64,000 nt of DNA from Spirochaetia bacterium. GTDB taxonomy: Bacteria > Spirochaetota > Spirochaetia > SZUA-6 > Bin103. The notes below the pieces were generated by a model that saw only the letters and a program-made list of their open reading frames with translations, made no database searches and was not told the origin of the DNA. The stretch spans positions 1-64,000 of the forward strand of contig CBDAOI010000002.1 in assembly GCA_965198005.1 (NCBI GenBank), given 5' to 3'. The position numbers and the translations under genes are program-made. Of the stretch, positions 1-64,000 are shown piece after piece. Positions within the stretch are counted from its first letter, which is position 1, and every line of letters starts with the position of its first letter.

Positions 1-378
1 TGACGGGATCCTGGCACCGCCGGCGTGAGCCACTCGGGTGGCCATGGTGGTCCCCGATCCCAGGACACCGTTGCCGACGTTGCAACCCGCGTTGATGCCG
101 GACACGACCAGATCGATAGTCCCGTCGGCCAGTGGCCCGAGGCCAAGGATCACACAATCGCTCGGTGTGCCACTGACCGCATATGCGCGCCCCCCCTCGA
201 TGGCAGTGTCTCGTTTCGCAGCAGCAAGGCCGTTATGAAAGGATATGGCGGTGCCAACGCCACTCTGCTCCTGGTCCGGTGCCACGATGAGCACCTCCTC
301 GACCCGGCTCATCGCTTCGGCGAGAGCCCGGATGCCGGGCGAATCAATACCATCGTCGTTCTTGACCAGAATCTTCAT
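1..378 (-). CDS. surE: 5'/3'-nucleotidase SurE, runs off the window start (not in the ORF track)
   Basis: Manual translation from ATG 378: MKILVKNDDGIDSPGIRALAEAMSRVEEVLIVAPDQEQSGVG...IDLVVSGINAGCNVG. NDDG, VAP..QSG and SGIN.G.N are SurE motifs. Confidence 0.85.
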   Translation of the reverse strand, partial: MKILVKNDDGIDSPGIRALAEAMSRVEEVLIVAPDQEQSGVGTAISFHNGLAAAKRDTAIEGGRAYAVSGTPSDCVILGLGPLADGTIDLVVSGINAGCNVGNGVLGSGTTMATRVAHAGGARIPS

Positions 379-391
379 TAATGGCCCACCG

Positions 392-3109
392 TCACTCGTC
401 GAGGAGAGCGACCACCCCGTTGTCGCCATCCACACGGATCATCTGCCCGTGCTTGATCCTCTTGGTGGCAATCCCGAGTCCGAGCACGGCGGGGATGTTG
501 TACTCACGGGCCACGATCGAGCCATGGGTGAGGATGCTGCCGATATCGGTCACCAGACCCCTGGCCTGGGAGAACAGCTGCGTCCAGGCGGGAGTGGTCA
601 TCGGGCACACCAGGATGGTGCCGGGTTGCATCTTCGCAAAATCGGCCGGGGACATGACGAGGCTGGCGCGTGCGGTGATCTGGCCGGGACTGCAGGCGTT
701 GCCGTTTAAGCTGTCGCTGTCCGCGTCGTTGGCGGTCTTGCCCCAGCCAGGCCCGACACCTTCTTCCGGTGGCACCGCGTTCGGTGGCACCAGCCGCAGG
801 CGCGCCTGCTGCAGTTCGCGCTGTTCGGCGACACGTTCCTTGAGTTCCGGCAGCGCCTGACCCGCCTGGCGCGCCGCGATGGCCTCTTCCAGCTCTGCTC
901 TCCACAGGTAGAAGAGATCGTCCGGCTGGGTGAGGGTGCCGGCCTCGACCAGACGGCGCCCCAGTTCGAGTGCGAGCCGCCGCAGCGTCGGCCATCCGGC
1001 CCCCAGGTAAAACAGCGCCTGTTCGCGATCAGGATAGGCGCGCTTCATGACCCAGAGGAACTCGCACAATTCCCGCCAGTCTTCGTCGCTGAAGGCCTGC
1101 TTCGCCTCCCTCAGGGCCGCCTGACGTCGCCTGGCGAGGTCGATCTGCGTGGCGGCCGGGTCGTGGTCGGTGTCCTGGACCACTGCCTTCAGGTTCAACA
1201 TCACCGGCAAGGGGTCTTCCGCAAGCGTTGGTTCGGCGAAGTCGAGCGTAGTGATCTGATGCCCGTAGCGCTCCAGATGCTGATCGATCGCCTGAACGGT
1301 CAACTCTGCCTCTGAGCGCTCACGCAACGCGGGTAGCAGCCGTTGTGCGGGAGTCGTCAGCACGAGCTCAAGGAGTCCCTCATCTGCCCGGATGAGTTCG
1401 GCAATATCGGAGATCTCGTCCTGGGCTTCCATGGAGATCGAGCGCAGGCCACTGAGGAACTGGCCGCTGCTAAACCCCTTCCCCGGGGCCGCTTTCTGCA
1501 GAAAATCATGGAATATGATTTCGGCACGCCGCAGCATATTCATGACCCACACCGTGCCGACACGGCTGACCATCGATTCCAGTCTCATCGAGGGCGACCA
1601 CCAGGTCTCACCATCCGCTCTTGCCAGGGCACACATGCCATCCAGCAGTGCCACATCCGATGCTGCCTGCGGGTCCACCTGCTGCCACTCATCAATCACG
1701 GCCAGGTACGCGGGCAACGTTTCCTTGCGCCACGAATCATACCGCTCGGCGTAAACCTTGGCCCATTTGCTAGTACTGTAGATATGGTTGCCCACAGGAG
1801 GCGTAGCCCTTACTGCGTTTACCGGCGGCGTCTTATAGATATAGAGCTTCATATTCGCGATAGTAGAGGTCAGTTCGGTCGCAGACCCGGGGCTCACGCC
1901 GAAAGTTATCGGTTCCACACCTGGGGGCGTACCCAGCGTCCAGTACGCATAACCATTGACAGCGTAATGATTACCGTTGGCCGCTCGACCGCCCACCGCA
2001 TCCTTCAGGTAGAGATCTTCGAACAGCGGCGAGACCGGACCCGGGATATGCTCCACCAGGTTTTTTCGCAGCAGTGGATTTTCCGGGACCCAATCCGGCA
2101 TGTCGGGCTTCTCCCAGCGGACCTCCTTCAGCGGTGCCGGAGGCAGGTTGGTAATCGGGCGCGACTGCAGCAGCGACAGTGTCCGGTTGACGACTGCCCA
2201 CTCGATATCCTGGGGCTGGCCGAAGTGCCGCTCCACGGCGATGGCGAGTTGGGCCAGTTCCCGCAACACCGGCTCCGCCAGCGACGACTGGTCCCGCTCC
2301 GCTGCGCTCAACTCCCGGGTGTCGGTACCCTGGCCTGCAGCGGACACCAGCATGTGCTCCTTGCTGCCGAGGATGGTCTCCCGGACTGCCAACGTGTCCC
2401 GATCGATGATGTAGGTATCGGGGGTAATCTCGCCGCCGACAATCGCCTCGCCCAGCCCAAAGCTGGCATTGACGATGATCTCGGACCGCTCCCCGGTGGC
2501 GGGGTTGGCAGTAAAGAGGATGCCGGAGACTTCCGAGGGCACCATCATCTGCACCACCACCGCCATGGCAACTGCCTCCTGGGCGATGGCATGCTCGTGC
2601 CGGTAACTGATGGCCCGTGCGGTCCACAGAGACGCCCAACAGTCGCGTACCGCCTCGAACACCGCATCGCTACCGCGTATGTTGAGATAGGTGTCCTGCT
2701 GCCCCGCGAACGACAGATCCGGCAGGTCTTCCGCGTTGGCCGAGGAGCGCACCGCAACCGGTGGTTCGCCGTCGCCCAGGGCGGCATAGGCCGCCGCGAT
2801 CTGCCCCTGCAGCGCATCACTCAGATCGGTTTTGGCAAACAACGACTGGATACGTTGCGAGGCGGAATCGAAAGACACCGCTGTGCCCACCAGTTCCGGT
2901 TTTGCCAGATCGATGATGGCCTGCTGAAGGTCGTCGTCAGAAACGAACTGCCGGTACGCGGCGGTCGTGACTGTAAAGCCTGCCGGGACTGCGAATCCCG
3001 CGGCCGTCAGTCGTGCTAACGACAGCCCCTTGCCGCCGACGGAATCGAGGTCGGCAGAGGCCGCGTCAGCAGGGGCATCGAAGGGTAGTACGTGGGCATG
3101 GGTCACCAT
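392..3109 (-). CDS. PEP/pyruvate-binding domain + PEP-utilising mobile domain phosphotransferase (rifampin phosphotransferase/PPS-like architecture)
   Basis: N-terminal VGGKG, VAVRSSANAEDL..SFAGQQDTYL, GLGEAIVGG, DIEWA, LQSRPIT; C-terminal TTPAWT...GSILTHGSIVAREYNIPAVLG phospho-His domain. Confidence 0.9.
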   Translation of the reverse strand: MVTHAHVLPFDAPADAASADLDSVGGKGLSLARLTAAGFAVPAGFTVTTAAYRQFVSDDDLQQAIIDLAKPELVGTAVSFDSASQRIQSLFAKTDLSDALQGQIAAAYAALGDGEPPVAVRSSANAEDLPDLSFAGQQDTYLNIRGSDAVFEAVRDCWASLWTARAISYRHEHAIAQEAVAMAVVVQMMVPSEVSGILFTANPATGERSEIIVNASFGLGEAIVGGEITPDTYIIDRDTLAVRETILGSKEHMLVSAAGQGTDTRELSAAERDQSSLAEPVLRELAQLAIAVERHFGQPQDIEWAVVNRTLSLLQSRPITNLPPAPLKEVRWEKPDMPDWVPENPLLRKNLVEHIPGPVSPLFEDLYLKDAVGGRAANGNHYAVNGYAYWTLGTPPGVEPITFGVSPGSATELTSTIANMKLYIYKTPPVNAVRATPPVGNHIYSTSKWAKVYAERYDSWRKETLPAYLAVIDEWQQVDPQAASDVALLDGMCALARADGETWWSPSMRLESMVSRVGTVWVMNMLRRAEIIFHDFLQKAAPGKGFSSGQFLSGLRSISMEAQDEISDIAELIRADEGLLELVLTTPAQRLLPALRERSEAELTVQAIDQHLERYGHQITTLDFAEPTLAEDPLPVMLNLKAVVQDTDHDPAATQIDLARRRQAALREAKQAFSDEDWRELCEFLWVMKRAYPDREQALFYLGAGWPTLRRLALELGRRLVEAGTLTQPDDLFYLWRAELEEAIAARQAGQALPELKERVAEQRELQQARLRLVPPNAVPPEEGVGPGWGKTANDADSDSLNGNACSPGQITARASLVMSPADFAKMQPGTILVCPMTTPAWTQLFSQARGLVTDIGSILTHGSIVAREYNIPAVLGLGIATKRIKHGQMIRVDGDNGVVALLDE

Positions 3110-3205
3110 GTCTCCTTAGGGTCATTCACTTCGACACTTCGATTGTAGTTTGGCGACCTGCTCCGACGGCGGCCGCGCATCCCGCTCGGGCGCGATTAGA
3201 CCCGA

Positions 3206-4138
3206 TTAGACCGACCTGGCGGCATCGGCTCCCAGGCGTCCCCCACCACCCCGCAGCCGCGGGTCGAGCAGGTCCCTCACCGCGTCGCCGAACATGTTTA
3301 GACTGTAAACGGTAATAGTCAGGCAAAGACCAGGCCAGAGACCCAGGTGTGGTGCCATCTCCATGTACTGACGCCCTTCTCTGCTGAGCAGGCCTCCCCA
3401 CTCAGGAATCTCGAAAGGCAGACCGTGTCCGAGGAAGCTCAGAGAAGCAATACTCAGGATTACGCCTCCTATGCTTATCGAGAATATGATGATTACGACA
3501 GGCATAATATTGGGCACGACATGTCGGGCAAGTGTTCTCCATTTTGAAGAGCCAAACGACTCCGCCGCCTGAAAATACACATTCTCTTTAATGCCGATAA
3601 CGGCGCCTCGGATTACTCTTGAGCCGCCAATGCCTCCTGATATCCCCAGGACCACTATTATCTGTGGCACACCCCGCCCCACTATGGACATTATGGTTAA
3701 CAACAGGAGCAGTCCCGGGAAACACATCCAGGCATCGACAAATCTCTGCACAGCCAGGTCCAGTTTACCACCAAGGAATCCTGAAGTGCCGCCTATCAGG
3801 GTAGCGACCACAACATTGAGAGCGGTCGCTGCCAGACCGACCAGTAACGAAATGCGAGCCCCGTAGATAAGGCGGCTCAAGAAGTCTCGCCCCAAGTAGT
3901 CGGTACCCAGCAGATACCGGGCTGATGAGCCCTGCAGCCGGTCTGCCAGGTGTATTTCAAGAAAGCCATAAGGAGCCAGAACATCGGCGAAGATAGCCAC
4001 CAGAATCAATATCAATATGATAATCCCGCTGACAGTACCCAGTGGCTTCTCCCTCCACAGCCTGATAAAGAAATAGGTCGGCCCGGTTCGTCTCTTTGGC
4101 TCACTTACTGCTGGTGGTATCCCTATGGAATCACTCAT
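3206..4138 (-). CDS. Peptide/nickel ABC transporter permease (DppC/OppC-like), cassette 1
   Basis: LLGTDYLGRD.LSRLIYGARISL, RHVVPN, FGDAVRDLLDPR. Confidence 0.93.
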   Translation of the reverse strand: MSDSIGIPPAVSEPKRRTGPTYFFIRLWREKPLGTVSGIIILILILVAIFADVLAPYGFLEIHLADRLQGSSARYLLGTDYLGRDFLSRLIYGARISLLVGLAATALNVVVATLIGGTSGFLGGKLDLAVQRFVDAWMCFPGLLLLLTIMSIVGRGVPQIIVVLGISGGIGGSRVIRGAVIGIKENVYFQAAESFGSSKWRTLARHVVPNIMPVVIIIFSISIGGVILSIASLSFLGHGLPFEIPEWGGLLSREGRQYMEMAPHLGLWPGLCLTITVYSLNMFGDAVRDLLDPRLRGGGGRLGADAARSV

Positions 4139-4156
4139 ATTTCCGGTTTCCCCCCT

Positions 4157-5158
4157 TTATTTATAACGGACCCTGGGGTCTAAATAAGGATAGATCAGGT
4201 CGGTAAGTAGAATGTTCAACATAACTACGGTGGCGAAAAACAGGTTCACTCCAGAGACCACCGGGTAGTCTCTGCGATTGAGGGCAACCACAAAGAGACG
4301 ACCTAGCCCCGGCAGGGCAAATATGTTCTCTATGATAACGGAGCCACCTACCAGGATAGGCAACTGCATGCCTATCATAGTCACTACCGGGATGAGGGCA
4401 TTTTTGATGGCGTGTCTCATAATAACCACCCTCTCCTTCAGACCCTTGGACCAGGCAGTCCTGACATAGTCCTGCCGTAGCACCTCCAGCATCATGGTGC
4501 GCGTCATCCGCATTGTGGCTGCAGCCATGGCCGTCCCCATAATCAGGCTGGGAATGATGAGAATCCCCAGATTCCCCAGCGGGTCTTCGGTGAAAGGAAC
4601 CCACTCCATCGGTGGCGACCAGCCCCACCAGATTGCCGGGTATATCATGACCATAATTCCCAGCCAGAAGTTAGGCGTTGCTAGGCCGATGAGGGCGGCG
4701 GAGCGCCCAGCGTAGTCGGCGGCCGTATCCTGGCGAATCGCCGAGTATATGCCGACCGGCAGGGCTATCGCTAGCCCGATTACGATTGCCATGACACCAA
4801 GCTCAATGGTTACCGGCAATCTACCTATTATCAACTCCTCTACCGCCCAAGCGCCACCAAACAGCGAATTGCCAAAGGTGCCCTGGAGGAGACCTCTAAA
4901 GTGGGATTCACCGGTAAACCAGTCAGGGGTCGGCAACACTCCTATCCAGCGTCCATACTGCACGTGCACAGGCACGTCTAATCCCAGCATCCGCTCAAGA
5001 GCTTCACGGTCAATATCGCCAGCCGTCCATTGTATGTCATCTAACATAACGTCTATTATATCGCCCGGGATGAAGCGCACCGAGAGAAAGACCAGCATGC
5101 TCAATATAAACAAGGTGGGGATTATCAGCAATAACCGCCTGATGATATAGGCTCTCAT
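4157..5158 (-). CDS. Peptide/nickel ABC transporter permease (DppB/OppB-like), cassette 1
   Basis: MRAYIIRRLL, QYGRW, RLPVTIEL, DYVRTAWSKGL, HAIKNALIPV, LDPRVRY; start set at MRAY by comparison with paralogues. Confidence 0.93.
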   Translation of the reverse strand: MRAYIIRRLLLIIPTLFILSMLVFLSVRFIPGDIIDVMLDDIQWTAGDIDREALERMLGLDVPVHVQYGRWIGVLPTPDWFTGESHFRGLLQGTFGNSLFGGAWAVEELIIGRLPVTIELGVMAIVIGLAIALPVGIYSAIRQDTAADYAGRSAALIGLATPNFWLGIMVMIYPAIWWGWSPPMEWVPFTEDPLGNLGILIIPSLIMGTAMAAATMRMTRTMMLEVLRQDYVRTAWSKGLKERVVIMRHAIKNALIPVVTMIGMQLPILVGGSVIIENIFALPGLGRLFVVALNRRDYPVVSGVNLFFATVVMLNILLTDLIYPYLDPRVRYK

Positions 5159-5199
5159 GTAACACACCTCATTTCACTTTCCCCCGTTATTGCCACCCT

Positions 5200-5720
5200 C
5201 TTTTGTCATTCCCATTTCCCCCGTCATTGCGGTGAAAACCGCAATCCACCTGCCACGTCTTTCCGGCCCCGTCCACTGAAGGGCTTGTCCTGAACGAAGT
5301 TGAAGGGCGCGGCACTCTCTAAGGTGCGAATGACCCCTGCCAAGAAACTCGCCTCTCACCGTTTTGGGGAGTTCGGAGGGGTGAAACCCCTTTGAAACGG
5401 GGGTTCAAGGGGGTGTCCCCCTTGATTCCCCTGTCCAGGGTTCAAGGATCACTCGATAGAACACCTGTAGCCCATCGTTGGTGAAGGCCCCATCCCCCCG
5501 CCTGCCAAAGCCTTGTGCGGCCTGCTTGCGCTAAAGCTTCAGCGAAGGCAAGCGGGCAGGCCTGTATCCCCCTTTCCCGTCATTCCGCCGAAAGGCGGAA
5601 TCCAGAGTAATTTCAAATGGTTGCGTTTTCTGGATTCCGGGTCTCCGCCCGGAATGACAGTAAGAAAGCGCTCCTCGCAATGACATCGTGTGGGGGAACG
5701 GGAGGCTTGAGCCTCCCAGT
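5200..5720. repeat. Intergenic block with REP-like palindromes (GTCATT[C/G]C...GGAATCCA), rearranged inverted copy at 15140-15530
   Basis: gtcattgcggtgaaaaccgcaatccac (5223), gtcattccgccgaaaggcggaatccag (5579), ctggattccgggtctccgcccggaatgac (5630); same segments reverse-complemented downstream of SBP2. Confidence 0.75.
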
Positions 5721-5773
5721 TCCCTTTTTCCCTGAGCTCAGCCACAATGGGTGGCCGCGGCTGCTCAAAACCC

Positions 5774-7543
5774 CTAATAACCCATTGCTTCCTTCAGCGC
5801 TGAGTCAAACCACATGCGGGACCATGACAGCCTATATTGACCGGCACCCAAGGCCAGTTCACCGTTATAACCTATGACCCAAGGCTGAGACGTGAGAATC
5901 TGTGGGGCCATACCACCCCATATGTGCCAGAACTTCTCTATCGCATACATATCCATCTCTCGCTCCATTTCCTCAAACTCCGCGAAGGATTTAGCCTTTG
6001 CGAGGGCTTCATACGCGGCATCATACCACGGGTCTTGTGGGTTGGCGGTGTTGTGGTGGAATCCCGAGTAAAAGCGTTGTGACAAGGGAGGGTTGAGGAA
6101 GGCCGCTTCCGTAGTCATCATTTCGTAATCCCTATCTCCTCTTCTTTGGTTTTGGACAGCGCCCGGTAATACGTCAAGCTCTACCTCGACGCCAATGTCA
6201 CGCCAGTATGCAGCGCATAATTCTCCATAAGCCACATTGTAACTTTGGTTGAATGTCATCACGGTCTTGAATCTAATGCCATCCGAGCCGCGAGGTAATC
6301 CGGCTTCATCAAGCAACGCCTCTGCACCTTCCGGGTCATAGGTAAAGACTTTCTTGACCTCTTCGGGCCACTCTTTAAATGGAACGTGAAGACCCGGTCC
6401 CCGGTTCTGCCCATAAGGTGTCATTTCTGCCCAACCCTTAAAGAAGGTAGTGTTGGCTGTCTCAAGGTCCAGCGCCATCTGCATTGCCTTACGCACTCTG
6501 ATGTCGCCAAAGGGCGGCTTTTGAACGTTCATACCAAACGTTTCATTCGACCGGGTGTAATGCGTAAACATCTGGATTTCGGGGTTGGTCCGCTGGAGAC
6601 TCTCTACCTGGTCGATACTCCTTATGGCATAAGAAAGAAAATCAATCTTACGGGTGCGCAGTGCCGACAGCATTGTTGCCACTTCTGGCAACGCAAGGCC
6701 CTTTATCTGGTCGAAATAGGGCAAGCGGTTCTCCGGGTATTTTTCGTCGTAGCCCCAGTAGTCAGGATTCTTGGTATAGGTTATAGAGCTGCCCTCGACG
6801 TAGTCAGTCAGCTCATAGGGCCCGGTGCCGACCAGGTTCCTCCAATCCGTGGTGTCGCCGTGTTCCTTGATTACCTCGGGGGGATGTATATAAGCTACTT
6901 CGTCGTCGACGATACCCTGCAGCGCCTTGATGTTTGGCTCCTTCAGCTTAAAGACAACCGTGTATTTGTCGGTAGCCCTTACCGATTCGACTTTTATAGG
7001 AAGGAGTTGAGCCGTCCTCTGGGGGGTAGGTTCGGTGAAGCCGCTGCCCAGACCCAGTATCCGGTGATAGTTAAATACAATGTCATCAGCAGTAAACTCC
7101 CGACCGCTCATCGGCTCCTTATCATGCCAGTGAACGCCCTTGCGGATGTGGAAGATAATGGTTAGGTCGTCAGTTTGCTCCCAGCTTTCCACCAGTGCCC
7201 CTCTTAAGTAAGGTAGAGTTGGCCACGGCAAATTCAAGGCAAATTCATCCCTATCTCTTCCCCAGTCCGCGAGAGCCGGCTTATCTAGAACGAGACCGTG
7301 ATAGCCGGACGCCCACCTACCTTGGACCACGCTGTCAAAAATGCCAGAGAGCGTTTGGTGAGCGAAGGTGAATGTCCCGCCATACTCTGGCGCCACCACC
7401 ACCTTACCGGTGGTGGGGTCTGTCACATATTTCTTTTCGGCAGCGGCTGCCGGTGCCTCTTCTGCGCCGGCGGCCCAGAGGCCGGTTGCGGTCAGAACTA
7501 GGACCAACGCAATCGCGAAGGTCCTTGCAAATAGTATCTTCAT
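5774..7543 (-). CDS. ABC substrate-binding protein family 5 (SBP1)
   Basis: Signal peptide MKILFARTFAIALVLVLTATGLWAAG after AAGGAG; PEYGG, LVESWE, VGTGPYEL, KNPDYW, PFGDIRVRKAM, YDPEGAEALLDEAG. Confidence 0.92.
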   Translation of the reverse strand: MKILFARTFAIALVLVLTATGLWAAGAEEAPAAAAEKKYVTDPTTGKVVVAPEYGGTFTFAHQTLSGIFDSVVQGRWASGYHGLVLDKPALADWGRDRDEFALNLPWPTLPYLRGALVESWEQTDDLTIIFHIRKGVHWHDKEPMSGREFTADDIVFNYHRILGLGSGFTEPTPQRTAQLLPIKVESVRATDKYTVVFKLKEPNIKALQGIVDDEVAYIHPPEVIKEHGDTTDWRNLVGTGPYELTDYVEGSSITYTKNPDYWGYDEKYPENRLPYFDQIKGLALPEVATMLSALRTRKIDFLSYAIRSIDQVESLQRTNPEIQMFTHYTRSNETFGMNVQKPPFGDIRVRKAMQMALDLETANTTFFKGWAEMTPYGQNRGPGLHVPFKEWPEEVKKVFTYDPEGAEALLDEAGLPRGSDGIRFKTVMTFNQSYNVAYGELCAAYWRDIGVEVELDVLPGAVQNQRRGDRDYEMMTTEAAFLNPPLSQRFYSGFHHNTANPQDPWYDAAYEALAKAKSFAEFEEMEREMDMYAIEKFWHIWGGMAPQILTSQPWVIGYNGELALGAGQYRLSWSRMWFDSALKEAMGY

Positions 7544-7640
7544 CCTTGTCTCCTTGAATGTTGTCTCGAGAGTATTTCGGAGCGACTTGCCGCTCCCTGG
7601 CCACGCGCAACGCAGGCGGCCAGTCTGAGTCAAGTTCACC

Positions 7641-7694
7641 AAAAGCGCGCGGCGTGTGACTCACCCGGGTTCGCCCCGGCTCACGCCGCGCGCG
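7641..7694 (-). terminator. GC-rich hairpin + U-tract in the SBP1 leader (possible attenuator)
   Basis: Minus strand GCGCGCGGCGTG...CACGCCGCGCGC followed by TTTT; homologous hairpin at 13120-13168. Confidence 0.55.
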
Positions 7695-7727
7695 CCTACG
7701 GCTCTTTGAGTATCATTCGGGCCTCCT

Positions 7728-7866
7728 GTGCACCGGCAAAAACCGGCAGGGTGTGGTGAATGGAAGAGTCATACGTCGAAGGGCTGGCGGCCCACGGCGG
7801 CGGCGCCGAGTCATGCGCTGCCGCTCGCAAGAGCGAGGGTGAAGCGTTGACCGGGGTGCGTGCGGA
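7728..7866 (+). mobile_element. 5' fragment (domain I start) of a group II intron
   Basis: GTGCACCGGC start, then GAGTCATGCG-stem(GCAA)-GTGAAGCGTTGACCGGGG..GCGG, typical of bacterial group IIB intron 5' ends; truncated after ~140 nt. Confidence 0.65.
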
Positions 7867-7989
7867 TGGCGCTGCAGGCCGTGTCGTCGGCAAGCCAAAG
7901 CACGCTCGCCGATGATGAATGGAGCTGGGAGGTGAGCTGGATACTCGAAGCTGGGTTGCCGGCAACGCTCGCTCAGTGGACTGGTGGAG

Positions 7990-8086
7990 GCTGCGGCCGA
8001 CCCGGTCGGCCGCTAGACGCGCGGACGCGTGGCGGCTGTGCGCCACACCGATCGATGGTGCCGCGCTCAGCACCGGCGCCGAGCGA
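7990..8086. repeat. ~100-bp dispersed repeat, second copy at ~58430-58548 (both upstream of SBP genes)
   Basis: Shared tagacgcgcggacgcgt and gatcgatggtgccgcgctcagcaccggcgccg. Confidence 0.7.
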
Positions 8087-8122
8087 ACGGCTGTCGCGCG
8101 GTTGGCTGGGCGACTAGCGAGC

Positions 8123-8146
8123 GAGTGAGTGAGTGAGTGAGTGAGT
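8123..8146. repeat. (GAGT)6 microsatellite
   Basis: Six perfect GAGT units read directly. Confidence 0.95.
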
Positions 8147-8154
8147 GAACCCGC

Positions 8155-8355
8155 CGACAGCTGCGTCACCGCCAGCCGGTCACTGCGCTGACTGTCGTCG
8201 TGGCGCATCATGCTCATCCATCCAACCCCGAGCGGTGAACCGTCGCACGCGGCCGGAAACCTGTCAACGACTCGGAGGTCACCGAAAGTCATCGCCAACC
8301 GGCCACTGCGCTGGCTGTCATCATGGCCCGTCATCGGCATCCGTTCGATCCCCGA
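8155..8355 (-). repeat. Two degenerate units of the ~130-bp repeat family, inverted relative to 10318-11052
   Basis: Reverse complement contains catgatgacagccagcgcagtggccggttggcg and gacagtcagcgcagtgaccggctggcggtgacgcagc. Confidence 0.85.
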
Positions 8356-8408
8356 ACTCCCTATCGTCACAGGCTCGCCTGACCATGTCAAGCGCGGACT
8401 CCGGCCTT

Positions 8409-10317
8409 CAGCAATTCTCGGGGAACGGCAAAACATCATTAACAGTAACACAACATTGCGGGCGAAAGGTTACAGAAAAAGTCTTGAGGGCGAGATCGCA
8501 AGCCCTGTCATAAGCTCAAGCCCTCCGAGTGTGTGAAACGCGACCATGCCCACCTGTTGGCCCACCGAGTGAATGCACGCACGGTCCGACCCGGCAGAAA
8601 TTCTGTAACTGATTGCAGGTGAAGTATTTAGCCACCGTCATGCAGCCGCGTGCGATGACCTGACCACCGTCAGCCACCGCCGCTCGGCCGATGCCGCGGG
8701 CTGGCGCGGTGCGGCGATCGGCCCTTCGGGGCCGGTTGCCCGCGCGCCGCCGGCACACCTGCGCCGCAGCCCCAGTCAGGGATCGTTCAGGGAGCAGGTT
8801 CAGTTCCCCAGGGAGCGGCTACCCGGACAGCGGCTGCGGCGGCGAGTTCATCCGCACCAGCACCTGGTCCCACGACGGGAACAGGAATAGCCGAAACGTG
8901 GCACGGATCGCGCCCCAGAACTCCCGGCGCGACCCGAACCCAGCCCGCACCTGCTGATACAGACCGTCCACCAGCTCGAATATCTGGTGCATGAAATAGG
9001 CCAGCAGGCCCGGCACGAAGAACGCCTCCGACAGGTACTTGTCACCATGGCCGAAGTTGTGCTCCAGGTGATAGCCCTGGTTCTTCAGCGCTTCAGCGCT
9101 TCAGCGTATTGAACCCCTCGTTCTCGATCTTCCAGCGTGCCCGTCCCGCACGCACGATCCGCGCTACGCTGCCAGCGGTCGGCACCAAGTCGGTCACCCA
9201 GGCGTTTTGATAGGTGGGCGTGCCGGCACGTACGATGCGGTAGTGCACGAAGTTGATCTGGGGACTGCGGGGCTTGCCGTTCAGCGGTACCCCGGTAACC
9301 CACTCGTATTCATGCCGGTCCCCGGTCGCGTCGATGGTGCAGCGGTGGCCAGCAGCCGACCGCGGCGCAGCCCGTCGATATCCTGGTACAGGCTGGTGTG
9401 ATCCTCCGGCTTGGCCACCAGCAGAAACGAGAAGCGGGCGGCGCGCACCTGTTCGATGAACGGTTGCTTGGAGTACAGACTATCGGCGACGATCACCGCA
9501 GCCAGCCGGGGATGGTCGTTACGGATGCGCTGCACGGCACGGTAGCCGGCTTTTATTTCACAGTCCTGCTTGCGGCGTTTGGCGCTCTTGGCGCCAGAGT
9601 CATCGGCGTTGTGAATGAACACGGGAGCCAACGGCAGCACCTGCCGCTTGTCGGGGTGGACGATGGCGGTCTGCAGGATGTCGTGGTGGTAGCGTACGGT
9701 GCCGTTGTTGGTGGCGGTCAGACAGCACTCACAGTTCACCTGGTACGAGCTGAAGTACTGGGAGCCGTCCATGGTGATGAGGTAGCGACCGTCGAGAAAC
9801 TGATAGTGCTGCAGCCATTTGGCGTCCTGCATGCGCCCTATCCAGTCGCCGAAGCAGCCGAGCAGCGGTTCATAGTCATGGCTGTCGAGCAGATCGCGGA
9901 ACTGGGAGTCGGCAGGGATCTGAGCGACGCCAAACGTAGAGTTGAGGTTGTTGGTGCGGAGTTCGTCCTGGAAGCGGCGTTGGAACTCCAGCACGGAAGG
10001 GTCTTGGAGGTAAAACAAGGCGAAACCACACACGTAGCAATCCTGCAGGGAGTACCGGACCTTGCTGGCTTGGCGGGTATCGACGACCTTGGCGGCGTGC
10101 AGGTTCAAGGAGACCAGGAGCGCACGAAAACGAAGTAATAATGGACCTCTGCGGCGACCTCTTGCCATAGGAGACAGCATGACAACCCTGGGATCGAGTG
10201 TCCAGCCGGTAGGCAACTTATTACCTGGTCATGACCTACACGACCACTTACGTGCCGTCCCGCCCGCCATTGCCCCCCACGCCGACCCTCTCAATTTTTG
10301 TTCACCGAGAATTGCTG
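8409..10317 (-). mobile_element. Insertion sequence (ISNCY/ISAs1-related DDE type) with terminal IR CAGCAATTCTCGG(T/G)GAAC
   Basis: Inverted repeats at 8409 and 10317 enclosing the transposase; the same ends recur at 21843, 35942 and 62350. Confidence 0.85.
8819..10168 (-). pseudogene. Frameshifted DDE transposase
   Basis: DGSQYFSS..C.CC, KQDCE, ADSLY, GRARWKIENE motifs; 1-nt deletion near 9348 and CTTCAGCG x3 at 9083-9106 relative to the copy at 36342-37502. Confidence 0.88.
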
Positions 10318-11052
10318 GCCTGGGGCTCGACGGATCGATGATGAAGCGCCATGATGACAGTCAGCGCAGTGGCCGGTTGGCGGTCACGTTCGCTCACCCC
10401 GGTGACCCCGACCAGTCGTTGACGGCGCGCGGCCTCTATGCTAGCTTGCCTCGCCTGGGGTTCGACAGATCAATGATGAAGCGCCATGATGACAGTCAGC
10501 GCAGTGGCCGGTTGGCGGTCACGTTCGGTGACGTCCGAGTCGTTGACAGGATGGCCGCGTCCATAGCAAGCTTGCCTCGCCTGAGGTGGGGTTCGACGGA
10601 TCGATGATGAAGCGCCATGATGACGCGCCAGGATGGCGTAAGCGTAGTGACCGGTGGCCGGTGATGTTCGGTGACGTGCGAGTCGTTGACAGGCTGGTCG
10701 CGTCCATAGCAAGCTTGCCTCGCCTCGGCTTCGACGGATCGATGATGACGCGCCATGACGACAGTCAGCGCAGTGACCGGTTGGCGGTGACGTTCGGTGA
10801 CCGCCGAGTCGTTGACAGGCGCGCCGCGCCTATGCTAGCGTGCCTCGCCTGGGGCGACGGATGCCGATGAAGCGCCATGATGACAGTCAGCGCAGTGACG
10901 GGTTGCCGGTGACCTTCGCTCACCCCGGTGACCCCCACGAGTCGTTGACGGCGCGCCGCTCCTATGCTAGCGTGCCTCACCTGGGGTTCGACGGATGGTC
11001 ATGAAGGGTCACGATGACAGGCAGCGCAGTGACCGGTTAGTTGTGACGCAGC
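10318..11052 (+). repeat. Tandem array of six imperfect 125-143-bp units (last one partial)
   Basis: Units start near 10318, 10453, 10579, 10722, 10847, 10979; core gcgccatgatgacagtcagcgcagtg(g/a)ccggttggcggt...gagtcgttgac. Confidence 0.92.
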
Positions 11053-11069
11053 CAGTGCATCCTGCTACC

Positions 11070-11883
11070 GTCGGGTAGAGCGCTGGCGCGCGCGCCCGTA
11101 GGCCACGTTTCCAGCGCCCCCCCTGAGATTCCGTACGTCGGGTTTTCCCACAGTACGGCTCGAAGCTCAGGTGCCCGCAAGCTCACGGCGGCCCTTCCCG
11201 GTACGATAGCAACCACGCTCAGCCTGATCCCTGGCTACGTGGGCGCTGTCCCCGGTTTGACCATCGCTTCGAGCCAACGGCTGTATCCACCGTTCCCCGG
11301 CTCAGTGTCCGGGCGGTGCATTTCCACTGGCTCCTCCTGAGCCCTGAGGCCCTCGCTCCAGCCGCGTTATGTTGTCGCGGCCATCGTCGCTTGGTGGCCT
11401 CATCCGCCAGTCTGCTGCTCTCCGTTCCACTTCCCGCCATCCAGCGGTTATAGGTCCGGTCCTTGGCATTCGAGGATCATCCTGCCTGAGCAGCACACCT
11501 TCCGGGCTTTCACTGCTGAACTATCCAGAATTGCCGCCTTCAACTTCCGCCGGGAGCCTACCGCGTGCACTTCCCAGTTTCTTCCGCAGCAGCACTGGCC
11601 ATCGGGTAGGAGGGGGAAACCCTTGGCACTCCGAGATCCAGCAACCAACTTCCCGCTGGGGAGGTTTTCGGCGATTAGTCCGTTCGCTCTCGCTACGGCC
11701 CTTCTGGTTGTTAGCCTCCTAGGTTGGTCGGTCGGGCTCACGCCCTCCCCTGAGTACGTTTACTTCCGGGCTTTCAGCCGTCAGAGTCGCCCCTGTCGAC
11801 TGCCGGATATAACTACGGCGCCACACTGGGATTTGCGCCGGCGGGACTTACACCCGCAAGTTCAGCAGCTAGCCTCGCTGCGC
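11070..11883 (-). ncRNA. ORF-less group II intron, copy 1 (814 nt)
   Basis: 5' GCGCAGCGAGG; domain V GAGCCGTACTGTGGGAAAACCCGACGTACGGAATCTC (AGC triad); domain VI ending CTCTACCCGAC; no RT ORF. Confidence 0.88.
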
Positions 11884-11887
11884 CCCC

Positions 11888-12700
11888 GTCGGGTAGAGCG
11901 CTGGCGCGCGCGCCCGTAGGCCACGTTTCCAGCGCCCCCCCTGAGATGCCGTACGTCGGGTTTTCCCACGGTACGGCTCAAAGCTCAGGTGCCCTTAAGC
12001 TCACGACTGCCCTTCCCGGTACGATAGCAACCACGCTCAGCCTGATCCCTTGCTACGTGGGCGCTGTCCCCGGTTTGACCATCGCTTCGAGCCAACGGCT
12101 GTATCCACCGTTCCCCGGCTCAGTGTCCGGGCGGTGCATTTCCACCGGCTCCTCCTGAGCCCTGAGGCCCTCGCTCCAGCCGCGTTATGTTGTCGCGGCC
12201 ATCTTCGCTTGCCGGCCTCATCCGCCAGTCTGCTGCTCTCCGTTCCACTTCCCGCCATCCGACGGTTATAGGTCCGGTCCTTGGCATTCAAGGATCATCC
12301 TGCCTGAGCAGCACACCTTCCGGGCTTTCACTGTTGAACTATCCAGAATTGCCGCCTTCAACTTCCGCCGGGAGCCTGCTGCGTGCACTTCCCAGTATCT
12401 TCCGCAGCAGCACTGGCCATCGGGTAGGGGAGGAAACCCTTGGCACTCCAATATCCAGCAACCAACTTCCCGCTGGGGGGGATTTCGGCGATTCGTCCGT
12501 TCGCTCTCGCTACGGCCCTTCTGGTTGTTAGCCTCCTAGGTTGGTCGGTCGGGCTCGCGCCCTTCCCTGAGTACGTTTACTTCCGGGCTTTCAGCCGTCA
12601 GAGTCGCCCCTGTCGGCTGCCGGATATAACTACGGCGCCACACTGGGATTTGCGCCGGCGGGACCTTCACCCGCAAGTTCAACAGCTAGCCTCGCTGCAC
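11888..12700 (-). ncRNA. ORF-less group II intron, copy 2 (813 nt)
   Basis: 5' GTGCAGCGAGG; domain V GAGCCGTACCGTGGGAAAACCCGACGTACGGCATCTC; 3' CTACCCGAC; near-identical to copy 1, 4 nt apart. Confidence 0.88.
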
Positions 12701-13294
12701 CCCCCCCCCCCCACTTTTTCGAACCGAGAAACAACTAACCGCTCCGGCTGATCGCCGCGCACGCGCCCCCGCGCACGCCGTCGCCTCCACTACCGCCGTA
12801 GCTATCGGTGGCACCGGCTCCGTCCATAGCCGAACCGGCATGCGGGCCGCCCACGCCGTTGTCGGCGACCGCGACCGTGCCGGATCCCCGCCCGCGACTA
12901 ACTGCGCGCAAAACCCACCGCCTGCGTCGCCGGTCAATCACCCTCGCTGCTTCGCCGGCCACCGCCGCGCGTGGCGTTGTGACGCAGGTCCCGACGTCCG
13001 CCGAGCGGTGGGCGTTTGCATGATGGGCCGCGCACGCGGATCCCATCTTACGTCAGCCATCTGGCAGGGCACCCTGTGCCCCAAGAAGGAGGTGAAGATG
13101 ATACTGAAAGAACCGCACGCGCGCGCGGTGTGAGCCCGGGCGAACCCGGTGAGTCACACGCCGCGCGCTTCAGCCATTTGACTCAAACTGGCCGTCTGCA
13201 TTGGCGGGCGCGCCCGCTGTTGCGGGCATAAGAGTAGCCAGGGAGCGCAAGTCGCTCCGCAATACTCTCGAAAAATCCACATAGGGAGAAACCT

Positions 13295-15106
13295 ATGAAC
13301 ATTGCAAAAATTAGTATGACCTTCGCGGTAGCGTTGGTCCTGGTGCTGACCGCAACCGGCCTCTGGGCCGGTGGCGCAGAAGACGAGCCGGCGGCCGCTG
13401 CCGACAAGAAGTACGTGACCGACCCCACCACCGGCAAGGTGGTGGTGGCGCCAGAGTACGGCGGGACATTAACCTATGCCTGGGGTGGAAGAGTAAGCGA
13501 TAATCAAGACCCCTTTGTTGTTGGCATGGAAGCGGGCTGGCTCATAGACGGTGTTAATGAGCGACTCGCCATCGGGGACTGGGCAATAGATAGGGACGAA
13601 TTTGACTTTAAAACGGATTATACCGAGTTTTTTGCCTTAACATGGGGTCTGGCGGAAAGCTGGGAAACGCCCGACCCACTGACTTACATCTTCCACATCC
13701 GTCAGGGCGTTCACTACGCCCTTGATCAAGACAGTGAGGCCAGCCGCTTAGTAAACGGGCGGGAGCTAACTGCCGATGATGTCGTATATACCTTGCAGCG
13801 TAATAACGTTCTGGGTGACTTCACCGAACGTCCGCAGAGGTCTTTTGCGGTTATCAACCTGCCATGGGAATCGATAGAGGCTATCGACAAATATACGGTT
13901 GTTATGAAGATGACGGATCCATCCCCCGGTGCACTAATGACTATCATCAGCGAACACATGCAGTGGATACTACCCCCCGAGGTAATCGAGCAATACGGCG
14001 ACTATAGTGATTGGAAGAACGTGGTCGGCACCGGGCCCCTTATACTGACTGACTATGTCGAAGGCGTCTCTAAAACCTATACCAAGAATCCCAACTACTG
14101 GGGCTACGACGAAAAATACCCGGAGAACCGCTTGCCCTATGTTGACGAGATAAGGGCCCTCCTTATGGCAGAAGAAGCAACACGTATATCGGCACTACGC
14201 ACGGGTAAGGTTGATATATTACAACACACCGGCGGTGCTATAAGATCCCTCGACGTGGTAAGGAGCCTCCAGAAGACCAACCCCGAAATCGAGGTGCACA
14301 CTTATTACCAGCGGGCGTTTCAGTCTTTTACTCTGAACATTCGCAACGCGCCCTTTGACGACGTCAGGGTGCGCCACGCACTGCAGATGGCACTGGACCT
14401 CGAGACGATTAACGATACCTACTATGCCGGTTATGCAAGGTTGGAAGACCCTAGGTGGAATAGCACCAAGGGGTATTACACCCCCTTTGAAGAGTGGCCT
14501 GAAGAGCTCAAGCAATACTACAGGTATGACCCGGAAGGTGCTGAGAAGCTCCTTGATGAGGCTGGATATCCGCGCGGCGCGGACGGCGTTCGATTCCAGA
14601 CCGTCTATGACCACCCGGACCACTCAGATTTGGGCTATGCGGAAATAGCTGCCGGCTACTGGGCTGATATTGGCGTTGATCTAACGATTAATGTTCTTGA
14701 CCCGCCGACTTATGTGGCTAATAGAGGAGAACATAATTATGAGATGTCCAAAGGCGACATGGCGTTTTCTGGGAACCCTGCCATATTCATAGGCTTTTAT
14801 CGCGCGGACACCCTATTTCTGCGCGAATGGTTGGGCGGAGTCGAGACCCCTGAGCTGACCGCCGCCTATGATGCCTTTTTCGCCGCTACCACCGTTGAGG
14901 GGCAGATGAAGGCATTTAGAGAGTTTGATATGGCCCTGGTTAAGCAGCACAATCAGATATGGGGTCCTCTGGCTCCACAGTTTCAGGCGAACCAGCCGTG
15001 GGTCGAAGGTTTTAACGGTGAATTCGGGATAGGAGAGCTGCAGTATCATACCATCCTCGCCCGCCTCTGGATTGATAGTGAGCTGAAGGAAGCAATGGGT
15101 CATTAG
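13295..15106 (+). CDS. ABC substrate-binding protein family 5 (SBP2)
   Basis: Signal peptide, PEYGGTLT, LAESWE, VGTGP, KNPNYWG, PFDDVRVRHALQMA; paralogue of SBP1. Confidence 0.93.
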   Translation: MNIAKISMTFAVALVLVLTATGLWAGGAEDEPAAAADKKYVTDPTTGKVVVAPEYGGTLTYAWGGRVSDNQDPFVVGMEAGWLIDGVNERLAIGDWAIDRDEFDFKTDYTEFFALTWGLAESWETPDPLTYIFHIRQGVHYALDQDSEASRLVNGRELTADDVVYTLQRNNVLGDFTERPQRSFAVINLPWESIEAIDKYTVVMKMTDPSPGALMTIISEHMQWILPPEVIEQYGDYSDWKNVVGTGPLILTDYVEGVSKTYTKNPNYWGYDEKYPENRLPYVDEIRALLMAEEATRISALRTGKVDILQHTGGAIRSLDVVRSLQKTNPEIEVHTYYQRAFQSFTLNIRNAPFDDVRVRHALQMALDLETINDTYYAGYARLEDPRWNSTKGYYTPFEEWPEELKQYYRYDPEGAEKLLDEAGYPRGADGVRFQTVYDHPDHSDLGYAEIAAGYWADIGVDLTINVLDPPTYVANRGEHNYEMSKGDMAFSGNPAIFIGFYRADTLFLREWLGGVETPELTAAYDAFFAATTVEGQMKAFREFDMALVKQHNQIWGPLAPQFQANQPWVEGFNGEFGIGELQYHTILARLWIDSELKEAMGH

Positions 15107-15139
15107 GCGTTTCGCCCCTTATGGCTGACGTCAGGGGAA

Positions 15140-15530
15140 AAGGGGAGCTGGGGGGCTTAAGCCTCCCGGCTCCCACACACGATGTCATTGCGAGGCGCGC
15201 TTTCTTACTGTCATTCCTGGCGGAGACCCGGAATCTAGAAAACGCAACCATTTGAAATTACTCTGGATTCCGCCTTTCGGCGGAATGACGGGGGAATCAA
15301 GGGGGACACCACCTTGAACCCCCGTTTCAAAGGGGTTTCACCCCTCTGCACTCCCCAAAGCGGTGAGAGGCGAGTTTCCCGGCAGGGGTCATTCGCACCT
15401 TAGAGAGTGCCGCGCCCTTCAGTGGAAGGGGCCGGAAAGACGTGGAAGGTGGATTCCGGTTTTCACCGGAATGACGCGAGCCTGCCCCGTACCTGATACG
15501 GGGTTGGGATATATACCGCAATGACGGGGA
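15140..15530. repeat. REP-like palindrome block, inverted paralogue of 5200-5720
   Basis: gtcattcctggcggagacccggaatctag, ctggattccgcctttcggcggaatgac, tggattccggttttcaccggaatgac. Confidence 0.75.
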
Positions 15531-15551
15531 AATGGCAAGGAAGAGTGTCAC

Positions 15552-16511
15552 ATGAGAGCCTACATCATTCGGCGGCTGCTGCTGGTCATCCCCACGTTGT
15601 TCATTCTGAGCGTGTTGGTGTTCCTGTCCGTCCGCTTCATCCCCGGCGACGTCATCGACGTTATAGCCGGTCGCATGGCATTCACCGGAGGCGGCCAGCT
15701 CGACCGCGCGACCATCGAACAGCGGCTCGGCCTTGACCTGCCGATCCACGTGCAGTACGGCCGCTGGATCGGCGGCATCCTCCTGCGCGGCACCCTCGGC
15801 GAGTCGCTGCTGGGAGGTTGGCGCATCGAGGAGCGCATGCTGGGACGACTGCCGGTCACCGCCGAGCTCGGGCTGCTGGCCATCCTCATCGGCCTGGTCA
15901 TCGCGCTGCCGGTGGGCATCTACTCGGCGGTGCGCCAGTACACCGCCGCCGACTATGTGGGACGGTCGGTCGCCATCATGGGGCTGGCGACGCCCAACTT
16001 CTGGCTGGGAACCATGGTGATGATCTACCCCGCCATCTGGTGGGCGTGGTCGCCACCGATGGAGCTGGTGCCGTTCGCCCAGGACCCACTGGGCAACCTC
16101 GGCATGTTCCTCATCCCCAGCCTGATCCTCGGCACCTACCTGTCGGCCAGCACCATGCGCATGACGCGTACCATGATGCTGGAGGTGCTGCGCCAGGACT
16201 ACATCAGGACCGCCTGGGCCAAGGGTCTGCTTGAGCGGTCGGTGATCCTGCGCCACGCGGTCAAGAACGCCATCATCCCGGTGGTGACGCTGGTGGGCAT
16301 GCAGCTGCCGATCCTGGTGGGCGGCTCGGTCATTATCGAGAATATCTTCAACCTGCCGGGGCTGGGGCGGCTGATGCTGGACGCCCTCAACGAGCGCGAC
16401 TACCCGGTGGTGTCGGCGGTGAATCTGTTCTTCGCCACGGTGGTGGTGTTCGTCAACCTGCTGACCGATCTGCTGTACGCGTCGCTGGACCCGCGGATTC
16501 GCTACGAATGA
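15552..16511 (+). CDS. ABC permease DppB/OppB-like, cassette 2
   Basis: MRAYIIRRLL...QDYIRTAWAKGL...LDPRIRYE. Confidence 0.93.
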   Translation: MRAYIIRRLLLVIPTLFILSVLVFLSVRFIPGDVIDVIAGRMAFTGGGQLDRATIEQRLGLDLPIHVQYGRWIGGILLRGTLGESLLGGWRIEERMLGRLPVTAELGLLAILIGLVIALPVGIYSAVRQYTAADYVGRSVAIMGLATPNFWLGTMVMIYPAIWWAWSPPMELVPFAQDPLGNLGMFLIPSLILGTYLSASTMRMTRTMMLEVLRQDYIRTAWAKGLLERSVILRHAVKNAIIPVVTLVGMQLPILVGGSVIIENIFNLPGLGRLMLDALNERDYPVVSAVNLFFATVVVFVNLLTDLLYASLDPRIRYE

Positions 16512-16520
16512 GGCACGCTC

Positions 16521-17477
16521 ATGGGTGACGTATCCCAGCTGACGCCGGTCGGCACCGAGCCGGCCGCTGGGGCGGCTCCGGCGGGGCAGGCCGGAGCGCG
16601 GCCGTTCTTCGGCCGGCTGGTCCGCGAGCAGCCGTTGGGGACCGCCGGCGGCATCGTCATCCTGATCCTGGTGCTGGTGAGCATCTTCGCCGATGGGCTG
16701 GCGCCCTATCGCTACCAGGAGATCCATCTGCATGACCGCCTGCAGGCCCCCTCGGCCCAGTACCTGCTGGGCACCGACCACGTGGGGCGCGACCTGCTGA
16801 GCCGCCTCATCCACGGGGCGCGGCTGTCGCTGACGGTGGGGCTGGCCGCTACGGTCCTCACCGTCGTGGTGGCAGTGCTGATCGGCGGCATCACCGGCTT
16901 CATCGGCGGGCGGCTGGACCTGGTGACGCAGCGTTTCGTCGACGCCTGGATGGCGTTCCCCGGGCTGCTGTTGCTGCTCACCATCATGTCGATAGCCGGC
17001 CGCGGCATGGCGCAGATCATCATCGTGCTGGGGGTGTCGGGCGGCATCCCGGCCTCGCGGGTGGTTCGCGGTGCGGTGCTGGGGGTCAAGGAGAACGTCT
17101 ACTTCCAGGCGGCGCAGGCGATCGGCAGCTCGCGCCGGCGCTCGTTGCTGCGCCACGTGCTGCCCAACATCGCCGCGCCCATCATCATCATCTTCAGCAT
17201 CAACGTCGGCGGGGTGATCATGTCGGAGGCGGCGCTGAGCTTTCTCGGCTTCGGACTGCCACCGGACATACCGAGCTGGGGCGGCATGCTCAGCCGCGAG
17301 GGGCGGCAGTACATGGAGATAGCGCCGCATCTGGCGCTGTGGCCGGGGCTGTGCCTGACCGTCGTCGTCTACAGCCTCAACATGTTCGGCGACGCGGTGC
17401 GCGATCTGCTGGATCCCCGGCTGCGCGGCCGGCTCGGGCGCTACGGCGCGGGCAAAGGCCAGCTGACCTCGAGCTGA
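16521..17477 (+). CDS. ABC permease DppC/OppC-like, cassette 2
   Basis: LLGTDHVGRD, RHVLPN, GDAVRDLLDPR. Confidence 0.93.
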   Translation: MGDVSQLTPVGTEPAAGAAPAGQAGARPFFGRLVREQPLGTAGGIVILILVLVSIFADGLAPYRYQEIHLHDRLQAPSAQYLLGTDHVGRDLLSRLIHGARLSLTVGLAATVLTVVVAVLIGGITGFIGGRLDLVTQRFVDAWMAFPGLLLLLTIMSIAGRGMAQIIIVLGVSGGIPASRVVRGAVLGVKENVYFQAAQAIGSSRRRSLLRHVLPNIAAPIIIIFSINVGGVIMSEAALSFLGFGLPPDIPSWGGMLSREGRQYMEIAPHLALWPGLCLTVVVYSLNMFGDAVRDLLDPRLRGRLGRYGAGKGQLTSS

Positions 17478-17694
17478 CACGCCCGGCCATCGAGGCGTTT
17501 GACGCCGGCGGTGCAACGGCAAGTGGCACCGATTGACGTCCGTTCATTCCTTCATTCCCGATTGATCACGTCTACCCCGACGCCGGGATTCGCGATGCCG
17601 ACCCTCCGCCTGGGGCGATATGACGCCGGATGTCCGGTGACCTCCACCCGTGGCGCCCTCCCTGCCGCCAGGAGTGTGCGTGCGCCGGCGGCAG

Positions 17695-17885
17695 TTCCGG
17701 AGGCGCGCCCGGAACGCGCCCGACCAGGTCAACCAGCGCCGGTCTGGTATGGGCGTGACCTGGCCGGTCAGCCCGAAGCAACGCCAGGGCACCGCGGCAC
17801 CGCAGACCGAGTCGGCGAAGTGACTCATCACACGACTGACGTGTCGTCCGTTCGTGGGCCCCGTCCAACGCGGTCCGCCGCGCGC
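17695..17885. repeat. Non-coding repeat R1 (copies at 23606-23802 and partial 24088-24155)
   Basis: Shared ttccggaggcgcgcccggaa.gcgcccgaccaggtcaac...tatgggcgtgacctggccggtcagc and cacacgactgacg.gtcgtccgttc. Confidence 0.85.
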
Positions 17886-18075
17886 ACGCAGGTCGGCGTC
17901 ACCGCGCCAAGGATGGCGAGCGTGCGGCTGCCCTATGCAAGCTTGGGGCGGGGCGTCCGGAGTCCGCGACGATTCAGCCCAGCGGCGCCGGGCCCCCGGG
18001 CAATCGCAACGCTCCCCTCTCATCGGCCGCCACGCACGAAACCGTTCCCGAAGCGGCGCGCCCAGGGACTTGGCG

Positions 18076-18432
18076 TCATTCGGGCAGTCTTCGGAAGCGA
18101 ACTCGAGCCGGTGTGACGACTACGAAAGAGCCGACGAGGCGTCGCGCATACTTGGCGACAAGATCGACAACATCTCCGCCGATCTCGCCACGAGCCCCCG
18201 ACGGGTATCTGAGCAAGACGACACCAAGGCTCGGCTCTGCGTGTGCGAAAACCAGCTGCCCGAAGTCCTTGTCTTCGGTCAGCAGGAGGCGAGCATCGCT
18301 CACCGCGAGGTCAATGACTTCGGAGTCGGGTGCCTGTGCGTTCGACTCAGCCACTGCCACGACATCGTGTTCGGCATCCCGGAGAGCCCGGACCACCGCA
18401 TAGTCGCAGCTCTCGTCGGCCAGGAAGCGCAC
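18076..18432 (-). CDS. DUF5615 PIN-like toxin
   Basis: MRFLADES...DSEVIDLA...LLTEDKDFG; directly downstream of DUF433. Confidence 0.85.
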   Translation of the reverse strand: MRFLADESCDYAVVRALRDAEHDVVAVAESNAQAPDSEVIDLAVSDARLLLTEDKDFGQLVFAHAEPSLGVVLLRYPSGARGEIGGDVVDLVAKYARRLVGSFVVVTPARVRFRRLPE

Positions 18433-18434
18433 TG

Positions 18435-18668
18435 CTATCGGGAGTGCTGAACGAAGATGGTCTCGTCGTTGGCGACCGTGTCCGCTGCGAAGCGCACGGC
18501 GGCTCGCACGTCCTCGCGAGTGATCCGTGGGTATGCATCGAGGAGGTCGTCCTCAGACGCACCCTCGCTCAGTTTTCGCAGCAGCAATTCAACAGTGACT
18601 CGGGTGCCGCGTATCACCGGTTTCCCCAACATCACCTCTGCGTTGATCTCGATCCTGTCCCCGCTCAT
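18435..18668 (-). CDS. DUF433 antitoxin
   Basis: RIEINAEVMLGKPVIRGTRVTVE...YPRITREDVRAA. Confidence 0.88.
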   Translation of the reverse strand: MSGDRIEINAEVMLGKPVIRGTRVTVELLLRKLSEGASEDDLLDAYPRITREDVRAAVRFAADTVANDETIFVQHSR

Positions 18669-18741
18669 AGCCAGAAGAACTCCCCTATCCAATATGGCAC
18701 TTCCCACCGTCGCCCGCCAGCGCTTCGCGGTCTCCGCCAAC

Positions 18742-18879
18742 AAGGGGCCTTCGGACACGTTCTGAATCGGCCAATGGGCCCTTTTGCCGGATCACGGGTG
18801 TCGCCATTGTGCTGATGTCGCGGGCGCACCGTTAGTGACAGTTGGCCGGTGGTGCGCGCGTGGATCGTGGTGGCGTGAG
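18742..18879. repeat. Non-coding repeat R2 (copy at 24314-24452)
   Basis: ccaatgggcccttttgccggatcac...gccattgtgctgatgtcgcgggcgcaccgttagtgac near-identical in both. Confidence 0.88.
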
Positions 18880-19139
18880 AGGTAGCGCTGCCACGTCATG
18901 CCGCCGCTTCATCGGCCGCGGCAGAGTTCGTAATCGGTGACCTCCAGCCGTGGCGCCCTCCCTGGCGCCACGGCTGGCATACGGCCCACAGACCACGACA
19001 CGAGGTCGGGGGCTGTGGGCTGCTTCCCTGGTCCGGAGGGGGGGCCCGGAAGGCGACCGAGCAGGTTGGCGAGCGCCGGGCTGCGCATGGGCGTTGCCTT
19101 GCCGGTCAGCGGGAAAGGGGATGCACCGATCTCGACCCA

Positions 19140-19366
19140 GGTGTGCGGCACCACCCAGTAGTCCATGACTGTGGCGAACAGGTCGGATGGCCGCTCGCGA
19201 AACAGCACCACCAGCGAGCTGCGCTTGACCAGCCACAACGTGCGCCGCGCCAGCGCGCCTGGGGCGGGATGCCCTCGTGCACTGCCGCCGAGGCGAACAG
19301 CCCCTCGGCCCGGCAGAGCCGTGCGTGCTTGCCGAACGCGCAGCCGACGAACACCTCGTCGGCATG
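19140..19366 (-). pseudogene. Deleted/frameshifted remnant of the SLOG/DprA-like gene at 24991-25572
   Basis: DEVFVGCAFG..RAEGLFASA and ALARRTLWLVKRSSLVVLF..DLFATV.DYWVVPHT shared, split across frames. Confidence 0.75.
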
Positions 19367-20304
19367 CACGTGTGGCTGCTATCGGCACGTTTTGCTACAC
19401 TCGAAACAGGGTATGTGTTCAAATACGGGGTTCAGGGGTCCGGGTGCTGTTATATCGTGGCAGCAAAAATAGTTACGGCATTTGAACCCGGATGTTCAGG
19501 TGTGTTCGGCTCGTTCAGGTGACGGCCTTCGTGGCGGTTGGCTCGACCGGCCGCGTTGGTAGATCATCATTGCTATACGAACGCCTCGGCGCCCTTGCGG
19601 TCCTGCACTGTCTGGCCGCCTGCTCGCCGCTGCCCAGCCGCAAGCTCTCGAACGCCAACGACTCGCTGATGTCGCGTGGTGCAAGCCCGCAACGTAAGTG
19701 CGGTCAGCTCAAGAACGTTAGCTCGATCCACGACTTTACGGCCGTTCACCGTACGCGATGGTCCTCCCAACGGAGCATCGCTGTCAACCTCGCAGGCAAA
19801 GTTTGCAAAGTTTTGTAACGTTTGCGCCTTCAGGGTAGCGGGGCATACCTACCGCGTGCTCCGTCCAAGTCGTCGGCAGCGCAGCGCCGGCAGCCAGTCC
19901 GGTGCTGCTCAACGCGGGGCTAACACGGGGATAGGAACCCGATTGCCGACATGAGCGGCGCCGTCGTCATATCCGAGCAACGGTAACTGACATGTCGTTG
20001 TTGCACGCGGCCCCTCCATGGGCCGCGCCGGCGGACCCGCGCCATGGAGGGCGCGGGCGATGGGAAGCGCCCAAGCCAGCGCACCGTCAGGCTCACCAGC
20101 GCCGGGAACTGCAAGCCGCCGACCAGACCGGTCAACTGGTGTCGTGCCGCCCCGCCTACAGCCACACCCATCCCTCGTTCATCAGTTCATCAACCGGCAA
20201 CCACGAACGATCCTGTTCGTCGTAAGGCCGTGGCGACGAGACAGCGCGAGCTCGCGGAAGGGATACCGAAACGGCCACACCCGAGCGCGAGTCGTCGGCC
20301 CTCA

Positions 20305-20830
20305 GAAGACCGGACCGACCTGGAGGTGCCGGCGGACCCGCACTCCTCCACCCGGTTCAGCCCGATTTGGCCAGAGACTGACCGCTGAGCACCGACAGCG
20401 TTTGGTCCGCCTCGCCGCGCAACGGCCAGCGAGGCAGCGGTAGCCTCGATCCTCCCCATTCTCCGGATGGCGAGGCTACGGATTCTTCGGCGGGGATGGC
20501 GCTCCCCAGGCCGGCCAGCCCGGTTGGTGAGAAGCTGACCGCAGACCCAGTAGCAGCGTCCGGTCAGCCAGCCGCGTGACCGGCCAGCCAGGCAGCGATA
20601 GTCTCGACCTCCGCATTTCCGGACGGCGGGCTCCAGATTTCTTCGGCGGACCGGGGCTCTCCAGCCCGGCCAGTCCAATTTGGTGAGGGACAGGCCGCTG
20701 ACCAACGGCAGCGTCGGTCAGCCTGCCACGCGACAGCCAGCAAAGCAGCCAAGCCCCGGTCCTCAGCTTTCTCCGATGGCGGCTCCGGATTCTCGGCGGC
20801 CAGTCTCGCTGCCATCCGGTCAGCGCCGAG
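20305..20830. repeat. Degenerate tandem repeat, period ~155 bp, 3-4 units
   Basis: Recurring (c/t)tccggatggcg..gct.cggatt(c)tcggcgg at 20461, 20617, 20770 and cagcgt.(c)ggtcagcc blocks. Confidence 0.65.
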
Positions 20831-20997
20831 CCCAGCAGCGGCTGATGAATCGATCCCGTAGATGGAATCATCAGGCCAGGCTGCCGACCGCTGGGCATAG
20901 GACAATAGGCTCCCCAAGGACCGAGCCTGCCTGTCACTCCACGCCGGTAGGTCGCCGAAGGGTGCTGCCCGAGCCTCCTCCGCTCCGCGGCAAGCTA

Positions 20998-21231
20998 TCA
21001 TACCGCCAGCAGTGCCGGCGGGACCGACGGCAGCTCCTCACGGAGGCAGTAGGTTCGATACTGGTCTAGTAGGGCGAGCTCAGTGTGCCAGTGTTCGAAC
21101 CGGTCGGGGTTCGGTAGCGCGCGTTGGTTGATGGAGCAGACGTACTTGACGGGCTTCAGGTGCCATGTCGGGGGGAATACGTCCCGCCAAAGCACGCTCC
21201 GATCTCCAGGGGCGACGGGCAGCGTCGTCAT
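20998..21231 (-). pseudogene. Collapsed remnant of a type I restriction S subunit (HsdS-like)
   Basis: W..VFPPTWHLKPVKYVCSIN (HsdS N-terminal-like) joined to LALLDQYRT (C-terminal helix-like). Confidence 0.45.
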
Positions 21232-21284
21232 TCCGTTGCCTCGGCCTGCATATCGGCGATGTCCGCTGGAAGCCGCCGCGGCAG

Positions 21285-21530
21285 TCAGGCCGCCACCTGG
21301 TCCCACTGGATAACCTCGACCACGGTGTGCTTCCGGCGGGCCTCGGCGACGATGGTATCCAGGCGCGCCGCCACGGCATCTTCGATCCAGGCCTCGCCGC
21401 ACTGCGAGCAGACCCGGGCCGGAACTCCGCGGACGACGACGACTCCGGTCTTCAGATCCACGGCAAAGACCGTCGTGCCCGGTTCATGCGGCCCCCCGCA
21501 CAGGGCACATCTGCCCTCGTTCGACTTCAT
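21285..21530 (-). CDS. YgiT-type zinc-finger protein (MqsA-like antitoxin)
   Basis: CALCGG...VVVRGVPARVCSQCGE. Confidence 0.85.
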   Translation of the reverse strand: MKSNEGRCALCGGPHEPGTTVFAVDLKTGVVVVRGVPARVCSQCGEAWIEDAVAARLDTIVAEARRKHTVVEVIQWDQVAA

Positions 21531-21668
21531 TAAGTCCTCCTTCGCGTCTTGTAGTCCGCCTCGAAATGCTCCAGATCCGGCCGGTAGGCGGTGATCACGT
21601 AGCCGATGCCCGCTTCCACATCGACAGCTGCGACAACGTGGAGGGGTTGCTGTCCCATGTGCAACAAG
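21530..21668 (-). pseudogene. C-terminal fragment of DUF4258 toxin, 5' part replaced by an IS end
   Basis: PLHVVAA...VITAYRPD...F..DYKTRR; upstream sequence matches the IS left end at ~10144. Confidence 0.7.
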
Positions 21669-21843
21669 GGACCTCTGCGGCGACCTCTTGCCATAGGAGA
21701 GAGCATGACAACCCTGGGATCGAGTGTCCAGCCGGTAGGCAACTTATTACATACTCATGACCTATACGACCACTTACGTGCCGTCCCGCCCGCCATTGCC
21801 CCCCACGCCGACCCTCTCAATTTTTGTTCACCGAGAATTGCTG
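21669..21843 (-). mobile_element. Isolated left end of the ISNCY-like IS
   Basis: Near-identical to ~10144-10317 including the IR. Confidence 0.88.
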
Positions 21844-22630
21844 GAGGCTGATAAGGGCGGGCATGGATCAGGGCGATACCCAGTTTGGCGCACACCAGAG
21901 ACAGCTGTTGGGAACGGTAATTGGCGCCGTTGTCGACAAATAGGCGGTGCGGCAAGCCGCGGCGGATCAGGGCCTGCTTGAACACCGGCAGGAAGGCGCC
22001 GGTGTTTTCTGCGCGGGCAAAGGCGGCGTACGGAATGACGCGAGTGGCGTCGTCGATGAAGGCGGTCAGGTAGGTCTTGTGGCGCCGGCGACCGTCGCTG
22101 ACCTTGGGGCCGTGCATGACATCGCTCATCCACATCTCGCCAGCGTATTTGAAGGTGAAGCGGCGGCGGTCGACGCCAAGCGGCTCGTCGGTGCGTTTGA
22201 GCATGAGCCCCTCGCGGCTGAGCAGGCGGTGCACGGTGGACGGCGGCAGGCGCAGGTGGTCGGGGAGTTGGCCGGAATCGAGGGCGCCGGCGATCACTTG
22301 GCGCACCGACCAAGTTGAGTGTTCGGCCTTGATGGCGACCAGGAGCTCGGCGATTTCGGGGGGCAGGCGGCGCGGCTGGCCGCGGTCGGCGCGCGGCTTG
22401 GGATAGAGCGCATCGACCCCACCCTGGCGGTAGTGGTGGAGCCAGTCGCGGATGGTCTCGGCGGCGATGCGGGTGCGCTGGGTGCCGGGGATGGTGTAGT
22501 CCTGCTCGGCCTTGGCTTGCAGCTTGGCGCCGATGCCGGGGGAGCCAGGCGGGAGCAGCAACAGATCGGCGATGATGCGGTAGCGGAACAGCGCGATGTC
22601 GCGCCGCAGGTGGTCATCAGGAACATGCAT
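21844..22630 (-). pseudogene. DDE integrase/Mu-like (IS481-related) transposase, 3'-truncated by the IS end
   Basis: IALFRY, PKPRADRG, WMSDVMHGP, FIDDATR, LFVDNGANY, HARPYQP then IS sequence. Confidence 0.85.
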
Positions 22631-22683
22631 GAGAGGTCCTCCTCGTGGTTTTGCGGGCCTTGTGGCCCGCTGTTGAGGGGAAA

Positions 22684-23307
22684 TTACCGCGCCAGCGGCG
22701 GGGGTCCAGGCCCCTGGTGTTGTTGGAAAGCAGATTTTTGATTTCCAGCGCCGATTTCGTGGGGGCGAAAACCGAGCGGGGCCGGCAGCCGCGCCAGCCA
22801 AGGGGCAGTCACCTCGCGCAACTCCAGCAACGCCGTCGTGGTGTCCAGCCGCTCGCGGACGGCGGCCACGTCGGGGAGGCAGCCCGCCAACTGGTCCGGC
22901 AGCAGGCCAATCACATGCCGCAGGGCGTTGTGCACCAGGCGCACCCGGCGGCGCAGCCAACGCAACGCGCCCGGCAGTTCGATCTCATGCGGGCGCAGTT
23001 GGTCTGCGGCACTGATCAGACTCGGCGCTTGCTCGACCGCAGCAACCACCGCTTCAAGCTCCTTGAGCGTCCCCGGCAGCCGCGCTGCCAAGCAATCGGG
23101 CAGTAAACTGAATGTGGTGTGAGACTCAGAACAGTACCAGCGGGGAATCCGTGTGCCGGCCGGTGTCTTGCGTGGGTAGGTGCCGTGACGGGCGAACGAG
23201 CATCCGCCGTCCGGATGATTGGGGCACCGCTCCAGCCTTGCATCGCACCAGGCTTCGGCGCTAACGTACTCCTCGCCGGTGTGCCCCGATTGGTATCGAA
23301 GTTGCAC
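22684..23307 (-). CDS. Transposase-associated Cys/His-rich accessory protein (DUF6431-like)
   Basis: RCPNHPDGGC..ARHGTYPRK...RWYC...TTFSLLPDCLA, directly upstream of the DDE transposase. Confidence 0.7.
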   Translation of the reverse strand: MQLRYQSGHTGEEYVSAEAWCDARLERCPNHPDGGCSFARHGTYPRKTPAGTRIPRWYCSESHTTFSLLPDCLAARLPGTLKELEAVVAAVEQAPSLISAADQLRPHEIELPGALRWLRRRVRLVHNALRHVIGLLPDQLAGCLPDVAAVRERLDTTTALLELREVTAPWLARLPAPLGFRPHEIGAGNQKSAFQQHQGPGPPPLAR

Positions 23308-24483
23308 CGGCCACGGCCCGGCGGGCCTGAGACCCGCGCGGGCCACTTTTCTCCTCGCTGGTTATGGATTATGCTACGAAAGAGATAGCCCGGTCAGGAG
23401 GGGTATCGGGAAACCGTCCGCTGAGCCGTGTATTCTGCGGCCCCGGCACCTGTGAGAGTGCCCCTGCGTTAGACCGCTTTCCACCGTCTTCCCAGCCGAT
23501 CCGTCAGTGAATCAATCCGAGTAGAAAGCTTGGGTTTCTAACGACTTACCGTGGGATACAACACCGCGACAGGGACGTCGTGGGCTGGGAGCGGTTGCTG
23601 CGATTTTCCGGAGGCGCGCCCGGAAAGCGCCCGACCAGGTCAACGAGCGCCGGGCTGTGTATGGGCGTGACCTGGCCGGTCAGCTCGAAGCAGCGCCTGG
23701 CATCGTAGTGTCGGCGCATCATCGGGCATCACAGACCCAGTCGGCGAAGTGTACAGGTAACTGATCACACGACTGACGCGTCGTCCGTTCCTGGGCCCCG
23801 TCCATGGGGCCCAACACAGGCGTTCCCGCGCCATGGAGGGCGCGGGTGATTGCGCGCGTCCGGAGTCACCACCCATCACGCTCACCAGCGACGGGTCATG
23901 GAACCCGCTGACCGAACCGGTCAGTCTGAAAGCAGCGACTGGCATCGCAGGGTCTGTGCATCATCGTGGCGAAGTTCGGAGGCCGCGCCACACGAGCCGT
24001 GAACCCGCTCCCCACCGACCGTCGGCGGGCCGCTCGGGGAACAACACCACTGACCTCGGGGTGAGTCCGGCGGGGAAGCCGGGCACCAGGTAAACTCTTC
24101 ACACGACTGACGCGTCGTCCGTTCGTGGGCCCGGTCCGACGCGTCCGCCGCGCATCCGGAGGGAGCTGCATTCGGAGAGAAGTGGCCCTCGCGGCCGAGC
24201 GACGCTGACTAAGAACGTCGGTCGGTGTCGTGCTCTGGCGCGATAGGAGACCAAGGAAGGATGGCGCATCACTACGGAGAGCAGGCCGAGGTTCGTCTGC
24301 ACTCCGCTTGTCGAAGGGGCCTTCGCGCTCCCTCTGAATCGCCCAATGGGCCCTTTTGCCGGATCACAGGTATCGCCATTGTGCTGATGTCGCGGGCGCA
24401 CCGTTAGTGACGGTTGGCCGGGTGGTGCCCGACCGGATCGTGGCGGCGTGAGCCGGCAGCGGCAATGGGCTGGTGGGCTCGCG

Positions 24484-24696
24484 TCACAGATCCTCTGGGG
24501 TTATTCCGGTCCGTCGGGCGATGCGTGCAAGCATCTTCGGACCGATCTCCTCACTGTCGTGAAAGGCAAATGAGTAATTGGGCCAACCGGGCTTGGTGAG
24601 CGTGCGGTGGGAGCCGGACTGTCTTTTGACGGTCCAACCGATCTTCAGTAGGGCGGAGAGAACTCGCCGTGCACGAGTGCTCGGCCACTGCTTCAC
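24484..24696 (-). CDS. hicA: HicA toxin
   Basis: LLKIGWTVKRQSGSHRTL...FAFHDSEEIGPKMLARI. Confidence 0.92.
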   Translation of the reverse strand: MKQWPSTRARRVLSALLKIGWTVKRQSGSHRTLTKPGWPNYSFAFHDSEEIGPKMLARIARRTGITPEDL

Positions 24697-24908
24697 GCCG
24701 CGTCGAAGGAGATGTTGAGAAGCTCCGGACCGGCCTCGGCGTGCTCGAGCTGATCGGCCACGACTCGCAGAGCCAGCGCCTGGACCTTGGCTTTGGCGTG
24801 GTCCGGGGAGCTCCCGTAGGTCATGACACCGGGCAGTTCAAGCACTTCGGCAATCCAGCGTTGGTCCTGCTCTTGCTCTATCTCGATGGTGAACTTCACG
24901 GTCGACAC
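24693..24908 (-). CDS. hicB: HicB antitoxin (short form)
   Basis: FTIEIEQEQDQRWIAEVLELPGVMTYG; overlaps hicA start. Confidence 0.9.
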   Translation of the reverse strand: MSTVKFTIEIEQEQDQRWIAEVLELPGVMTYGSSPDHAKAKVQALALRVVADQLEHAEAGPELLNISFDAA

Positions 24909-24911
24909 ATT

Positions 24912-24953
24912 CTAACTGTACACGATAGTAAGCTAACTGTACACGATAGTAAG
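24912..24953. repeat. Perfect 21-bp tandem duplication upstream of hicB
   Basis: ctaactgtacacgatagtaag x2. Confidence 0.95.
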
Positions 24954-24990
24954 CGAGCCGACCGGACCGTGACGGTGTGCCACGAGACTC

Positions 24991-25572
24991 TCATGTGGAG
25001 CTGGGCTGTCGCGGACAGCCAGCAAAACATGACTCGCAGAGGCCGTCGATGAAGGTATGCGGCACCACCCAGTAGCCGTCGACCGTGGCGAACAGGTCGG
25101 CGGCCGCCACCCGACAGAACGCCGGAGCGACAGGCGGCCGTGAGGCCACCACGAAGGTCGGCTTGAGGTGGTAGAGCGCCGAGCGATAGGCAAGCCGCGA
25201 GCCCGGACCCCACTGCCGGTCGGCAGGGCGCTCGGGGAACAGCACCACCAGCGAGCTGCGCTTGACCAGCCACAGGGTGCGCCGCGCCAGCGCTGCGTTG
25301 GGCGGGATGCCCTCGGGCACCACCGCCGAGGCGAACAGCCCCTCGGCCCGGCAGCGCCGTGCGCGCTGGCCGAACGCGCAGCCGACGAACACCTCGTCGG
25401 GGCCGCACGCTGAGTGGGCCAGCGCCGCGCGGAACGCCGCATCGACGCCGGCCGCGCAGCCCACGAAGAACCCGAACCCGTGGCGGCGGAACCGCTCGAC
25501 CAGCGCGCGGCAGACCGGCTGCTCCACCTGCCCGCGGCGGCTGCCGGCAAACAGCACCGAGCGCGCCGCCAC
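24991..25572 (-). CDS. SLOG/DprA-like Rossmann-fold protein, N-terminus possibly cut by ISKra4
   Basis: VLFAGSR, VGCAAGVDAA, LARRT.WLV...VVLF, GS..AY..A...KPTFV. Confidence 0.6.
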   Translation of the reverse strand: MAARSVLFAGSRRGQVEQPVCRALVERFRRHGFGFFVGCAAGVDAAFRAALAHSACGPDEVFVGCAFGQRARRCRAEGLFASAVVPEGIPPNAALARRTLWLVKRSSLVVLFPERPADRQWGPGSRLAYRSALYHLKPTFVVASRPPVAPAFCRVAAADLFATVDGYWVVPHTFIDGLCESCFAGCPRQPSST

Positions 25573-25804
25573 CTTGAACCGCAGCGCCGGCTGACCGGAA
25601 AGCTGAAGGGTGTGGCTCTTTTGGGACGACCTGTATATTCAATAGCAGGAATGACTTAGCCTAAATCCGGCCCGGCCTTGGCGGACGTCTCGCGGCACCT
25701 ATGCGCGCTGCGGCCCCATAGGTCCCACTTTTTTGCGCGGCCGGGCTGGACAAATCCAGCGCGAGGCCGTACCTTGTCCCCATTCCGGTATGGGAGGGGA
25801 GCGG

Positions 25805-26458
25805 ATGGATACCAACCGCAGGTGCCTGCGGAGTGCCGGCAGAACATTCAGCGAGGCCGAGCTGCAGGTCGTCACCGAGGTGGTCGACACCGGCGGCAGC
25901 CGCAGTCGTACGCAACTCATGGTGCGGGTGTGCCAGCGGCTCCAGTGGCGCCGCCCGACGGGCGCCCTGGGCTATCGCATGCCGTTCGGCGCGCAGTTGC
26001 GGTACTTGGCGTTCGTGTGCCAGCCCACCCGGACGGTGGTGGCTGCGCTGCAGCTGTCGTCGCCGGCGTGGCGGCTGGCGGCGCACGACCGCTGGATCGG
26101 TTGGGACGAACCGACCCGGCAGCGCAATCTGCAACGGGTGGTCAACAACAGTCGCTTCCTGGTGCTGCCGTGGGTGCGGGTGCGGAACCTGGCCAGCCGG
26201 CTGCTGGCGTTGCTGGCCCGGCGGCTGGCGGCCGATTGGCAGGCGCGGTTCGCGGTCGAGCCGCTGCTGCTGGAGACGCTGGTGGATGGCAGCCGGTTTG
26301 CCGGCACCTGCTACCGGGCTGCGAACTGGATCGAGTTGGGCGACACTGCCGGTCGGGGGCGGATGGATCGCGCCCATGCGCGCCATGGCCAAGCACCGAA
26401 GCGGGTGCTGGTGTATCCTCTGGTGGCGGACGCTCAGCGCCGGTTGGTGGAGGCCTGA
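25805..26458 (+). CDS. DUF4338 (Druantia DruA-like) protein with internal deletion
   Basis: GAQLRYL, DRWIGW, VNNSRFLVLPWV..NLASRLL, LETLVD..FAGTCYRAANW; lacks the middle segment present in 39319-40194. Confidence 0.78.
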   Translation: MDTNRRCLRSAGRTFSEAELQVVTEVVDTGGSRSRTQLMVRVCQRLQWRRPTGALGYRMPFGAQLRYLAFVCQPTRTVVAALQLSSPAWRLAAHDRWIGWDEPTRQRNLQRVVNNSRFLVLPWVRVRNLASRLLALLARRLAADWQARFAVEPLLLETLVDGSRFAGTCYRAANWIELGDTAGRGRMDRAHARHGQAPKRVLVYPLVADAQRRLVEA

Positions 26459-26461
26459 GCG

Positions 26462-28431
26462 GTGGGCGCTGCGGTGGCTTGGGCGCCGGAGCCGGCTGAC
26501 CCGTTCGCCGCCTGTCACGCGCGGTTCGAGCAGGTGCTGCAGGTGGCAGGCAGTCAGGAGCTTCCCACCGGGCGGGGCCCGGCGTGGTCATGCAAGAAAC
26601 TGTTGTTTCTTAGGAGCTTTCCCACGGAGTTGGATGAAGATCACAGGCCGTCGAGCGTTGGTGTGAGCGCCCTGCTGGCCGGTGCACCAGATCCTGGAGG
26701 CGGGTCCCGGGGCTTGTGACGTTGACATTGGTGAGATCGCGGACTGGCATCGTCCGGTCGCGATCATCCCGTTCAGAAGAATACCTGTCGTTCACGCCCC
26801 GCCGCGCCATCCACCCATCACGCAGGAGGACAGCAGGGCGCCACCAGACAGCCATTCAGTTCCTTGAACGCTCATTCCTGACTTGTTTGTTTCTGCAACA
26901 GATGAAGCACAGTGAGCTGGAGCGACTGCTGGCCGCGGAGGGCCAGGAGTTGATGCGCCAGGTTTACCAAGCCTGTCTCGATCAGCGGGCGCAGGCTGAG
27001 GTCAACGACGAGGTGGTGGACGCGCAGGGCAAGCAGCGCACCCGCCAGCGGACGCAGCGCCGCGAGTTGGAGACGATCTTCGGCACGGTCGAGGTCGGGC
27101 GCACCGGCTACGGCGCGGAGGGCGAAGCGAGTCTGCACCCGTTGGACGCGCAGTTGAACCTTCCCGACGAGCGCTACTCGCTGGAGGTGCGGCGCAGAGT
27201 TGCGCTGGAAGCGTCGAAGAATTCGTTCGACGAGACGGTGGAGACGCTGAGTCGCTACACCGGGGCTGAGATCGGCAAGCGGCAGGTTGAAGAACTGGTC
27301 GGGCGGGCGGCGCAGGACTTCGACGCCTTCTACGAGCAGCGGCATCACCAGGCAGCCGCGGCCGAGGCAACTGCGGCCGAGGCAACCGCGACCCAGGCAA
27401 CCGCGGCGCCGCCTGCGGCCACGGATGCAGTGCCTACGGATGGCCTGCTGGTGATAACCGGCGACGCGAAGGGTGTGGTGATGCACCGGGAGGACCTGCG
27501 TCCGGCGACGCGCACGGCCAGCGAGCGCACCCCGCGCAGCAAGCTGAACACCCGGCTGAGCAAGGGCGAGAAACGCAACCGCAAGCGCATGGCCATGGTG
27601 GCGGCGGTGTACGCGGTGGCGGTCCAGGTGCGTACGCCCGAGCAGATGCTCGCCGTGCTCGCCAGGGACGAAGAAGCGGAACCGAGACCCGCGCGTCCCC
27701 GTCCGCAGCACAAGCGGGTATGGGCGAGCCTGGAGCAGGAACCCCGCGAGGTGTTGGAGGAGGCGTTTCGCGAAGCGTTGCAGCGGGACCCGCAGGGTAC
27801 CCAGAGATGGGTTGCCGTGGTTGACGGCAACGAGACCCAGTTGACCATCCTCAAACAGCTGGCCGAGCACTACGGAGTGGGACTGACGATCGTGCTCGAC
27901 ATCTTTCATGTGCTGGAATACCTGTGGAAGGCGGGTCACGCGTTGGCGGCTGAAGGCAGCGACGAGTTGGAACAGTGGGTGTTGCAACGCCTCGGGCGGG
28001 TGCTGGAAGGCCGCGCTCCTCAGGTGGCTGCCGGCATGCGCCGCAGTGCCACCAAGCGGCGCTTGGCGACGCGCAAGCGCGAGCCGGTCGACCGGTGCGC
28101 CAACTACCTGCTGAAGTACCAGGACTACTTGGCCTACGACCAGTACCTCGCAGCCGGGTTCCCGATTGGTTCCGGAGTCATTGAGGGAGCATGTCGCCAC
28201 TTGGTCAAAGACCGGCTGGGGATCACCGGTGCGCGCTGGCGGCTGCGCGGAGCGGAGGCGGTGCTGCGCCTCAGGGCGCTTCGTTCCAGTGGTGATTTCG
28301 ACGAGTACTGGAGGTTCCACGAGGCGCGGGAGTGGGAGCGTACCCATCGGCAGCGCTACGCCGACGGACGGGTGCCGTCGCTCCAGCAGCCGAACACCGG
28401 GCGGCCCCGCCTGCGCATCGTCCGGGAGTAG
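26462..28431 (+). pseudogene. ISKra4 transposase interrupted by a 332-bp insertion
   Basis: DPFAAC..F...GSQEL | QQMKHSELE; LETIFGTV, PLDAQLNLP, DAKGVVM, VDGN, LDIFHVLEYLW, GFPIGSGVIEGACRHLVKDR. Confidence 0.88.
26563..26894 (+). mobile_element. ORF-less 332-bp insertion flanked by duplicated CT (candidate non-autonomous IS110-type element)
   Basis: Removal restores GAG CTG CAA CAG ATG in frame; no terminal IR; orphan AGGAGG near its 3' end. Confidence 0.6.
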
Positions 28432-28904
28432 CGTCAGCCAGCTCAGGCCCCAGTCCAGTCCCCTCGCTCACTACCCCAAACTCAGCACCGACAGTCCTGT
28501 GTACGTCGCCGCAAGAGCCTCCGTTCCCGCGGGCATCTCACCACTCGATCGCTGTGCGCAGCATCCGTCTGACAGGCCGAGTCCCAGCCCGGCTCCCGGC
28601 CCCCACGCGCCCACCGCCAACGCGCTTACCCGGGCGGCCGAGCGCACACGCACGAGTGTGAATGCCTGCTCCCTCGCAGGCCGCCTCACCCCTCTGAGGT
28701 CGTCGCAAAAGAGCCACACCCGCCAGAATTCCCGAGGCCTTCAAGGATTCGTGTTACGACGGACGAAGTCCACAGCCTGCTCGACCAAACCTGCTTCGAT
28801 GCCAAATCGTGGTTCCGCCACGGGCTGCCAGCGCGGTCAGTACTCCTCCTGCGCCTCCCTGCTCAACTCACCGCTCGCGCGGTGTGATAGGGCTGCCGAT
28901 CCGG

Positions 28905-31875
28905 TCAGCGCCCGGCGTCGTTCAGGTTCTCCAGGGCGGTACGGGCTGGCTGGTGGTCAGGCGCAAGTCTCAGGACCTCCTTCAACTGCAGCTCGGCCTG
29001 ATCATGCTCTCCCAGGATGCTCTGGACTATCGCCAGAGAATAGCGCGCATCCACGTTGCCGGGGTACAGCTCGATTACCTTCAGCAACTCCTCGGTTGCC
29101 TGCGCGTGCTCGCCGCGGGCGTAATGGATCGTCGCCAGGCTGTAGCGCGCCACCGCAGATTTGGGATGAACCTCGAGCACAGACCTGAAAATAGCCTCGG
29201 CGGCTGCCAACCGGCCGGCCTTGAGCAGGCTTGCCCCTTCAGTCACGGCGGGCTGGGCACGTTTTTCAGCGTCGGCCAACTGTTTGGCTTGGGCAAGCTC
29301 GAGCAGCCGCTTGACTTTGACGTCGTCGGGGGTGAGTGCCTGGGCGTTCTCGAGCTCGGCGATCGAGTTGGTGTAGTCGCGCCCGTAATCATACGCAACT
29401 GCGCGCAGAACGTGGATTTTCGCCCGTGAACGATTCTCCAGGGTCGTACTGATCCGGGTCTCGGCCGCTCCCATATTCACCACGTACGGCAAGACCGGCA
29501 GGCTCAACTCAGCGAAGATTTGCAGGACTCTCGGTTCCGTCAGGGGAAATCGCCCCTTCTGGACCGGGTTGTAGTACGCCAGGTAAGGCCGGTTGTCCGT
29601 ACTCACCAGGGAGTCGGCAACATATCCGTCGAGTCTGCTCTCATCCGTAATAAAGCTGCCAAGCACCGCGAATACGTCATCCAGACCCACCTCCGCCAGG
29701 CTCTCCCGGACCGGCGGGTACGCCAGTTCCTCCTGCAGCAACCCGTAATCGATCTTCAGCTTCTGTTTTGAGCCGACCAGCAGGGCATGTCGCGTCGGCT
29801 GGGTACTCGCGTACCACACCGTTACGTGCGGGAAGGCCGCGTACAACGTGTTGATCAGAATCTTGAAGGTTTCCTCCGACATCCCATACATCGGCAGCCA
29901 AACCGAGAATACGCCATCCTCGGACAGCCGCTCTCTGGCCAGCTCGAAGTATTCCCGGGAGAACACATTGGCGTTCTGCTCGGGATGGATCGTGTCGCTC
30001 TCGATCACGTCGTATTCCTGCTGCGTAGCCAAGAGAAAATTTCTGGCATCATCGATTCTGACCCGAATCTTGGGCTCGTTGAGCAGGTCTCGGTTTATCT
30101 CCCGAAAGAAGGGGAGTGCGTCGATTTCGGCAGCGACGATCTCCAGGACGTCCAGCCGCTCGATTCGGTGACGGGTGGCCGCGTAGGATGATGCGCCGGT
30201 ACCCATCCCCAGCAGGAACACGTTCCGGGGGTCCTTCCCGGTGGAGGCCTTGTACAGCAGCACCGGCAAGTGCCCCTGGAGCTTCTGCGACAGGCGCAGC
30301 ATCGGCATGGTGCCCGCCACGTTTACTCCATCCACCTCCAACAGCTTGTAGACCTGCTGGTCGGCGGGGTCGGGCGGCAGTTGATGGACCGTGACCGTAG
30401 CGCCAATGCCTTCGTCGTAGAACAGCACCTTGCCGCCCTCTGCGAGATCTCGAAATGGGCGACTGTACAGGCCCAGGGGCCTGTCCGTGGGGATCGCTGC
30501 GCCGGCAACCGGAATAATGACCGCGATTCCCGCGACCACGGCCCACTTTGCCGGGCGTCCCATGAACGGGTGCGCAAGCAGTATGACGATGCCCAGCATC
30601 AGGTTGAGCGCCGCCACCAGGATGATACCGTTGGTGATGCCGATCAACGGTATCATGACGAACCCGGCCGCGATCGACCCCAGGACACTGCCAACGGTGT
30701 TTACCGAGTAGATGTTCCCGACGTATCTGCCCAGCCGCTCCCGGTTCTGGCTGTAGATCTTGCTGGCCAGCGGAAACGCAATGCCCATGAGCAAGGTCGG
30801 GATGAACATGATGAGAAACGCACCCGCATATCTGGCCACCACGAACATCTGCCAACTTGGTGCCCGCTCGGTAAGACTGACCATCAGGTCGTCCAACGTC
30901 CGGAACTCCCAGATCGACAGGATGGCAAACAACCCGATCAGCACTTCGATAGCCGCGAGCAAACCGAGCTGCTGTTTCGACTTGTCTATCAGCCTGCCAA
31001 AGACGAGACTGCCTACAGCTATCCCCAGCAAGAAACTGGTCAACATTATCGTGAACGCGTACGTCGTGGAGTGCACGTAGAACACCAGCACCCTCGTCCA
31101 CAGCACCTCGTACGCCAGTGCGCAGAATCCCGACAACCCGTACACGACCAGAATGACGAAGTACACATAAGGGGGATACGGTTGGCGGTCCGGTTGTCGA
31201 TTACCGACGCTCCCGGTTGTTCGCCGGTTGTCCTGATGTTGCCGGGGAGCAAACCTGCTCAAGTAGAATGCGGCGGCCGCTACCAGAATGTTGACCGCCG
31301 CCGCGATATAGGTCGTCTCTCTCGCACCGAAAAAAATGATGAAGAAGAACCCGGCGGAGAAGGTGCCGACCACCGCCCCCAGAGTGTTGGTGCCGTAGAG
31401 GCTGCCTATCCCCGAACCCAACCGGCCAAATTCCCGGATGAACAGCTTGCTCAGCACCGGGAGCGTGCCGCCCATGAGAAACGAAGGAATGACCAGGATC
31501 AAGAAGGAGAGGGATGAATCTCAGCAGGCTGAAGAGATAGAAGGTGGTGTCGAGGTTCTGAGAGATCCCGACGTATATGGCGGTCGCTCCGGAGATGATG
31601 AAGGGAAACAGAATCGCGAATACCCCGATACCAGCCTCGAGGTAGGCGTAGAGCTCGAGCGGCCTCCCGAACCTGTCAACCAGCCGGCCGAAGCAGAAAC
31701 TGCCCAGCGCCAATCCAGACATGAAGGATGCCAGTATCGTGGCCGTGGCAAACGCGGTGCTGCCAAACACGAGCACGAGCATCCCGTGCCAGACCACTTC
31801 GTAGACCAGTCCGGTGGCACCGGAAAGGAAGAAGAGGACCAGGACCGCGGCTTGATAAAGACTCGGGCGTGTCAA
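28905..31875 (-). CDS. Fused MFS-like membrane domain / spermidine synthase with C-terminal TPRs, one +1 frameshift near 31511
   Basis: FFLSGATGLVYEVVW and LSGFCALAYEVLW repeats, LGMGTGAS, DDARNFL..YDVI.SD, TPR tail; ORFs 31201-31875 and 28905-31502 join on removing one C. Confidence 0.85.
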
Positions 31876-31885
31876 TGCCCCGTGC

Positions 31886-32785
31886 TCAACGACCGCCGCC
31901 CCTGAGCCTCGGATCCAGCAGGTCCCTGACGGCGTCGCCGAACATATTGAGACAGTAGATGGTCACAGTGAGGCAAAGACCTGGCCACAGGGCCAGCCGT
32001 GGCGCCAGCTCCATGTACTTACGCCCGTCCCGGCTGAGCATACCACCCCAGTCGGGAATGTTCGGTGGCAGACCGAATCCGAGGAAGCCCAGCGAAGCCA
32101 GTGCCATGATCACGCCGCCGATGCTGGTGCTGAATGAGATGATGATGACGGGTGTGATATTGGGCACGACATGTCGTAGCAGCGATCTCCATCTCGGCGA
32201 GCCAACCGCCTCCGCCACTTGGAAATAGACATTCTCCTTGATGCCGATAACCGCGCCTCGGATTACTCTGGCGCCGCCTATGCCACCCGATATCCCCATC
32301 ACCAGAATTATCTGCAAGAGGCCCTTCCCGAACACAGCTATCATGGTCAACAACAGGAGCAATCCAGGAAAAGCCATCCACGCGTCGACGAACCGCTGCA
32401 CAACCAGGTCAAATTTACCTCCAACGAATCCTGACACTCCGCCGATCACCGTGCTGATGACTATGCTGATAGTGGTCACTGTAAGACCGACGAGCACCGA
32501 GATACGAGCCCCAAAGATAAGGCGGCTCAGTAGGTCTCGTCCCGCCTGGTCGGTACCCAGAAGATACTTGGCAGAGGCGCTCTGAAGCCTGTCTATCAGG
32601 TGAATCTCGTTATAGGGATAGGGAGAGAATTGACCGCCAAAGATAGCCACCAAGATCAAGAAAAATATGACGATTCCGCTGGCAGTGCCGAGCGGCTTCT
32701 CCTTGACCAGCCTGATGAAAAAACTCGCCACCGCGCCACGCCTTCTGGGCTCGCTCACTGTAGCGGTGTGTGCCGGCGACGTCAT
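31886..32785 (-). CDS. ABC permease DppC/OppC-like, cassette 3
   Basis: LLGTDQAGRD, RHVVPN, GDAVRDLLDPR. Confidence 0.93.
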   Translation of the reverse strand: MTSPAHTATVSEPRRRGAVASFFIRLVKEKPLGTASGIVIFFLILVAIFGGQFSPYPYNEIHLIDRLQSASAKYLLGTDQAGRDLLSRLIFGARISVLVGLTVTTISIVISTVIGGVSGFVGGKFDLVVQRFVDAWMAFPGLLLLLTMIAVFGKGLLQIILVMGISGGIGGARVIRGAVIGIKENVYFQVAEAVGSPRWRSLLRHVVPNITPVIIISFSTSIGGVIMALASLGFLGFGLPPNIPDWGGMLSRDGRKYMELAPRLALWPGLCLTVTIYCLNMFGDAVRDLLDPRLRGGGR

Positions 32786-33789
32786 GTATAGCGAATCCTA
32801 GGGTCCAAATAGGGATAGAGCATGTCGACAAGCAGCGTGCTGAGTAACACCACCGTCGCCAACATCATGTTTATTGCGGATACCACCGGGTAGTCTCTGA
32901 AATCGAGGGCTTCCAGGAACATGCGGCCTAGCCCCGGCAATACGAATATCTCCTCCAAGATGACGGAGCCGCCTACCAGGAGCGGGAGTTGCAGGCCTAT
33001 CAGGGTAAGTACCGGGATGAATGCATTTTTCAGAGCGTGTCTGATAACAATCGCTCTCTCCTTGAGCCCCTTCGACCAGGCCGTCCTGATGTAGTCCTGC
33101 CTGAGCACCTCCAGCATCATGGTGCGCGTCAGCCGCATGGTGGCGGCAGACATGGCCGTGCCGAGAATCGCGGCCGGAATGAGGAACATCCCGATATTCC
33201 CCAGCGGGTTTTCCCTGAAGCGAATCAGCTCTAGCGGCGGCGACCAGCCCCACCAGATTGCCGGGTAGAGCATCACCATGATTCCGAGCCAGAAGTTAGG
33301 GGTTGCTATGCCGATGACGGCCACGGTCCGCCCCACGTAGTCGGCGGCCGTATCCTGGCGGATCGCCGAGTAGACGCCCACCGGCAGGGCGATGACCAGC
33401 CCAATGACGATTGCCATCACCCCAAGCTCAATAGTTACCGGCAATCTGCCGAGTATCCGCTCTCCTATCGACCAACCACCCAACAGTGATTCACCAAAGG
33501 TGCCCTGGAGGAGACCTCTGAAGTGGGACTCACCGGTAACCCCGTCAGGGGTCGGCAACAATCCTATCCAGCGTCCATACTGCACGTAGACGGGCACGTC
33601 CAATCCCAGCATACGCTCCAGAGCTTCGCGGTCTATGTCGGCACCCGTGGCATGCCATGCTTCCATCTCTGCCACCATTACGTCTACTACATCCCCGGGG
33701 ATGAAGCGGACGGCGAGAAAGACGATCCAGCTCAATATGAACAGGGTCGGGATCATGAGGAGCAAGCGCCTGATCAGATAGGCTCTCAT
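32782..33789 (-). CDS. ABC permease DppB/OppB-like, cassette 3
   Basis: MRAYLIRRLL...QDYIRTAWSKGL...LDPRIRY. Confidence 0.93.
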   Translation of the reverse strand: MRAYLIRRLLLMIPTLFILSWIVFLAVRFIPGDVVDVMVAEMEAWHATGADIDREALERMLGLDVPVYVQYGRWIGLLPTPDGVTGESHFRGLLQGTFGESLLGGWSIGERILGRLPVTIELGVMAIVIGLVIALPVGVYSAIRQDTAADYVGRTVAVIGIATPNFWLGIMVMLYPAIWWGWSPPLELIRFRENPLGNIGMFLIPAAILGTAMSAATMRLTRTMMLEVLRQDYIRTAWSKGLKERAIVIRHALKNAFIPVLTLIGLQLPLLVGGSVILEEIFVLPGLGRMFLEALDFRDYPVVSAINMMLATVVLLSTLLVDMLYPYLDPRIRYT

Positions 33790-33870
33790 GTGTCACGCCT
33801 CATGGATGGGAGGGGAGCTGGGAAGCGCACCGGCAACCGGCCGCTTCCCAGCTCCTCCGGCATATAACTA

Positions 33871-35685
33871 CTAGTTCCCCATCGACTCCTTCAGCTCACT
33901 ATCAATCCAGAGGCGGGCGAAGAATTGATTCCGTTCACCAAGTCCCATAGCCGATTCACCGTTATAGCCCTTGACCCACGGCTGGTTTACGCTGAACCTC
34001 GGGGCGATGGATTTGACCAGGCCAAAGTGCTGTCTTACGGTGATCTCATCGGCTTCTCTCATGATACGCTGAACGTCCTCGAGCTTGATGCTGTTCATGG
34101 CGGCGTCATGCAGATCCTTCAGACGCGTGCACTGTCTCTTGGTGTAGCTGTGGTCATCGATGTTTTGGCACATGTGTTGGATCCGACTTTGCCCTGCATC
34201 ATACCCATATCCTGCGCTCATAAAGTGCCACTCAGCCGTCTCGCTGCGCATCCTCGCTCCCACCTCAGCGTTGGCCTGCATGTCGAGCTCGCTTGCAACG
34301 CCAATGGCTTCGAAGTACCCCATGATGAGCTCTGGATGGGTTGGTTCGTACCTGTCGTGCAGGGCGAGCTTGACCTTGAACCTGACGCCGTCGGCGCCGC
34401 GCGGATAGCCGGCCTCATCGAGCAACGCTTCGGCCTCTTCCGGGTGATACTCATACTCACGCTTGACCTCTTCCGGCCACTCTTCATATGGCCAGGCCCA
34501 ACCTGTCTGAGTGTACAGCATCATCCCATACGGTGCCGGTCTTCCATGACCCCTGAAGTAGGCAGCGGATATCGTCTCGCGGTCCACTGCCATCTGTAGC
34601 GCCTTGCGCACTCTGACATCGTCCGTCGGCGACAGTTCGTGGTTGAAGAGGAAGCCTCCGTCTGCTCCCCGATAACTGGCCCAGACCTCGATTTCAGGGT
34701 TGGTCCGCTGGAGGGTCTCCAGATCGTCCATAGAGTATATCGCAGCATCTCCGGTGTTACTCATCATGTCGACCTTGCCCGTGCGCAGGGCCGCCAGGCG
34801 CGTTGACATGTCTGGCATGAGCAAGGCTCGGTACGTGTCGATATAGGGCAGGCGGTTCTGCGGGAACTTCTCGTCGTAGCCCCAGTAGTTGGGATTCTTC
34901 TCCCAGGTGGCAGAGCTGCCCTCCACCAACTCAACAAATTGCAGCGGCCCCGTACCGACGGTGTTCCTCCAGTCCTTGGCGTCGCCGTCCCTCTCGACCT
35001 GCTCGGGGCCGTGCACAAAGAAGTACGAACGGAGCATCTTGCCCAAAAAATCGTATGTGGGCTCCGCCAGCTTGATCTCCACCGTCCATTTATCGGTGGC
35101 CGTTACCGACTCGATCGTGGCACCCCAGGTGATACCTCTCACAGCGGCGTTAGGTCCGTCTTCGCTGAAATCGCCGAGGCCCAGATAACGGTGATAGTTC
35201 CATTCGATGTCATGGGCATCGAGCTCGCGACCGTTCATCGGCTCCTTGTCGTGCCAGTAAACGCCCTGACGGATGTGCCAGATGAACGTGGTGTCGTCGG
35301 GCATTGACCAGCTTTCAGCCAGAGCTCCCTGAATGATCGGTGGTCTCGCCGGCCCGTACTGTTGGTCGGTACCGTCCCATAGCTCCCTACTTACAGCCCA
35401 GTTGACGTTGGACATCTTCTCATTAACGCCACTGATAAGGTGAGGCGCCCAGCCAAGATTCCACCAGTTGTCGGAACTGGGAGGAAAGACCACAGTGGGC
35501 CAAGTGAGCGTCCCGCCATACTCCGGCGCGGTCACCATCTTGCCGGTGGACGGGTCGAGCACCATCTCCTTGTCCGAGGCGGCTGCCGACTCATCCTCGT
35601 CCGCACCGCTTGCCCAGAGGCCGGTTGCGGTCAGGGTGAGGCCAATCAGTACCGCCAGGCACTGCTTGAACATTGCGAAAAACAT
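33871..35685 (-). CDS. ABC substrate-binding protein family 5 (SBP3)
   Basis: AGGAG RBS before ATG 35685; LWASG signal, PEYGG, LAESW, VGTGP, KNPNYW, DDVRVRKALQMA. Confidence 0.92.
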   Translation of the reverse strand: MFFAMFKQCLAVLIGLTLTATGLWASGADEDESAAASDKEMVLDPSTGKMVTAPEYGGTLTWPTVVFPPSSDNWWNLGWAPHLISGVNEKMSNVNWAVSRELWDGTDQQYGPARPPIIQGALAESWSMPDDTTFIWHIRQGVYWHDKEPMNGRELDAHDIEWNYHRYLGLGDFSEDGPNAAVRGITWGATIESVTATDKWTVEIKLAEPTYDFLGKMLRSYFFVHGPEQVERDGDAKDWRNTVGTGPLQFVELVEGSSATWEKNPNYWGYDEKFPQNRLPYIDTYRALLMPDMSTRLAALRTGKVDMMSNTGDAAIYSMDDLETLQRTNPEIEVWASYRGADGGFLFNHELSPTDDVRVRKALQMAVDRETISAAYFRGHGRPAPYGMMLYTQTGWAWPYEEWPEEVKREYEYHPEEAEALLDEAGYPRGADGVRFKVKLALHDRYEPTHPELIMGYFEAIGVASELDMQANAEVGARMRSETAEWHFMSAGYGYDAGQSRIQHMCQNIDDHSYTKRQCTRLKDLHDAAMNSIKLEDVQRIMREADEITVRQHFGLVKSIAPRFSVNQPWVKGYNGESAMGLGERNQFFARLWIDSELKESMGN

Positions 35686-35941
35686 GAATATGTCTCCTAT
35701 TTCCTCGAGAGCACGAAGTTCAGTGCCGGCCCCTCGCCTGCTCTCGAGGCATGCCTGCAATCGCAGGTCACCGGAAAGCGAGGGCGACACGTTCGGGTCC
35801 GGGCCCGGGGTGGTGGTGGGGAGTTAGTCGTATCCGGTCTTGGGTGGCATCCCGTTTCCTCCTGTGCGCGGTGCGAACGTCGACCGCTTGTGCGACCGTA
35901 GCACGGACCCGCGACTCGGGTCAACCACCTGCACCCCTGCA

Positions 35942-37502
35942 CAGCAATTCTCGGTGAACGGCTGGTAGAGGGGCAGAGTGTCATAAGCTCAAGCCCTCCG
36001 TATGTGAAATGCGACCATGCCCCACCTGTTGGCCCACCGCGTGAATGCACGACCCAATAATACCCATTCCTCCCGTGAAAGGCATGCACCGGACGGCCCG
36101 ACCCGGCCCGACCCGGCCGAACTTCTATAACTGATTGCAGGTGAAGTAGTTAGCCACCGTCATGCCAGCCCGGTGCGATGACCTGACCACCGTCAGCCAC
36201 CGCCGGTCGGCCGATGCCGCGGGCTGGCGCGGTGCGGCGATCGGCCCTTCGGGGCCGGTTGCCCGCGCGCCGCCGGCACACCTGCGCCGCAGCCCCAGTC
36301 AGGGATCGTTCAGGGAGCAGGTTCAGTTCCCCAGGGAGCGGCTACCCGGACAGCGGCTGCGGCGGCGAGTTCATCCGCACCAGCACCTGGTCCCACGACC
36401 GGATCAGGAATAGCCGGAACGTGGCGCGGATCGCGCCCCAGAACTCCCGGCGCGACCCGAACCCAGCCCGCACCTGCTGATTCAGACCGTCCACCAGCTC
36501 GAATATCTGGTGCATGAAATAGGCCAGCAGGTTGAGCACGAAGAACGCCTCCGACAGGTACTTGTCACCGTGGCCGAAGTTGTGCTCCAGGTGATAGCCC
36601 TGGTTCTTCAGCGTATTGAACCCCTCGTTCTCGATCTTCCAGCGTGCCCGTCCCGCACGCACGATCCGCGCGACGCTTCCAGCGGTGGGTACCAAGTCGG
36701 TCACCCAGGCGTTTCGATAGGTGGTCGTGCCGGCCCGTACGATGCGGTAGTGCACGAAGTTGATCTGGGGACTGCGGGGGTTGCCGTTCAGCGGCACCCC
36801 GGTAACCCACTCGTATTCATGCCGGTCCCCGGTCGCGTCGATGGTGCAGTGGTGGTCCAGCAGCCGACCGCGGCGCAGCCCGTCGATATCCTGGTACAGG
36901 CTGGTGTGATCCTCCGGCTTGGCCACCAGCAGAAACGAGAAGCGGGCGGCGCGCACCTGTTCGATGAACGGTTGCTTGGAGTACAGACTATCGGCGACGA
37001 TCACCGCAGCCAGCCGGGGATGGTCGTTACGGATGCGCTGCAAGGCACGGTAGCCGGCTTTTATTTCACAGTCCTGCTTGCGGCGTTTGGCATTCTTGGC
37101 GCCAGAGTCATCGGCGTTGTGAATGAACACGGGAGCCAACGGCAGCACCTGCCGCTTGTCGGGGTGGACGATGGCGGTCTGCAGGATGTCGTGGTGGTAG
37201 CGTACGGTGCCGTTCTTGGTGGCGGTCAGACAGCACTCACAGTTCACCTTGTACGAGCTGAAGTACTGGGAGCCGTCCATGGTGATGAGATAGCGACCGT
37301 CGAGGAACTGATAGTGCTGCAGCCATTTGGCGTCCTGCATGCGCCCTATCCAGTCGCCGAAGCAGCCGAGCAGCGGTTCATAGTCATGGCTGTCGAGCAG
37401 ATCGCGGAACTGGGAGTCGGCAGGGATCCGAGCGACCCCAAACGTAGAGTTGAGGTTGTTGGTGCGCAGTTCGTCCTGGAAGCGGCGTTGGAACTCCAGC
37501 AC
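35942..37502 (-). mobile_element. Second ISNCY-like IS, 5'-truncated; transposase remainder 36342-37502 in frame
   Basis: IR at 35942; near-identical to 8409-9995; similarity stops at SVLEFQRR. Confidence 0.88.
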
Positions 37503-37670
37503 GGAAGAGGAGATTCTGAAGGCATAGTCCGTATCTCGAACGTGACGACATTGATCAGTACCTGGCTTACGCCGCATGGAGGCTTGAGGAGCGCGAGGTT
37601 CCCCTTCGCCCGACCTCGGCATGAAGCTTCTGGTCGACATGAATCTGTCGCCATCCTGGGTTCCCGTGCT
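37503..37670 (+). pseudogene. Remnant DUF433/DUF5615 TA pair squeezed between two IS
   Basis: EEEILKA*/PYLERDDIDQYLAYAAWR (DUF433 tail) then ATG 37621 MKLLVDMNLSPSWV cut at CTAG. Confidence 0.7.
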
Positions 37671-39290
37671 AGGAGTCTGTCGGAGTCATGGTCGCGGGGT
37701 TACGAAGTGAGCGAGCCGAGGGGAACGCCGTAGGCGGCCGCCTAGCTCGCCAGCGCTTGGTTGCGCTCGGTCGGGTGCCCAAAGCAGCCCTGCGGGAGGG
37801 ATTGAGGCCCTGCGGGAGGGATCGTGATGCCAGCAACACCCTCCAAGGTGTCTCCGGCGCCCGTTCCGGTGCCACAGCTCGTCCACCGGGACCCACTGAC
37901 CCCACTTATCCTCCTGCCAGGGCATACATCCGCTTCAGATTCCACGCCGTGCACACCAGACTCCATTCCCCCTCGGCGCCGCGTAACCCGCGCAGATGAA
38001 AGCGCCGGAATCCCAGCACCTCCTTGATCACCCCGAACACCGTCTCCACCGTGGACTTCCGCTTGCTATAGATCGCCTTCCCCTCAGCCGTCTGCAAACG
38101 ATGCTTCATCGCCGTCACCGCATCCGCATCAGCAGGACACTCCGGGGGTGCCTTGAGACGATCTTCCAGCGGCCGGTTGTGGCGTTCCCGGCTCCCCGCG
38201 ATATACGGCTCGATGTCCTGTTCCACGCACCGCTCCACGTTCTCTTTGCTGTGGTACCCGGCATCCGCCACCAGCGCCTCCGGCTTGCCCAGCTCGTCTG
38301 CCACCTTTCCCAACTCGTTCAGCGCCGGCGCCACTTCCTGCTTGTCGTTGGCCGCTTGGCTGACGTGGTTGCCCACCACCATGTGACTGTCCTGCTCCAC
38401 CACCGCTTGCGCGTTGAAACCCTGTATGAACTCCCCGTTCGCGCCCGGCATGATCCGTGATTCTTCATCCGTGAAGTTCACTTGGTCCTTGTCTTTCGGT
38501 CCTGCTTCCGGCTCCTGCGGCGGCTTCCCCCCAGGCTTCTTACCAGTCGCTGCTTCGCGTTCCTGCCGCCGCTTCAGCTTCGCTTCGTACTCCGCCCGCT
38601 CCGCCGCATGCCGCTCCTGCGCCCGCTCCTTTATCTTCTCCTGCGCTTCCCGAATCGCCGCCAGCCGCTCCTCCCGGCGCTGTAATTCTTCCGGGATGTC
38701 CAGCTCCTGCTGTTCCTGCTCCCCCTCCTGGTCCGCTCGCTGCGCCAACTCCAGCAGCTTCTCTACCTCCCCCTCCAACTGCCGCTCCAGCTTCGTCGCA
38801 TGCCCCCAGCTCATCGCTTTGTGCTTGCTCGCGTTCCCCTGCACCTTCGTCCCATCCAGGCTCACCCGTCCCAGCCGCAGCGTCCCCAGCGTCTTCGCCA
38901 GCACCAGAATCTGCTTGAACAGCCCTTGTAACTCCGCCAGAAACCGCTTGCGAAAATTCGCTATCGTATCATGGTCCGGATGCTCATCTCCGCTGATGTA
39001 GCGAAACGCCACCGAATCGTACGTCGCCTGCTCCAGCTTCCGGCTCGAAAACACTCCAGTGGCGTAGCCGTAGAACAACAGCGCCACCAGCATGGCCGGA
39101 TGATACGCCTGCTTGCCGCCGCTACCTCCATACTGGCTCGTTATTTCACCGAGCTCCAGTTGCTCTACAATATCAACTACAAAACGCGCCATGTGCCGCT
39201 CCGGTAGCCACTCTTGAATGGACGCCGGCAGCAGCATCGGCGTGTCTCGATCAAGCACGCGAAAATCCTCGACCATGAACACCTGGACTC
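37671..39290 (-). mobile_element. IS1182-family element (left end unclear)
   Basis: Right end TCCGACAGACTCCTAG on the minus strand at 37669-37684; transposase inside. Confidence 0.75.
37906..39276 (-). CDS. IS1182-family transposase
   Basis: LLP.SIQEWLP, YHPAML..LLFYGY, SSRKLE, HPDHDTI, LDGTK, NFTD.ESRIM, ADAGY, RKSTVETVFG. Confidence 0.92.
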   Translation of the reverse strand: MVEDFRVLDRDTPMLLPASIQEWLPERHMARFVVDIVEQLELGEITSQYGGSGGKQAYHPAMLVALLFYGYATGVFSSRKLEQATYDSVAFRYISGDEHPDHDTIANFRKRFLAELQGLFKQILVLAKTLGTLRLGRVSLDGTKVQGNASKHKAMSWGHATKLERQLEGEVEKLLELAQRADQEGEQEQQELDIPEELQRREERLAAIREAQEKIKERAQERHAAERAEYEAKLKRRQEREAATGKKPGGKPPQEPEAGPKDKDQVNFTDEESRIMPGANGEFIQGFNAQAVVEQDSHMVVGNHVSQAANDKQEVAPALNELGKVADELGKPEALVADAGYHSKENVERCVEQDIEPYIAGSRERHNRPLEDRLKAPPECPADADAVTAMKHRLQTAEGKAIYSKRKSTVETVFGVIKEVLGFRRFHLRGLRGAEGEWSLVCTAWNLKRMYALAGG

Positions 39291-39318
39291 CAGTTCGCGG
39301 AGGTGATACCTTGGACCC

Positions 39319-40194
39319 ATGACCGACGTCATGGTCATCCAAGGACGGGAGTTACACACTGCGGATCTCGAGCTGATTCGAGGTCTTCTGAGCGACCATC
39401 CGCAGTGGAGTAGAAGGCGGCTCAGCGAGGAACTGTGCCGCCGCTGGGACTGGCGCAACGCGCAGGGCAGAATGAAAGACATGGCCTGCCGCACGCTGCT
39501 GCTGAAGCTGGAGCGGGCCGATCTGATCCGACTTCCGAACCGCCGAGGGCCGTCCACCAACGAGTTGCGCAACCGCCATGTGGCTTCGGTGGCGCATGCT
39601 ACCGACCCGATCGGTGGCGCGTTGCGCGCCCTGCGGCCGCTACGGGTGAGCGTGGTGGGGCCCGGTTCGCACGAGCTGGGACTGTTCAACTGCCTGCTTG
39701 ATCGCTACCACTACCTGGGCCACCGCAACACGGTGGGTGAGAACCTCCGCTATCTGGCGCGCGACCGGAGCGGCCGGCCGCTGGGTTGCGTGCTGTTCGG
39801 TTCGGCGGCGTGGACCTGCGCCGCGCGCGACCTCTGGATCGGTTGGGAGCGCAGTGCACGGCAGCGGAACCGGCAGTTGTTGACCAACAACACGCGCTTT
39901 CTGGTGTTGCCCTGGGTCACGGTGCCGCATCTGGCCAGCCACCTGCTGGGCCTCATCGCGCGGCGCATTGGCGCCGACTGGCAAGCGAAATATGGACATC
40001 CGGTGCATGCGCTTGAAACCTTTGTGGATCGCCGCTTCCGCGGGACCTGCTATCGCGCCGCCAACTGGGTACGGCTCGGAGAAACCCGGGGACGCACCCG
40101 CAACGACCGCGAGCATCGCATTCAGGCTGCGGTCAAGGCGGTCTACCTGTATCCCCTGAGCAAGGACTTTCGCCGGGAGTTGTGCGCATGCTGA
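39319..40194 (+). CDS. DUF4338 (Druantia DruA-like) passenger protein
   Basis: SRRRLSEELC..WDWR, YHYLG, GENLRYL, RDLWIGW, NNTRFLVLPW, ETFVD..F.GTCYRAANW. Confidence 0.85.
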   Translation: MTDVMVIQGRELHTADLELIRGLLSDHPQWSRRRLSEELCRRWDWRNAQGRMKDMACRTLLLKLERADLIRLPNRRGPSTNELRNRHVASVAHATDPIGGALRALRPLRVSVVGPGSHELGLFNCLLDRYHYLGHRNTVGENLRYLARDRSGRPLGCVLFGSAAWTCAARDLWIGWERSARQRNRQLLTNNTRFLVLPWVTVPHLASHLLGLIARRIGADWQAKYGHPVHALETFVDRRFRGTCYRAANWVRLGETRGRTRNDREHRIQAAVKAVYLYPLSKDFRRELCAC

Positions 40195-41672
40195 GCCGCG
40201 ACCAGGCAGTGGCGATGTTCCATGCCGGGCTGGATGCCGTGGTGCGTACGGTGCAGGAGATGGGCGCCCGCATCCACGCTCTGGTGCAGCAGGTGCAGGA
40301 GCTGAGCACGCGCCTGGAGGTCAGCGAACAGCGGGTGAAGGATCTGGAAGACCAACTGGCCAAGAACTCGCGCAACAGCAGCAAACCACCATCCTCCGAT
40401 GGCTTGAAGAAACCCAAGCCCAAAAGCCTGCGTAAGAAAGGCCAGCGCAAGTCCGGCGGTCAGCCCGGCCATCAGGGGCATACGCTCAAGCCGGTCGACA
40501 AGCCCGATCACACCGAGGTCCACCGGGTGCAGGAATGCGCGGCTTGCCAGCGCTCTCTGGCGGATCACAAGCCCGACCGCGTCGAGCACCGACAAGTCCA
40601 CGACCTGCCTCCGCTGCGGCTGGCAGTCACCGAGCATCAGGCCGAAATCAAGCTGTGCCCGTGCGGCCACATGAACAAGGCGGCGTTTCCCGCAGGGGTG
40701 GGCGCCCCGGTGCAATACGGTCCACGCGTACGGGCTGCGGCAGTGTATCTGAACAACTATCAGTTCCTGCCCTACAAGCGCACCTGCGAGCTGTTGGACG
40801 ATCTGTTCGGTTGCCCGATGAGCCAAGGGACTCTGGCCAACATCATCGCCGACTGCCACCACCGGCTGGAAGATCCCGTGGCACTCATCAAACAGCTGAT
40901 CGCACAGGCCCCGGTCGCGCACTTCGATGAGACCGGCTCACGGGTGGAAAGCACCCTGTGGTGGCTGCATACCTCCTCGACGGTCAACGCCACCTATTAC
41001 CACATCCATCGCAGGCGCGGCAGCGAGGCCCTCGATGCCATCGACATCCTGCCTCACTTCACCGGCCGCGCCGTGCACGACTTCTGGAAACCCTACTACC
41101 GCTACTTATGCCTGCAGGCGTTGTGCAACGCCCACCATCTGCGCGAGTTGACCTTTGTGCACGAGCAATACGACCAGCCATGGGCCGCGAGCATGATCGA
41201 CTGCCTGCTCGATATCAAGGGCACGATCGAGCGGACCGCACCAACCACCGACTGTCTCTCTGCTGCGCAAATCGAGGAGTTTGAAGCCCGCTATCAACAG
41301 ATACTCGATCAAGGGTATGCGCAAAACCCGTTGCCACCGCTACCCGCAGGCGCACCCAAGAAGCGCGGACGAAGAAAAAAGACCAAGCCCAGAAACCTCC
41401 TCGAACGGCTCGACCAGCACCGTCTGGAAGTCCTGGCGTTCATGTACGACCTAGCCGTCCCCTTCACCAATAATCTGGCTGAAGGCGACATTCGCATGAT
41501 GAAGGTGCAGCAGAAAATCTCCGGCACGTTCCGCACCGACGAAGGCGCCAACGCCTTCTGCCGGATCCGCTCCTACATCTCAACCGTCCGCAAGAATGCG
41601 GTCGGTGCCATCGACGCCTTGGACGCCGTCTTCACCGATACCCCGTTCGTACCGACCATCGACACTTCCTGA
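40188..41672 (+). CDS. IS66-family transposase (single TnpC type)
   Basis: KNSRNSSKPPSSD, GGQPGHQG, Zn finger, HFDETG, CNAHHLREL, PFTNNLAE..IRM.KV.QKISG. Confidence 0.92.
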   Translation: MLSRDQAVAMFHAGLDAVVRTVQEMGARIHALVQQVQELSTRLEVSEQRVKDLEDQLAKNSRNSSKPPSSDGLKKPKPKSLRKKGQRKSGGQPGHQGHTLKPVDKPDHTEVHRVQECAACQRSLADHKPDRVEHRQVHDLPPLRLAVTEHQAEIKLCPCGHMNKAAFPAGVGAPVQYGPRVRAAAVYLNNYQFLPYKRTCELLDDLFGCPMSQGTLANIIADCHHRLEDPVALIKQLIAQAPVAHFDETGSRVESTLWWLHTSSTVNATYYHIHRRRGSEALDAIDILPHFTGRAVHDFWKPYYRYLCLQALCNAHHLRELTFVHEQYDQPWAASMIDCLLDIKGTIERTAPTTDCLSAAQIEEFEARYQQILDQGYAQNPLPPLPAGAPKKRGRRKKTKPRNLLERLDQHRLEVLAFMYDLAVPFTNNLAEGDIRMMKVQQKISGTFRTDEGANAFCRIRSYISTVRKNAVGAIDALDAVFTDTPFVPTIDTS

Positions 41673-41953
41673 ACCACCACTCCCCTGACTGTACGCAGTC
41701 GACCAGCTCGCCTGGATGCACAATTGTGAGCGTGCGCAAACAGGTAGAATACCGAACCGCCTCCGCACCAATCCCCTTCATCCTGAAACTCCTGTCAGAG
41801 GTCCACCTGAGTAGTTACCACTTCATTTTGCTTTCACGCGCCGCAAGGTCGTAATGCAGAGCCTCGCTGATCCTGGTGACGGCATGCTTACTCACCGGGT
41901 AGCCGGAACCAGGACCTGCGAAGTCTTGCATGGTGGGGGACTGCGCCGCGCGA

Positions 41954-42850
41954 CTAGGCGTCGCGGGTGGGATCGGGGCTGACTCGCACCAGCAGCTTGC
42001 CGAAGTTCTTGCCCTGCATCATGCCGATGAATGCCTCGGGCGCCTTCTCCAGCCCGGCGACGATGTCTTCCCGGTAGGCGATTCTGCCGCCACGCACCCA
42101 CCAGGCCAGCAGGGCCAGTGCCTCCTCGTGACGATCCTGGTACTGTCCCTGGTTCATCCCCACCATATGGGCCAGGCCCCCCTGCACGTAACGGTTGATG
42201 CGGGTGCCCTGCAGCGATCCGAGCGGGTCGTTGTACTCCGCCCCGTCCAGGTCGCCCGCCCGGTAGTTGACGGCGGCGTCGAAGCCAAGCTCCTCGACGA
42301 CGTAGTTGCATTTCTCGTCGCTGCCGGCGATGCCCACCGCGCGACAGTTCTTGATCTTGGCGATCTGTCCGACCACCGCGCCGACCGCACCAGCTGCCGC
42401 CGAAACCACAACCGTCTCGCCGGCGACCGGCTGCCCCACTGCCAACAGTCCGAAATAGGCAGTTACCCCCGGCATGCCGACTACGCCCAGCGCCGTGGAT
42501 ATCGGCACCAAACCGGGATCCAGCACCCGCAGCTCAGCCCCCGGAACCGCGCCGTAGCTCTGCCAGCCGTAGCCGCCGACGTACTGGCACACGAATTGGC
42601 CGGCGTGGAAGTCCGGGTGGCGCGACTCGACCACTTCGCCGACCACGCCGCCAACCAGCACCTGGCCGACGGTCTCGGTTTTGCTCATGGAGCCCCGCAT
42701 ATAGGGGTCCAGGGAGACGTAAATGGTGCGTACCAGGACCTCGCCGTCACCCGGTTGCGGAATCGGCGACTCCACCAATTCGAAGTCCTCCGGGACCGGC
42801 ATGCCGCTCGACGTTCGCCGCAGGATAATCTGGCTGTTGCTGTCACTCAT
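41954..42850 (-). pseudogene. NADP-dependent oxidoreductase (PTGR/CurA-like) with in-frame internal deletion
   Basis: SLDPYMR, GMPGVTAYFGLL, VSAAAGAVG, GKNFGKLLV; the usual YFDNVGG segment is absent after GDLDGA. Confidence 0.75.
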
Positions 42851-42910
42851 CTCTTCGACGGCAGCGTACGGTATGCGGCCAAGAACAGCCACCCCCTCAC
42901 CGCAAAACTC

Positions 42911-42998
42911 TTTTGGCGGCCCCGCCCAACGTGCGCCCCACCTAGCTGGGGCACGGGCGCTGGCTGGGCTGGACCAGACGGCGTGCTCGCGCCGTTAC
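42911..42998 (+). repeat. ~90-bp dispersed repeat R3 (copies 45867-45953 +, 53988-54075 +, ~58760-58838 -)
   Basis: TTTTGG(GG)CCC...GTGCGCCC...GGGC..GGCG...GGACCAGACG shared by all four. Confidence 0.75.
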
Positions 42999-43109
42999 CC
43001 AGCCGGCTGAGAGGCCCGTCGAGGTTGCCGACGCCGGCGGGCTGGGCGGGCTGGCGATTGATTGCCGCCGAAGAGACCCCGTATAGTCAAATGGAACGTT
43101 GCCGTGGGC

Positions 43110-43350
43110 GAGAGCGTCGACAGACAGCTGCAGGGAACGCAACCGTCCGGTGGTGCCGCTCTTCATTTCCACAGGCACCACCCCCTCGTCGCCCGCCAGC
43201 AGATAGTCCACCTCGGCGTTGCTCGAGCGCGCCTCGCGATGCCAGTAGAACAGCTCGGGTCTGGCCCGAGGTCGGCCGTACGCCAGCAGCTCTTGCCCGA
43301 CGAACGCTTCGGTGAAGGCGCCGGCGTTGCCGATCGTCGCCTCGGGGTCA
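43110..43350 (-). pseudogene. C-terminal fragment of an AAA+ ATPase/DUF4143 protein
   Basis: GAFTEAFVGQELL...LFYWHRE..SSNAEVDYLL...VPVEMKSG. Confidence 0.75.
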
Positions 43351-43422
43351 GTTCATGCTCCCCAGTCAAGCCTAGGGCGTGCCTTCTTGGGAACTAGCGC
43401 GCCTCGCGAAGGGCGAAGGAGC

Positions 43423-44517
43423 CTATTCGCTCAGCAGATCGATGAAGCGGCGATTGATGTAGTAGTTTTCGCGGCCGCGCCGGATGCGCTCGAGGGACCC
43501 GAGTTGGGTCATTTCTTCGAGGTAGCGTTGGGCCGTGAGCCGGCTGCACGCGAGCTCGCGTTCCACTATGCCGATTTTGCAGTAGGGCCACTTGAACAGG
43601 ATATCCATGAAGCCGGCACGTTTGGCGGCGCGTGTTGAAGGTCGCGCTCGCTCCGACATTTCCTGTGCCAAGTCCTGGATGCGCCTGATCCTGGAGATGG
43701 CGTCTGTTGCGCTTTCCTCCACGGCCGCGAGGATGTAGCGCACCCACGGTTGCCAATCACCGCGTTCGGTGACCGCGCGCAGCAGTCGGTAGTAGGCGCT
43801 GCGGTGTGCCATGAAGTAGCGGCTGAGGTAGATTATCGGAGCGTCGAGCAGGCCCCGAATCTTCAGGTAGAGGACGTTGAGGATGCGCCCGGTGCGACCG
43901 TTGCCGTCGGTGAACGGGTGAATGGCCTCGAATTGGTAGTGCATGACGGCCAACTTGATGAGTGGATCGACTCCATCCGCCTGCTCGGCGAGAAAGCGTT
44001 CCAGATTGGCGAGTAGCCCGCCGAGCGCAGCGCCGTCCGGAGGTGTGTAGATGACTCGCCCGAGGGCCGGGCTACCGATGGCGACCCGGCTCTGCCGCAC
44101 GCGTACTTCTACACCCCGGATGCGCGAACAGATCCGCTCGAACAGGAGGACGTCCAGAATGGGACGCTGATCGAGACCCTCCATCCCCTCCCATAACGCC
44201 TCGCGATAACGCAGCACTTCCTTTGCGGCCGCATCCGCGCTCGCGCCGGACGCCAACGCCTGGTACAACTCGTCGCCCGTGGTAACGATGTTTTCGATCT
44301 CGGAGCTGCTGCGCGCCTCCTGCAAGGGAAGGGCGTGGATGAGGATTGACCGGTTCGGCAGGGACTCCGCCAGCGCGTTGACGCGAGCCAACGCCACCCT
44401 CGCTTCGATGCAGGTCTTGAGGATGGCGGGTGTCTCCAGATCCGTCGTCGGCGGCAAGCCCGGGAGGGCGTTCCAGGGGACTCGAGGGTCGTAGGGAACA
44501 GCGGGAGGCGGAGCCAT
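43423..44517 (-). CDS. Fic family protein
   Basis: EARSSSEIENIVT; HYQFEAIHPFTDGNGRTGR. Confidence 0.93.
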   Translation of the reverse strand: MAPPPAVPYDPRVPWNALPGLPPTTDLETPAILKTCIEARVALARVNALAESLPNRSILIHALPLQEARSSSEIENIVTTGDELYQALASGASADAAAKEVLRYREALWEGMEGLDQRPILDVLLFERICSRIRGVEVRVRQSRVAIGSPALGRVIYTPPDGAALGGLLANLERFLAEQADGVDPLIKLAVMHYQFEAIHPFTDGNGRTGRILNVLYLKIRGLLDAPIIYLSRYFMAHRSAYYRLLRAVTERGDWQPWVRYILAAVEESATDAISRIRRIQDLAQEMSERARPSTRAAKRAGFMDILFKWPYCKIGIVERELACSRLTAQRYLEEMTQLGSLERIRRGRENYYINRRFIDLLSE

Positions 44518-44653
44518 ACCTGCGCAAAGCGTATACTATTTGCCAGAAACTATACATATCGGTCCCGAATGAGGGGAACGTGCATACTTTGCTAGTGAAA
44601 GCACCGGCGAGCGGCTCGCTGGCGATGGCAGGTACCACGACCGCCATGCCGGT

Positions 44654-44776
44654 CTAGCGCATGTGCGCTAGCAGTAGGCGACTGGAAACGAGGGTTTGTT
44701 GCCACAGTCCTACAGGCGGGCGCCGATCCTCGGCCAGCAGATGGGCAAGTGCCACGGACGTGTCGAGGTAGATCAG
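44654..44776 (-). pseudogene. Truncated VapC/PIN toxin
   Basis: IYLDTSVALAHLLAEDRRPP...LVSSRLL then premature stop; overlaps the antitoxin stop. Confidence 0.7.
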
Positions 44777-45066
44777 CGGTCGCCTCTGTCGTCGGCCAGC
44801 TCAGCGAGCAGCTGCCCGAGCTTCGCCACCGGCAGCGCTTGCGGAGGTGGCGCGGATCGCGAAACCGACGGCGGCGTGAGCCAACCCTCCCGCACCGCCT
44901 GCGCCAGGGAGGCGTCGGGGAGGAGCGGACTGCGTCCCGCCCGCGGCGCACTGAGCTCCGCGACGACTCGGTCGTGGTCGGTCACCAACACCGTCTCGCC
45001 GCCGCTGGCCAGGCGCACGTACTCGCTGAGTTTGTTCTTGAGCACCTTGAGCCCGACAGACCGCAT
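44773..45066 (-). CDS. Phd/YefM-family antitoxin
   Basis: MRSVGLKVLKNKLSEYVRLASGGETVLVTDHDRVVAEL. Confidence 0.88.
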   Translation of the reverse strand: MRSVGLKVLKNKLSEYVRLASGGETVLVTDHDRVVAELSAPRAGRSPLLPDASLAQAVREGWLTPPSVSRSAPPPQALPVAKLGQLLAELADDRGDR

Positions 45067-45194
45067 GCGCATAAAGTAAAGTAGCTTCCAGTAGCTACCT
45101 GATCAAGCGCGCAACGAATCGTTCTGCACGGACCAGCCGCCCCTTGCTGTGGTGGTTGCCGGCAACGCCGGAGTCAGTGGACTGGGAAATGGAG

Positions 45195-45866
45195 CCCGAG
45201 GTGGGCTGTAGGCCAGCAACTCTTGCCCGACGAACGCTTCGGTGACCGCGCCGGCGTTGCGAATCGTCGCCTCGGGGTCGAGGAACCAGGGCCGCACGTC
45301 GGCACCCATGAGTCGTTGCGCCACGCCAACATCGAATAGCAATGCCTTGAAGCGTCGCGGAACCGACTCCGCGGCAAGCGGGGTCCCGTTGCCGGCGGAG
45401 TGCGTAACCCGGTGCACGGCGGCTTTGCACAGCAGGTCGAGCGCCGGCGCCAGCTCGCGGGCACCTCCGGGAGGCCCCCAACCACGAGGTACTCGCCTGC
45501 CAGGCGCAGGAGCCGTTGGTGCACGGCGTCGCTAGGCGCTGGGCCGGGCGCGGCTTCGACCGACACCCCAAGTAGATAGCGAGCCAGCGCCGGGCCGTCG
45601 CGGGCGACCAGGAACTCCAGGAACGACAGCGGGTACATGTGCAGCGAAGTCACCCGGCCCACCGGGATGCCGACCTGCTCGAGTGCGAACTCCAGGAGCG
45701 AGCCGGCGGCGATGACGTGGAGCGCGGGGGTCTCCTCGTACAGATAACGCAGCGCGGTGATTGCCGCAGGGTGCTGTTGAATCTCGTCGATAAACAGCAA
45801 CGACGATCCGGCAGTGAGCCGCTTGCCGGTGATGAGGCGAAGGTCCCTGAGCACCCGATGTGGATC
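45195..45866 (-). pseudogene. Fragmented AAA_14/DUF4143 ATP-binding protein
   Basis: LLFIDEIQ (Walker B), AAGSLL, MYPLSFLEFL, YLVVGGLPE; frameshift/deletion; DVG..., EAFVGQELL. Confidence 0.78.
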
Positions 45867-45981
45867 TTTTGGGGCCCCAACCGCTGTGCGCCCCTGCACA
45901 GAATGGGCGTGGGCGGGGGTGGGCGGGACCAGACGGCGTGCTCTCGCCCTACTGAGCGCCGACCGCGCCACGCTGGGGAGC

Positions 45982-46182
45982 CTAGGTACTACTGAATTGA
46001 TTAGAAGAGAGTTGCTCCTCTGAGGCACGTTGGGAAATGTCCAGAAGCTCGAGGCCGACGACCTGGTCGTTCTCGTCGTAGTCGACGATGACACCCGGAC
46101 GTATCTCCTCCGATTCGACGATCCGACTTTCGTCGAGGCGAAAATAGAGCGCGTCAGCTTTCCGGTCAACTTTCACTCTCAC
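45982..46182 (-). CDS. DUF2283 small protein (putative antitoxin, orphan)
   Basis: DRKADALYFRL...ESEEIRPGVIVDYD...VVGLELLD. Confidence 0.85.
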   Translation of the reverse strand: MRVKVDRKADALYFRLDESRIVESEEIRPGVIVDYDENDQVVGLELLDISQRASEEQLSSNQFSST

Positions 46183-46568
46183 GTTTGGCCCTCCGATCGA
46201 AGAATGCCGTCACTTTCAGGTTGTCGACTAGCTACGTCGTCGCGGAAAACCGAGTCGTTTCGCAAATCACGCAGCGTCGCCGGGGCGCGCAAGCCGGCCA
46301 GGGCGATGTCGATGCGACCGTCGTCGTCGAGGTCGGCAAGCGCCACGCCGGCACCGTTGCTGTCGAAGAAGCGAGCCGGGCTGTCCGCCGCAGCCGTCGT
46401 GTGGAGCAGGGGGTGGCGGACGAAGCGTCCACTGCAGGTGTCAGAAACGGTGAAGGCGGTCGCCGACATGCCGACCTGGGCGACCAGTGGCACCGGCACC
46501 AGCAGCGCGCAGCACGCGGCGACCAGCGCACCGGCACCGGCCCGACGGCGGCGGCGCGCTCCGAGCAT
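46179..46568 (-). pseudogene. N-terminal fragment of a secreted FG-GAP/CRTAC1-like protein
   Basis: Signal peptide then GAGVALADLDDDGRIDI; truncated. Confidence 0.6.
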
Positions 46569-46573
46569 CCGAG

Positions 46574-47473
46574 CTAGCGGCCGCCGACGCGGAGCCGGGG
46601 GTCGAGCAGGTCGCGCAGGGCGTCGCCGAACATGTTGAAGCAGTAGACGACGAGCGTCAGGCACAGCCCCGGCCACAGCGCCAGCCACGGCGCCGACTCC
46701 ATGTACTGCAGCCCCTCGCGGCTGAGCATGCTGCCCCAGTCCGGGGTGCCGGGTGGCAGGCCGTAGCCCAGGAACCCCAACGACGCGGCCGCCAGGATGT
46801 TGCCGCCGATGGTTACCGAGAAGACGATCAGCATCGGCGCGGTGATGTTGGGCAGGACATGCCGCAACAGCGTCTTCCACACCGGCGTGCCAACCGCCTG
46901 CGCCGCCTGGAAGTAGTCGTTCTCCTTGATGCCCACGACCGCGCCGCGCGGCACGCGTGAGCCGCCGATGCCGCCCGACACGCCGAGCACCAGGATGATC
47001 TGCAGCACGCCGGGCCCCAGCAGCGACATGATGGTGAGCAGCAACAGCAGCGAAGGAAACGCCATCCATGCGTCCACGAACCGCTGCACCATCAGGTCGA
47101 ACTTGCCGCCGACGAAGCCCGAGGTGCCCCCCACGACCATGGCCACCACGATGTTGAGCGAGGTGGCAGCGAAGCCGACCAGCAGCGAGATGCGCGCGCC
47201 GTTGAGCAGACGGCTCAACAGATCCCGCCCCACCTGGTCGGTGCCCAGCAGATACTTGGCCGAAGCGCCCTGCAGCCTGTCGATGACGTGCAGCTCGGCG
47301 TGGGGGTAGGGGGCGATGAGGTCGGAGAAGATGGCCACCACGACCAGGATCACGATGACGGCGGCACTCGCGGCGCCCAGCGGTTTGGTCTTGATCAGCC
47401 TCCTTACGAAATCGGCAACGCCGGAGCGCCGCGCCCTCCGCGCGGTGGGATCCATTGCCGGTGGTCCTGCCAT
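46574..47473 (-). CDS. ABC permease DppC/OppC-like, cassette 4
   Basis: LLGTDQVGRD, RHVLPN, GDALRDLLDPR. Confidence 0.93.
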   Translation of the reverse strand: MAGPPAMDPTARRARRSGVADFVRRLIKTKPLGAASAAVIVILVVVAIFSDLIAPYPHAELHVIDRLQGASAKYLLGTDQVGRDLLSRLLNGARISLLVGFAATSLNIVVAMVVGGTSGFVGGKFDLMVQRFVDAWMAFPSLLLLLTIMSLLGPGVLQIILVLGVSGGIGGSRVPRGAVVGIKENDYFQAAQAVGTPVWKTLLRHVLPNITAPMLIVFSVTIGGNILAAASLGFLGYGLPPGTPDWGSMLSREGLQYMESAPWLALWPGLCLTLVVYCFNMFGDALRDLLDPRLRVGGR

Positions 47474-48435
47474 TAGCGGTAGCGGATCCTCGGGTCCAGT
47501 AGGGCGTAGACCACGTCGATGAACAGGTTGTTCAGCAGGACCACCGTCCCGAACAGCAGATTCACGCCCGATACCACCGTATAGTCACGATCTTGCAGGG
47601 CGAGCAGCATCAGCCGGCCGAGCCCGGGCAGGTTGAAGATGTTCTCCATGATGACCGCGCCACCCACGAGAATCGGCAGCTGCAGACCAACCAACGTAAC
47701 GACGGGGATCAGCGCGTTCTTGAGGGCGTGCCTCACCACCACGACGCGCTCGCGCACTCCTTTCGACCAAGCGGTGCGGATGTAGTCCTGCCTCAGCACT
47801 TCCAGCATCATCGTGCGGGTCATGCGCATCACCGCGGCGGCGCCGGCGGTGCCCAGAATGAGGGCGGGGATGAGGAAGCCCGCCAGATTTCGTAGCGGGT
47901 CCTCGAAGAAGGGGACCAACTTCAGTGGCGGCGTCCAGCCCCACCAGATTGCCGGATAGATCATCACCATCACGCCCAGCCAGAAGTTGGGCGTCGCCAG
48001 GCCGATGATGGCGACCGAACGCCCGACGTAGTCGCCGACTCTGTCCTGCCGGATCGCAGAGAAGATGCCCACCGGTATTGCGATAACCAGGCCGATGACG
48101 ATGGCGAGCAACCCCAGTTCGAAGGTTACCGGCATGCGTCCGAGAATCCGCTCGCCCACTTCCCAGTTGTGCAGCAGGGATCGCCCCAGACTGCCGCGCA
48201 GCAGGATGTCGCCCACCCAGCGCCCATACTGGACGTGGATGGGCTGATCGAGCCCCAGCCTGCGCTCGACCGCCTCGCGATCCACGTCCTGAATGCCACC
48301 GCTGAGCATCATCTCATGCATCAGGACGTCGACGATGTCGCCGGGTATGAAACGGACCGACAGGAAGACCAGCATCGACAGGATGATGAGGGTCGGAATC
48401 GTCAGCAGCAGACGCCGGATCACATAGGCTCTCAT
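47473..48435 (-). CDS. ABC permease DppB/OppB-like, cassette 4
   Basis: MRAYVIRRLL...QDYIRTAWSKG...LDPRIRYR. Confidence 0.93.
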   Translation of the reverse strand: MRAYVIRRLLLTIPTLIILSMLVFLSVRFIPGDIVDVLMHEMMLSGGIQDVDREAVERRLGLDQPIHVQYGRWVGDILLRGSLGRSLLHNWEVGERILGRMPVTFELGLLAIVIGLVIAIPVGIFSAIRQDRVGDYVGRSVAIIGLATPNFWLGVMVMIYPAIWWGWTPPLKLVPFFEDPLRNLAGFLIPALILGTAGAAAVMRMTRTMMLEVLRQDYIRTAWSKGVRERVVVVRHALKNALIPVVTLVGLQLPILVGGAVIMENIFNLPGLGRLMLLALQDRDYTVVSGVNLLFGTVVLLNNLFIDVVYALLDPRIRYR

Positions 48436-48546
48436 CGAATTGTTAAAGGAGGTGGGATGGCGGGCTCACCCACCACCCCACTGTTCGCACTACTCAGCAG
48501 CCGCGTAGCCCGGGAAGCACTACGCGGCTACTCGTGGAGTCGTTGC

Positions 48547-49736
48547 TCAGAATCCGAGCTCGCGCTTCAGATCCTGATCGATCCAGAGGCGCGAGTAGAT
48601 CACCATTCGGTCCGCGTCGCCGGGGTCGGCCTCGCCGTTGTAGCCCTTCACCCACGGCCAGAACACGTTGAATGAGGGCACGCGCGCGCCCCAGAGCGCA
48701 AAGTGCTGGCGGTTGAGGTAGTCCGAGGCCTCCCGCGAGAGCCTCTGGCGCTCCTCCATGGTGGTCGCCGCCTGCACGCGTTCGACCATCGCGTCGTAGA
48801 CCGGATCACTATTGCCGGCAGATCCCTGGCAGCCCGGGTTGAATCCGCCGTCGGTGACGTGATGCAAGAGCTGGCCGATTGGATTCCATTCGTATCCACT
48901 TATCAGCATCTGGACGTCGAAGTCACACTCGTTGCGCTTGGCGGTAAACACAGGGCCCTCTTGGACCGTGAGCGTTACATCGATGCCGATCTGGCGCCAG
49001 CTGTCCGCAATGATCTCATTCCAACCCGCGTCCCCAAGCGCTGGCAGAGCCGTCAACTCGAGCGCGAAACGGGTGCCGTCCGCGCCACGCGGCAGGCCTG
49101 CCTCGTCGAGGAGCGCCTCCGCGCCGGCCGGGTCATAGGAGTAAAACTTCTTCAGGTCTGCCGGCCAGTCTTCGTACCGATTCATGTACGGGTACAGGTT
49201 GCGGCCCAGCCACCCCTGCGGCTGGGTGACTGCGTAACCCTTGAAATAGGTACCCCCGGCGCCCTCGACGTCGATTGCCATCTGCAGGGCGTGGCGTACA
49301 CGGACGTCATCGAAGGGCGGCCTGCTCATATTGATGACGGGCGAGGTCTCGGACCGGTAATTGTAGCCCTCCGCGACGAGGTCGGGGGTGGTGCGCTGCA
49401 GGCTCTCCAGCTGGTCGATCGACGTCACCTGAGAACTGCCATGGAAGCCGAGGAAGTCGACCTGTCCCGAGCGCAACGCCGCCAGACGCGTCTGCGCCTC
49501 CGGCATCACCAGCGCGTTGATGCTATCGATGTAGGGCAGTCGGTTCTGCGGGCTCCAGGTGATGGTCAGGTTGCCGCCGTATTCGGGGGCGGTAACCTGC
49601 TTGCCGGTGGTCGGGTCGGTGACCATCGGCTTCGCGGCCGCCGCCGACGAGTCGTCGCTGTCGCTGGCCCCGGCGGCAAACGCAGCGGTCGCCACCAGCG
49701 CGAACGCCAGTGCTATCGATAAAACCTGGAAACCAT
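48547..49736 (-). pseudogene. Family-5 SBP (SBP4) with large in-frame deletion and a frameshift in the signal peptide
   Basis: PEYGGNLTITWS|PQNRLPYID skips roughly 200 aa present in paralogues; one T missing from the T-run near 49722. Confidence 0.82.
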
Positions 49737-49779
49737 AATGGTTCCTCCTTGCGGGTCAACGCGTGACCCATTTTTGCAA

Positions 49780-50208
49780 CTAGGGATAGGTCCAATCGGA
49801 GAAGGCACGGCTATGATCGACGTTTCGGTGGCCATCCAGTCCATCGCCGAACGCCCGGTACTCGACGAGCAAGCCGTCACGTAGCTTGAAGTGGCTGGCC
49901 ACGTGGCACACCACCTCACGCCCCGTCGGTTGAATATTGAAGAATTCTGCCACCGGCGTCCCACGCCAGTGCCAGATGCCTATGGCCGTGTCCTCGTTGG
50001 CCACGATATCGTGGATGACGACCTTCGGATCCGGCACTATGGCAAGAAAGTCGCGGACGTGCTTCCACAGGCCGTCGCGGCCCGGTTTCGGCTGGCCGCG
50101 GTCGAACATATCCTCGGCGGCTAGTTCATCGATGACCTCGAGTTTCTTCTCACCGATCACCTCGGCGATGTAACGTCGCATTACTTCTTCAGAACGCTCA
50201 ACGCTCAT
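49780..50208 (-). CDS. SnoaL-like ester cyclase (NTF2 fold)
   Basis: IDELAAED, PD.KVVIHDIVA.ED, W.WRGT...FFNIQPTGREV, FKLRDGLLVE; AGGAG RBS. Confidence 0.85.
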   Translation of the reverse strand: MSVERSEEVMRRYIAEVIGEKKLEVIDELAAEDMFDRGQPKPGRDGLWKHVRDFLAIVPDPKVVIHDIVANEDTAIGIWHWRGTPVAEFFNIQPTGREVVCHVASHFKLRDGLLVEYRAFGDGLDGHRNVDHSRAFSDWTYP

Positions 50209-50656
50209 GTATTTCTCCTTTACGTAATCTCACGGACAGACCCCAACCACGTCACACCTTCCTCAATGAGCATGGAGCCGGGAGGCGATACCCCCGGCTG
50301 GGGTGGATGGCGTCAGTGCCCGTACGCGGACGAGTGTAGCCGGCCGCCCACGTTAGTCCAAGCGGCGAGCTAACCCTGCTAACCCTGCTAAGCAAGCGCT
50401 TTGAGCAGACTGTCTGCGTGGCTGCCGGCTAGAGCTTGCTGCGTCAGCGCTAGCCTGCGGCTGTGCTGGCTAGTGTCAGGCGCCATCGCCGACGAGTGGA
50501 GCCGGCCGCCCACGTTAGTGCAAGCACTTCTTTGGACTGGACCCAGCGACAGCAGGTTCGGTGCACGGCCCCTTGCATGCTCACGCTCACCTTGGCGTTG
50601 GTGTTGGAGCTCGGAAGTGTGGGCTGCAACGATGCTTCAGAGTAAACTTCCGAGTG

Positions 50657-50905
50657 ATGGACCTCGTCGAGATGCTACGCAGGCCCGAGGGCAAGAACCT
50701 GGAGTTCAAGCGCGACCTCTCCTCGCCGGAAGGGTTTCTGTGCACGCTCGTTGCGTTTGCCAACACGGCCGGGGGCACCACTCTCATCGGTGTCGAGGAT
50801 CGAACCGGCCATGTCCGTGGCGTGAGTGAGCCGCTGGACATGGAGGAACGTGTAACCAATCTGATCAGCGACTCCATCAGGCCGCGGCTCCTGCCGGATG
50901 TGCAG
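50657..50905 (+). pseudogene. Duplicated 5' fragment of the AlbA_2 gene at 58916
   Basis: 50604-50905 near-identical to 58863-59164. Confidence 0.85.
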
Positions 50906-51021
50906 TGCAACCGCTCCCAGCCCCCGACGTAATGTCCGGTCTCGATCAGCTCCGCGTTGAGCAACGCGCCGTCGGGCAGGTAGACGTCCTCCGGACGCCG
51001 CGCCCCAAGCTGTCCACAGGA

Positions 51022-51075
51022 CTCATCGTCCGTGTACACCAGCACGTTGGAGTCGAGGAAACTACGTTCGCTCAT
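51022..51075 (-). pseudogene. Stub of a PIN toxin
   Basis: MSERSFLDSNVLVYTDD overlapping the antitoxin stop, then unrelated sequence. Confidence 0.6.
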
Positions 51076-51295
51076 GCAGCTGGTCGCGGTCGAACCGCCA
51101 TCCTTGGCGATGTCCCCCGCTGGTCCTCGAGAGCTCGATGACCTCTGCGACATCACCGTGCGGCGACTGCAGGCCAGCAAGCTCCTCCAGGTAATCGCGA
51201 ATGACCTGGTTCAGACTCTTGCCCATGGTTCGCGCGGCATCGCGGGCGCGATCGAGGACCTGCTCATCGGCGGACAGCGTGATATTCGTCTTCAT
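51062..51295 (-). CDS. Ribbon-helix-helix antitoxin (DUF6364/CopG-like)
   Basis: MKTNITLSADEQVLDRAR......SLNQVIRDYL...GWRFDRDQLHER. Confidence 0.8.
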   Translation of the reverse strand: MKTNITLSADEQVLDRARDAARTMGKSLNQVIRDYLEELAGLQSPHGDVAEVIELSRTSGGHRQGWRFDRDQLHERT

Positions 51296-51472
51296 TCGAT
51301 TTGCACGCAGGTTACGTGCGCACATTACGTGCGCAGCTGCCGCGTGTCGACTTGGCGCCCCACAAGATTTGCTCATTTGCTCAAAGAGTATCAGCGCGAG
51401 ATCCTTGTCTCCTTGTCTACACCGAGTTCGAGCAGCAGTTTTTGGCATATACTGGAGGAGCAGCTATCGCCC

Positions 51473-52609
51473 ATGACCTGGATCTGGCAACACGCCGAAT
51501 GGCCCAGCTTCGTGTGGGACCGCTCCCGGCTCGCGCTACTGGAGGATCGCTTCCTGCACGAGTCCGGCCGGCGGGTGGGAGCGTGGCGCCATCTGCCCGA
51601 CCAGGCTCGGACCGACCTGCGCATCGAGTGGCTGAGTGACGAAGCGCTCGACACCTCGGCGATCGAGGGCGAAATCCTCAACCGCGCGTCGGTGCAGTCC
51701 TCGATCCGCCGTCAATTCGGACTGAGCGGCGACCCGCGCCGCATCACGCCCGCCGAAGCCGGCGTGGCCGAGATGCTGGTGGCTCTCTACCGGACGTTCG
51801 ATTCGCCACTGGATCGGGCAACGTTGTGGGCGTGGCACCGGATGCTGATGCGCGAACGCCCCGCCTTGGCGGTGATTGGCGGATATGACAGCATGCCGAG
51901 GCCATGCAGGTGGTGTCCGGCCCCGACAACCGTCGGCGAGTCCACTATGAGGCGCCACCGTCCGCCAGCGTCGCCACCGAGATGGACCGTTTCATCGCGT
52001 GGTACGGGCGGACGAAGAATGCCGGCTCTAACCCGCGCCGGAATCGCGCATTTCTACTTCGTCTCCATCCATCCCTTCGAAGATGGGAATGGTCGCATTG
52101 GCCGGGCCCTGGCCGAGAAGGCGCTGGCCCAATCGCTCGGCGAGCCCAGCCTGATCGCCCTCTCGCGCGCCATCGTCCGCCAGCGCAAGGCCTACTACGA
52201 CGTTCTGGAGGCCGCCAACCGCTCGCTCGATATCACCGACTGGTTGGAGTGGTTCGCCGGCATCGTGCTCGACGCCCAGGCCTGGAGCGAGCGCCGCCTG
52301 ACGGGCCTCATCGAACAAACCCGGATGCTCGACCGGCTCCGCGGGGGGCTAAATCCACGGCAGACAAAGGCGCTGCTGCGTCTGTTTCGCGAGGAGCCGG
52401 ACGGATTCCAGGGCGGCCTCAGCGCTGCCAACTACCGCCGTATCACTGGAGCGCCAGCCTCTACCGCCACCCGCGACCTCGCCGATCTGGTCGCCAAGCG
52501 TGCGCTGCGCCGCACCGGCGAACGTCGTCACACGCGCTACTGGCTCGACCTGCCCTCATCTGCTCCCGACGTCGACGACGTTGCTGACGAACCGCCGCCC
52601 ATGCGCTAA
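51473..52609 (+). CDS. Fic family protein (DUF4172 N-terminus) with two compensating frameshifts
   Basis: MTWIWQHAEWPSF, TSAIEGE, HPFEDGNGRIGR, TATRDL; segment MQVVSG..VHYEAPP lies in another frame at 51904-52020. Confidence 0.85.
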   Translation: MTWIWQHAEWPSFVWDRSRLALLEDRFLHESGRRVGAWRHLPDQARTDLRIEWLSDEALDTSAIEGEILNRASVQSSIRRQFGLSGDPRRITPAEAGVAEMLVALYRTFDSPLDRATLWAWHRMLMRERPALAVIGGYDSMPRPCRWCPAPTTVGESTMRRHRPPASPPRWTVSSRGTGGRRMPALTRAGIAHFYFVSIHPFEDGNGRIGRALAEKALAQSLGEPSLIALSRAIVRQRKAYYDVLEAANRSLDITDWLEWFAGIVLDAQAWSERRLTGLIEQTRMLDRLRGGLNPRQTKALLRLFREEPDGFQGGLSAANYRRITGAPASTATRDLADLVAKRALRRTGERRHTRYWLDLPSSAPDVDDVADEPPPMR

Positions 52610-52641
52610 GGGCCAGGCAAGAAAGCGCGGCGACCATGTGG

Positions 52642-52866
52642 TCACCCCGCATGCCTGGACAATAGCTCTCGGACCTCCACAACAAGCTCGTTTGGAATCC
52701 CCATCATGGTTTGCGTGTCGTCCACCAAGGCTTCCTCATCCTCCGCCACCGCCTGTTCCTCGGTTTGGGATTCATAGTGCTCTATCAGTCGTTGCACGCG
52801 CGCCTCATCCCAACCAGAGGGGAAGCCGGAATCTCTGTTCATTTTCTTCTCCTTCTCGTCCGTCAT
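52642..52866 (-). CDS. Small conserved-looking hypothetical protein (putative antitoxin)
   Basis: FPSGWDEARVQRLIEHYESQTEEQAVAEDE; TA-rich context. Confidence 0.6.
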   Translation of the reverse strand: MTDEKEKKMNRDSGFPSGWDEARVQRLIEHYESQTEEQAVAEDEEALVDDTQTMMGIPNELVVEVRELLSRHAG

Positions 52867-52989
52867 CGGTTGGCGCCGGCGATGGCGATGGCGGACGTGA
52901 CCGCGAGCATCTCGCGCACCGGCGAGTTCACGTTCGCGCGAAATCCAATCGCCTCGCAGAGTGGGGTATTGTGGTATTGTTGAGGTCCG

Positions 52990-53385
52990 ATGCCCACTAT
53001 AAGTACATTCTTCGGGGTGGTGATCCAGATGTACTGGAGGGAGCACGGCCCGCCGCACTTTCATGCCATCTATGCCGATACCCCCGCTGGAATAGCTCCG
53101 CCGCCACGACCATCGGCACCCTGGCGGGTGGTCGACGTAAGACCACTTGCGAACATGCGCCTTCGCGTCAGATTCGTTGACGGCACGGTCGGCGAGGTAG
53201 ATCTGCGGAGCTTCCTCGGCAGTACGGAGGTGCAAGGCACGATCTTCGAGCCGTTACGATCAGAGGAGCAGTTTCGGCACGTGCATGCCGAGCTGGGAGC
53301 TGTGGTGTGGCCAAACGGCGCCGACCTGGCGCCCGACGCGATGTATGACGCCATCCGTGTTAGCGGGCGGTGGGTGGTCCAGTGA
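52990..53385 (+). CDS. In-frame fusion of a DUF4160 N-terminus to DUF2442
   Basis: MPTISTFFGVVIQMY..EHGPPHFHA joined to LRVRFVDG..GEVDL...VVWPNGADLAPD. Confidence 0.75.
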   Translation: MPTISTFFGVVIQMYWREHGPPHFHAIYADTPAGIAPPPRPSAPWRVVDVRPLANMRLRVRFVDGTVGEVDLRSFLGSTEVQGTIFEPLRSEEQFRHVHAELGAVVWPNGADLAPDAMYDAIRVSGRWVVQ

Positions 53386-53454
53386 TTAGCTTGCCTCTGG
53401 CGGCGCCGTAGCGCCCGAGCCGGCCACGCGCCGGCCACGCAGCCGCGTCCCGCG

Positions 53455-53589
53455 ATCCCCGGCGCTCATCACCGAGACCCACAGCTCAGCATCCCCCCAA
53501 CGCTCCATCACCTCGGCGATGAGGTCTTCCGGCGTCTCACGGTTGCGTTCGGCGTGGATGAAGGCCGTCGAATCGATCAGGAGCCCCAT
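53455..53589 (-). pseudogene. Truncated VapC/PIN toxin
   Basis: MGLLIDSTAFIHAER...VSVMSAG then diverges. Confidence 0.7.
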
Positions 53590-53888
53590 GAGGGGCGCTC
53601 CTCCATCGCCTCTCCCGCCAGGATGTCGAGCAGATCCTCGCCAAAACGATCATCCAGCACAACCGGGGAGCGGCTGCGCAGATATGCAAGGCACTCAGAG
53701 GCGCGACGACTGGTCAGCGAGGGCGGGGCGATGACGCATACGTCACGCCCTCGGCGGTGGACCACGAACCGGCCACGAGATGACTCGATCCGGTCGAGGA
53801 TCCTGGAAAAGGAGCGGCTCGCCTCTGTCGCCGACACTCGCTCTTCGCGAGGGTTGTCCGATCCAGTCTTTTCTGATTTTCTTGCCAC
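53577..53888 (-). CDS. Phd/YefM-like antitoxin
   Basis: RVSATEASRSFSRILDRI...FVVHRRGRDVCVI; overlaps the PIN start. Confidence 0.78.
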   Translation of the reverse strand: MARKSEKTGSDNPREERVSATEASRSFSRILDRIESSRGRFVVHRRGRDVCVIAPPSLTSRRASECLAYLRSRSPVVLDDRFGEDLLDILAGEAMEERPSWGS

Positions 53889-54280
53889 AAATCTGATTGT
53901 ACAGCGGCTGCCGCAGCAAGTCACTTCAGCTCATTGCCTATCTCGAAAATGCGGCCCGCGCGAGCCGAGGTGCGGGATCGATCCCTCTTTCTTGGGGCCC
54001 AAACCGACGTGCGCCCGATCCACCATGGGCACCGGCGCCCGCTTGCGGGACCAGACGTCGTCCTCTCGCCCTACTCGCACGCGCGACGTTGTCATCGTAT
54101 TCGGGCGCCACGAAGTGGCTGCGCGACCTTCCCTCCTCCATCGATATAACTAAACTAAACCCGGCACGCCACCTCGAATGAAGGGCTGAAGGGTGAGCTC
54201 TGGCGCAGTCGAACAGGCGCCGCGGTCACCGGTGAGCCGCGGAAGTGCAGCGTAAGCAGCCGAAGGGCGCGATGGGGGCG

Positions 54281-55234
54281 TCAGCGCGGGGTCAGGTGGC
54301 CTTTGGCAGCGGCGCCGTAGCGGCCGAGCCGGCCGCGCAGCCGCGGGTCCAGCAAGTCCCGCACCGCGTCACCGAACATGTTGAGGCTGTAGACGACCAC
54401 GGTCAGGCACAGCCCCGGCCACAACGCCAGATGAGGCGCTACCTCCATGTACCGCCGCCCCTCGCGGCTGAGCATGCCGCCCCAGCTGGGAATGTCCGGT
54501 GGCAGACCGAAGCCGAGAAAGCTCAGCGCCGCCTCCGACATGATCACCCCGCCGACGTTGATGCTGAAGATGATGATGATGGGCGCGGCGATGTTGGGCA
54601 GCACGTGGCGCAGCAGCGAGCGCCGGCGCGAGCTGCCGATCGCCTGCGCCGCCTGGAAGTAGACGTTCTCCTTGACCCCCAGCACCGCGCCGCGCACCAC
54701 CCGCGAGGCCGGGATGCCGCCCGACACCCCCAGCACGATGATGATCTGCGGCATGCCGCGGCCGGCAATCGACATGATCGTCAGCAGCAACAGCAGCCCC
54801 GGGAACGCTATCCAGGCGTCGACGAAGCGCTGCGTCACCAGGTCCAGCCGCCCGCCGATGAACCCGGTGGTGCCGCCGATCAGCACCGCCACCACGACGT
54901 TGAGCGACGTGGCGGCCAGCCCCACCGTCAGCGACAGCCGCGCCCCGTGGATGAGGCGGCTCAACAGGTCGCGCCCCACGTGGTCGGTGCCCAGCAGGTA
55001 CTGGGCCGACGGAGCCTGTAGGCGATCGCGCAGGTGGATCTCCTCGAAGCGATAGGGCGCCAGCCCATCGGCGAAGATGCTCACCAGCACCAGGAGCAGG
55101 ATGACGATGCCGCCGGCGGTGCCCAACGGCTGCTCACGCACCAGCCGGCCGAAGAACCGCCGCGCTCCGGCCTGCCCAGCCGCGCCCGCGGCCGGCTCAG
55201 CTACGGCCGGCGTCAGCTGTGATACGTCACCCAT
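54281..55234 (-). CDS. ABC permease DppC/OppC-like, cassette 5
   Basis: Near-identical to 16521-17477. Confidence 0.93.
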   Translation of the reverse strand: MGDVSQLTPAVAEPAAGAAGQAGARRFFGRLVREQPLGTAGGIVILLLVLVSIFADGLAPYRFEEIHLRDRLQAPSAQYLLGTDHVGRDLLSRLIHGARLSLTVGLAATSLNVVVAVLIGGTTGFIGGRLDLVTQRFVDAWIAFPGLLLLLTIMSIAGRGMPQIIIVLGVSGGIPASRVVRGAVLGVKENVYFQAAQAIGSSRRRSLLRHVLPNIAAPIIIIFSINVGGVIMSEAALSFLGFGLPPDIPSWGGMLSREGRRYMEVAPHLALWPGLCLTVVVYSLNMFGDAVRDLLDPRLRGRLGRYGAAAKGHLTPR

Positions 55235-55243
55235 GCGCGTGCC

Positions 55244-56200
55244 TCATTCGTAGCGAATCCGCGGGTCCAGCAACGCATACAGCAGATCGGTCACCAGGTT
55301 GACCAACACCACCACCGTGGCGAAGAACAGATTCACCGCGGACACCACCGGGTAGTCGCGGTCGTTGAGGGCGTCCAGCATCAGCCGCCCGAGCCCCGGC
55401 AGGTTGAAGATGTTCTCGATGATGACCGAGCCGCCCACCAGAATCGGCAGCTGCATGCCCACCAGCGTCACCACCGGGATGATGGCGTTCTTGACCGCGT
55501 GGCGCAGGATCACCGACCGCTCCAGCAGACCCTTGGCCCAGGCGGTGCGAATGTAGTCCTGGCGCAGCACCTCCAGCATCATGGTACGCGTCATGCGCAT
55601 GGTGCTGGCCGCCAGGTAGGTGCCCAGGATCAGGCTGGGGATGAGGAACATGCCGAGGTTGCCGAGCGGGTCCTGGGCGAACGGGATCAGCTCCATCGGT
55701 GGCGACCACGCCCACCAGATGGCGGGGTAGATCATCACCATCGTTCCCAGCCAGAAGTTGGGCGTCGCCAGCCCCATGATGGCGACCGACCGTCCGACGT
55801 AGTCGGCGGCGGTGTACTGGCGCACCGCCGAGTAGATGCCCACCGGCAGGGCGATGACCAGTCCGATGAGGATGGCCAGCAGCCCGAGCTCGGCGGTGAC
55901 CGGCAGTCGTCCCAGCATGCGCTCCTCGATGCGCCAACCGCCAAGTAGCGACTCGCCGAGCGTGCCGCGCAGCAAAATATCTCCGATCCAGCGTCCATAC
56001 TGTACGTAGACAGGCACGTCTAATCCCAGCATACGCTCAAGAGCTTCACGGTCAACATCGCCGCCCACAGACAACATACGGCTTGCCATGGCGCCGATGA
56101 CGTCGCCTGGGATGAAGCGCACCGACAGGAACACCAACACGCTCAGAATGAACAACGTGGGGATGACCAGCAGCAACCGCCGGATGATGTAGGCTCTCAT
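55244..56200 (-). CDS. ABC permease DppB/OppB-like, cassette 5
   Basis: Near-identical to 15552-16511 except for an N-terminal loop patch. Confidence 0.93.
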   Translation of the reverse strand: MRAYIIRRLLLVIPTLFILSVLVFLSVRFIPGDVIGAMASRMLSVGGDVDREALERMLGLDVPVYVQYGRWIGDILLRGTLGESLLGGWRIEERMLGRLPVTAELGLLAILIGLVIALPVGIYSAVRQYTAADYVGRSVAIMGLATPNFWLGTMVMIYPAIWWAWSPPMELIPFAQDPLGNLGMFLIPSLILGTYLAASTMRMTRTMMLEVLRQDYIRTAWAKGLLERSVILRHAVKNAIIPVVTLVGMQLPILVGGSVIIENIFNLPGLGRLMLDALNDRDYPVVSAVNLFFATVVVLVNLVTDLLYALLDPRIRYE

Positions 56201-56373
56201 ATCTTCGTGACAAAAAGGGCGCCGGGAAGCGCGGTCGGAACCGTTCTCCCGGTGCCCTTCTCTGCGGGCAGAACGAGCGCGAAAACGCTCGCGGACCCGC
56301 TGCTAGGCGCGGTCCCGACTCGTGGAGTCGCGCAGCGACTCCCGTTTCACTCGCTCAAGGGCAATGGACTTGC

Positions 56374-58170
56374 TCAGAATCCCATTTCTTCCTTTAGATC
56401 TTGGTCAATCCAAAGGTGGATGAGGACGCTACGTTCTCCCGCAATTTCCAGCTCCCATTCTCCGTTATAACCTTTGACCCACGGCTGGGCCACCTGATAC
56501 CTTGGAGCCATAGGACTATATATCTGATTGTGGTGCTTTATTATGGCCATATCAAACTCTTTAAATGCCCTCTGCTGCTCCTCAACGGTGGTAGCGGCGA
56601 AAAAGGCTTCATAGGCGGCGGTCATCTCAGGGGTGTCGACATCGCCGCCCATGTAATGGCGGACATGTCCACCCCCACGATACCAGCCTATCAACATTGA
56701 AGGGCTAAGATTAAAGCCCATGTCGCCAAGGGTCATGTGATAAATACCGTCGTTTCTACGATTGTACCAAGTAGGCCCGTCATACATATCGATCTCTACA
56801 TCAACGCCAATCGCAGCCCAGTAGCCGACAGCTATTTCTGCATAGCCTAAATCATCGACGATGACGTGGTCATAGTTGACCTTGAATCGAACGCCGTCCG
56901 CGCCGCGCGGATATCCAGCCTCATCAAGGAGCTTCTCGGCACCTTCCGGGTCATACCTGTAGTATTGCTTGACCTCTTCGGGAAAATCTTCAAATGGGGT
57001 GTAATACTCCGGGAGGGCATACCCTATCATCCCCATGGGTTCCCACTTTGCGTAACCGCCAAAGTAGGTATCGTTAATCGTCTCGAGGTCCAGCGCCATC
57101 TGCAGTGCGTGGCGAACCCTGACGTCGTCAAAGGGCGGCTTGTGTACGTTCAGACTAAAACTCCCAACCGCTCGCATGTAATATCCGGTCACCTGGACTT
57201 CGGGGTTGGTCCGCTGGAGGCTCTTTACCACGTCGAGGGTATTTACCGCCGCCGTGCCGGCATGTATTATATCAACCTGACCCGTGCGTAGCGCCGATAG
57301 ACGTGTTGCTTCTTCTGGCATATACAGGAGCCTTAACCGATCAATATAGGGCAAGCGGTTCTCCGGGTATTTTGGGTCGTAGCCCCAGTAGTCAGGATTC
57401 TTGTCCCAGGTAATAGAGACGCCTTCGACATAGTCAGTCAGCATAATGGACCCGGTGCCGACCACGTTCCTCCAATCCGCATAGTCGCCGTATTGCTCAA
57501 TTACCTCGGGGGGTAATATCCAACCCTGTATGTCGCTGAGGATAGCCTTCAGCGCACCGAGGTATGGCTCCTTCAGCTTGAAAACAACCGTATATTTGTC
57601 GGTGGCCTCTATCGATTCCCATGGCAGGTTGATCACCTCGTAAGTCTTGAGGGGACGTTCGGTGAAGTCGCCCTGAACGGTATTACGCTGAAAGGTATAC
57701 ACGACATCATCGGCAGTTAGCTCCCGACCGTTCATCGGTGGCTTATCATGCCAGTGAACGCCCGGGCGGATGTGGACGACGATCGTTGTGTCGTCGGGCT
57801 GCTCCCAGCTTTCCGCCAGACTCCCTGTAGTGGCAACAGTGGGATAGCTGAAATTGGTTGTAAAGTCCCACAGGTCCCTATCTATTGACCAGTCCCCCCA
57901 GGCGAGCTTCTCATTAACGCTACCAATGAAACGGGTCGCAGGGTGGCCAGTAATAAAGGGGTCAGTAGTCTCGGCCTTTGATAGGTCGGGATAGGTTAAT
58001 GTCCCGCCATACTCGGGCGCGGTCACCACCTTGCCGGTGGCGGGGTCGGTCACATAATTCTTGTCGGCAGCGGCTGCCGGCGCCTCTTCTGCGCCGGTGG
58101 CCCACAGGCCGGCTGCGGTCAGGGCGAATCCAATCAGGATCGCCACGCTCTTTTTTACCATATTGGTCAT
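56374..58170 (-). CDS. ABC substrate-binding protein family 5 (SBP5)
   Basis: LWATG signal, PEYGG, LAESWE, KNPDYW, PFDDVRVRHALQMA. Confidence 0.93.
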   Translation of the reverse strand: MTNMVKKSVAILIGFALTAAGLWATGAEEAPAAAADKNYVTDPATGKVVTAPEYGGTLTYPDLSKAETTDPFITGHPATRFIGSVNEKLAWGDWSIDRDLWDFTTNFSYPTVATTGSLAESWEQPDDTTIVVHIRPGVHWHDKPPMNGRELTADDVVYTFQRNTVQGDFTERPLKTYEVINLPWESIEATDKYTVVFKLKEPYLGALKAILSDIQGWILPPEVIEQYGDYADWRNVVGTGSIMLTDYVEGVSITWDKNPDYWGYDPKYPENRLPYIDRLRLLYMPEEATRLSALRTGQVDIIHAGTAAVNTLDVVKSLQRTNPEVQVTGYYMRAVGSFSLNVHKPPFDDVRVRHALQMALDLETINDTYFGGYAKWEPMGMIGYALPEYYTPFEDFPEEVKQYYRYDPEGAEKLLDEAGYPRGADGVRFKVNYDHVIVDDLGYAEIAVGYWAAIGVDVEIDMYDGPTWYNRRNDGIYHMTLGDMGFNLSPSMLIGWYRGGGHVRHYMGGDVDTPEMTAAYEAFFAATTVEEQQRAFKEFDMAIIKHHNQIYSPMAPRYQVAQPWVKGYNGEWELEIAGERSVLIHLWIDQDLKEEMGF

Positions 58171-58915
58171 GGTTCTCTACCTCACATCAAATAATTGTTG
58201 AGAGCACTGATTCCACTGCCGGCCCCTCGCCACGCTCGCCTGCGAGCGCACTCTCATAAGCGAGGGCGACACTTTTAGCGGCCGAGGCCGCTCGGTCCCG
58301 AGCCGCGTTAGTCGTACGGAGATTTCATCTCTTGCCTCCTTTGACCTGGGCATGCCGCACAACACCACGCGGGGTGGGGGTGCGGGCCCCTTGAGCGAGT
58401 GGACTCGTGGGGTTTGCGGCCAACAGGGTTGGCCGTTAGACGCGCGGACGCGTTGCGGCCGACGCGGTCGGCCGTTGGGCGCATGGATGCGTGGCGGCTG
58501 GGTGCCACGCAGATCGATGGTGCCGCGCTCAGCACCGGCGCCGGGCGGTCGGCTGGGCCGGGTCATGTCGTTACCCATACACCTGCAGCTTAGACCAGCG
58601 CGAGGTATGTAGCAAGCGCTTCGGGCTGCGCTGCGTGGCAGCCTCATCGCCCGCCGCGCGACTGCTAGCCGGGGGCTGGGGTGGAGCGCGTGGGTCCCCA
58701 TACGCGGACTACTATAGCCGGCCGCCCGGGTTATGGCAAGCACTTCCCTGGAGGCACCGACAGCACGGTCGTCTGGTCCCGCACACACGCGCCCGTGCCC
58801 ATGGTGGATCGGGCGCACTTCAGTTGGGGCCCCAAAAAAAGAGCAACTTGCGCGTGCTGTGCTTGGAGCTCGGAAGTGTGGGCTGCAACGATGCTTCAGA
58901 GTAAACTTCCGAGTG

Positions 58916-59917
58916 ATGGACCTCGTCGAGATGCTACGCAGGCCCGAGGGCAAGAACCTGGAGTTCAAGCGCGACCTCTCCTCGCCGGAAGGGTTTCTGC
59001 GCACGCTCGTTGCGTTTGCCAACACGGCCGGGGGCACCACTCTCATCGGTGTCGAGGATCGAACCGGCCATGTCCGTGGCGTGAGTGAGCCGCTGGACAT
59101 GGAGGAACGCGTAACCAATCTGATCAGCGACTCCATCCGGCCGCGGCTCCTGCCGGATGTGCAGATCCTCAGTTACCGCAACACGCTGATCTTGGCGGTC
59201 GAGGTCTATCCGAGCCCGGCTCGGCCTCACTTCATCGCCCGCGCCGGCCCCATGGCCGGCTGCTACGTGCGTGTCGGTTCCAGCAACCGTTTGGCGGATG
59301 CGGCTCTGATTGCTGAAATGAGACGCTTCGCCAGTGGCGAGACCTTCGACGAGGGGCCGCTGCCGGCCCTCGACTCGGAAGCCATCGACTTCCGAGCTGC
59401 TTCCGAGTTGTTTGCCCCGGTACGGAGGCTGACGCGCCGCAACCTCGAAACCCTCAGGCTCCTGACCTCGCACCAGGGTCGCATGGTCCCGACCGTCGGC
59501 GGCGTGCTGCTATTCGGGGTGGATCGACTTGCCCATTTCCCCGACGCATGGGTTCAAGCCGGCCGGTTCACGGGAACCGACAGATCGACCATTCGCGACC
59601 AGATCGACCTCAAGATGTCGCTGCCCCACGCGATTGAGGAAGCGATCGCGTTCGTGAGCAAGCATGCGCTGCGCGGCGCCGACATTGGCCCAGTGCGCCG
59701 GCGGGACCGGTGGAACCTGCCCCCGGCCGCGGTCCGCGAAGCGATCGTCAACGCGGTCGCCCACGCGGACTACTCGCAACGCGGTGCGCCGATCCGAGTC
59801 GCGATCTTCGACGATCGGCTGGAGGTGGAGAATCCGGGCCTGTTGCCGTTCGGGATCACGCTCGACGATCTGCCGCTCGGTATCTCAAAGCTGCGTAACC
59901 GGACGAATCACGGGTAG
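58916..59917 (+). pseudogene. AlbA_2 (Schlafen-like) + HATPase_c_4 protein, 3'-truncated
   Basis: EGKNLEFK, VAFANTAGG..LIGVED, YVRVGSS, AVREAIVNAVAHADY, EVENPG, SKLRN then abrupt stop. Confidence 0.82.
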
Positions 59918-60088
59918 TCACCTCAACCACACCAGCACCAGGATCAGGATGACGATGCCGCCGGCGGTGCCCAGCGGCTGCTCGCGGACCAGCCGGCCGA
60001 AGAACCGCCGCGGTCCAGCCTGCCCAGCCGCAGCCGCCCCGGCGGCGGGCTCGGCGACGGCCGGCGTCAGCGGTGATACGTCACCCAT
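59918..60088 (-). pseudogene. 5' stub of DppC-like permease, cassette 6
   Basis: MGDVSPLTPAVAEP...VREQPLGTAGGIVILILVLV then truncation. Confidence 0.85.
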
Positions 60089-60097
60089 GGGCGTGCC

Positions 60098-60469
60098 TCA
60101 TTCGTACCGAATCCGCGGGTCCAGCGACGCGTACAGCAGGATGGCCAGCAGCCCGAGCTCGGCGGTGACCGGGAGTCGTCCCAGCATGCGCTCCTCGATC
60201 CGCCAACCGCCCAGCAGCGACTCGCCGAGGGTGCCGCGCAGGAGGATGCCGCCGATCCAGCGGCCGTACTGCACGTGGATCGGCAGGTCCAGACCGAGCC
60301 GCTGTTCGATGGCCGCGCGGTCGAGCTGGCCGCCCACGAATAGCGTGCGACTGGCCATGATGTCGATGACGTCGCCGGGGATGAAGCGGACGGACAGGAA
60401 CACCAACACGCTCAAGATGAACAGGGTCGGGACGACCAGCAGCAGCCGCCGGATGATGTAGGCTCTCAT
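60098..60469 (-). pseudogene. DppB-like permease with large in-frame deletion, cassette 6
   Basis: ...ELGLLAIL|LYASLDPRIRYE. Confidence 0.88.
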
Positions 60470-60580
60470 GACGCAGTCACCACGACCCGGCCCCTCCCAC
60501 CCTGGGATGGGTGAGAGGGACAAACCGGCTCGTCGAGTCGCGCAGCGACTCCTATTTCACTCGCCCAAAGGGCGATTGAA

Positions 60581-62026
60581 TCAGAACCCCATTTCTCGCT
60601 TCAGATCCTGGTCGATCCAGAGGCGGGCGAGGATGGGATGATACGTCAGGTCTCCCAGCGAGAATTCACCGTTATAGCCCTTGACCCACGGATTGTTCGC
60701 CTGAAACTGTGGAGCCAGAGGACCCCAAATCTGCATGTGTTGCTCGATCGCGAACATATTATACGCTTGCGCTGCCTCCGCCTGCTCCTCCAAGGTCGCA
60801 GCAGCGTAAAAGGCATCGGAGGCCGCGTCCATCACGGAGGTGTCGATTGCGCATGGGTCGCTACAGGCCAGGTATTCGCGGATAAACGGATTGCTATCGC
60901 GATGAACTTGCATGGCCCACACAGCGTTCGGTTGGGCCATGTCGCCACCGCTCATCTCATACGTGGTATCTGCTTTGGTAGCCACCCAGGTCCCTGTGTC
61001 TATAACACTAGTCGTTACATCAACGCCAATATCAGCCCAGTAGCCCACAGCTATTTCCGTATAGCCCAAATCGTAGGCATCTCGGTGCAACAATTCTGCC
61101 GTGAATCGGATTCCGTCCGCTCCGCGCGGATAGCCGGCCTCATCCAGGAGTTTCCCGGCACCTTCCAGGTCATACGTGTAATAGCCCTTCAGCTCTGCCG
61201 GCCACTCTTCAAATGGAGTGTGATGCCCCGGGAACTTCTCGTCGTCTTTCCAGTAGTTGGGGTTCTTTACCCAGGTCAGAGAGGCGGCCTCGACCCAGTC
61301 AGTCAGCATCCAGGGCCCGGTGCCGACTATCGTCCGCCAATCCTCAGCGTTGCCGTGTTCCTCGATTATCTCGGGGGGGTATACAATACCATGGCAATCC
61401 CCGAGGAGAAACCCCAGCGCACGGAGGTCCGGCTGGCTCAGCTTGATTTCAACCGTCCATTTGTCGGTCGCTGTTACCGATTCGATTGGCAACGTCAGGA
61501 CACCCCACGTCTGGGGGGAAGGTTCAGTGAAGCCGCTGCCAAGACCCAACAAACGATGAAAGTTATATTCCACATCCTGGGCAGTTAGCTCCCGCCCGTT
61601 CACCGGCTCCTTATCGTGATAGTGAACGCCCTGGCGGATGTTGAAAACAATCGTTGTGTCGTCGGGCGTTTCCCAGCTTTCCGCCAGGTGCCCTCTGAAG
61701 AGCCATGGAGCGTTCTGATCACTTGTCAAGTCGTACACGTCCCTATCTATTGCCCAGTCATGGATGGCTAGCCCCTCTACAACGCCACTGACGGCCACTT
61801 GAGCCCCGTGCCATATGTAGGTGTCAGTGTGCGTAAGCGGCGTCTCCAGGGCATAGGTGATTGTCCCGCCATACTGGGGCTTGAGCACCTGTTTGCCGGT
61901 GGATGGGTCGGTCACGTACTCCTTCTCGGCCGCCGCGGCCGAGTCGTCATCGCTGTCGCCGCTGGCGAACGTAACGGTAGCCACCAGCGCGAACGCCAGT
62001 GCCAAAGAAATAAATCGAAGAGCCAT
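60581..62026 (-). pseudogene. Family-5 SBP (SBP6) with in-frame internal deletion
   Basis: KDDEKFP|GHHTPFEEWP lacks the NRLPYID...DVRVR segment of paralogues. Confidence 0.8.
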
Positions 62027-62349
62027 AGTGCTCCCCCTTGTATCGGGATCTCGGGTCTGCGACCCGTAGCCCGGGGTTTTGCTTGCGCCGGTAACACCGG
62101 CTTCCTTGCATGATGGTGGTGGTGTCGCCCCACGGCGTGTGGCGGCCGGCGCCGAGCCGGCGGCCGCACGGGAGTGAGGGACGTTGGGTGTGGACGTCTA
62201 CGGGAGCCGCTCCGCGGTCGACGCCAGCGGCGGCGAAGGAATCGAGGGCGCGGCCAGGCGCGCCGACAGGGCTTTCTAGTAGGCTGCCTGCAATTCTGGG
62301 GGGGGGAGGGACTCCTCACCATTAAGCAAGCCCGCCGCGAGCTGATTTT

Positions 62350-62450
62350 CAGCAATTCTCGGCGAGCGGCTGTCAGGGGAACAGAGCGTCATAAGCGTTG
62401 ACGTGTTATAGGTCACTCAAGCCCTCCGCAGGTGAGGCACAGCCATACCC
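62350..62450 (-). mobile_element. Degenerate right end of the ISNCY-like IS
   Basis: CAGCAATTCTCGG...gtcataagc...ctcaagccctccg, similar to 35942-36010. Confidence 0.7.
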
Positions 62451-62544
62451 GGATGTAGCGGCGATTGACTGCATCCACCCTATGATAACCTCCATTCCCA
62501 TGGACGCCAACCACGAATCGGCCCAGCCGGCCCAACTGCCGAGG

Positions 62545-62735
62545 TCCTCTCGAGGCGGCGCCGACGCTTGGCCGAGCACCGCACGCAGAGCGGCCTCAAG
62601 ATCGTCGACCATGGCGAGTTCCCGCTCGATCGGGCGAATCACCTCCGCGCGCATCCACAGACCGCGGGTGGCACACAGCAGCTTGAAGCGGCGATGCAGG
62701 GGGTCGGGGAGAGCGCGTACGGAGAGGGTTGCCAT
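62545..62735 (-). pseudogene. FitA/Arc-like antitoxin remnant
   Basis: MATLSVRALPDPLHRRFKLLCATRG..MRAEV; short GCTAACG and AATGAGCCG direct repeats upstream. Confidence 0.6.
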
Positions 62736-62932
62736 CAGAGCGATACCAACATGGCTAACGTAGCTAACGCAATGAGCCGAATGAGCCGCCCAGGCCGCCA
62801 GCAGGGGCGAATGGCCGCTCCGAGGGCCAGCACACCGGCTGCGTCACCGCGAACCGGTGCCAGAGCTGGGAAGTATCGTCACGCATCACCGTGCCCATGA
62901 GAAACGTAGCCTACCACACACGCGGCACACAG

Positions 62933-63112
62933 TCAAGCTCCGATCATAGCCAGCACAAGCGCAACGCTGCCGAGGTGAAACGCGGTCTCGGCCAGCACTG
63001 CTTCGCACGTGAGGCATGGCGGGGAGACTCGCCGCGCCACACTGACGGCCCAATCGTGGTGGACGTCGCGGGCATTGGCGAATGCTACCAGGAAGCCGGT
63101 ATCGGCGACCTC
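62933..63112 (-). pseudogene. PIN/VapC fragment
   Basis: VADTGFLVAF....D.HHDWA...LTCEAVLAETAFHL. Confidence 0.7.
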
Positions 63113-63211
63113 ACGGCATCGTGTCGCTCGCACTTGGCTAACGGCTAACGCCAACAAGACCGGTCATCTACAGTCGGCCATCAGCACCTGGGCGAAGCTC
63201 ATATTGACCCT

Positions 63212-63240
63212 TTGACGTTCTTAGCGTTATCCGATATAAT
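63212..63240 (+). promoter_or_regulatory. sigma70 promoter of higBA
   Basis: TTGACG-17 nt-TATAAT. Confidence 0.85.
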
Positions 63241-63247
63241 GTGATCC

Positions 63248-63542
63248 GTGATACGGTCGTTCCGTGACCGCAGGTACTGCAGATGTGTTTGACGGAACTG
63301 ACTCCGTCGCGGCGCGGAGGACCTGTCCGAGAGTTGTTTGGCCGGTGGCGCGGCGTAAGCTGGATCAGATAAATCGAGTCAGCGACATTCGAGAACTGGC
63401 CGTCCCGCCGGGGAATCGATTGGAACGATTGCGCGGGTCTCGCTCAGGGCAGTACAGCATCAGGATCAACGACCAGTACCGAATCTGTTTCCGTTGGGAG
63501 GCCGGCTATGCCGACGAGGTTGGAATCGCAGACTACCACTGA
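63248..63542 (+). CDS. higB: HigB (RelE/ParE) toxin, apparent +1 frameshift after MIRSF
   Basis: ARRKLDQI, PPGNRLERLRG.R.GQYSIRINDQYRICFRW, IADYH. Confidence 0.88.
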
Positions 63543-63585
63543 ACCGCGCCATGCCCGGCGAACCACCACTGACGACAGTCGACTG

Positions 63586-63900
63586 GTGACGAAGCGGCTC
63601 CCTGGAGGCAGGCCCCCGACTCACCCCGGGGAGATGCTTCTGGAGGAGTTCCTGAAGCCTCTCGGCGTGAGTCAGTCGGCGTGTGCCATCCAACTGGGTG
63701 TATCATTTCCCCGCCTGAATGAGATTATCCGTGGCCGGCGCAGCGTGACGCCCGACACGGCGTTGCGACTGGAACGGGTAGTCGGCATGTCCGCGGACTT
63801 CTGGCTCGGGCTACAGCAGGATTGGGATCTCTGGCATGCCATGAGGAGTGACAAGGCGGCAGCAATTACGGAACTGAAGCCACTCCGGCCACCGCCATAG
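63586..63900 (+). CDS. higA: HigA antitoxin
   Basis: PTHPGEMLLEEFLKPLG, RLNEIIRGRRSVTPDTALRL, FWLGLQ. Confidence 0.92.
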   Translation: MTKRLPGGRPPTHPGEMLLEEFLKPLGVSQSACAIQLGVSFPRLNEIIRGRRSVTPDTALRLERVVGMSADFWLGLQQDWDLWHAMRSDKAAAITELKPLRPPP

Positions 63901-64000
63901 GCCTACTGGCAGCCACCTTCATCTCCCCGTATCTAGGCAGATGCTCTGCGGGCCGACAAGAAGCGACCGGAGCTACCGCCCATTATGCCGGTGGTATTCT

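Follow-up and report, generated by a model that had tools for sequence, protein, structure and literature searches.

Two group II introns without an open reading frame (ORF) lie 4 nt apart on the minus strand of the window, the whole stretch of 64,000 nucleotides analysed here. The downstream copy (W1) and the upstream copy (W2) likely entered a run of about 18 G's separately, by base-pair-guided reverse splicing with a reverse transcriptase (RT) supplied in trans. Both introns are located in this run because their landing-site guides (EBS) are C-rich. The features of the locus, together with one unoccupied G run of the window, are as follows.

10498-11067, minus strand: unit 'b', 3' of the run, beginning TAGCAGGATGCACTGGCTGCGTCAC and continuing into tandem repeats of about 126-143 nt
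11068-11069, minus strand: GG, start of the W1 3' exon and last portion of the original run
11070-11883, minus strand: W1, downstream ORF-less group II intron, subfamily A (814 nt; 5' GCGCAG ... 3' CCCGAC)
11070-11123, minus strand: domain VI of W1, with a bulged A at 11076, 7 nt from the 3' end
11125-11161, minus strand: domain V of W1 (GAGCCGUAC..GUACGGAAUCUC; W1 nt 723-759; AGC triad)
11609-11614, minus strand: EBS1 of W1, CCCUCC, loop positions 6-11
11659-11664, minus strand: EBS2 of W1, CCUCCC, after CGCCGAAAA
11884-11887, minus strand: GGGG spacer, the W2 3' exon and the last 4 nt of the W1 5' exon
11888-12700, minus strand: W2, upstream ORF-less group II intron, subfamily B (813 nt; 5' GUGCAG ... 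3' CCCGAC)
12426-12431, minus strand: EBS1 of W2, UCCCCU as aligned, in a loop 1 nt shorter than that of W1
12476-12481, minus strand: EBS2 of W2, CCCCCC, after CGCCGAAAU
12701-12712, minus strand: G12, the W2 5' exon and upstream portion of the original run (about 18 G's)
12713-12745, minus strand: conserved segment ...GAGCGGTTAGTTGTTTCTCGGTTCGAAAAAGT, antisense of the distal end of the leader of the SBP_bac_5 gene (13295-15106, plus strand)
62298-62310, plus strand: G9AGGG, then unit 'a' (ACTCCTCACCATT...)

On the minus strand the order is G12-W2-GGGG-W1-GG, and excision of both introns leaves 12+4+2 = 18 G's. An earlier note on this DNA had described two ORF-less minus-strand copies of about 813 nt with GGGG between them, and an 18-G run left after their removal; both descriptions hold at these coordinates, and the same Rfam model, RF02003, matches both copies. 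The conserved segment at 12713-12745 adjoins a G run at many paralogous loci. One paralogue of the locus in the window genome (G000:C4:373196-373212) is empty, with G17 and no intron between the same flanks, which are identical to those of the window at 173/200 positions upstream and 277/298 downstream. The pair was thus inserted precisely within a run of about 18 G's.

We assign W1 and W2 to a lineage-restricted family of ORF-less, IIB-like group II introns. In a covariance-model search, RF02003 (group-II-D1D4-4) scores 51.6 bits in W1 (11688-11859) and 50.5 bits in W2 (12505-12676), both above the gathering score of 49, and 50.8-51.9 bits in other copies. The DV/DVI model RF00029 gave no match at E ≤ 1 on the window's ORF-less copies, and none of its four sub-threshold matches genome-wide falls in the family. 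Domain V of W1 is non-canonical, with a 2x2 internal loop and a 3-nt bulge, and its helix shows a compensatory change from U-A to G-C (pair 743-764, UA in 7 copies and GC in 3). The consensus fold of 11 copies contains 254 pairs, 16 of which show compensatory changes, including pairs in the D1 closing stem, the EBS1 hairpin stem (columns 271-287, GC in 8 and CG in 3) and DV. All 11 aligned copies have the bulged A at -7 and the 3' end ...CCCGAC. The 5' consensus of group II introns is GUGYG. Nine of the 11 aligned copies begin with GUGCA, and W1 and the copy C4_2009 with GCGCA, while one copy in the genome G018 starts with AUGCA; position 5 is A, not G, in all copies, a deviation from this consensus.

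In agreement with the earlier observation that neither copy contains an RT ORF, the RT/maturase domains PF00078 and PF08388 have no match within the window, the five ORFs tested in the intron region have no match in Pfam, and a tblastn search with two RTs for an RT remnant, including in DIV, gave a best E of 0.15. A blastn search of a plasmid collection with W1 returned no match. Only seven stretches were found when 185,579 species genomes were searched with the DV pattern. The five with a 5' end in the fetched locus are all ORF-less, with 723-727 nt from the 5' end to DV; for the other two no 5' end was found. The RT-encoding relative with the same DV that the earlier note had proposed to look for is absent among the five stretches with a 5' end.

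The EBS1 loop of W1, UUUCCCCCUCCUA, spans 11607-11619 within the hairpin GGG-UUUCCCCCUCCUA-CCC at 11604-11622, and that of W2, UUUCCUCCCCUA, spans 12425-12436; the loop and strand sequences quoted earlier are correct in both copies. The 6-nt EBS1, in a terminal loop, binds exon positions -6 to -1, and the 6-nt EBS2 binds -15 to -10; 3 nt separate the two pairings. Beyond position alone, covariation with the 5' exon in relatives establishes that the two segments are EBS1 and EBS2, as had been proposed. In five copies from relatives, EBS1 UGCCUU faces IBS1 AAGGCA and EBS2 CUCACC faces IBS2 GGUGAG, with 12/12 Watson-Crick pairs. Two G020 copies combine CCUUUU/AGAAGG with GCCGCU opposite AGCGGC or GGCGGU (12/12), and one G018 copy has UCCCCU/AGGGGA. 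Four EBS1/IBS1 and three EBS2/IBS2 combinations thus share one fixed geometry and form 10-12 of 12 pairs, compared with 4.3-5.2 ± 1.6 pairs between the EBSs and random 15-mers of the window genome. For EBS3, we looked for a D1 column beyond EBS1/EBS2 with U in copies whose +1 is A and C or U in copies whose +1 is G; none was found, in a screen that an invariant U would escape. Columns that are U in the three relatives with +1 = A and another base elsewhere lie only in EBS1/EBS2, and other splitting columns exist outside these two segments.

The C/U-rich EBSs form 12/12 pairs with a G run. As both EBSs are C/U-rich in the window genome, a long G run matches them fully in whatever register they pair, and 204 of the 212 genome positions that pair 12/12 with the W1 EBSs are all-G. 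G-U pairing lets poly-G pair with any pyrimidine-rich EBS, so that even the unrelated EBS sets of relatives that never use poly-G reach 10/12 on it.

The identity between W1 and W2 is 96.1%. W1 matches C4:2009522-2010341 (C4_2009) at 99.4% and C4:277421-277962 (C4_277) at 100% over 542 nt, and W2 matches C3:704183-705055 (C3_704) at 99.3% outside the 59-nt DVI insert of the latter. Since the two copies belong to different subfamilies and each has a closer relative on another contig of the genome, they are the products of two separate insertions, which the earlier note had already preferred to simple duplication. The EBS-exon pairing suggests that W1 probably inserted first: W1 pairs 12/12 with a G16 exon and 4/12 with its present exon (the W2 3' end plus GGGG), and W2 pairs 10/12 in either case. 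In the proposed course of events, W1 (subfamily A) would have entered after G16 by EBS1/EBS2-guided reverse splicing, and W2 (subfamily B) would have followed into the still-intact upstream G's, 4 nt further 5'. The cDNA would be synthesized by an RT made elsewhere, most likely an endonuclease-less RT encoded on contig C2, and primed from the nascent lagging strand. By cumulative GC skew, the sense strand of all seven copies in the genome (five loci) is the G-rich one, which is the lagging-strand template; this bias rests on five independent loci and a weak skew.

Because W1 and W2 have no RT, one must be supplied in trans. The most likely candidate source is the full-length intron at G000:C2:156.4-158.4 kb, which belongs to the same Rfam family (RF02003, 103.5 bits) and carries an ORF of 435 aa at C2:156920-158224 with RVT_1 and GIIM and no endonuclease domain. 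By blastn its ribozyme has no similarity to the ORF-less family, its 5' end reads GTAGTCC, not GTGCGTCC, and a global alignment of W1 with this intron minus its ORF is only loose and unusable for a DIVa comparison. Large ORF-less copies occur in seven genomes, of which only G000 and G022 also have an RT with at least 86% identity to the C2 RT (G020 has a broken one); across 61 genomes, the full-length RT and ORF-less copies co-occur only weakly (2-3 of the 7 genomes with full copies). In G022, a host intron (RF02001, 118 bits, beginning 7 nt past the junction) harbours an ORF-less intron in its D1, and this ORF-less intron in turn carries, between DV and DVI, an RT intron 99% identical to that of the window genome.

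A scan of 10700-13400 for sigma-70-like promoters found 0 sites, with 0.4 expected. We also compared the locus with contigs of four public runs, in which parts of the locus without cover are uninformative. RNA libraries yielded contigs of 430 nt and 357 nt that are 100% identical over W1, which does not in itself prove transcription. Contig joints that skip approximately 11061-12706 were rejected as spliced RNA, as their sides measure 25-45 nt with other letters between them and fit paralogous empty sites.

The tandem arrangement could have arisen by other routes. G runs on both sides of a single intron permit slipped or unequal exchange, and a local duplication of this kind, followed by conversion by an ectopic copy, would also give two adjacent introns. 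Recombination between copies is real in this family: C3_706 is a chimera with a 5' part of subfamily B and a 3' part of subfamily A, and the same DVI deletion of 59-60 nt occurs in both subfamilies. However, the differences between W1 and W2 span the full length, from nt 2 through EBS2, EBS1 and DIV to DV, and both have a counterpart on another contig with 99.3-100% identity, so that conversion would need to replace nearly a whole copy, exact to its ends. We consider duplication very unlikely. Even less probable, to the point of being nearly dismissible, is a misjoining of repeat copies at the homopolymer during assembly. The family is repeated, homopolymers are error-prone, the contigs of fragmented relatives break at these elements, and no contig of the four public runs spans the whole stretch among the matches listed. 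Against this, about 4% of positions distinguish the two copies, each of which is internally consistent, the flanks match the empty paralogue exactly up to the run, the genome is assembled in four large contigs, and one RNA-run contig (11751-12098, 93% identity) crosses the W2-GGGG-W1 junction.

A further alternative concerns the target rather than the tandem. Three of the seven own-genome copies lie at a composite site, GGGGGU-CC-GGGGGA, which is G-rich and non-homopolymeric, as does a fragment in another genus (G014) at a site of the same type; this site type, shared across genera, is probably the older home of the family. The G-run insertions might then be ectopic by-products, the true selected home being GGGGGU-CC-GGGGGA|GGGGG behind a promoter-like element; G runs would be struck only because G-U wobble makes them resemble the composite site, and nothing would be homopolymer-programmed. 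This is a possible, if doubtful, explanation. The composite site pairs 10-11/12 with the EBSs and lies about 30 nt downstream of the promoter-like TTGTCA-N17-TAAAAA; the window site yielded no promoter, and all 44 intact runs of at least 15 G in the genome are free of introns. Yet G runs pair better (12/12) than the composite site. The three copies with EBS1 CCCUCC (W1, C4_277 and C4_1717) are all at G runs, and their first C fits G, not A, at -1, while the home-site copies with U at this position adjoin ...GGGGGA. Furthermore, two congeneric species also have G-run junctions: G006 reads ...GAAAAAGTT-G6|GTGCAG and CCCGAC|GG-ATGCGCCGG, and G005 retains a 3' remnant, CCCGAC|GGGG-ATGCACCGG.

The earlier reading of the C-rich EBSs as programmed for homopolymers is supported by the 12/12 pairing with G runs and the recurrence in two species, but was overstated: the own-genome 5' exons, once tabulated, confirm that G runs are used and also place three of seven copies at the non-homopolymer site, and the vacancy of all 44 long runs indicates that targeting is rare, old or constrained. 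The family may still be active today. The genome contains 121 G/C runs of at least 9, of which 82 are followed by one of eight recurrent unit starts (seven unit types and the intron), unit 'b'-type units coming after 22. The G9AGGG tract singled out earlier as an empty candidate site exists, but as one of these 121 it is not special. In a target-duplication test of the IS 'c', one complete copy is flanked by G10 on both sides and the other copies are truncated.

Our preferred reading, separate guided insertions into the G run, builds on known behaviour of group II introns. ORF-less TeI3 introns of Thermosynechococcus elongatus are mobilized by TeI4 'driver' RTs (Mohr, Ghanem and Lambowitz 2010, PMC2882425). 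TeI3 resembles the present family as a set of compact ORF-less IIB-type introns multiplied within one genome, in forming twintrons with RT-encoding introns and in relying on another intron's RT; TeI3 introns retain ORF remnants and are close to their drivers, whereas the W1/W2 family has no detectable RT remnant and the only same-class RT intron of the window genome is too diverged for blastn. The target also differs, being a homopolymer or G4-type tract with two members 4 nt apart.

Tandem integration has been described for the groEL-specific IIB1 intron EcKTE56.groEL, more often for its delta-ORF form (Mob DNA 2025, PMC12584367). As proposed for our pair, the second copy enters just upstream of the resident one, which in that system is possible because the 5' exon remains intact after the first insertion. 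The EcKTE56.groEL copies are identical and directly abut (...CCGAC|GTGCG), with the first intron G as IBS3, and arose in an over-expression assay (PMC12584367). In contrast, W1 and W2 are a natural pair from two subfamilies, and the 4-G offset of the second is possible only in a homopolymer target. By analogy, W1/W2 would be the homopolymer version of this tandem re-integration.

Nested group II introns of Methanosarcina acetivorans were reportedly described by Dai and Zimmerly in 2003. There, ORF-less and RT-encoding introns home into each other, as summarized in PMC2882425. The G022 nest (host intron, then ORF-less intron, then RT intron) is similar. The family of the window genome differs in having left the intron-in-intron site for G-rich DNA, and in residing in bacteria, not archaea. 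Bacterial introns of the RmInt1 type are endonuclease-less and prime from the lagging strand; RmInt1 itself, unlike W1/W2, inserts into an IS element with an RT of its own coding. The similarities are that the candidate RT of C2 has RVT_1 and maturase only and that all window-genome copies lie in the lagging-strand-template orientation (GC skew; only five loci). ORF-less mobilization, EBS retargeting, twintrons and tandem integration are thus already published, and what is unusual here is the repetitive, homopolymer target; among the papers listed by a literature search, no title or abstract deals with homopolymer, poly-G or G-rich targets of group II introns.

A bolder and rather unlikely extension is that the long G runs and the G5-N-G5-N3-G5-N-G5 site form a shared, G-quadruplex-capable landing pad, toward which the family evolved register-free, homopolymer-directed retrohoming. 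In this extension, dozens of transporter-operon leaders have the G-run landing pad at their outer edge. Were it true, tandem arrays would be the expected product, and every insertion would create new G-run halves that could be targeted again.

Group II introns are a model of RNA-guided DNA insertion and have been engineered as 'targetrons'. Natural guides that match a homopolymer show what a register-free target entails, namely insertion in sliding register and naturally occurring tandems whose members come from different donors. An ORF-less family without a recognizable parent RT bears on how relaxed 'driver' RTs can be, and the locus draws attention to a feature of the genome of these sponge-associated bacteria, the more than 100 long G runs that border mobile and regulatory modules.

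On the minus strand, the two introns follow each other in the order ...GAAAAAGT-G12-(W2, 813 nt, 12700-11888)-GGGG-(W1, 814 nt, 11883-11070)-GG-TAGCAGG.... An Rfam covariance search places both above the gathering score of 49 for RF02003 (group-II-D1D4-4), with 51.6 bits for W1 and 50.5 bits for W2. Each terminates in domain V with an AGC triad, followed by domain VI, whose bulged A stands 7 nt ahead of ...CCCGAC. A domain search of the whole window found no reverse-transcriptase (RT) or maturase domain, five small ORFs tested around the pair have no Pfam match, and tblastn with two resident RTs gave no RT remnant (best E 0.15, on the wrong strand). Coordinates, scores and terminal domains all agree with the two minus-strand copies of ~813 nt, without RT ORF and separated by GGGG, that an earlier note had described. 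An empty paralogue of the insertion site, at G000:C4:373196-373212 in the same genome (G000), shows G17 in flanks matching those of the window (173/200 identical upstream, 277/298 downstream). The pair was thus inserted precisely within a run of ~18 G, and the proposal that removing both introns restores such a run is borne out. One contig from an RNA run covers 11751-12098, that is, the W2-GGGG-W1 junction, at 93% identity; in sponge metatranscriptome runs, contigs identical to W1 extend across 430 and 357 nt. Splicing, strand and level cannot be read from such contigs, which may reflect DNA carry-over.

The genome (contigs C1-C4, 4.89 Mb, 66% G+C) contains seven copies or large pieces of this ORF-less family:

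window 11070-11883, minus strand: W1
window 11888-12700, minus strand: W2
G000:C4:2009522-2010341: C4_2009
G000:C3:706035-706848: C3_706
G000:C3:704183-705055: C3_704, domain VI 59 nt longer
G000:C4:277421-277962: C4_277, first 542 nt only
G000:C4:1717465-1718126: C4_1717, decayed and 5'-truncated

The copies sort into two subfamilies, A (W1) and B (W2). W1 is 99.4% identical to C4_2009 and 100% identical to C4_277 over 542 nt, W2 is 99.3% identical to C3_704, and W1 and W2 are 96.1% identical to each other. The window copies thus belong to different subfamilies, each closer to a copy on another contig, which upholds the suggestion of independent insertions. C3_706 is a chimera that joins a subfamily B 5' part to a subfamily A 3' part, and a 59-60-nt domain VI deletion between CCTAYGG repeats (alignment A2, columns 803-862), missing from C3_704 and all relatives, occurs in both subfamilies; intron copies therefore exchange sequence.

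Matches are present in 12 of 61 genomes, G000 included, with copies at 84-91% identity in related genomes of the same bacterial family, spanning two genera. A domain V pattern search of 185,579 species genomes returned just 7 stretches, and each lies in a MAG titled Spirochaetia bacterium. Five have their 5' end inside the fetched locus and must be ORF-less, since only 723-727 nt separate it from domain V; no 5' end was found in the fetched loci of the other two. The consensus fold of 11 copies contains 254 pairs, and the compensatory changes at 16 of them indicate structural selection on the intron RNA.

EBS1 and EBS2 can be assigned because a loop and a strand of the intron change together with the 5' exon across relatives. 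In five relatives' copies the exon ends in GGUGAG-UYG-AAGGCA, the EBS1 loop reads UUUCU-UGCCUU-UA (UUUCC-CCCUCC-UA in W1) and the strand after CGYCGAAAU is CUCACC, giving 12/12 pairs, all Watson-Crick. Two copies in G020 have the exon AGCGGC or GGCGGU, N3, AGAAGG, with EBS2 GCCGCU and EBS1 CCUUUU (12/12 counting G-U), and one G018 copy sets AGGGGA against UCCCCU. Random G000 15-mers, as a control, form 4.3-5.2 ± 1.6 pairs. The EBS1 hairpin stem covaries as well (GC in 8 and CG in 3 of the 11 copies). At this fixed geometry, EBS1 pairs with exon positions -6 to -1 and, across a 3-nt spacer, EBS2 pairs with positions -15 to -10; both lie exactly where the earlier note had named them.

EBS2 in G000 reads CCUCCC or CCCCCC, and EBS1 CCCUCC, UCCUCC or UCCCCU. 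Against these sets, an all-G exon scores 12/12 pairs and UGGGGG-UCC-GGGGGA scores 10-11/12. The latter is the exon that C4_2009, C3_706 and C3_704 share, and a G014 fragment has nearly the same one. Copies with C as the first EBS1 base (W1, C4_277, C4_1717) stand at G runs, and those with U at ...GGGGGA. Among the 212 G000 positions pairing 12/12 with the W1 set, 204 are all-G. In the related genome G006 one intron 5' end comes directly after ...GAAAAAGTT-G6 and one intron 3' end stands before GG-ATGCGCCGG, and in G005 a 3' remnant precedes GGGG-ATGCACCGG; in both genomes the junctions are of the window's kind. Three observations speak against a strong form of the claim that the introns are programmed for G homopolymers: none of the 44 intact G000 runs of at least 15 G is occupied by an intron, the non-homopolymer, UGGGGG-UCC-GGGGGA-type site is common to different genera, and poly-G scores 10/12 pairs even against unrelated EBS sets.

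The home-like site, GGGGG-T-GGGGG-TCC-GGGGG-A followed by GGGGG, is a textbook G-quadruplex motif, which the intron splits between tracts 3 and 4. It is found in two extracted loci:

L066 (G000:C3:702000-709000), 2120-2183: home-like site
L066, 3950-4035: home-like site
L067, about 2950-3022: home-like site

TTGTCA-N17-TAAAAA precedes it by ~30 nt, and 15 nt beyond it comes TGTGGACATTGTGGATAAC, possibly a transposon end; a nearby ORF encodes a Mu-transposase C domain.

W1 was probably the earlier insertion and W2 the later, because the W1 EBSs form 12/12 pairs with G16 and only 4/12 with the exon that W1 has now (W2 3' end plus GGGG); W2 pairs 10/12 in either case. W1 would have inserted first into the G run, and W2 then 4 nt to the 5' side of it, where the G's were still intact; such an offset is what a register-free target would bring. 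The sense strand lies on the G-rich strand in all 7 copies (five loci), as judged by cumulative GC skew in a small sample with weak skew. This is the orientation expected of endonuclease-less introns priming on the lagging strand. The skew is nearly monotonic, falling along C2 and rising along C3 and most of C4, so the four contigs may be arms of fewer than four replicons.

An RT supplied in trans had been proposed, and an RT-encoding relative of the same Rfam family does occur in G000 (C2:156.4-158.4 kb, RF02003, 103.5 bits), but the domain V pattern hits traced to their 5' end are ORF-less in 5/5 cases. This full-length intron, the sole GIIM-bearing one in G000, has an intact 435-aa ORF with RVT_1 plus GIIM and without an endonuclease domain; its 5' end is altered (GTAGTCC vs GTGCGTCC in G022). 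An apparent IS3-type transposase ORF, named from translation alone, lies 3' of it (L012, G000:C2:156400-158900). In G022, an RT intron 99% identical to it sits between domains V and VI of an ORF-less copy, and this copy has in turn entered D1 of yet another intron (RF02001, 118 bits, beginning 7 nt past the junction). The locus, L044 (G022:C1:4094900-4098100), has three nesting levels:

L044 from 3037: RF02001 host intron
L044 159-3030: ORF-less copy
L044 about 913-2910: RT intron

The link between this RT and the ORF-less family is weak. The two ribozymes share no blastn similarity, and their introns align only loosely over their full length. Large ORF-less copies occur in 7 genomes, of which only G000 and G022 have an RT at least 86% identical, with fragments in G020. 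Possible alternative donors are the 17 G000 copies of another RT element, with full-length RVT_1 ORFs of 525-538 aa (e.g. C3:813062-816760). RF02005 lies ahead of the ORF (169.5 bits at both loci scanned), and a weak domain V/VI match lies behind it. The ribozyme part ahead of this ORF looks unusually short. A fragment of RF02005 (57 bits, large internal deletion) lies in the window:

7765-7881, plus strand: RF02005 fragment

Published work on T. elongatus describes trans-driven ORF-less introns, EBSs that have diverged into families of sites, and twintrons (PMC2882425), and that on the groEL-specific IIB1 intron EcKTE56.groEL describes a second copy integrating in tandem, on the upstream side of the first (PMC12584367); these features are already known. 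The EcKTE56.groEL copies abut directly in that account, whereas W2 and W1 are offset by 4 nt. The G022 nest recalls the nested introns of archaea that PMC2882425 cites. Literature searches on group II introns brought up no family aimed at homopolymeric G, no naturally occurring tandem of two subfamilies offset in register and no ORF-less family without a recognisable parent RT.

The sequence 5' of the window's G run belongs to the leader of one SBP_bac_5 gene, being its distal end in antisense, and the intron pair is antisense to that operon. The paralogous family is very large, with members at window 12713-15106 and no fewer than 69 further G000 loci, and it has a conserved upstream leader of ~580 nt; gene and leader align across at least 1.4 kb, several loci right up to the run, and at several the homology stops exactly at the C run (gene sense). 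Directly 3' of the pair, window 10498-11038 holds a tandem array of repeats, each about 126-143 nt long and with many GTCACYG/CCGGT palindromic pieces, and the same unit type follows 22 of the genome's 121 G runs. A 311-aa ORF (window 9281-10216, minus strand) has a sub-threshold DDE_Tnp_1_assoc match (22.9 bits, cut-off 32.3). Two SBP genes enclose window 7650-13290, which resembles a dumping ground for fragments of mobile elements.

G000 has 121 G/C homopolymer runs, 9-28 nt long (window 12700-12712 and 62298-62306 are examples), compared with 6 A/T runs of at least 9. One of 8 recurrent starts, namely seven unit types (a-g) and the intron, lies within about 25 nt downstream of 82 runs. Of 23 other genomes in the same bacterial family, 18 have runs of at least 14 G. 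They may originate in IS target duplication, slippage or a function in leaders. The G run at the window site is not an isolated oddity, since more than 100 such runs are spread across the genome.

Follow-up and report, generated by a model that had tools for sequence, protein, structure and literature searches.

The window, a 64,000-nt stretch of DNA from a Spirochaetia bacterium, contains an ISKra4-family transposase gene that is interrupted by 334 nt of inserted DNA (26561-26894). The insertion consists of two gene-less IS110-type offshoots arranged head to tail and is real, fairly ordinary selfish DNA. Features of the locus are listed below with the evidence for each assignment.

26462-26560, + strand: N-terminal part of the ISKra4-family transposase gene, as far as the insertion point (open reading frame and frame; homologues uninterrupted here; family taken from the C-terminal piece)
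26554-26560, + strand: landing site TCAGGAG, the 7-nt left target, native to the host gene (homologues, RNA segment, flanks of mini elements, empty sites)
26561-26616, + strand: element 1, a 56-bp mini element composed of CT, left-end hairpin, AGAAAC/GTTTCT subterminal inverted repeat and right end TAGGAG (copies, paralogous sites)
26595-26610, + strand: subterminal inverted repeat AGAAAC (26595-26600)/GTTTCT (26605-26610), a single hairpin in the mini element (read from the sequence)
26617-26894, + strand: element 2 (278 bp in the window), derived from the same IS family by deletion, ORF-less and decayed (homology to sister copies and to the full-length leader)
26679-26702, + strand: 24-nt patch in place of the target-guide segment, identical to a stretch of the recombinase ORF (BLAST 24/24, C2:199002-198979)
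26707-26801, + strand: second RNA module, the equivalent of a donor-binding loop, retained, with outer stem 26707-26719/26792-26801 and apical hairpin 26736-26765 (compensatory changes)
26773-26779, + strand: TCAGAAG, left-donor-guide equivalent, the same as the right end of intact sister copies (sister ends ...GTTTC-TCAGAAG)
26824-26829, + strand: AGGAGG, ribosome-binding-site remnant of the deleted recombinase gene (aligns just upstream of the full-length ATG; no ORF follows)
26877-26894, + strand: right-end remnant ...CCTGACTTGTTTGTTTCT, without the terminal CAGAAG (comparison with full-length and sister right ends)
26895-28431, + strand: ISKra4-family transposase gene, C-terminal piece (NCBIfam NF033572, E 3e-102)

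The interrupted gene and its alleles

The reading frame that opens at GTG 26462 reads ...VAGSQE, shifts past 26560-26562, is recovered at 26893/26895 (LQQMKHSELE...), and then remains open to 28431. The two pieces of 101 nt and 1537 nt amount to 545 codons plus a stop and are in register, and relatives are uninterrupted at this point, in agreement with the first-pass annotation, according to which the insert splits the transposase and its removal restores a 545-aa frame. The C-terminal piece is 79-80% identical to intact homologues of 534-562 aa. In all six homologous loci inspected, the closest of 12 (78-80% identity at the amino acid level), the flanks are joined exactly at the insertion point, the junction reading ...GAGGAG-AC|GCAAC... 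in five and ...GTAGAG-AC|GCAAC... in one. No further DNA copies of the ISKra4 element were found in the assembly. The net effect of the insertion is that the ISKra4 transposase is knocked out.

The empty ISKra4 site, CAGGAG-AC-GCAAC, is found in public contigs, one contig in each of four runs. Comparison with this site gives a net change of +332, because 334 nt stand in place of its dinucleotide AC. The earlier description of a 332-bp ORF-less insertion is thus correct as to the insertion and its lack of an ORF, but 334 nt were inserted and they comprise two tandem elements of 56 bp and 278 bp. A 16-nt direct repeat (26556-26571 and 26612-27) has the corresponding spacing of 56 nt. A repeat search of the sequence revealed no terminal inverted repeat in the insert, as had been noted, and the nested hairpins described earlier are present; comparison of occupied with empty sites revealed no target-site duplication. 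The insert is therefore not a MITE in the strict sense, which has terminal inverted repeats and a target-site duplication, but it displays the remaining traits of one: it is small, ORF-less and multi-copy, and its ends are common to an autonomous IS.

Public contigs from the four runs, which were taken from 20 listed and include one RNA library (X4), were compared with the window. The intact right junction, ...GTTTCT-CAGAAG-AC-GCAAC, occurs in two of the four runs, and contigs of X1 and X5 have CAGAAGAC behind 26894. The right junction of the window itself was not seen among the contigs listed from the four runs, and bases 26644-26680 have zero cover in all of them. X4 contigs cover parts of the insert; contigs from an RNA library cannot prove transcription. 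The features specific to the window could be strain-specific or assembly errors. In its full form this explanation attributes the loss of 8 nt at the right joint, and the decayed stretch 26626-26702 including its 24-nt patch, to misassembly or to a rare strain, and takes the true locus to be an intact ORF-less element. It draws on the contigs of X1 and X5, which besides carrying the bases absent from the window link 26625 to 26703 with unknown letters between, on an X4 contig that runs past 26625 into an intact hairpin, and on the gap in cover shared by the four runs. Against it, other strains may be represented in the runs, whose contigs also depart from the window at other positions, and no simple mis-join of any other genomic copy would produce the decayed stretch. 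The explanation is on the whole unlikely but by no means negligible.

The difference between alleles bears on the earlier suggestion that excision would re-activate the ISKra4 gene. Precise excision of the window allele is unlikely because the target-guide segment, the last 6 nt of the right end and 2 nt of the host gene are gone. For the intact allele in the public contigs, excision that re-activates the gene could in principle be conceived.

Parent element and target site

A search for longer copies encoding a DEDD/Tnp20 recombinase, as recommended in the first-pass annotation, identified a full-length element in the same genome, the only full-length copy there (C2:~197806-199520). Its recombinase ORF (C2:197830-199245, 471 aa) encodes a protein with DEDD_Tnp_IS110 (PF01548, E 1.2e-18) and Transposase_20 (PF02371, E 2e-9) domains that reaches 250 bits, with a cutoff of 140, against NF033542, 'IS110 family RNA-guided transposase', and whose nearest solved relative is the IS621 transposase. 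The presence of this parent bears out the proposal that the insert is a recombinase-less IS110-family derivative; having no recombinase ORF, the insert is a derivative and not an autonomous member of IS110.

Empty paralogous sites and public contigs show that insertion in this family takes place directly 3' of a 7-nt target and leaves no duplication, and the comparison of insertion sites that had also been recommended thus yields a fixed landing point after this 7-mer. The 7-mer of the window, TCAGGAG, is identical to a 7-nt segment in the RNA of the full-length element, and it also flanks other copies of the mini element and is the sole remainder at their empty sites. Homologues of the interrupted gene carry (G/A)GAGGAG at the landing site in five of six cases and GTAGAG in the sixth. 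The last 7 nt of the element resemble the target. At empty sites the 7-nt target is followed by aa, cc, ca, ta, tc, cg or AC, and CT follows the right end in only 2 of 18 loci, both of them tandem joints. The CT core that was thought to be common to element and target is accordingly not supported: empty sites have no CT, both supposed cores belong to the elements, and at the left joint it is the element that supplies CT. Three other arrangements that were considered are likewise excluded by the empty sites and by the variety of bases behind right ends: insertion of the IS within an AGAAAC...GTTTCT hairpin belonging to a host repeat, a 15-nt target centred on CT, and duplication of CT as a core.

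In the sequence, tandem joints have the order right end-CT-left end. The internal motif TTGTTTCT-T-AGGAGCT-TTCCCAC, taken earlier for a guide set or for copies of the insert's junctions, is such a joint, formed by the right end of the first element and the left end of the second, and the same joint occurs in other tandem arrays. These observations weigh against the view that the insert is a single RNA-only IS110 MITE of 332 bp, which recombines at a CT core, carries internal copies of its guides and restores the ISKra4 gene upon excision. CT does flank the 332-bp stretch, removal does restore the frame, and the IS110 ancestry is correct. Nevertheless, the first 56 bp are independent, being present or absent alone at other sites, no CT follows the 7-nt target at empty sites (AC in the ISKra4 gene), the internal motif is accounted for as a joint of ends, and the window allele lacks the bases found behind 26894 in contigs of X1 and X5. 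A single MITE of this kind is improbable. As for the term RNA-only, part of the guide-RNA region is indeed carried, but the target-guide segment is gone and only the second module is kept.

The ORF-less lineage and the 56-bp element

Element 2 shares 92-95% identity with C2:199522-199763 and C3:754404-754604; its identity to the full-length element's 5' leader is 71-79%. The sister copies have a normal guide segment where the window copy has the 24-nt patch. The outer stem of the retained RNA module is also marked by inverted repeat I6, and the AGGAGG at 26824-26829 is confirmed, as noted earlier, to have no ORF after it. The window copy is without the left hairpin, the promoter region, the target guide and the last 6 nt, these 6 nt of the right end together with 2 nt of the host gene making up the 8 nt missing at the right joint. 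The alignment columns of the family's conserved TAnnnT box are deleted in it, and a scan of 26400-27000 for sigma-70 promoters and terminators gave no sites. The window copy of element 2 is largely dead now.

In this genome the ORF-less lineage comprises three copies and one right-end fragment, and one ORF-less copy, interrupted by another insertion, is present in a genome of another genus (G014:C1:281341-284022). The layout of leader, ribosome-site remnant, ~60 nt and right end recurs at C2:199522-199763, at C3:754260-754598, an intact ORF-less copy of ~339 bp, and in the copy from the other genus; because three further copies share it, a single deletion event followed by spread is indicated. 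Three ORF-less or fragment copies retain an intact left joint, and each of them lies directly behind a right end that finishes in the 7-mer of that copy's own target guide. Element 2 might instead be a full-length copy that decayed in place and never spread as an ORF-less element. The window copy is certainly decaying, with its hairpin and promoter region deleted and a foreign 24-nt patch present, but the recurrence of one layout at the three other loci makes decay in place quite improbable.

The mini element corresponds to the first ~42 nt and the last ~14 nt of the full-length element, joined at a common ACTGT, and the AGAAAC/GTTTCT repeat within it is kept at both ends in every full-length relative. 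A strict pattern search returned 12 copies of the mini element. The first ~62 bp, target 7-mer plus mini element, are 100% identical at C1:33696, C2:364981 and C4:1426387, and an additional tandem unit is present in one contig of run X5. Empty sites for the mini elements were taken from paralogues within the genome: four independent insertions have empty paralogues (X-TCAGGAG/TGAGGAG-Y versus X-7mer-[56 bp]-Y), and paralogous sites differ by exactly 56 bp. Sites of the mini element in G000 carry T(C/G)AGGAG. The orthologous empty site of one mini element was not found in five genomes of the same genus, in which synteny is lost. The minimal donor would thus be only 56 bp long, with boundaries anchored by real empty sites.

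That the ~56-bp unit is a host REP-like repeat serving as a landing pad for the IS, and not a mobile derivative, would fit with the known targeting of REP sequences by IS110-family elements (PMC12288879; reference list of PMC11208160), with its hairpin-rich sequence and with the full-length or ORF-less copies that adjoin it. The exact 56-bp difference between paralogous sites, beside a 7-nt target that matches the guide of the IS, and the derivation of the unit from both ends of the full-length element render such an origin very improbable. A group I or II intron, or an IS200/IS605-type palindrome-associated element with a TnpB guide RNA, would also be ORF-less, rich in hairpins and devoid of terminal inverted repeats and target-site duplication, but is hardly credible given ends and an interior homologous to an IS110-family element and an insert with no Rfam match at E <=10. 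The full-length leader has no Rfam match at E <=1, and the relevant model may be missing from Rfam.

Guide RNA, related systems and proposed history

Guides were tallied at 19 full-length loci from six genomes. An RNA 7-mer equals the left flank exactly in 16 of the 18 loci that have a left end and with one mismatch in the other two, the remaining locus being without a left end. A second RNA 7-mer is identical to the terminal 7 nt of the right end at 17 of 19 loci; one further end is interrupted and one was not found. The 19 loci represent far fewer independent tests of the guides because copies within a genome are identical and the relatives are kin, the flanks themselves being independent sites. 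Full-length loci display five target-guide variants and three donor-guide variants, to which the ORF-less lineage adds TCAGAAG, found there both as RNA segment and as right end (the right end in the window is without those bases). RNA 7-mers that match the left flank and the right end are, judged from sequence comparison, the left-guide logic of a bridge RNA. The consensus fold predicted from an 11-sequence alignment has 53 pairs in two loop modules with 93.9% of cells paired, compared with 33-53% in slid-partner controls, and 13 of its pairs change on both sides versus 1-4 in the controls. Both matching 7-mers lie on the 3' strand of the loops in this predicted fold. Inspection of the alignment by eye found no covarying segment that could act as a right guide, whether by complementarity to core plus right target or to core plus left end. 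An 8-nt complement between 26552-26559 and 26876-26883, considered as a guide pairing, is attributed to chance because other subfamilies do not repeat it.

The parent resembles IS621 and other IS110-group elements (PMC11208160, PMC11208158) in several respects: its recombinase belongs to the same family (NF033542); a structured non-coding RNA is encoded in a long left end that precedes the recombinase gene; this RNA has one segment equal to the left half of the target and another equal to the right end of the element; terminal inverted repeats and target duplications are absent; and short subterminal inverted repeats flank the donor joint. IS621 itself has a CT core in both target and donor and is cleaved after the core, whereas here the target dinucleotide is arbitrary, CT is present only at the left end of the element, and the only dinucleotide shared by the joints is AG. 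The left guides of IS621 are placed on the 5' side of the loops (passages of Durrant 2024, PMC11208160), unlike the 3' loop strands predicted here, where right guides were not found by eye and only 7 nt of the target are visibly specified. IS1111 elements are described as having the RNA in a long right end (PMC11208160); subterminal inverted repeats likewise flank the donor joint in that group, as do AGAAAC/GTTTCT (6 bp) here, but the RNA is in the left end here, as in the IS110 group.

The closest published element is MITEPpu9 (PMC12288879), the ssr9 module of ISPpu9, an IS110-family element of Pseudomonas putida KT2440, for which movement in trans by the IS recombinase via minicircles has been proposed. 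Like the elements described here, it is ORF-less, flanked by copies of IS ends, and found beside the IS or alone, sometimes in tandem. MITEPpu9 carries the Ssr9 small RNA and not a bridge RNA, whereas one of the present derivatives has a guide-RNA region and the 56-bp mini element carries ends only; ISPpu9 lands in REP sequences, unlike the 7-nt target here.

Taken together, the insert very probably consists of two non-autonomous derivatives, arranged head to tail, of an IS110-group IS guided by a bridge RNA. The recombinase of the full-length copy, with such an RNA as guide, would have moved both pieces in trans. The mini element may have inserted first, onto TCAGGAG in the ISKra4 gene, and element 2 would then have landed on its right end, TTAGGAG, because the target guide of ORF-less copies matches the right end of the family. 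A target guide set to the family's right end would lead to tandem pile-ups.

The ORF-less lineage may, more tentatively, be an RNA-autonomous satellite with a working bridge RNA and a borrowed recombinase that lands behind its master, with a 7-nt left target and no CT; the prospects of this extension are somewhat short of even. If it is true, the donor guide fits the satellite's own right end, TCAGAAG, while its target guide has come to match the last 7 nt of the autonomous element or of other mini elements, giving head-to-tail arrays and a natural relaxed variant of bridge recombination.

For this genome the consequence is mundane, one insertion sequence being inactivated by pieces of another. 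For the family, the locus provides a clean natural example of bridge-RNA elements that shed their recombinase gene yet spread, with guide-flank matches across five target variants. Two features may be of use to engineers of bridge recombinases: the target apparently requires no CT, and it is specified by 7 nt on the left alone.

The interrupted transposase gene and its insert

The ORF that begins at 26462 loses its frame after 26560-26562, regains it at 26893/26895 and ends at 28431; its two pieces sum to 545 codons, in agreement with the split transposase frame of the first-pass annotation. Its assignment to ISKra4 is borne out by the match of the C-terminal piece to the ISKra4-family transposase model NF033572 (E 3e-102), and a search with that piece returned homologues in 22 of 41 related genomes. 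The six closest (78-80% at the amino acid level, among 12 loci returned) all have uninterrupted flanks at the exact insertion point, reading GAGGAG-AC/GCAAC in five and GTAGAG-AC/GCAAC in one, so the AGGAG left of the insert is native host-gene sequence.

Repeat analysis of the insert finds no terminal inverted repeat and several hairpins, both as previously described, together with a 16-nt direct repeat at a spacing of 56 nt. The insert has 20 matches (25 BLAST rows) in the window's own genome (G000; contigs C1-C4): its first ~62 bp form a short unit present at many sites, and further copies of its last ~240 bp lie at C2:199522-199763 (92-95%) and C3:754404-754604 (93-94%). The short unit is a 56-bp mini element consisting of the first ~42 nt and last ~14 nt of a full-length element, fused at a shared ACTGT. 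A strict pattern finds 12 copies, including two pairs in duplicated regions, and BLAST adds a small number that are diverged or incomplete. For four independent mini insertions, the unoccupied site is preserved in one or more paralogous sequences of the same genome.

Occupied mini sites and their empty paralogues
C2:364981: one empty site
C2:177281, a two-unit array: four empty sites
C3:151582 / C4:2390420: three clean empty sites
C3:707335: two diverged empty sites

In all four cases the empty site reads X-7mer-Y and the occupied site X-7mer-[CT...TAGGAG]-Y, each unit adding 56 bp, and comparison of empty with occupied sites reveals no target duplication. The landing 7-mer is TCAGGAG or TGAGGAG (TCAGAAG in the diverged pair), and the empty-site bases after it are aa, cc, ca, ta, tc or cg, never CT. 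This pattern parses the window as follows.

26554-26560: target TCAGGAG
26561-26616: mini element
26617-26894: second element
from 26895: resumed host gene

The CT core proposed in the first-pass annotation does not survive this comparison, because the empty-site bases, and public contigs in which the right end CAGAAG is followed by host AC, make both CTs element sequence: the left CT is the first two bases of the mini, and the right CT is the end of GTTTCT, laid bare by an 8-nt loss in the window allele. Close to the right end, TCCTGACT (26876-26883) is a perfect complement of the target region AGTCAGGA (26552-26559), a pattern that is absent from other subfamilies and may be due to chance. 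At four mini sites the common sequence, (C/A)AGT(C/G)AGGAG, extends beyond the 7-nt guide match.

Immediately upstream of the interrupted gene, a 241-aa ORF (25733-26458, plus strand) carries a DruA (Druantia DUF4338) domain (Pfam E 4.9e-42) and may be a passenger or second gene of the ISKra4 element. Elsewhere in the window, a 70-aa ORF (24484-24908, minus strand) has a match to HicA (E 1.7e-13), the toxin component of a toxin-antitoxin pair; its possible antitoxin partner is the 71-aa ORF overlapping it upstream, for which Pfam gave no match. In an 865-aa ORF (28905-31502, minus strand), an MFS-like membrane part and a spermidine-synthase domain occur together with TPR repeats at the C-terminus.

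The full-length IS110 parent and its guide segments

A genome search with the insert found a longer copy with a DEDD/Tnp20 recombinase, as the first-pass annotation had proposed to look for, at C2 ~199520-197806 on the minus strand. It has the same left end as the insert, the same kind of right end, a leader of ~285 nt that is 71% identical to the insert, and a 471-aa ORF with DEDD_Tnp_IS110 and Transposase_20 domains that reaches 250 bits against NF033542, the model for 'IS110 family RNA-guided transposase'. The genome holds no second full copy, only C-terminal fragments. The sole solved relative found for the recombinase is the IS621 transposase, whose 'ESG' lies opposite 'ITG' (G000:C2:197830-199245; L012:49-1464, minus strand) in the phmmer alignment to 8wt6_A; I-T-G-G occupies this position in all seven family members checked, including identical multi-copy ones. 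If the ESG serine of IS621 is catalytic, the chain numbering being uncertain, a threonine would stand in its place in this family. Between the two domains of the recombinase lies a short peptide repeated in tandem (PAED x4), and its relatives have 457-470 aa. Three consecutive family members occupy C2:197717-199763, where the full-length element stands between a truncated ORF-less copy and a fragment that runs straight from the left end into the target-guide segment.

A recombinase family search (E <= 1e-40; 10 of 24 genomes) returned 30 loci, from which 19 full-length loci in 6 genomes were kept, and 11 with a match start after residue 14 or less than 60% identity were dropped. The leader 7-mer between CCCGN and CTTGG(T/C)CCC, termed the target guide, equals the 7 nt left of the CT-left end exactly in 16 of the 19 loci and with one mismatch in two; in the remaining locus the left end is absent. 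The donor guide, the 7-mer flanked by CCCGN and AAT(A/G)C, is identical to the final 7 nt of the right end in 17 loci; of the two exceptions, one has an interrupted right end and in the other no right end was found. A full-length copy in the related genome G014 (L059, G014:C2:3412099-3416472) has about 50 nt between GTTTCTAA and AAGGAG of its interrupted right end. Guide variants are few (target: TCAGGAG, TCAAGAG, TGTCAAG, AGTCAAG, (A/T)GTAAAG; donor: TTAGGAG, TCAGGAG, TAAGGAG, plus TCAGAAG in the ORF-less lineage) because copies within one genome are identical; the flanks are the independent sites.

The consensus fold of 11 leaders has 53 pairs, with 93.9% of cells paired versus 33-53% with slid partners, and compensatory changes in 13 pairs versus 1-4 in slid controls. 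It predicts two paralogous modules, each with one 7-mer on the 3' strand of an internal loop, whereas published descriptions of IS621 place the left guides on the 5' side (PMC11208160) and describe the left target and left donor guides as pairing with the bottom strand (PMC11208160, PMC11208158). A search of the alignment by eye found no right guides in the family leaders. IS621 is also described as cleaving after a CT core present in both partners (PMC11208160, PMC11208158); here, by contrast, CT follows the right end in 2 of 18 loci, both tandem joints, and at the joint the target 7-mer and the right end have a single dinucleotide in common, their terminal AG. This AG may act as the core; alternatively, recombination may always resolve along the strand that brings the donor's CT to the left joint.

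The ORF-less element and the state of the window allele

The second element is a deletion derivative composed of leader, ribosome-site remnant, about 60 nt and right end; the AGGAGG of the first-pass annotation is indeed present and is now assigned to that remnant. A whole 339-bp ORF-less copy lies at C3:754260-754598, and a homologous copy in another genus (G014:C1:281341-284022) is split by a ~2.3-kb insertion with two long ORFs. This insertion (G014:C1:281501-283845; L064/L074) carries them on the minus strand, and they may be an IS21-type IstA/IstB pair; insertion sequences would then be nested three deep in G014. All three ORF-less or fragment copies that retain an intact left joint carry a target-guide 7-mer identical to the final 7 nt of the adjoining upstream element: TTAGGAG at C2:197806, TAAGAAG at C3:754260 and TAAGGAG in the G014 ORF-less copy.

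Compared with its sisters, the second element in the window lacks the 5' half of its left-end hairpin, a portion of the subterminal repeat and the stretch holding the family's conserved TAnnnT box; its target-guide segment is swapped for 24 nt identical to a piece of the full-length copy's recombinase ORF, and the loss at its right joint comprises its last 6 nt and 2 nt of the host gene. It retains the second RNA module intact. A sigma-70 promoter scan found no promoter-like site in 26400-27000.

Contigs of four of 20 listed public sequencing runs were compared with the window. Each run has one contig with the empty ISKra4 site CAGGAG-AC-GCAAC, the AC lying between 26560 and 26895. That of X13 has 6 differences to the right of the site and 0 to the left, and may thus represent another strain or a paralogue instead of the product of an excision. 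In X1 and X5, one contig apiece has CAGAAGAC behind 26894, which is the full right end CAGAAG followed by host AC, as the family pattern predicted, and one X5 contig has one additional 56-bp unit. The public contigs confirm the parse of the window. The decay of the second element may be strain-specific or an assembly fault, since contigs of X1 and X5 join 26625 to 26703 with unknown letters in between, an X4 contig keeps an intact hairpin beyond 26625, and 26644-26680 has zero cover in all four runs.

Proposed mobilization in trans

The comparisons show the insertion geometry, the guide-to-flank identities, the presence/absence polymorphism and the ORF-less spread. We propose that the recombinase of the full-length copy, with its leader RNA, would move mini and ORF-less pieces in trans. 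The left end and the right end (TTAGGAG) of the mini are the same as those of the full-length copy, so the full-length RNA would recognise it. The ORF-less lineage would carry its own RNA, whose donor guide TCAGAAG fits its own right end and whose target guide, being the upstream element's last 7 nt, would explain the head-to-tail arrays. In the window, the mini would have inserted onto TCAGGAG first and the second element onto the mini's end next, an order suggested by the identity of guide and right end. Recent preprints (one: 10.1101/2025.10.25.684509) describe top-strand-only transfer and half-match recombination for IS110 elements, with which a left-half-only target would be compatible. 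At least three mini copies, 84% identical, occur in a genome of the same genus (G001:C1:1900853, 4869100, 1572706; L089, L090) that has no recombinase match at E 1e-40; these would be stranded minis.

Among published elements the nearest is MITEPpu9 of ISPpu9, described as an IS110-family ORF-less module proposed to move as a minicircle with the Ssr9 RNA as cargo (PMC12288879); abstracts of the literature on non-autonomous or miniature IS110 elements describe no bridge-RNA-bearing derivative. Traits of note in the present family are an apparent lack of CT in the target, an apparent 7-nt specificity on the left side only, and a putative satellite with its own guides.
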